A stretch of DNA of 17,202 bases from NCBI GenBank assembly GCA_039190745.1, contig JBCCXZ010000071.1, positions 1-17,202 of the forward strand, given 5' to 3'. Below the pieces are notes generated by a model. The model searched no databases. It had not been told where the DNA came from and saw nothing but the letters and a program-made list of their open reading frames with translations. Position 1 is the stretch's first letter; the number at the start of each line of letters is the position of its first letter. The DNA comes from Planctomycetota bacterium (GTDB lineage Bacteria > Planctomycetota > Planctomycetia > Pirellulales > Lacipirellulaceae). This document shows positions 1 through 17,202 of the stretch, one piece after another. Made by a program: the position numbers and the translations under genes.

Positions 1-901
1 CCGGCTGCGGCGTGCGGATGCCGGCCACCACGTCTTCGCCCTGGGCGTTCACTAGGAATTCGCCGTAGAATTTGTTCTCACCGGTGGAGGGGTTGCGGGT
101 GAAGGCGACGCCGGTGCCTGAGTCGTCGCCCATGTTGCCGAAGACCATCGACTGGACGTTCACGCCCGTGCCCGCCAATCCGGTGATGCCCTCGATGCGG
201 CGGTAGCTGATCGCCTTGTCGGAGTCCCAGCTCTTGAACACGGCCTCGATCGCCAGTCCGAGTTGCTTCAGCGGGTCCTGCGGGAAGTCCTGCTTGGTGT
301 GCTTCTTGTAGACCTTCTTGTAGGCGCCGCAGAGCTCGATCAGGCCCTCGGTCGGCACGTCGGTGTCTTCGCTCACGCCGTACTTGGTCTTGATCTTCGA
401 GAAGGCCTCCTCGAAGTACTCGTGGTGGACCTCCATGACGACGTCGCCGTACATGTTGATCAGGCGGCGATAGGCGTCGTAGGCGAATCGCTTGTTGCCG
501 GTGGCGTTGGCCAGGCCGGCGACCGACTCGTCGTTGAGGCCGAGGTTGAGGATGGTGTTCATCATGCCCGGCATCGACTGGGCGGCGCCGGAGCGGACCG
601 AGACGAGTAGCGGGTCTTTGCTGTCGCCGAACTTCTTGCCGGTTTCCTTCTCCAGCGTGGCAACCGCTTTCTGCACCTGGTCCATCAGGCCCTTGGGCAG
701 CTTCTTGCCGGCCTTGTTGTAGGCGGCGCAGCACTCGGTGGTGATGGTGAAGCCGGGGGGGACGGGCAGGCCGATGCTGGTCATCTCAGCGAGATTGGCT
801 CCCTTGCCGCCGAGCAGCATCTTCATGGCGCCGTCGCCGTCGGTCTTGGTCTTGCCGAAGTAGTACACCATCTTCCCGGCGCGGGCGGCTTTCTTGGCCA
901 T
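1..901 (-). CDS. ppdK: Pyruvate, phosphate dikinase, N-terminal ~300 aa; continues past the left edge
   Basis: Manual translation from ATG at 901: MAKKAARAGKMVYYFG...LLGGKGANLAEM...GLPVPPGFTITT...PLLVSVRSGAAQSMPGMMNTILNLGLN...VNVQSMVFGNMG...SGTGVAFTRNPSTGE...GEFLVNAQGEDVVAGIRTP, which are PPDK signature motifs. GAGGG lies upstream; an alternative in-frame ATG is at 913. Confidence 0.97.
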   Translation of the reverse strand, partial: MAKKAARAGKMVYYFGKTKTDGDGAMKMLLGGKGANLAEMTSIGLPVPPGFTITTECCAAYNKAGKKLPKGLMDQVQKAVATLEKETGKKFGDSKDPLLVSVRSGAAQSMPGMMNTILNLGLNDESVAGLANATGNKRFAYDAYRRLINMYGDVVMEVHHEYFEEAFSKIKTKYGVSEDTDVPTEGLIELCGAYKKVYKKHTKQDFPQDPLKQLGLAIEAVFKSWDSDKAISYRRIEGITGLAGTGVNVQSMVFGNMGDDSGTGVAFTRNPSTGENKFYGEFLVNAQGEDVVAGIRTPQP

Positions 902-1136
902 CGGTATGCTCATCCCTCTGTGTAGAACGTTAGTGGGTGCGCGGACCTTGCGGGGTCCGCGGTGTGGTTTGGCTGCGGCGTGGGCTTAGCAGGCTGCCAA
1001 GCTCACGGATTGAGGTTGCGTCGCCGGCGATCTTCGGCGGTTGCTGTTGGATTGCCGCCGTGGGTTGTGCCGCTCGGAAGGCGGCGCGGGAGACGGTTTC
1101 TCCTCGCTTGCCTGGTCGACCGAAATTAAGCCCCAC

Positions 1137-1165
1137 ACTCTATCTAGGCCTCATTTTTCCGTCAA
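1137..1165 (-). promoter_or_regulatory. Putative sigma70-type promoter for ppdK
   Basis: Minus strand reads TTGACG (1165-1160), a 17-nt spacer, then TAGAGT (1142-1137), pointing toward ppdK. Confidence 0.6.
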
Positions 1166-1209
1166 CCCGCGCGTCTTCGTCAAGCCGCGGAGCCGGCGAG
1201 TGGTTTTTG

Positions 1210-1890
1210 TTAAGTCTGTCTGAGGTTTCCCGCCGCTGCGTGGTGGGCGAGCCGGGTCGGTTCCGGCAGGCGATAGCCCGCGCAGCAGTCGAGCACGAGG
1301 TCGATCGCCTGCGGTAGTTCCACTCGGTGCCCGGCTGAGATGTACAGCGGGCGGACGTCGTCGCGGGAGCGGAGAACCGCCCCGATCAGCTCGGGTGGGT
1401 CTTGTCGGTCGTCGAACAGGTCGGTGTAGCTGCCGGCCGCTTCGTGGGGTTCTTCGTGGACCCCGATGAAGCGGGACTTCGCGCAGCCGATCGCGGGTTT
1501 GTTCCAGAGCACCCCGAGGTGGCAGGCGAGGCCGAACCGGCGGGGGTGGGCAATGCCTTGCCCGTCGAGCAGGACGACGTCTGGATCGGCGGTGAGTTTC
1601 TCGGCGGCTTCCAGGATGACGGGCACTTCGCGGAATGAGAGCAGGCCGGGGATGTATGGGAACTCGACGGGCCGGGCGGCGGCGGCGACTTCGATCACTT
1701 CCAGGGTGTTGGCGTCGAGGACGACGACCGCCGCGGTGGCTCGGTTGTGCTTGATGCCGACGTCGACCCCCGCGACGCGGCGGAGCGGGCCGTGGTAGGG
1801 CGTGAGCCGAACGCGGCGGCGGAGTCGCTGCTGGATGTCTCGCGCTTCGGCGGGGGCGACGTTCCAGTCGTGCAGCGGCCTGGCCTTCAC
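1210..1890 (-). CDS. nfi: Endonuclease V (deoxyinosine 3' endonuclease)
   Basis: EndoV motifs VAGVDVG, FPYIPGLLSFRE, LLDGQGIAHPRRFGLACHLG, GCAKS and LPEPTRLAH; GTG start. Confidence 0.96.
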   Translation of the reverse strand: MKARPLHDWNVAPAEARDIQQRLRRRVRLTPYHGPLRRVAGVDVGIKHNRATAAVVVLDANTLEVIEVAAAARPVEFPYIPGLLSFREVPVILEAAEKLTADPDVVLLDGQGIAHPRRFGLACHLGVLWNKPAIGCAKSRFIGVHEEPHEAAGSYTDLFDDRQDPPELIGAVLRSRDDVRPLYISAGHRVELPQAIDLVLDCCAGYRLPEPTRLAHHAAAGNLRQT

Positions 1891-2340
1891 GGGGTGTTTT
1901 GTCCTTTAGGCGCGCCAGGGCGAACACGCGGCGATACGCCAAAAGTCGGGCATTCTGTCCGTTTGTTCGTCCCGTTCGGCCTTGGATTCTCGTGTCGCTG
2001 TGTTGTTGGTGCGGTCTTAATCAACGGGGGTTTACGTTTCCGGGCGTCGACTTTTTTGGGCGATACTCGCTTGGGTTTGCTGAGTGGTACGCACCGCGGG
2101 CGCAGAGGGTCGCTGGCTCGCGGGTTGCAACGCCGCGGAGCACTGTGTTTACCACAGCGGCTGGCCCAGTTTCTACAAAAGAATTGGGCTGTTTCGAACG
2201 GCGCAGAGGAAGAGTTGCTTGGCGGCTTCCCAGCGACGCGTAGCGTCGCGGCTATTGCGCATAGATGCGTTGCGTTTAGGGTACCGCAATTGAGGAGAAA
2301 CGCTTCCGCCGTGGGCGTGGTAGGGCGCTGCCAGCGCGCC

Positions 2341-3207
2341 TTAGCCCGCTAGGCGGCGGGGAAAATGAGGCTTTGCAGCCTCGCCCTCCTCCGCGTTGAC
2401 GGCGGGGTGTAGTTTGATGGCCACGGTCGGCGGGCTGCGGCGTTCCTGGACGAAGCCGCGTTTGCCCTCGCCAAAGAACAGCGAGTAGTCGGCGGCGATG
2501 CCAGCGGGGAACTCGTTCTGGAGTGCCGCGAGCATGTCTTTGAAGGCGAGGCCTTGGCGGTAGATGACCTGGTAGGCGGCTTTGAGCTGCTCGACCTCGG
2601 TGCGGTCGATGCCTGCGCGGCGGAGGCCGACCTTGTTCAGGCCGACGACCTCGGCGGTCTCGGAAGTTAGTACGTAGGGGGGTACGTCTTTGACGACCTT
2701 CGCGGTGGCGGCGACCATGGCGAGGCGTCCGACGCGGCAGTTCTGGTGGACCGCGGCGGCCCCGCCGAGGCAGGCGCGATCTTGCACCACGACGTGTCCG
2801 CCCAAGAGGACGTTGTTTGTGAGGATGACGTGGTGACCGACGGAGCAGTCGTGGGCCACATGGGTGCCGACCATGAGGAGGCAGCTGTCGCCGATGCGGG
2901 TCACGCCGTCGGCGTGCATGGCCCGGTGGATGGTGACGTGCTCTCGGATGACGTTGTCGGCCCCGATGGAGACGCGGCCGTTTTCGGGGGGGGCGTTGAG
3001 GTGCTGCGGCAATCCGCCGATGACGGCGCCCTCGCCGATGACGGTGTTGGCGCCGATGGCGGAGCCGGTCTTGATGGTGGCCCGGGCTCCGACCCGGCAG
3101 CCGTCTGCGAGCAGGACGCCGGGCTCAATCACGGCGAAGGGGCCGATCTCGACGTTGGAACAGACTTCTGCGGCGGGGTCGACCAGCGCGGTGGGGTGGA
3201 TAGCCAA
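2341..3207 (-). CDS. lpxA: Acyl-ACP--UDP-N-acetylglucosamine O-acyltransferase (LpxA family)
   Basis: IHPTALVDP start, hexapeptide repeats, IREHVTIHR, catalytic HVAHDC, LGGHV, VHQ, DVPPY and GLNKVGLRR; TTG start after GAGG. Confidence 0.9.
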   Translation of the reverse strand: MAIHPTALVDPAAEVCSNVEIGPFAVIEPGVLLADGCRVGARATIKTGSAIGANTVIGEGAVIGGLPQHLNAPPENGRVSIGADNVIREHVTIHRAMHADGVTRIGDSCLLMVGTHVAHDCSVGHHVILTNNVLLGGHVVVQDRACLGGAAAVHQNCRVGRLAMVAATAKVVKDVPPYVLTSETAEVVGLNKVGLRRAGIDRTEVEQLKAAYQVIYRQGLAFKDMLAALQNEFPAGIAADYSLFFGEGKRGFVQERRSPPTVAIKLHPAVNAEEGEAAKPHFPRRLAG

Positions 3208-3482
3208 GGTGTGCCTCGTGCGGTGCTTTGCGGCTCGTGGCGGCCGGCAGAGATTGGGCGGGTAGCGGGATAACGGTGTTATCGGTTAGCCCGGTTGTGC
3301 AGGCTTAGCTATTGCGCCGGTTTGGGGCAACGCCAGTCGCGTGGCGGGCGTAGCTGCCGGCGCCGGCCCCTGGAGCCGCGACGCGGGGTTGGGATACACT
3401 CGCGGTTGGCTAAGACCGCAGAAAATCAGCGGCTTCGGGCGCGAACGCGGCCCGGTGCTAGCACACCACGGGAAGATGAACG

Positions 3483-3818
3483 ATGGCCGACGCGGCACAA
3501 CTGTACGACGAGGCGGACCAACTGAAGGCCGAGGGCGACATGGAGGGCGCGCTCTCCAAGCTCACCGAGGCGGTGGCGCTGGACGAGGGCTACGCGCTGG
3601 CGTACTCCGCGCTGGCCGTGGTCTGCCAGAAGCTTGGCAAGCACGACGAGGCGATCGGGCACGCCCAGAAGGTGTGCGAGCTCGAACCGGACGACCCGTT
3701 CAGTTTCACCGCGATGAGCGTGACGTACCAACGCGCCTACGCGGGCACGAACGAGATGAAGTACATCCAGCTCGCCGAGGAGGCGATGGAGCAAAGCCGA
3801 ATCCTTAGTCAGCGATGA
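3483..3818 (+). CDS. Small tetratricopeptide-repeat protein
   Basis: 111 aa with TPR-like helical pairs (GDMEGALSKLTEAVALDEGYALAYSALAVVCQKLGKHDEAIGHAQKVCELEPDD); high-GC3 codon usage like the rest of the window. Confidence 0.8.
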   Translation: MADAAQLYDEADQLKAEGDMEGALSKLTEAVALDEGYALAYSALAVVCQKLGKHDEAIGHAQKVCELEPDDPFSFTAMSVTYQRAYAGTNEMKYIQLAEEAMEQSRILSQR

Positions 3819-3826
3819 GTGCCGCT

Positions 3827-3869
3827 CGATGGACCGAGGGCGTCCTGCCCTCGGTACGCATCGTTTCTT
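3827..3869 (+). terminator. Putative intrinsic terminator between the convergent TPR and DUF3467-like genes
   Basis: 9-bp stem ACCGAGGGC-gtcct-GCCCTCGGT (3833-3855), extendable by CGATG/CATCG and followed by TTTCTT. Confidence 0.55.
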
Positions 3870-3879
3870 ACCGGCGGCG

Positions 3880-4257
3880 TTACGCCTGGGCTTTGGTTTG
3901 GGGCACGACGCGCTTCTGCACGTCGGTCTCCAGCACGCCGAAGGCCTGCTCGTGCCGCTGCACGGAGAGGTGCAGAGCCTGCAGCATCCGCTTGGCAGTG
4001 TAGTAGTTGGTGACGATCCGCTGGGTGATGGCCACCGGGTCGGTGGGGACGCCGAACGGTTGTGAGTTGAGGCCGAAGTCGATGATGAGTTCTTCGGGCG
4101 TGCCGGTGACGCGGCAGAAGTTCGCGTAACTGCACGTGGCGCTCGACTCGTCGACCTGAACACGGGCCTGCTGTTGGGCCTGCTGGGGGGCGTCCCCGGC
4201 GGCGGGCTTCGCTTCGGCTTGGGGCTCAGCGGGTTTTTCTTCAGCCATCTCACTCAT
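3880..4257 (-). CDS. DUF3467-like conserved hypothetical protein
   Basis: Motifs YANFCRVTGTPEELIIDFGLN and AKRMLQAL...HEQAFGVLETDV resemble DUF3467 proteins. The start may be 4257 or 4248. Confidence 0.75.
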   Translation of the reverse strand: MSEMAEEKPAEPQAEAKPAAGDAPQQAQQQARVQVDESSATCSYANFCRVTGTPEELIIDFGLNSQPFGVPTDPVAITQRIVTNYYTAKRMLQALHLSVQRHEQAFGVLETDVQKRVVPQTKAQA

Positions 4258-4406
4258 CTCCTGACTGGGATGTTCCGGGGGAGTTGTGATTGCTCACACG
4301 CCTCTCACGCCGCGACCGCGATCGGGTAGCGGGAGACCCGCAATTTAGACCGGTCTGCGGGCGTCGGCTATCCCCTGCATCCTGGAACCTGAGTCGATTC
4401 CGATTG

Positions 4407-5057
4407 TTAGGGGTTTTCCTTGGGCCACACGCGGAGCACCACGCTGGGGTGGTCGTTTCCCCGGGTTTCGTAATCGGCGATTTTTCGCAGCTGCAGCGGC
4501 CGCATCAGGCCGCGGTGGCGGGCCTCGCCGCGCTCGGCGACCCAGGCTTGGCCCTTGATGAGCAGCAGCTGGTCGAAGGCGTCCCAGTAGGGCTCGAGCC
4601 ACGTGAGCATCTTGGCCATGGGGGCCACAGCCCGGGCGACGATGGTGTCGAACGTTTGGAGTTGAAGCACCTCGTCGACCCGGCAGGCGTAGACGCTGAC
4701 CGGCAGGCCGAGCTGCTGGACCATCTGCTCGACGGCTTGAGCCTTCTTCTGAGTCGAATCGCAGACGCTTACCCGGAGATCGGGGCGGCAGATAGCCAGC
4801 ACCAGACCGGGGACCCCACCGCCGGTGCCAAGGTCGAGCACCCGCTGGCCGTTTTCGAGGTGCTCGGCGAGTTGGAGGCTGTCGACCACGTCGCGGGAGA
4901 CGAATTTCTCGAGCGTGGTGTGCCGGGTGAGGTTCATCCGCTCGTTCCACTCCCAGAGCAGCCGGCGGTATTGGTCGAGCTGCTCGACCTGCTCGGCGGG
5001 GAGGTCGATGCCGTGCTCGGCGAGCACGTCGGCGAGGTTGGCGGCAGTTTCAGTCAA
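4407..5057 (-). CDS. rsmG: 16S rRNA m7G527 methyltransferase RsmG (GidB)
   Basis: WNERMNLT, SAM-binding VLDLGTGGGVPGLVLAI, DSTQKK and ARAV; TTG start after AGGAA. Confidence 0.95.
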   Translation of the reverse strand: MTETAANLADVLAEHGIDLPAEQVEQLDQYRRLLWEWNERMNLTRHTTLEKFVSRDVVDSLQLAEHLENGQRVLDLGTGGGVPGLVLAICRPDLRVSVCDSTQKKAQAVEQMVQQLGLPVSVYACRVDEVLQLQTFDTIVARAVAPMAKMLTWLEPYWDAFDQLLLIKGQAWVAERGEARHRGLMRPLQLRKIADYETRGNDHPSVVLRVWPKENP

Positions 5058-5073
5058 CAGGCGGGTTCCTTAG

Positions 5074-5262
5074 TTCACCACGGAGGCACGGAGGCTCGGA
5101 GAAGTTGACAAGATAACAGGATTGACTGGATCGACAGGATGGGCGGCGGCAAAGAGGCGATTTGCTTGAGAGCATTTCTCCTGATCCTGTCCATCCTGCC
5201 GATCCTGTTATCCTGTCGCTTCTTGTTTGTTTCTTTTGTGTCCTCCGTGTCTCCGTGGTGAA
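5074..5262. repeat. Nested double inverted repeat: outer arms of CACGGAGG-type units, inner arms of ACAGGAT-type units
   Basis: Outer: 5074-5094 TTCACCACGGAGGCACGGAGG vs 5242-5262 CCTCCGTGTCTCCGTGGTGAA (20/21 complementary). Inner: 5107-5140 vs 5184-5217 (29/34 complementary) with a 43-nt spacer. Confidence 0.92.
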
Positions 5263-5301
5263 ATCGTTACCCGGAGGCGGCCCAGCCCGACCGAGGGACC
5301 G

Positions 5302-6174
5302 GTGTTCGGCATTTTGAACCTCTACAAACCGTCGGGTTGCACGTCGCGAGACGTGGTAAACCGCGTGCAGCGGCTCGTGCGGCCTGTAAAGGTGGGGCAC
5401 GCGGGGACGCTCGACCCCTTAGCAACTGGGGTGCTTGTGGTGTGCCTAGGGCCGGCGACGCGGCTGGTGGAGCACGTGCAGCGGATGGAGAAGCGGTACC
5501 GGGCGACGTTCCTGCTCGGGCGGACCAGCCAGACCGAAGACGTCGAGGGGGAGGTGACGCTGCTGGAAGGGGCGGCGGAACCGACGCTCGGTGAGATCGA
5601 GGCGATGCTGCCGCAGTTTGTGGGGCAGATTCAACAGCGGCCGCCGGCGTTCTCAGCGGTAAAACTGCAGGGCAAGCGGGCGTACAAGCTTGCGCGGAAG
5701 GGCCAAGAGGTGGAGGTCCGGCCGCGTACGGTGCAGATTTTCCAGCTCTCGGTGGAGTCGTACGCATACCCCGAGTTGGTGCTTGGCGTGCGGTGCGGCA
5801 GTGGGACGTACGTGCGGAGCTTGGGGCGGGACATCGCCGAGGCGTTGGGGACAGGAGCCGTAATGAGCGCCCTGGAGCGGACGGCGATCGGGGTGTACCG
5901 GGCCGAGGACGCCCTGCACCGGGACGAGGTGAATGCGGAGACGCTCCGCACGCGGCTGCTGCCGTCCCAATCGGCTTTGCCGGAGATGCCGCACCTACAG
6001 CTCACCGAAGCGGAGGTCGTCGAGCTTCAGAACGGCCGATTTGTGGATCTACCGGTTAACACACCAACCGGCGAACACGCGGCGATCGGCCCCGCCGGAG
6101 TGCTGACGGCTCTTGCCGTGCACCGGGGCGACGGGGTGCTGCGGCCGGTGCGAGTCTTTCCGCAACCGGACTAA
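5302..6174 (+). CDS. truB: tRNA pseudouridine-55 synthase TruB
   Basis: GILNLYKPSG, KVGHAGTLDPLATGVL (catalytic Asp), PPAFSAVKLQGKRAY and CGSGTYVRSLGRDI. The start is placed at GTG 5302 (GAGGGA at 5293-5298) rather than at 5227. Confidence 0.95.
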   Translation: MFGILNLYKPSGCTSRDVVNRVQRLVRPVKVGHAGTLDPLATGVLVVCLGPATRLVEHVQRMEKRYRATFLLGRTSQTEDVEGEVTLLEGAAEPTLGEIEAMLPQFVGQIQQRPPAFSAVKLQGKRAYKLARKGQEVEVRPRTVQIFQLSVESYAYPELVLGVRCGSGTYVRSLGRDIAEALGTGAVMSALERTAIGVYRAEDALHRDEVNAETLRTRLLPSQSALPEMPHLQLTEAEVVELQNGRFVDLPVNTPTGEHAAIGPAGVLTALAVHRGDGVLRPVRVFPQPD

Positions 6175-6471
6175 CCGGCCCTGGGTGGTTGGAATTCTAA
6201 GAAATCGGCTTGTTCCGTTCGTTCCCACGGTAGGCGTTGCCCGTAACGTGCCTGCGGGGCAATACCTGCGGCGGGCTGAGAGAAATCTCGGGCCGACCAG
6301 GGGCCTCGGTCGAAAAACCAGACTGTCGTGCGTCTCCACGAGTGCGTGGGGTGTACGCCGTTACCAGGACGGGCAGCAGGAAAGCACATCGGGCAAGGAC
6401 TGGCCCTGCAGAGGGCTCGGGCGTCGCCATGAGGGCGCGGCCCGGGCAGAACCGCAGTCGGTCGGACGAGA

Positions 6472-9507
<3,036 letters not shown>

Positions 9508-9513
9508 TGCCGA

Positions 9514-10932
9514 CTACTCCACTCGACTGGCCTTCTGTCGGACGCCGTTCTGGAAGAGCTCCAGGGCGGTGCAGTTGCCTTCTTCGTCCAGCTGAAAAGT
9601 GATCGTCGCCTCGACCACCTTGTAGTGCCACTCGGTCTCGCTGCGGGGGTAGACGCGGTAAAAGTCCTGGCCGGTTAGCTTCACCATCAGCTTGCCGTCT
9701 TCGAGTTTCACGTCGAAGCCGATGCCGGGGAGCAGGCGGTAGTAGCCGGCGTAACGCTCGATGATCTCGGGGGCGACTTCGATCGGCGCCTCGAACTCAC
9801 GCGGCTGGACGTCTTGCCCGGAGAGCAGACGGAAGATGTCTTTGGCGAGCGGGTCGGTACCGCCGCTACCTGTATTGGTGAGCAGGATGACCGCGATCTT
9901 GCGCTGACGGCCGACGAGCAGCATCGAGCGGTAGCCGCCCGTGCCGCCGTTGTGCCATCGGGTGCTGCCGTCTTGGGCGACGTGCCAGCCAAGGCAGACC
10001 GAGAGGTCGACTCCCTCAATGGGCTCTTGATGCACCTGCCACGCAAGGTTGATCGCCTCACCGAGCCGGCCCTCTGGCGGGTCGAGCTGCGCTTCGGCGA
10101 AGCGCAGCATGTCGCGTGCGGTGCTGCGGAGGGCGCCGGCGCCGGCTAATGCGGGGAGATGCCAGTTGGCCGCGGGCGTGTCGGGGTCGGTGTACGGCTT
10201 GGCGAGGCGCGACCGTTGGCCGTCGCTGAGCGTGATCGACGAGTCGTTCATCCCCAGCGGTTCGAGCACCGTTTTCTTGAGGAGCGCTTCGTAGCTCTGC
10301 CCCGATTGTTGGGCCAGCAGGTGACCCAGCAGGCCGACGGCGAGGTTGGAGTACTCGTACTTCTTGCCGGGCGCCCGCGCGGGCTGGTGGTCGTTGACAA
10401 ACCGGTAAAGGTCTTCGGTCGTGTAGTGCGCATACGGGTCCGACGGGTCGACCTCACCTTCGCCGATATTGCTCGGCAGCCGGGGCAGCCCCGAGACGTG
10501 CGTGGAGAGATCTTGCAGTGTGATGGCGGGCGCCTCCTTGTTCCAGGGCACCCAGTACCGCTTGCGTTGGAGCCGGACCCCGTCGGGGAGCAGCTCGGTC
10601 GCCGGTTGGTCGAGCCTCGCGTCGCCGCGCACCACCGCGTCGGCCAGCAGAAGCCCGGTGAAGACCTTGGTGATCGAGCCGATCTCGTAAACGGTGTTGC
10701 CGTCCGGCTCCGGGCTGCCGGGCTCACCGGTACGGCCGAAGCCGTATGTGCTGTGCTCGCTGTCCTGGAGGACGCCGATCGAGACGCCGACAAGGGTTCT
10801 GCTGTCGATGTAGGGCTGGACTAGCCGATCAACTCGATCACGCAAGTCGTCGGCGCGGCAAGGAAAGCAGAGCAGGGCGGTCGAGCCGAGCAGAGCGAGT
10901 GTGCTCGCCGGCAGTGAGGGTTTGAGCGACAT
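9514..10932 (-). CDS. Secreted serine hydrolase of the beta-lactamase (class C-like) family with a probable C-terminal DUF3471-type domain
   Basis: Signal-peptide-like N-terminus; YEIGSITK (SxxK), YEYSN, WHNGGTGG; C-terminal ERYAGYYRL segment. Confidence 0.88.
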   Translation of the reverse strand: MSLKPSLPASTLALLGSTALLCFPCRADDLRDRVDRLVQPYIDSRTLVGVSIGVLQDSEHSTYGFGRTGEPGSPEPDGNTVYEIGSITKVFTGLLLADAVVRGDARLDQPATELLPDGVRLQRKRYWVPWNKEAPAITLQDLSTHVSGLPRLPSNIGEGEVDPSDPYAHYTTEDLYRFVNDHQPARAPGKKYEYSNLAVGLLGHLLAQQSGQSYEALLKKTVLEPLGMNDSSITLSDGQRSRLAKPYTDPDTPAANWHLPALAGAGALRSTARDMLRFAEAQLDPPEGRLGEAINLAWQVHQEPIEGVDLSVCLGWHVAQDGSTRWHNGGTGGYRSMLLVGRQRKIAVILLTNTGSGGTDPLAKDIFRLLSGQDVQPREFEAPIEVAPEIIERYAGYYRLLPGIGFDVKLEDGKLMVKLTGQDFYRVYPRSETEWHYKVVEATITFQLDEEGNCTALELFQNGVRQKASRVE

Positions 10933-11055
10933 GGCTAGATCGAAGCGCTGAAGGAGTTCGTCAATAGACTCGTAGTAATGGGTGGGAGTTCGCCTGGACT
11001 CTCAGAATCTTGCCGCCGAATTGCCCCGCAAGCGTCAGGCTACCCCGCCGGGCGC

Positions 11056-11094
11056 AAAAAACGAGCCCGCCGGTCGCTTGGACCGACAGGCTCG
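11056..11094 (-). terminator. Intrinsic terminator of the SPFH gene
   Basis: Minus strand CGAGCCTGTCGGTC-caagc-GACCGGCGGGCTCG-TTTTTT: a 14-bp stem with two G:U pairs, about 25 nt after the stop codon. Confidence 0.88.
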
Positions 11095-11118
11095 CGGGAG
11101 TCGGATTCGGCGCGGGCA

Positions 11119-12708
11119 CTACTCCGCTTGCTTGCTGACCATCGTGTCGAGCATCGTGCCGATGAGGGCGGTGGTCTCGGCGCCGCCCGCCGTGCCGCCG
11201 GCGTTCTGGCCGGTGACCATCACCCGGGGGGTGATCGAGATATTGCTCTCGCCCACGATCTTCAGCACCTCCACGAGCGCGGCATTGCCCTTGCCGATCT
11301 GCTCGGCGATGAGCTGGTAGGCGTTGGCCTGGGCCTCGGCCTTGATCTTCACCGCCTCGGCGTCGGCGCCGGCTTGGATGATGATCTTCTCTTTGCTCTG
11401 CTCGGCGATCTTCACCTCGTAGTTGGCCGTGGCGAGGCGTTTTTCCTCTTCGGCCTCTTGCTCCGTTTTGCTGAGCTCCTTGCGCTGCTCGGCGGCGCGT
11501 TGCTGCTCCTTAAAGGTCTCCTGCTCCTGCAGGGCGATTTCGCGGTCGGTCTGGGTCTTGAGCAACTCGCCCAGGGACTCTTTATCGCCGACGTCGCCGA
11601 TGCGGACGGCTTTGATCGTGACGCCGATCTTGCTCATCTCGGCCTGCAGCATTTCCTCGGAATCCGTCTCCTGCTGTGAGCGCTGCTGCACGTAGTTGAG
11701 CGCTTTCACGCCTTCGGCATTGTTGCGGAAGATGGCCCGCACGGCGGAGTTCATCACGCTGCGGAGGCCTTCCTGGTCGTCGCCGACGCTGGCCACCAGC
11801 AGCGGCGCGTCCTTGGGTTTGATCTCGTACTCGACCCGCACGTCAACGGGGAACGTGAAACCGTCGGAAGTACGGACAACGATCTCGGTTTCCTCTTCCT
11901 TGCCGCCGGTCTTCACGCCCTCGCGTGTGGTGTAGAGGACGATCTTGGTCCGGGTTGAGATCGGCGTGACCTCGTAGGCCTTTGAGTGGCTGTACTCGTA
12001 GTACTGGCCGGGGAGGAGCGGGTCGCTCCAGATCCCTAGTTCGCCGGGGTCGACGAGTTTGCGCGTCTCTAGCTCGAGTTCTTCACCGTCCTTGGGAGGG
12101 CTGCCGACGTTGGATTTGACGACGCCGACCTGTGCCTTCTCGATGGTGAGCAACGGCGCGGGGTCGAGCTTGAACAACTTGGTGTTGAAGCGGTACTTGC
12201 CCGGCTTGAGGACCGAGGTCTGCGGTCCCTTGTAGCCGCCCCCGGCGGTGAGGAAGTGCTCGGCGGCGAGCATCTGGCGATCGCTGCCGGCTTCCCACGG
12301 GGGGGCGTAGGTTGTGCCCGGCGGGAGTGGCTGGCCGTCGGCGGCGGTGAGCATGCCGATGCTGCCCTGTTCGATCTCGATCACCTTGGTGAACTCGATC
12401 TTGTAGATGAAGGGCCAATACCAAGGGTGCCAACCCGGCGGCAGGATCCGGGCCTGCGGGCCCTTCTCACCTTCTGTTGCAATGATCTGACCGGACGCCA
12501 ACGACTTCAGACCGATGCTCTTGGAGACAAGCCCGATCTCGTCCTCTGCGATAAAGCGGAACGAACTGAGCGTGAAGAACACGCCGAAGACCATTAGGGC
12601 GGCGACGCCAGCGGCGATACGCATCTGGGAAGACCGGACCTGAGCCGAGCCGGCAATGATCATGCCAGCTCCGATCACGCCCAGCAACAGAAACATCATT
12701 GACGACAT
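11119..12708 (-). CDS. SPFH/band-7 (flotillin-like) membrane protein
   Basis: Two N-terminal hydrophobic helices, an SPFH-like core (IVVRTSDGFTFPVDVRVEY...AVRAIFRN) and an E/Q/A-rich coiled coil. The start is probably ATG 12708; the track's GTG at 12864 overlaps the divergent promoter. Confidence 0.85.
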   Translation of the reverse strand: MSSMMFLLLGVIGAGMIIAGSAQVRSSQMRIAAGVAALMVFGVFFTLSSFRFIAEDEIGLVSKSIGLKSLASGQIIATEGEKGPQARILPPGWHPWYWPFIYKIEFTKVIEIEQGSIGMLTAADGQPLPPGTTYAPPWEAGSDRQMLAAEHFLTAGGGYKGPQTSVLKPGKYRFNTKLFKLDPAPLLTIEKAQVGVVKSNVGSPPKDGEELELETRKLVDPGELGIWSDPLLPGQYYEYSHSKAYEVTPISTRTKIVLYTTREGVKTGGKEEETEIVVRTSDGFTFPVDVRVEYEIKPKDAPLLVASVGDDQEGLRSVMNSAVRAIFRNNAEGVKALNYVQQRSQQETDSEEMLQAEMSKIGVTIKAVRIGDVGDKESLGELLKTQTDREIALQEQETFKEQQRAAEQRKELSKTEQEAEEEKRLATANYEVKIAEQSKEKIIIQAGADAEAVKIKAEAQANAYQLIAEQIGKGNAALVEVLKIVGESNISITPRVMVTGQNAGGTAGGAETTALIGTMLDTMVSKQAE

Positions 12709-12857
12709 CACCCACCCCCGTTGATTGCTTGCTCGCGGGGCTCTTGGGGCTCCGCTTGTAGGAAAACCGTACCTCACAGGTGCTTCGCTGGAGTGCGGAG
12801 AATCTTGGCGATCCCGGGGGGCGTTGGCGGTGTCTGCAAGGGCAGGCGGGCGTTGCG

Positions 12858-12886
12858 TTGACACCCGCCGAGAGCCGGATTAGGCT
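12858..12886 (+). promoter_or_regulatory. Sigma70-type promoter of the cimA leader transcript
   Basis: TTGACA (12858-12863), a 17-nt spacer, then TAGGCT (12881-12886), 43 nt before the leader ATG. Confidence 0.78.
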
Positions 12887-12929
12887 CCCATTTCACGCAC
12901 GCGAACCCGTACAACCGCTTCCGCCCGCA

Positions 12930-13028
12930 ATGCCCGCAGCGTTCCGAATCGCCGAGACCGTCGTTACTGTGCCCTCGATTGGCATCGGGGGCATTGTGAT
13001 TTCGATTACCCGGGAGGCCGGCTCGTAG
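12930..13028 (+). CDS. Attenuator leader peptide MPAAFRIAETVVTVPSIGIGGIVISITREAGS (32 aa)
   Basis: 6 Ile, 4 Val, 3 Thr and 0 Leu codons. The ORF lies between a promoter and an intrinsic terminator upstream of a branched-chain amino acid biosynthesis gene. Confidence 0.82.
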   Translation: MPAAFRIAETVVTVPSIGIGGIVISITREAGS

Positions 13029-13054
13029 GGGGCGTGCGACAGACAGCACACACC

Positions 13055-13089
13055 AACCCCGGGGCCGGCAGCGGCTCCGGGGTTTTTTT
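13055..13089 (+). terminator. Attenuator terminator hairpin
   Basis: AACCCCGGGGCCG-gcag-CGGCTCCGGGGTT followed by TTTTT. Its left arm can pair alternatively with 13017-13032. Confidence 0.9.
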
Positions 13090-13137
13090 GTAGGCAGACG
13101 GAAGGCCTCGCCCATCCCAGCACAGAGTCCATTTCCT

Positions 13138-13171
13138 ATCCTGTCGATCCAGCCGATCCTGTTATCCTGTC
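13138..13171. repeat. Solo copy of the ATCCTGT-type repeat arm
   Basis: ATCCTGTCGATCCAGCCGATCCTGTTATCCTGTC is 32/34 identical to 5184-5217 and 31/34 identical to the reverse complement of 5107-5140. Confidence 0.92.
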
Positions 13172-13201
13172 CGATTCCTAATCCACTCCACCGCGACCGC
13201 C

Positions 13202-14761
13202 ATGAAGATCCAGACCTACGACACCACGCTCCGCGACGGCGCCCAGGGGGAGGGCGTCAACTTCTCGCTGGAGGACAAGCTCCTGATCGCGCGGCGGCTC
13301 GATTCGCTGGGGTTCGACTTTGTGGAAGGGGGCTACCCGCTCTCCAACCCCAAGGACGCCGACTTCTTCGCCCGGCTCGCTGAAGAGCCGCTCAAGCACA
13401 GCAAGGCGTGCGCGTTCGGCATGACCCGCCGCAAGGGCGTCGCAGCGGCGGACGACCCGGGCATGCGGGCGCTGTTGGACTCGCAGGCCCCGGTGATCAC
13501 GATCGTCGGCAAGACCTCCGACTTCCACGCCACGACCGTGCTCAACGTCTCGCTGGAAGAGAACCTCGCGATGATCCGCGAGACGCTCGCCTACCTTAAG
13601 GAGCAGGGACGGGAGGTGATCTACGACGCGGAGCACTTCTTCGACGGGTGGAAGGCGAACCCCGAGTACGCGGCGAAGACCATCCAGGCCGCGGTCGAAG
13701 GCGGGGCGTCGATCGTCGTGATGTGCGACACCAACGGCGGCAGCCTGCCGGAGGAAGTGGCGGAACTGACCAAGGCGGCCGCGGCCGCGGTCGACGTGCC
13801 GCTGGGCATCCACACACACAACGACTGCGAGCTTGGCGTGGCGAACGCGCTCGCCGCGATCGACGCGGGCTGCGTCCACGTGCAGGGCACGATCAACGGC
13901 CTCGGCGAGCGGTGCGGCAACGCCGACCTGGTTTCCGTGATCGGGAACCTGCAGCTCAAGAAGCAGGGCTACGAAGCGCTCTCCGCCGACAACCTGGTAC
14001 ACCTGACCGAGCTCTCGCGGTACGTCTACGAGATCGCGAACATGAACTTCCGCAACGGGCAGGCATTCGTCGGCCCCAGCGCATTCGCCCACAAGGGGGG
14101 GATGCACGTCCACGCGGTGGAGAAGGCCGCTTCGAGCTACGAGCACATCGACCCCGCCACGGTGGGCAACGAGCGGCGGGTGCTCGTGAGCGAGCTCTCC
14201 GGCCGGTCGAACGTCATCGCCTTGGCGAACAAGAGCAACCTCGACACCGACAAAGAGCTGATGAACCGCGTGCTCAAGAAGGTGGTCGACCTGGAGAACG
14301 AGGGCTACCAGTTCGAGGCGGCCGAGGCGTCGTTCGAGCTGCTCCTGCAGAGGCTCGCCGGGACGTTCGCGCCGCACTTCGAGCTGGTGAAGTACCACAC
14401 CAACGTTGAGAGCCGCGGCAACGCGCCGGTGACCGAGGCGACGGTCAAGCTGATCGTAGGCGACGAGGTGCGGCACGAGGTGGCCGAGGGCGACGGCCCG
14501 GTGAACGCGCTAGACTGTGCCCTGAGGAAGGCGCTCGAAACCGACTTCCCCGGGCTGAAAGCGATGCACCTGGTGGACTACAAGGTGCGGGTCATCAACA
14601 GCGACGCGGCCACGGCGGCCCGCGTGCGGGTGGTGATCGAGAGCAGCGACGGCGACGCCCACTGGGGCACGGTTGGCGTGCACGAGAACGTGATCGAAGC
14701 CTCCTGGGCGGCGTTGGTAGACAGCATCGAGTACAAACTCTGCCGCGACGAACGGGGTTAA
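13202..14761 (+). CDS. cimA: Citramalate synthase (LeuA/CimA DRE-TIM family)
   Basis: YDTTLRDGAQGEG, YDAEHFFDG, HTHND, GERCGNADL, AFAHKGGMH, and a regulatory domain (EGDGPVNALD, VDYKVR, WGTVGVHENVIEASW). These match the CimA-type branch rather than classical LeuA. Confidence 0.88.
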   Translation: MKIQTYDTTLRDGAQGEGVNFSLEDKLLIARRLDSLGFDFVEGGYPLSNPKDADFFARLAEEPLKHSKACAFGMTRRKGVAAADDPGMRALLDSQAPVITIVGKTSDFHATTVLNVSLEENLAMIRETLAYLKEQGREVIYDAEHFFDGWKANPEYAAKTIQAAVEGGASIVVMCDTNGGSLPEEVAELTKAAAAAVDVPLGIHTHNDCELGVANALAAIDAGCVHVQGTINGLGERCGNADLVSVIGNLQLKKQGYEALSADNLVHLTELSRYVYEIANMNFRNGQAFVGPSAFAHKGGMHVHAVEKAASSYEHIDPATVGNERRVLVSELSGRSNVIALANKSNLDTDKELMNRVLKKVVDLENEGYQFEAAEASFELLLQRLAGTFAPHFELVKYHTNVESRGNAPVTEATVKLIVGDEVRHEVAEGDGPVNALDCALRKALETDFPGLKAMHLVDYKVRVINSDAATAARVRVVIESSDGDAHWGTVGVHENVIEASWAALVDSIEYKLCRDERG

Positions 14762-14762
14762 T

Positions 14763-14852
14763 CTCTCGCAAAGGCGCTAAGGCGCAACGCAAGAGTCATC
14801 GAACCGCAAACTACTTGTATCAAATCTTTGCGCCTTCGCGCCTTTGCGAGAG
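14763..14852. repeat. Inverted repeat with CGCAAAGG-type tandem units between cimA and valS
   Basis: 14763-14787 CTCTCGCAAAGGCGCTAAGGCGCAA vs 14828-14852 TTGCGCCTTCGCGCCTTTGCGAGAG (24/25 complementary), with a 40-nt AT-richer spacer and no U-tract. Confidence 0.92.
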
Positions 14853-14865
14853 GCTTAGAAATAAC

Positions 14866-17202
14866 ATGGCGACAGACATTCAATCGCTCCCGTCCCAGTA
14901 CGACCACGCCGCGGCGCAGGGGAAGTGGTACGCGTTCTGGGAAGAGCGGGGCTACTTCCACGCGGACGCGGCGAGTGAGAAGCCGCCGTTCTCGGTGGTG
15001 ATCCCGCCGCCGAACGTCACCGGCGCCCTGCACCTGGGGCACGCGCTCAACAACACGCTGCAAGACATCCTCTGCCGCATGCGGCGGATGCAGGGCTACG
15101 AGGTGCTCTGGATGCCGGGCACCGACCACGCAGGCATCGCCACGCAGGCGGTCGTCGAGCGGCGCCTTTTGGAAGAAGAGGGCAAGAGCCGGCACGACTT
15201 AGGTTCTACAACGGCTGAGGCACGCGAGAACCTCGTCGACCGCATCTGGGACTGGAAGCGGGAGTACGAGAAGCGGATCCTGGGGCAGCTCAAGCAGATG
15301 GGCTTCAGCTGCGACTGGGAGCGGCTGCGGTTCACGCTCGACGACCAGTGTGCTCAGGCCGTGCGGGAGACGTTCTTCCGGCTGTTTTCCGACGGCAAAA
15401 TCTACCGCGGCAAGCGGCTGGTGAACTGGGACACGTTCCTGCAGACCGCAGTGAGCGACGACGAGGTGTTCCACGAGCCCGTGAAGGGCCACTTCTGGCA
15501 CTTCCGCTACCCGGTGATTGATCCGAAGCCGGGCGAGCCGGAGTTCGTCACGATCGCCACCACGCGGCCGGAGACGATGCTCGGCGATACCGCGGTGGCC
15601 GTGCACCCCGACCCGGCGAGGCAGCTCGACAAGGTCGAGGCGGAGCTAAAAGAAAAGCTCGCCGCGGCGCCGGACAAAGAGAAGGACGCGGTGCAGGCGG
15701 GGATTGATGCGCTCGCCGAACGGCGGAAGACCAAGCTTGCGGAGTTGAAGCAGCTTTGCGACATGGCCGCCGACGGGCGCATGCTGCGTCTGCCGCTGGC
15801 CGATCGCGAGATCCCGCTGATCGCCGACGTGTGGGCCAAGCCGGAGTTAGGTTCGGGCTGCGTGAAGATCACGCCGGCTCACGACGCGAACGACTACGAA
15901 GTGTGGCAACGCAACCTGGAGATTGGCGCCGTCAACATCATGGAGCGCGACGGCACGCTCAACGACGCCGTGCCGGAGAAGTACCGCGGCCTCACAATGA
16001 AGAAGGTCCGCACGGCGGTGGTCGACGACTTGACCGAGCTAGGCCTGCACGACCCCGAGACCGACCGCGAAGACCGAGAGATCGACCTCGCGCACTCCGA
16101 CCGCTCAAAGACGCCCATCGAGCCGTACCTGGCGGACCAGTGGTTCGTGAAGATGGACGAGGTGTCTGATGGTCCGGGCTCTGGCGAACCCGGACTTGCT
16201 CAAACGGCGATGGACGCCGTCACCGACGGGCGGGTGAAGATCGTCCCCGACCGGTACGCGAAGAGCTACCTCGACTGGCTCGGCGAGAAGCGCGACTGGC
16301 CGGTGGGCCGCCAGTTGTGGTGGGGGCACCGGATCCCGGTTTGGAGTATTGATGCAGAAGAAGCAAGAAAGCGTATTTCGGAGTTGCAAGCCGCGGGCTT
16401 CACGGAGATCGACGATGCAGCATTCGCCCTTGCCGACGATGGTCTTGAGGATGAGGTTGCGGACCAAGAACACAAGGATGAGGAAGGAAAGGTCTACGCT
16501 TACACCGATTTCGGACACCCAATCTACACTTGCGTTGGGTGGAACCAGCCCGAATTCGAGAAGCGTTTAGCCGTTCTTGGGTTCGAACAATCTGAAGAAG
16601 TCCTCGACACATGGTTCTCCAGCGCCCTCTGGCCGCACTCGACGATGGGGTGGCCGGACGGGACTGCCGAACTCGATAAGTTCTACCCGACGAGCACGCT
16701 CATCACGTCCCGCGACATCATCACGCTGTGGGTCGCGCGGATGGTGTTGATGGGCGAGTTCAATATGAACAACATCCCCTTCGACGAGGTTTACATCCAC
16801 CCAAAAATCCTCGACGGGTACGGCGAGACGATGTCGAAGTCAAAGGGCAACGGGGTGGACCCGCTCGACATCATCGACAAGTACGGGGCCGACTCGCTGC
16901 GGTTCGGGCTGGCGTACCTTACCACCGAGACGCAGGACGTGCGGATGCCGGTGGAGTTCGAGTGCCCGCACTGCAGCTGCCGCATCAAGCAAACCAAGAA
17001 GAACCGCGTGCTGCCGCGCGTGGAGTGCGACTCCTGCGGCAAGCCGTTCGGCACGCAGTGGTCCGCCTCCCACGGCACGGAGGAGGACAAACAGCTGCTC
17101 CGCGGCGCCGCGGTGAGCGAGCGGTTCGAGCTGGCCCGCAACTTCTGCAACAAGCTGTGGAACGCTTCGCGGTTCGCGCTGCTGAACCTCGAAGGCTACG
17201 AG
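14866..17202 (+). CDS. valS: Valine--tRNA ligase; continues past the right edge
   Basis: Manually translated, open throughout: IPPPNVTGALHLGH (HIGH motif, 15031-15042), PGTDHAGIATQ, ATTRPETMLGD, GCVKITPAHD, RQLWWGHRIP, VLDTWFSSALWP, TMSKSKGN (KMSKS motif, 16828-16842) and RNFCNKLWNASRF. Confidence 0.97.
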   Translation, partial: MATDIQSLPSQYDHAAAQGKWYAFWEERGYFHADAASEKPPFSVVIPPPNVTGALHLGHALNNTLQDILCRMRRMQGYEVLWMPGTDHAGIATQAVVERRLLEEEGKSRHDLGSTTAEARENLVDRIWDWKREYEKRILGQLKQMGFSCDWERLRFTLDDQCAQAVRETFFRLFSDGKIYRGKRLVNWDTFLQTAVSDDEVFHEPVKGHFWHFRYPVIDPKPGEPEFVTIATTRPETMLGDTAVAVHPDPARQLDKVEAELKEKLAAAPDKEKDAVQAGIDALAERRKTKLAELKQLCDMAADGRMLRLPLADREIPLIADVWAKPELGSGCVKITPAHDANDYEVWQRNLEIGAVNIMERDGTLNDAVPEKYRGLTMKKVRTAVVDDLTELGLHDPETDREDREIDLAHSDRSKTPIEPYLADQWFVKMDEVSDGPGSGEPGLAQTAMDAVTDGRVKIVPDRYAKSYLDWLGEKRDWPVGRQLWWGHRIPVWSIDAEEARKRISELQAAGFTEIDDAAFALADDGLEDEVADQEHKDEEGKVYAYTDFGHPIYTCVGWNQPEFEKRLAVLGFEQSEEVLDTWFSSALWPHSTMGWPDGTAELDKFYPTSTLITSRDIITLWVARMVLMGEFNMNNIPFDEVYIHPKILDGYGETMSKSKGNGVDPLDIIDKYGADSLRFGLAYLTTETQDVRMPVEFECPHCSCRIKQTKKNRVLPRVECDSCGKPFGTQWSASHGTEEDKQLLRGAAVSERFELARNFCNKLWNASRFALLNLEGYE

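Follow-up and report, generated by a model that had tools for sequence, protein, structure and literature searches.

The cimA-valS locus and its leader

The window, that is, the whole stretch of 17,202 nucleotides analysed here, carries the citramalate synthase gene cimA and, after a gap of 104 nt, the valine-tRNA ligase gene valS, which to judge from the sequence are presumably co-transcribed. A promoter-like site, a short upstream open reading frame (uORF) rich in Ile and Val codons, and a predicted intrinsic terminator precede cimA (Table 1). The next gene upstream, of the SPFH/Band-7 type, is divergent, so the terminator is not the end of an upstream operon. On the reverse strand of the window, positions 9514-10932 encode a serine hydrolase with an AmpH/class C beta-lactamase-like fold, which falls under every curated cut-off.

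Table 1. Coordinates of genes and predicted leader features in the window.
Feature	Position	Strand	Remarks
SPFH/Band-7 gene, divergent, upstream	11119..12708	-	
-35 box TTGACA, sigma70-type (predicted)	12858..12863	+	from sequence; promoter-like site recurs before leaders
-10 box TAGGCT (predicted)	12881..12886	+	identical in the same-genus locus L002
Leader uORF, 32 codons, ATG 12930 to TAG 13028	12930..13028	+	6 Ile, 4 Val, 0 Leu
Control codons Val 11, 12, 14, 23 and Ile 17, 19, 22, 24, 26	12960..13007	+	
Hairpin over control codons	12969..12994	+	-17.0 kcal/mol; also in L002, not family-wide
Small TTCG-loop hairpin	12996..13009	+	-0.2 kcal/mol (negligible)
Antiterminator (predicted)	13017..13069	+	5' strand 13017-13032 holds the uORF stop codon; 3' strand 13057-13069 is the terminator 5' arm
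Intrinsic terminator (predicted)	13055..13089	+	13-bp stem 13055-13084, T7 13083-13089; 54 nt past the uORF stop
cimA, citramalate synthase, 519 aa	13202..14761	+	TIGR00977 674 bits, cut-off 450
valS, valine-tRNA ligase	14866..17202	+	extends beyond the window end; TIGR00422 680 bits, cut-off 612

The gene downstream of the leader, which the first-pass annotation had taken for citramalate synthase, is CimA by the equivalog cut-off of TIGR00977; its product stays below the cut-off of the LeuA profile TIGR00973 (255 bits, cut-off 599), and its relatives at 78-81% identity come from Lacipirellula, Bythopirellula and Pirellulales. CimA is the enzyme with which the threonine-independent route to isoleucine begins. 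Both ilvA profiles (TIGR01124 and TIGR01127) scored below cut-off in the genome of the window, which is 95% complete, and among 41 genomes of the family a single one yielded the C-terminal domain of ilvA (PF00585); because ilvA was not found, the CimA route is probably the main isoleucine route here. The earlier argument that a leader free of Leu codons points to an isoleucine role rather than to LeuA is borne out by the TIGR00977 match, by the failure to find ilvA and by the presence in this genome of a separate leuA that has its own Leu-rich leader.

The intergenic regions on either side of cimA hold repeated elements, each with 20 blast matches in the genome including itself: a short palindromic repeat between the terminator and cimA (13133-13179), one match of which is positions 5107-5217 of the window, and, between cimA and valS (14762-14851), a hairpin of -50 kcal/mol without a U-tract, which could stabilise or process the transcript.

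The TTGACA-N17-TAGGCT promoter proposed in the first-pass annotation is present at 12858-12886, its boxes 17 nt apart, and would start transcription near 12893. A strict promoter scanner made no call at this site, the -10 box of which has 3 of 6 matches; with a looser pattern, 53 of 60 cimA loci have a site ahead of the leader, where shuffled sequences would give 2.0. Between the terminator and cimA, no promoter-like site was found in the window or across 63 loci.

The 32-codon reading frame reported earlier, with its VVTV (codons 11-14) and its Ile run, was likewise recovered. Ile occupies codons 7, 17, 19, 22, 24 and 26, as four ATT and two ATC codons, compared with 7 ATT and 81 ATC in four long genes of the window and 0 and 20 in cimA alone. 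The frame stays open upstream as far as GTG 12780, and the start was called at ATG 12930 because this codon lies behind the promoter and is conserved in the same-genus locus L002, where a stretch of 16 codons about the Ile run hardly differs from that of the window. The uORF has no Shine-Dalgarno-like site; such sites precede 8 of 60 leaders and 12 of 60 cimA genes.

Conservation of the leader and its competing helices

An Ile-rich uORF (at least 3 Ile in the last 18 codons) precedes a terminator at 63 of 104 cimA loci, as would be expected if relatives keep the uORF that the first-pass annotation described, and at 51 of 104 there are at least 4 Ile; these counts are descriptions and not tests, related genomes not being independent. 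The sample comprised 110 loci (the best 30 of 59 matches and 80 from a second search), from which one without a 5' end, three with less than 300 nt upstream and two duplicates were excluded; the 104 scored include the window. A terminator was found at 90 of the 104, and a terminator with a uORF of 10-65 codons ending 25-85 nt before it at 83. For background, a similar caller requiring T5 was run over the genome of the window, where it found 866 terminators, 409 of them with a uORF; at least 3 Ile were present in 6 and at least 4 in 3 of these 409. The window is the sole pair among the 409 to have 5 Ile in the last 18 codons, and its leader is therefore not attributed to chance. A second sample gave Ile-rich leaders at 32 of 60 further loci of the class, hand-picked for genus spread from 119 matches, and at 7 of 38 loci from other classes (54 matches, of which 40 were taken and two of these proved too short).

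The Ile threshold is missed by 41 of the 104 loci, and in one family (f102) none of 12 loci has the Ile leader, though 11 of the 12 keep the cimA-valS linkage; the element is therefore dispensable, and in this family appears to have been lost or replaced. In another family (f103) the Ile leader is present at 4 of 11 loci, and five more have 2 Ile together with 3-6 Val. The leader peptides vary in sequence and in length (12-60 aa) across loci and keep their composition: the Ile peak lies 6-10 codons before the stop (63 leaders), and the control codons (n = 1118) are 24.5% Ile, on which the leaders were selected, 14.2% Val, 4.3% Thr and 2.1% Leu. ATT makes up 191 of 274 Ile codons in leaders versus 512 of 2584 in cimA genes.

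At four loci (L013, L016, L008 and L002) the putative attenuator lies 270-550 nt before cimA, with DNA inserted between, and at L335 a gene of 114 aa stands between the two. The Ile leader with its switch at L184 (G096:C46:33121-33203) stands not before cimA but before a gene resembling a group II intron reverse transcriptase (TIGR04416, 278 bits, below cut-off); an intron insertion behind this attenuator is possible, because that genome carries its cimA on a different contig, near the contig end.

The antiterminator of the window pairs exactly as the first-pass annotation described it (-27.9 kcal/mol, with one G-U pair), and the GC-rich terminator with a U-tract that it reported is also found (-27.5 kcal/mol). 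The 10-bp hairpin that it placed over the control codons is present, with 11 pairs when 12969/12994 is counted and a z of -3.2, and might act as a pause hairpin; as a family feature it did not hold up, z being below -2 in only 9 of 62 loci. The TTCG-loop hairpin pairs as it was drawn and is energetically trivial. Across 63 loci, the antiterminator duplex between the uORF-stop region and the terminator 5' arm has -16.0 kcal/mol versus -9.4 in shuffled sequences, with p at most 0.05 in 43 of the 63; on its own, the duplex of the window is within the shuffle range (p 0.11). The alignment used for covariation contains 36 of the 63 loci, picked for similar spacing: the terminator has 88.9% paired cells and 15 both-side changes versus 4.0 in shuffles, and the antiterminator 80.5% and 11 versus 4.9. 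Both helices thus appear from the alignment to covary, which the first-pass annotation had offered as a check, the antiterminator signal being modest: the number of its pairs with both-side changes (3) equals the shuffled mean, and a control slid by +1 has a covariation score of 0.134 versus 0.135 for the actual register, because the register shifts at the stop codon.

Folding with and without a ribosome, also proposed as a check in the first-pass annotation, was carried out with RNA masked to the A site plus 12 nt: in the window the antiterminator is kept with the ribosome at every codon from 11 to 26, is weaker at 27 and is gone from 28, so that it collapses two codons after the last Ile (codon 26). 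Across loci, the terminator arm is paired upstream (above 0.5) with the ribosome at the middle Ile in 63 of 63, and is sequestered with the ribosome at the last Ile in 60 of 63, at the stop in 3 of 63, and without any ribosome in 60 of 63. A conserved 1:2 protector helix was not found (-13.0 kcal/mol for both actual and shuffled 1:2 duplexes, 62 loci); the window itself has a 1:2 fold of -26.5, but with a probability near 0 in nascent RNA. Consequently, only part of the earlier proposal that stalling at Ile or Val codons frees the antiterminator can be retained: in these folds the antiterminator is kept when the ribosome stalls and broken by a ribosome at the stop, and stalling is not predicted to free it from a protector. 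With two states and no conserved protector, an untranslated leader is therefore predicted to read through. In ribosome-free equilibrium folds of the window, the antiterminator has a probability of 0.71 at length 13070 and of 0.07 at 13076, the full-length RNA favouring the terminator once this is complete; read-through would therefore require kinetic trapping or a favourable folding order.

A probable Ile/Val attenuator and its alternatives

Conservation, chance controls, covariation and ribosome-mask geometry support the interpretation that the element is a ribosome-mediated transcription attenuator, with a leader peptide for Ile and likely Val, before cimA and valS; on sequence and structural modelling this is held with high confidence. 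Clustered pathway codons, a terminator, a mutually exclusive antiterminator, a suitable stall geometry in silico and a match of codons to gene were all found. Comparison of loci indicates that the leader attenuator is conserved, and it is very likely functional. When charged tRNA-Ile and tRNA-Val are plentiful, the ribosome would reach codons 28-33 and cover 13017-13032, the terminator would form, and a transcript of about 195 nt would be released near 13089. Stalling at Val codons 11-23 or Ile codons 17-26 would leave 13017-13032 free to pair with 13057-13069, the terminator would be blocked, and RNA polymerase would read into cimA and valS. Ile sensing would presumably serve cimA, and Val sensing the downstream valS; the scheme supposes that the uORF is translated and that the response depends on tRNA in vivo.

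The first-pass annotation had counted Val among the control codons, and Val sensing is indeed likely, but is better explained by the valS gene after cimA, which that annotation did not mention. valS lies within 1.5 kb at 84 of the 100 cimA loci that have at least 600 nt of downstream DNA. The association was examined in 99 leaders with at least 2 Ile and with Ile plus Val of at least 4; a locus was dropped if it had no valS and less than 1 kb of downstream DNA. When valS was sought in the flanking DNA, at least 2 Val codons were found in 69 of 81 linked leaders versus 3 of 18 unlinked. Genome-wide placement of valS linked five more loci (three Val-rich, two Val-free), where the gene follows on the same strand at a distance of 1.4-3.7 kb; the proportions then became 72 of 86 versus 0 of 13. 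At least 1 Val is present in 83 of 86 linked versus 3 of 13 unlinked leaders, and the mean number of Val codons is 3.0 in the former and 0.23 in the latter; for 10 of the 13 unlinked loci valS was placed elsewhere in the genome, and three were judged on about 1.5 kb downstream. On a FastTree phylogeny of CimA these loci give only four independent contrasts, of which about 3.6 agree in direction and none runs counter (sign test p 0.125). The pattern is suggestive of leader Val codons tracking valS linkage, and it is fairly probable that Val is a true second signal. At three loci (L336, L337 and L338) one to four small same-strand genes, of about 200-300 aa, lie between cimA and valS.

A leader that senses isoleucine only, its Val codons being incidental (a product of structure or of GTN/ATN interchange) and valS a neighbour with its own promoter, is possible but rather doubtful. 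The design does exist without Val, in the 13 valS-unlinked leaders with 0-1 Val; the phylogenetic contrasts number four, at p 0.125; only 1 of the 4 Val codons of the window leader is in its last 18 codons; and the -50 kcal/mol repeat hairpin separates cimA from valS, with up to three genes between them in some genomes. What this alternative leaves unexplained is the partition of leaders with at least 2 Val between linked and unlinked loci, with no independent pair opposed to it, and the finding that all three apparent exceptions rich in Val are followed by valS on the same strand, 1.7-3.7 kb away; two Val-free leaders became linked by the same procedure.

An alternative in which the uORF and terminator do not read specific charged tRNAs, but follow how fast ribosomes move or initiate in general, or work by a non-classical route, is improbable. 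Folding predicts one and the same structure wherever before codon 27 the ribosome stalls, the leader has neither a Shine-Dalgarno-like site nor a protector helix, and there is a precedent in ilvB of S. coelicolor, which according to the available part of PMC1262725 has a similar-looking leader that did not respond to codon mutations; but runs of Ile, Leu or Phe/Trp/Tyr codons that fit cimA, leuA and aroF occur in the same RNA switch (see below), and would be needless in a general sensor. The probability is very low that a small hydrophobic peptide with a function of its own is made from the uORF, with the terminator merely ending its transcript and another promoter serving cimA. The stretch is hydrophobic and rich in Ile, Val and Gly, and its near identity in L002 would suit a functional peptide, but sequence and length vary freely across loci, ATT enrichment is not required by a peptide, the conserved antiterminator overlaps the uORF stop, and the region from the terminator to cimA has no promoter-like site. 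The idea that the leader is a T-box riboswitch or binds some other ligand, its uORF being incidental, can be dismissed almost entirely: T-boxes often control aminoacyl-tRNA synthetase and ilv genes (PMC1262725, available part), but there was no Rfam match at gathering level in the window (best E 0.083, on the terminator hairpin) or in 8 related loci, the T-box motif pattern is absent from 12851-13201, and conservation is restricted to the two competing helices. An Ile/Val attenuator would share its signal, uncharged tRNA, and its target classes with the T-box riboswitches of ileS, valS and ilv genes, whereas sensing here would be by a translated uORF.

Related leaders and a shared predicted switch before leuA and DAHP synthase genes

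Leader-peptide attenuators of enterobacteria include ilvL (of ilvGMEDA), ivbL (of ilvBN), thrL and leuL. The cimA leader resembles these in having a short uORF with runs of pathway codons, an antiterminator overlapping the terminator, a position before the first committed enzyme and multivalent sensing; it differs in its putative control of the citramalate route and likely of valS, in lacking a conserved 1:2 protector and a Shine-Dalgarno-like site, and in the location of its stop codon within the antiterminator strand. The super-attenuation helix 1:2 of the four-segment E. coli trp type is not found in cimA leaders, and none of the Rfam amino-acid leader families scored above its gathering threshold in the window or in 8 related loci. 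In E. coli, pheM is the leader of the pheST attenuator. Like the pheST attenuator and the predicted trpS and leuS attenuators of Streptomyces, both named in the available part of PMC1262725, the cimA leader would place an aminoacyl-tRNA synthetase gene under leader-peptide control; here, however, the synthetase gene valS follows a gene for making another amino acid, and one leader presumably holds both types of codon for the two.

Actinobacterial ilvB leaders, including the ilvB-II uORF of Corynebacterium, share with the cimA leader a GC-rich genome, an Ile/Val-rich uORF and an overlapping antiterminator and terminator (available parts of PMC1262725, PMC11109978 and PMC11857589). As described there, they carry Ile, Leu and Val codons before ilvB, whereas the cimA leader is depleted in Leu and no such leader was seen in the 700 nt upstream of ilvB in its own genome; the C. 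glutamicum leader has in addition a third, anti-antiterminator hairpin, unlike that of cimA. A GGCC word occurs in all three strands of the cimA switch, as in the triple of actinobacterial trp attenuators; since the triple is known from those attenuators (PMC1262725, available part), the module shared among the genes discussed below could be convergent. The literature covered, main texts with few subscription journals among them, yielded no leader-peptide attenuator of cimA, of valS or in Planctomycetota: what is available of PMC4833913 treats Planctomycetes leader genes for spacing only and mentions neither cimA nor isoleucine, and the main text of PMC2965389 and that of PMC11109978, where available, do not mention Planctomycetes. 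The mechanism itself is a textbook one, and these leaders may already be listed in earlier work.

The leuA of the same genome (at G000:C12, position 22023) is preceded at about 21765-21905 by a Leu-rich leader of 24 codons that uses the rare codons CTA and TTA. In the best 30 of 55 leuA loci, the leader before the terminator has 5 or more Leu and never more than 2 Ile (30 of 30), CTA accounting for 78 of 230 Leu codons; these loci give the same antiterminator signal, and a single consensus fits the aligned switches of cimA and leuA. An RNA covariance model was built from 36 cimA and 22 leuA switches, and includes just the last four codons of the leader. It has three strong matches in the genome of the window, before leuA, before cimA and, at E 5.5e-6, at a third site (G000:C6:44481-44572), which precedes a DAHP synthase gene (NF006421, over cut-off) and has a leader with seven Phe/Trp/Tyr codons. 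The model has matches in 36 of 40 other genomes of the order. Of 88 matches, the 69 examined comprise 23 before cimA, 24 before leuA, 14 before aroF and 8 before none of these, and the richest codon class of the leader fits the gene in 18 of 23, 24 of 24 and 13 of 14 cases, respectively; a few of the cimA matches overlap the training set, and the aroF matches are independent of it.

These results raise the possibility, judged about evenly balanced, that one portable two-state module of Planctomycetia, with the stop codon inside the antiterminator, gates cimA with Ile, leuA with Leu and DAHP synthase with Phe/Trp/Tyr, and that the sensor codons co-evolve with operon content, Val being kept only while valS is downstream. 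If so, valS would be a synthetase under leader-peptide control, and coupling of transcription and translation would be at work in a phylum with condensed nucleoids. Segregation of transcription from translation has been claimed for Gemmata. The planctomycete nucleoid is described as highly condensed (available part of PMC3440768), and leader-peptide attenuation needs a ribosome close behind RNA polymerase (available part of PMC7858274); because of this need, the attenuator could serve as a reporter of coupling in planctomycetes.

The leaders provide a testable regulatory map of amino-acid synthesis in a poorly studied phylum; their codons give an independent means of telling cimA from leuA, two paralogs often mistaken for each other; and the Val-valS association is a natural experiment in which sensor codons would follow the genes that they control. 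Most worthy of attention are the module common to three pathways and the tracking of valS by Val codons.

Elsewhere in the genome of the window, no Ile/Val leader with a terminator was found in the 700 nt upstream of ileS or of ilvB. Other candidates were set aside: an Ile-rich uORF with a terminator on contig C13, which is antisense within a long gene; Ile-rich candidates on C101 and C117, where no long same-strand target was seen; and a Phe-rich candidate on C3 with no fitting gene downstream. In another genome of the sample (G084), two identical matches to the covariance model (L196 and L197) lie far apart without a leader peptide, and are likely copies of a repeated element that ends in a terminator.
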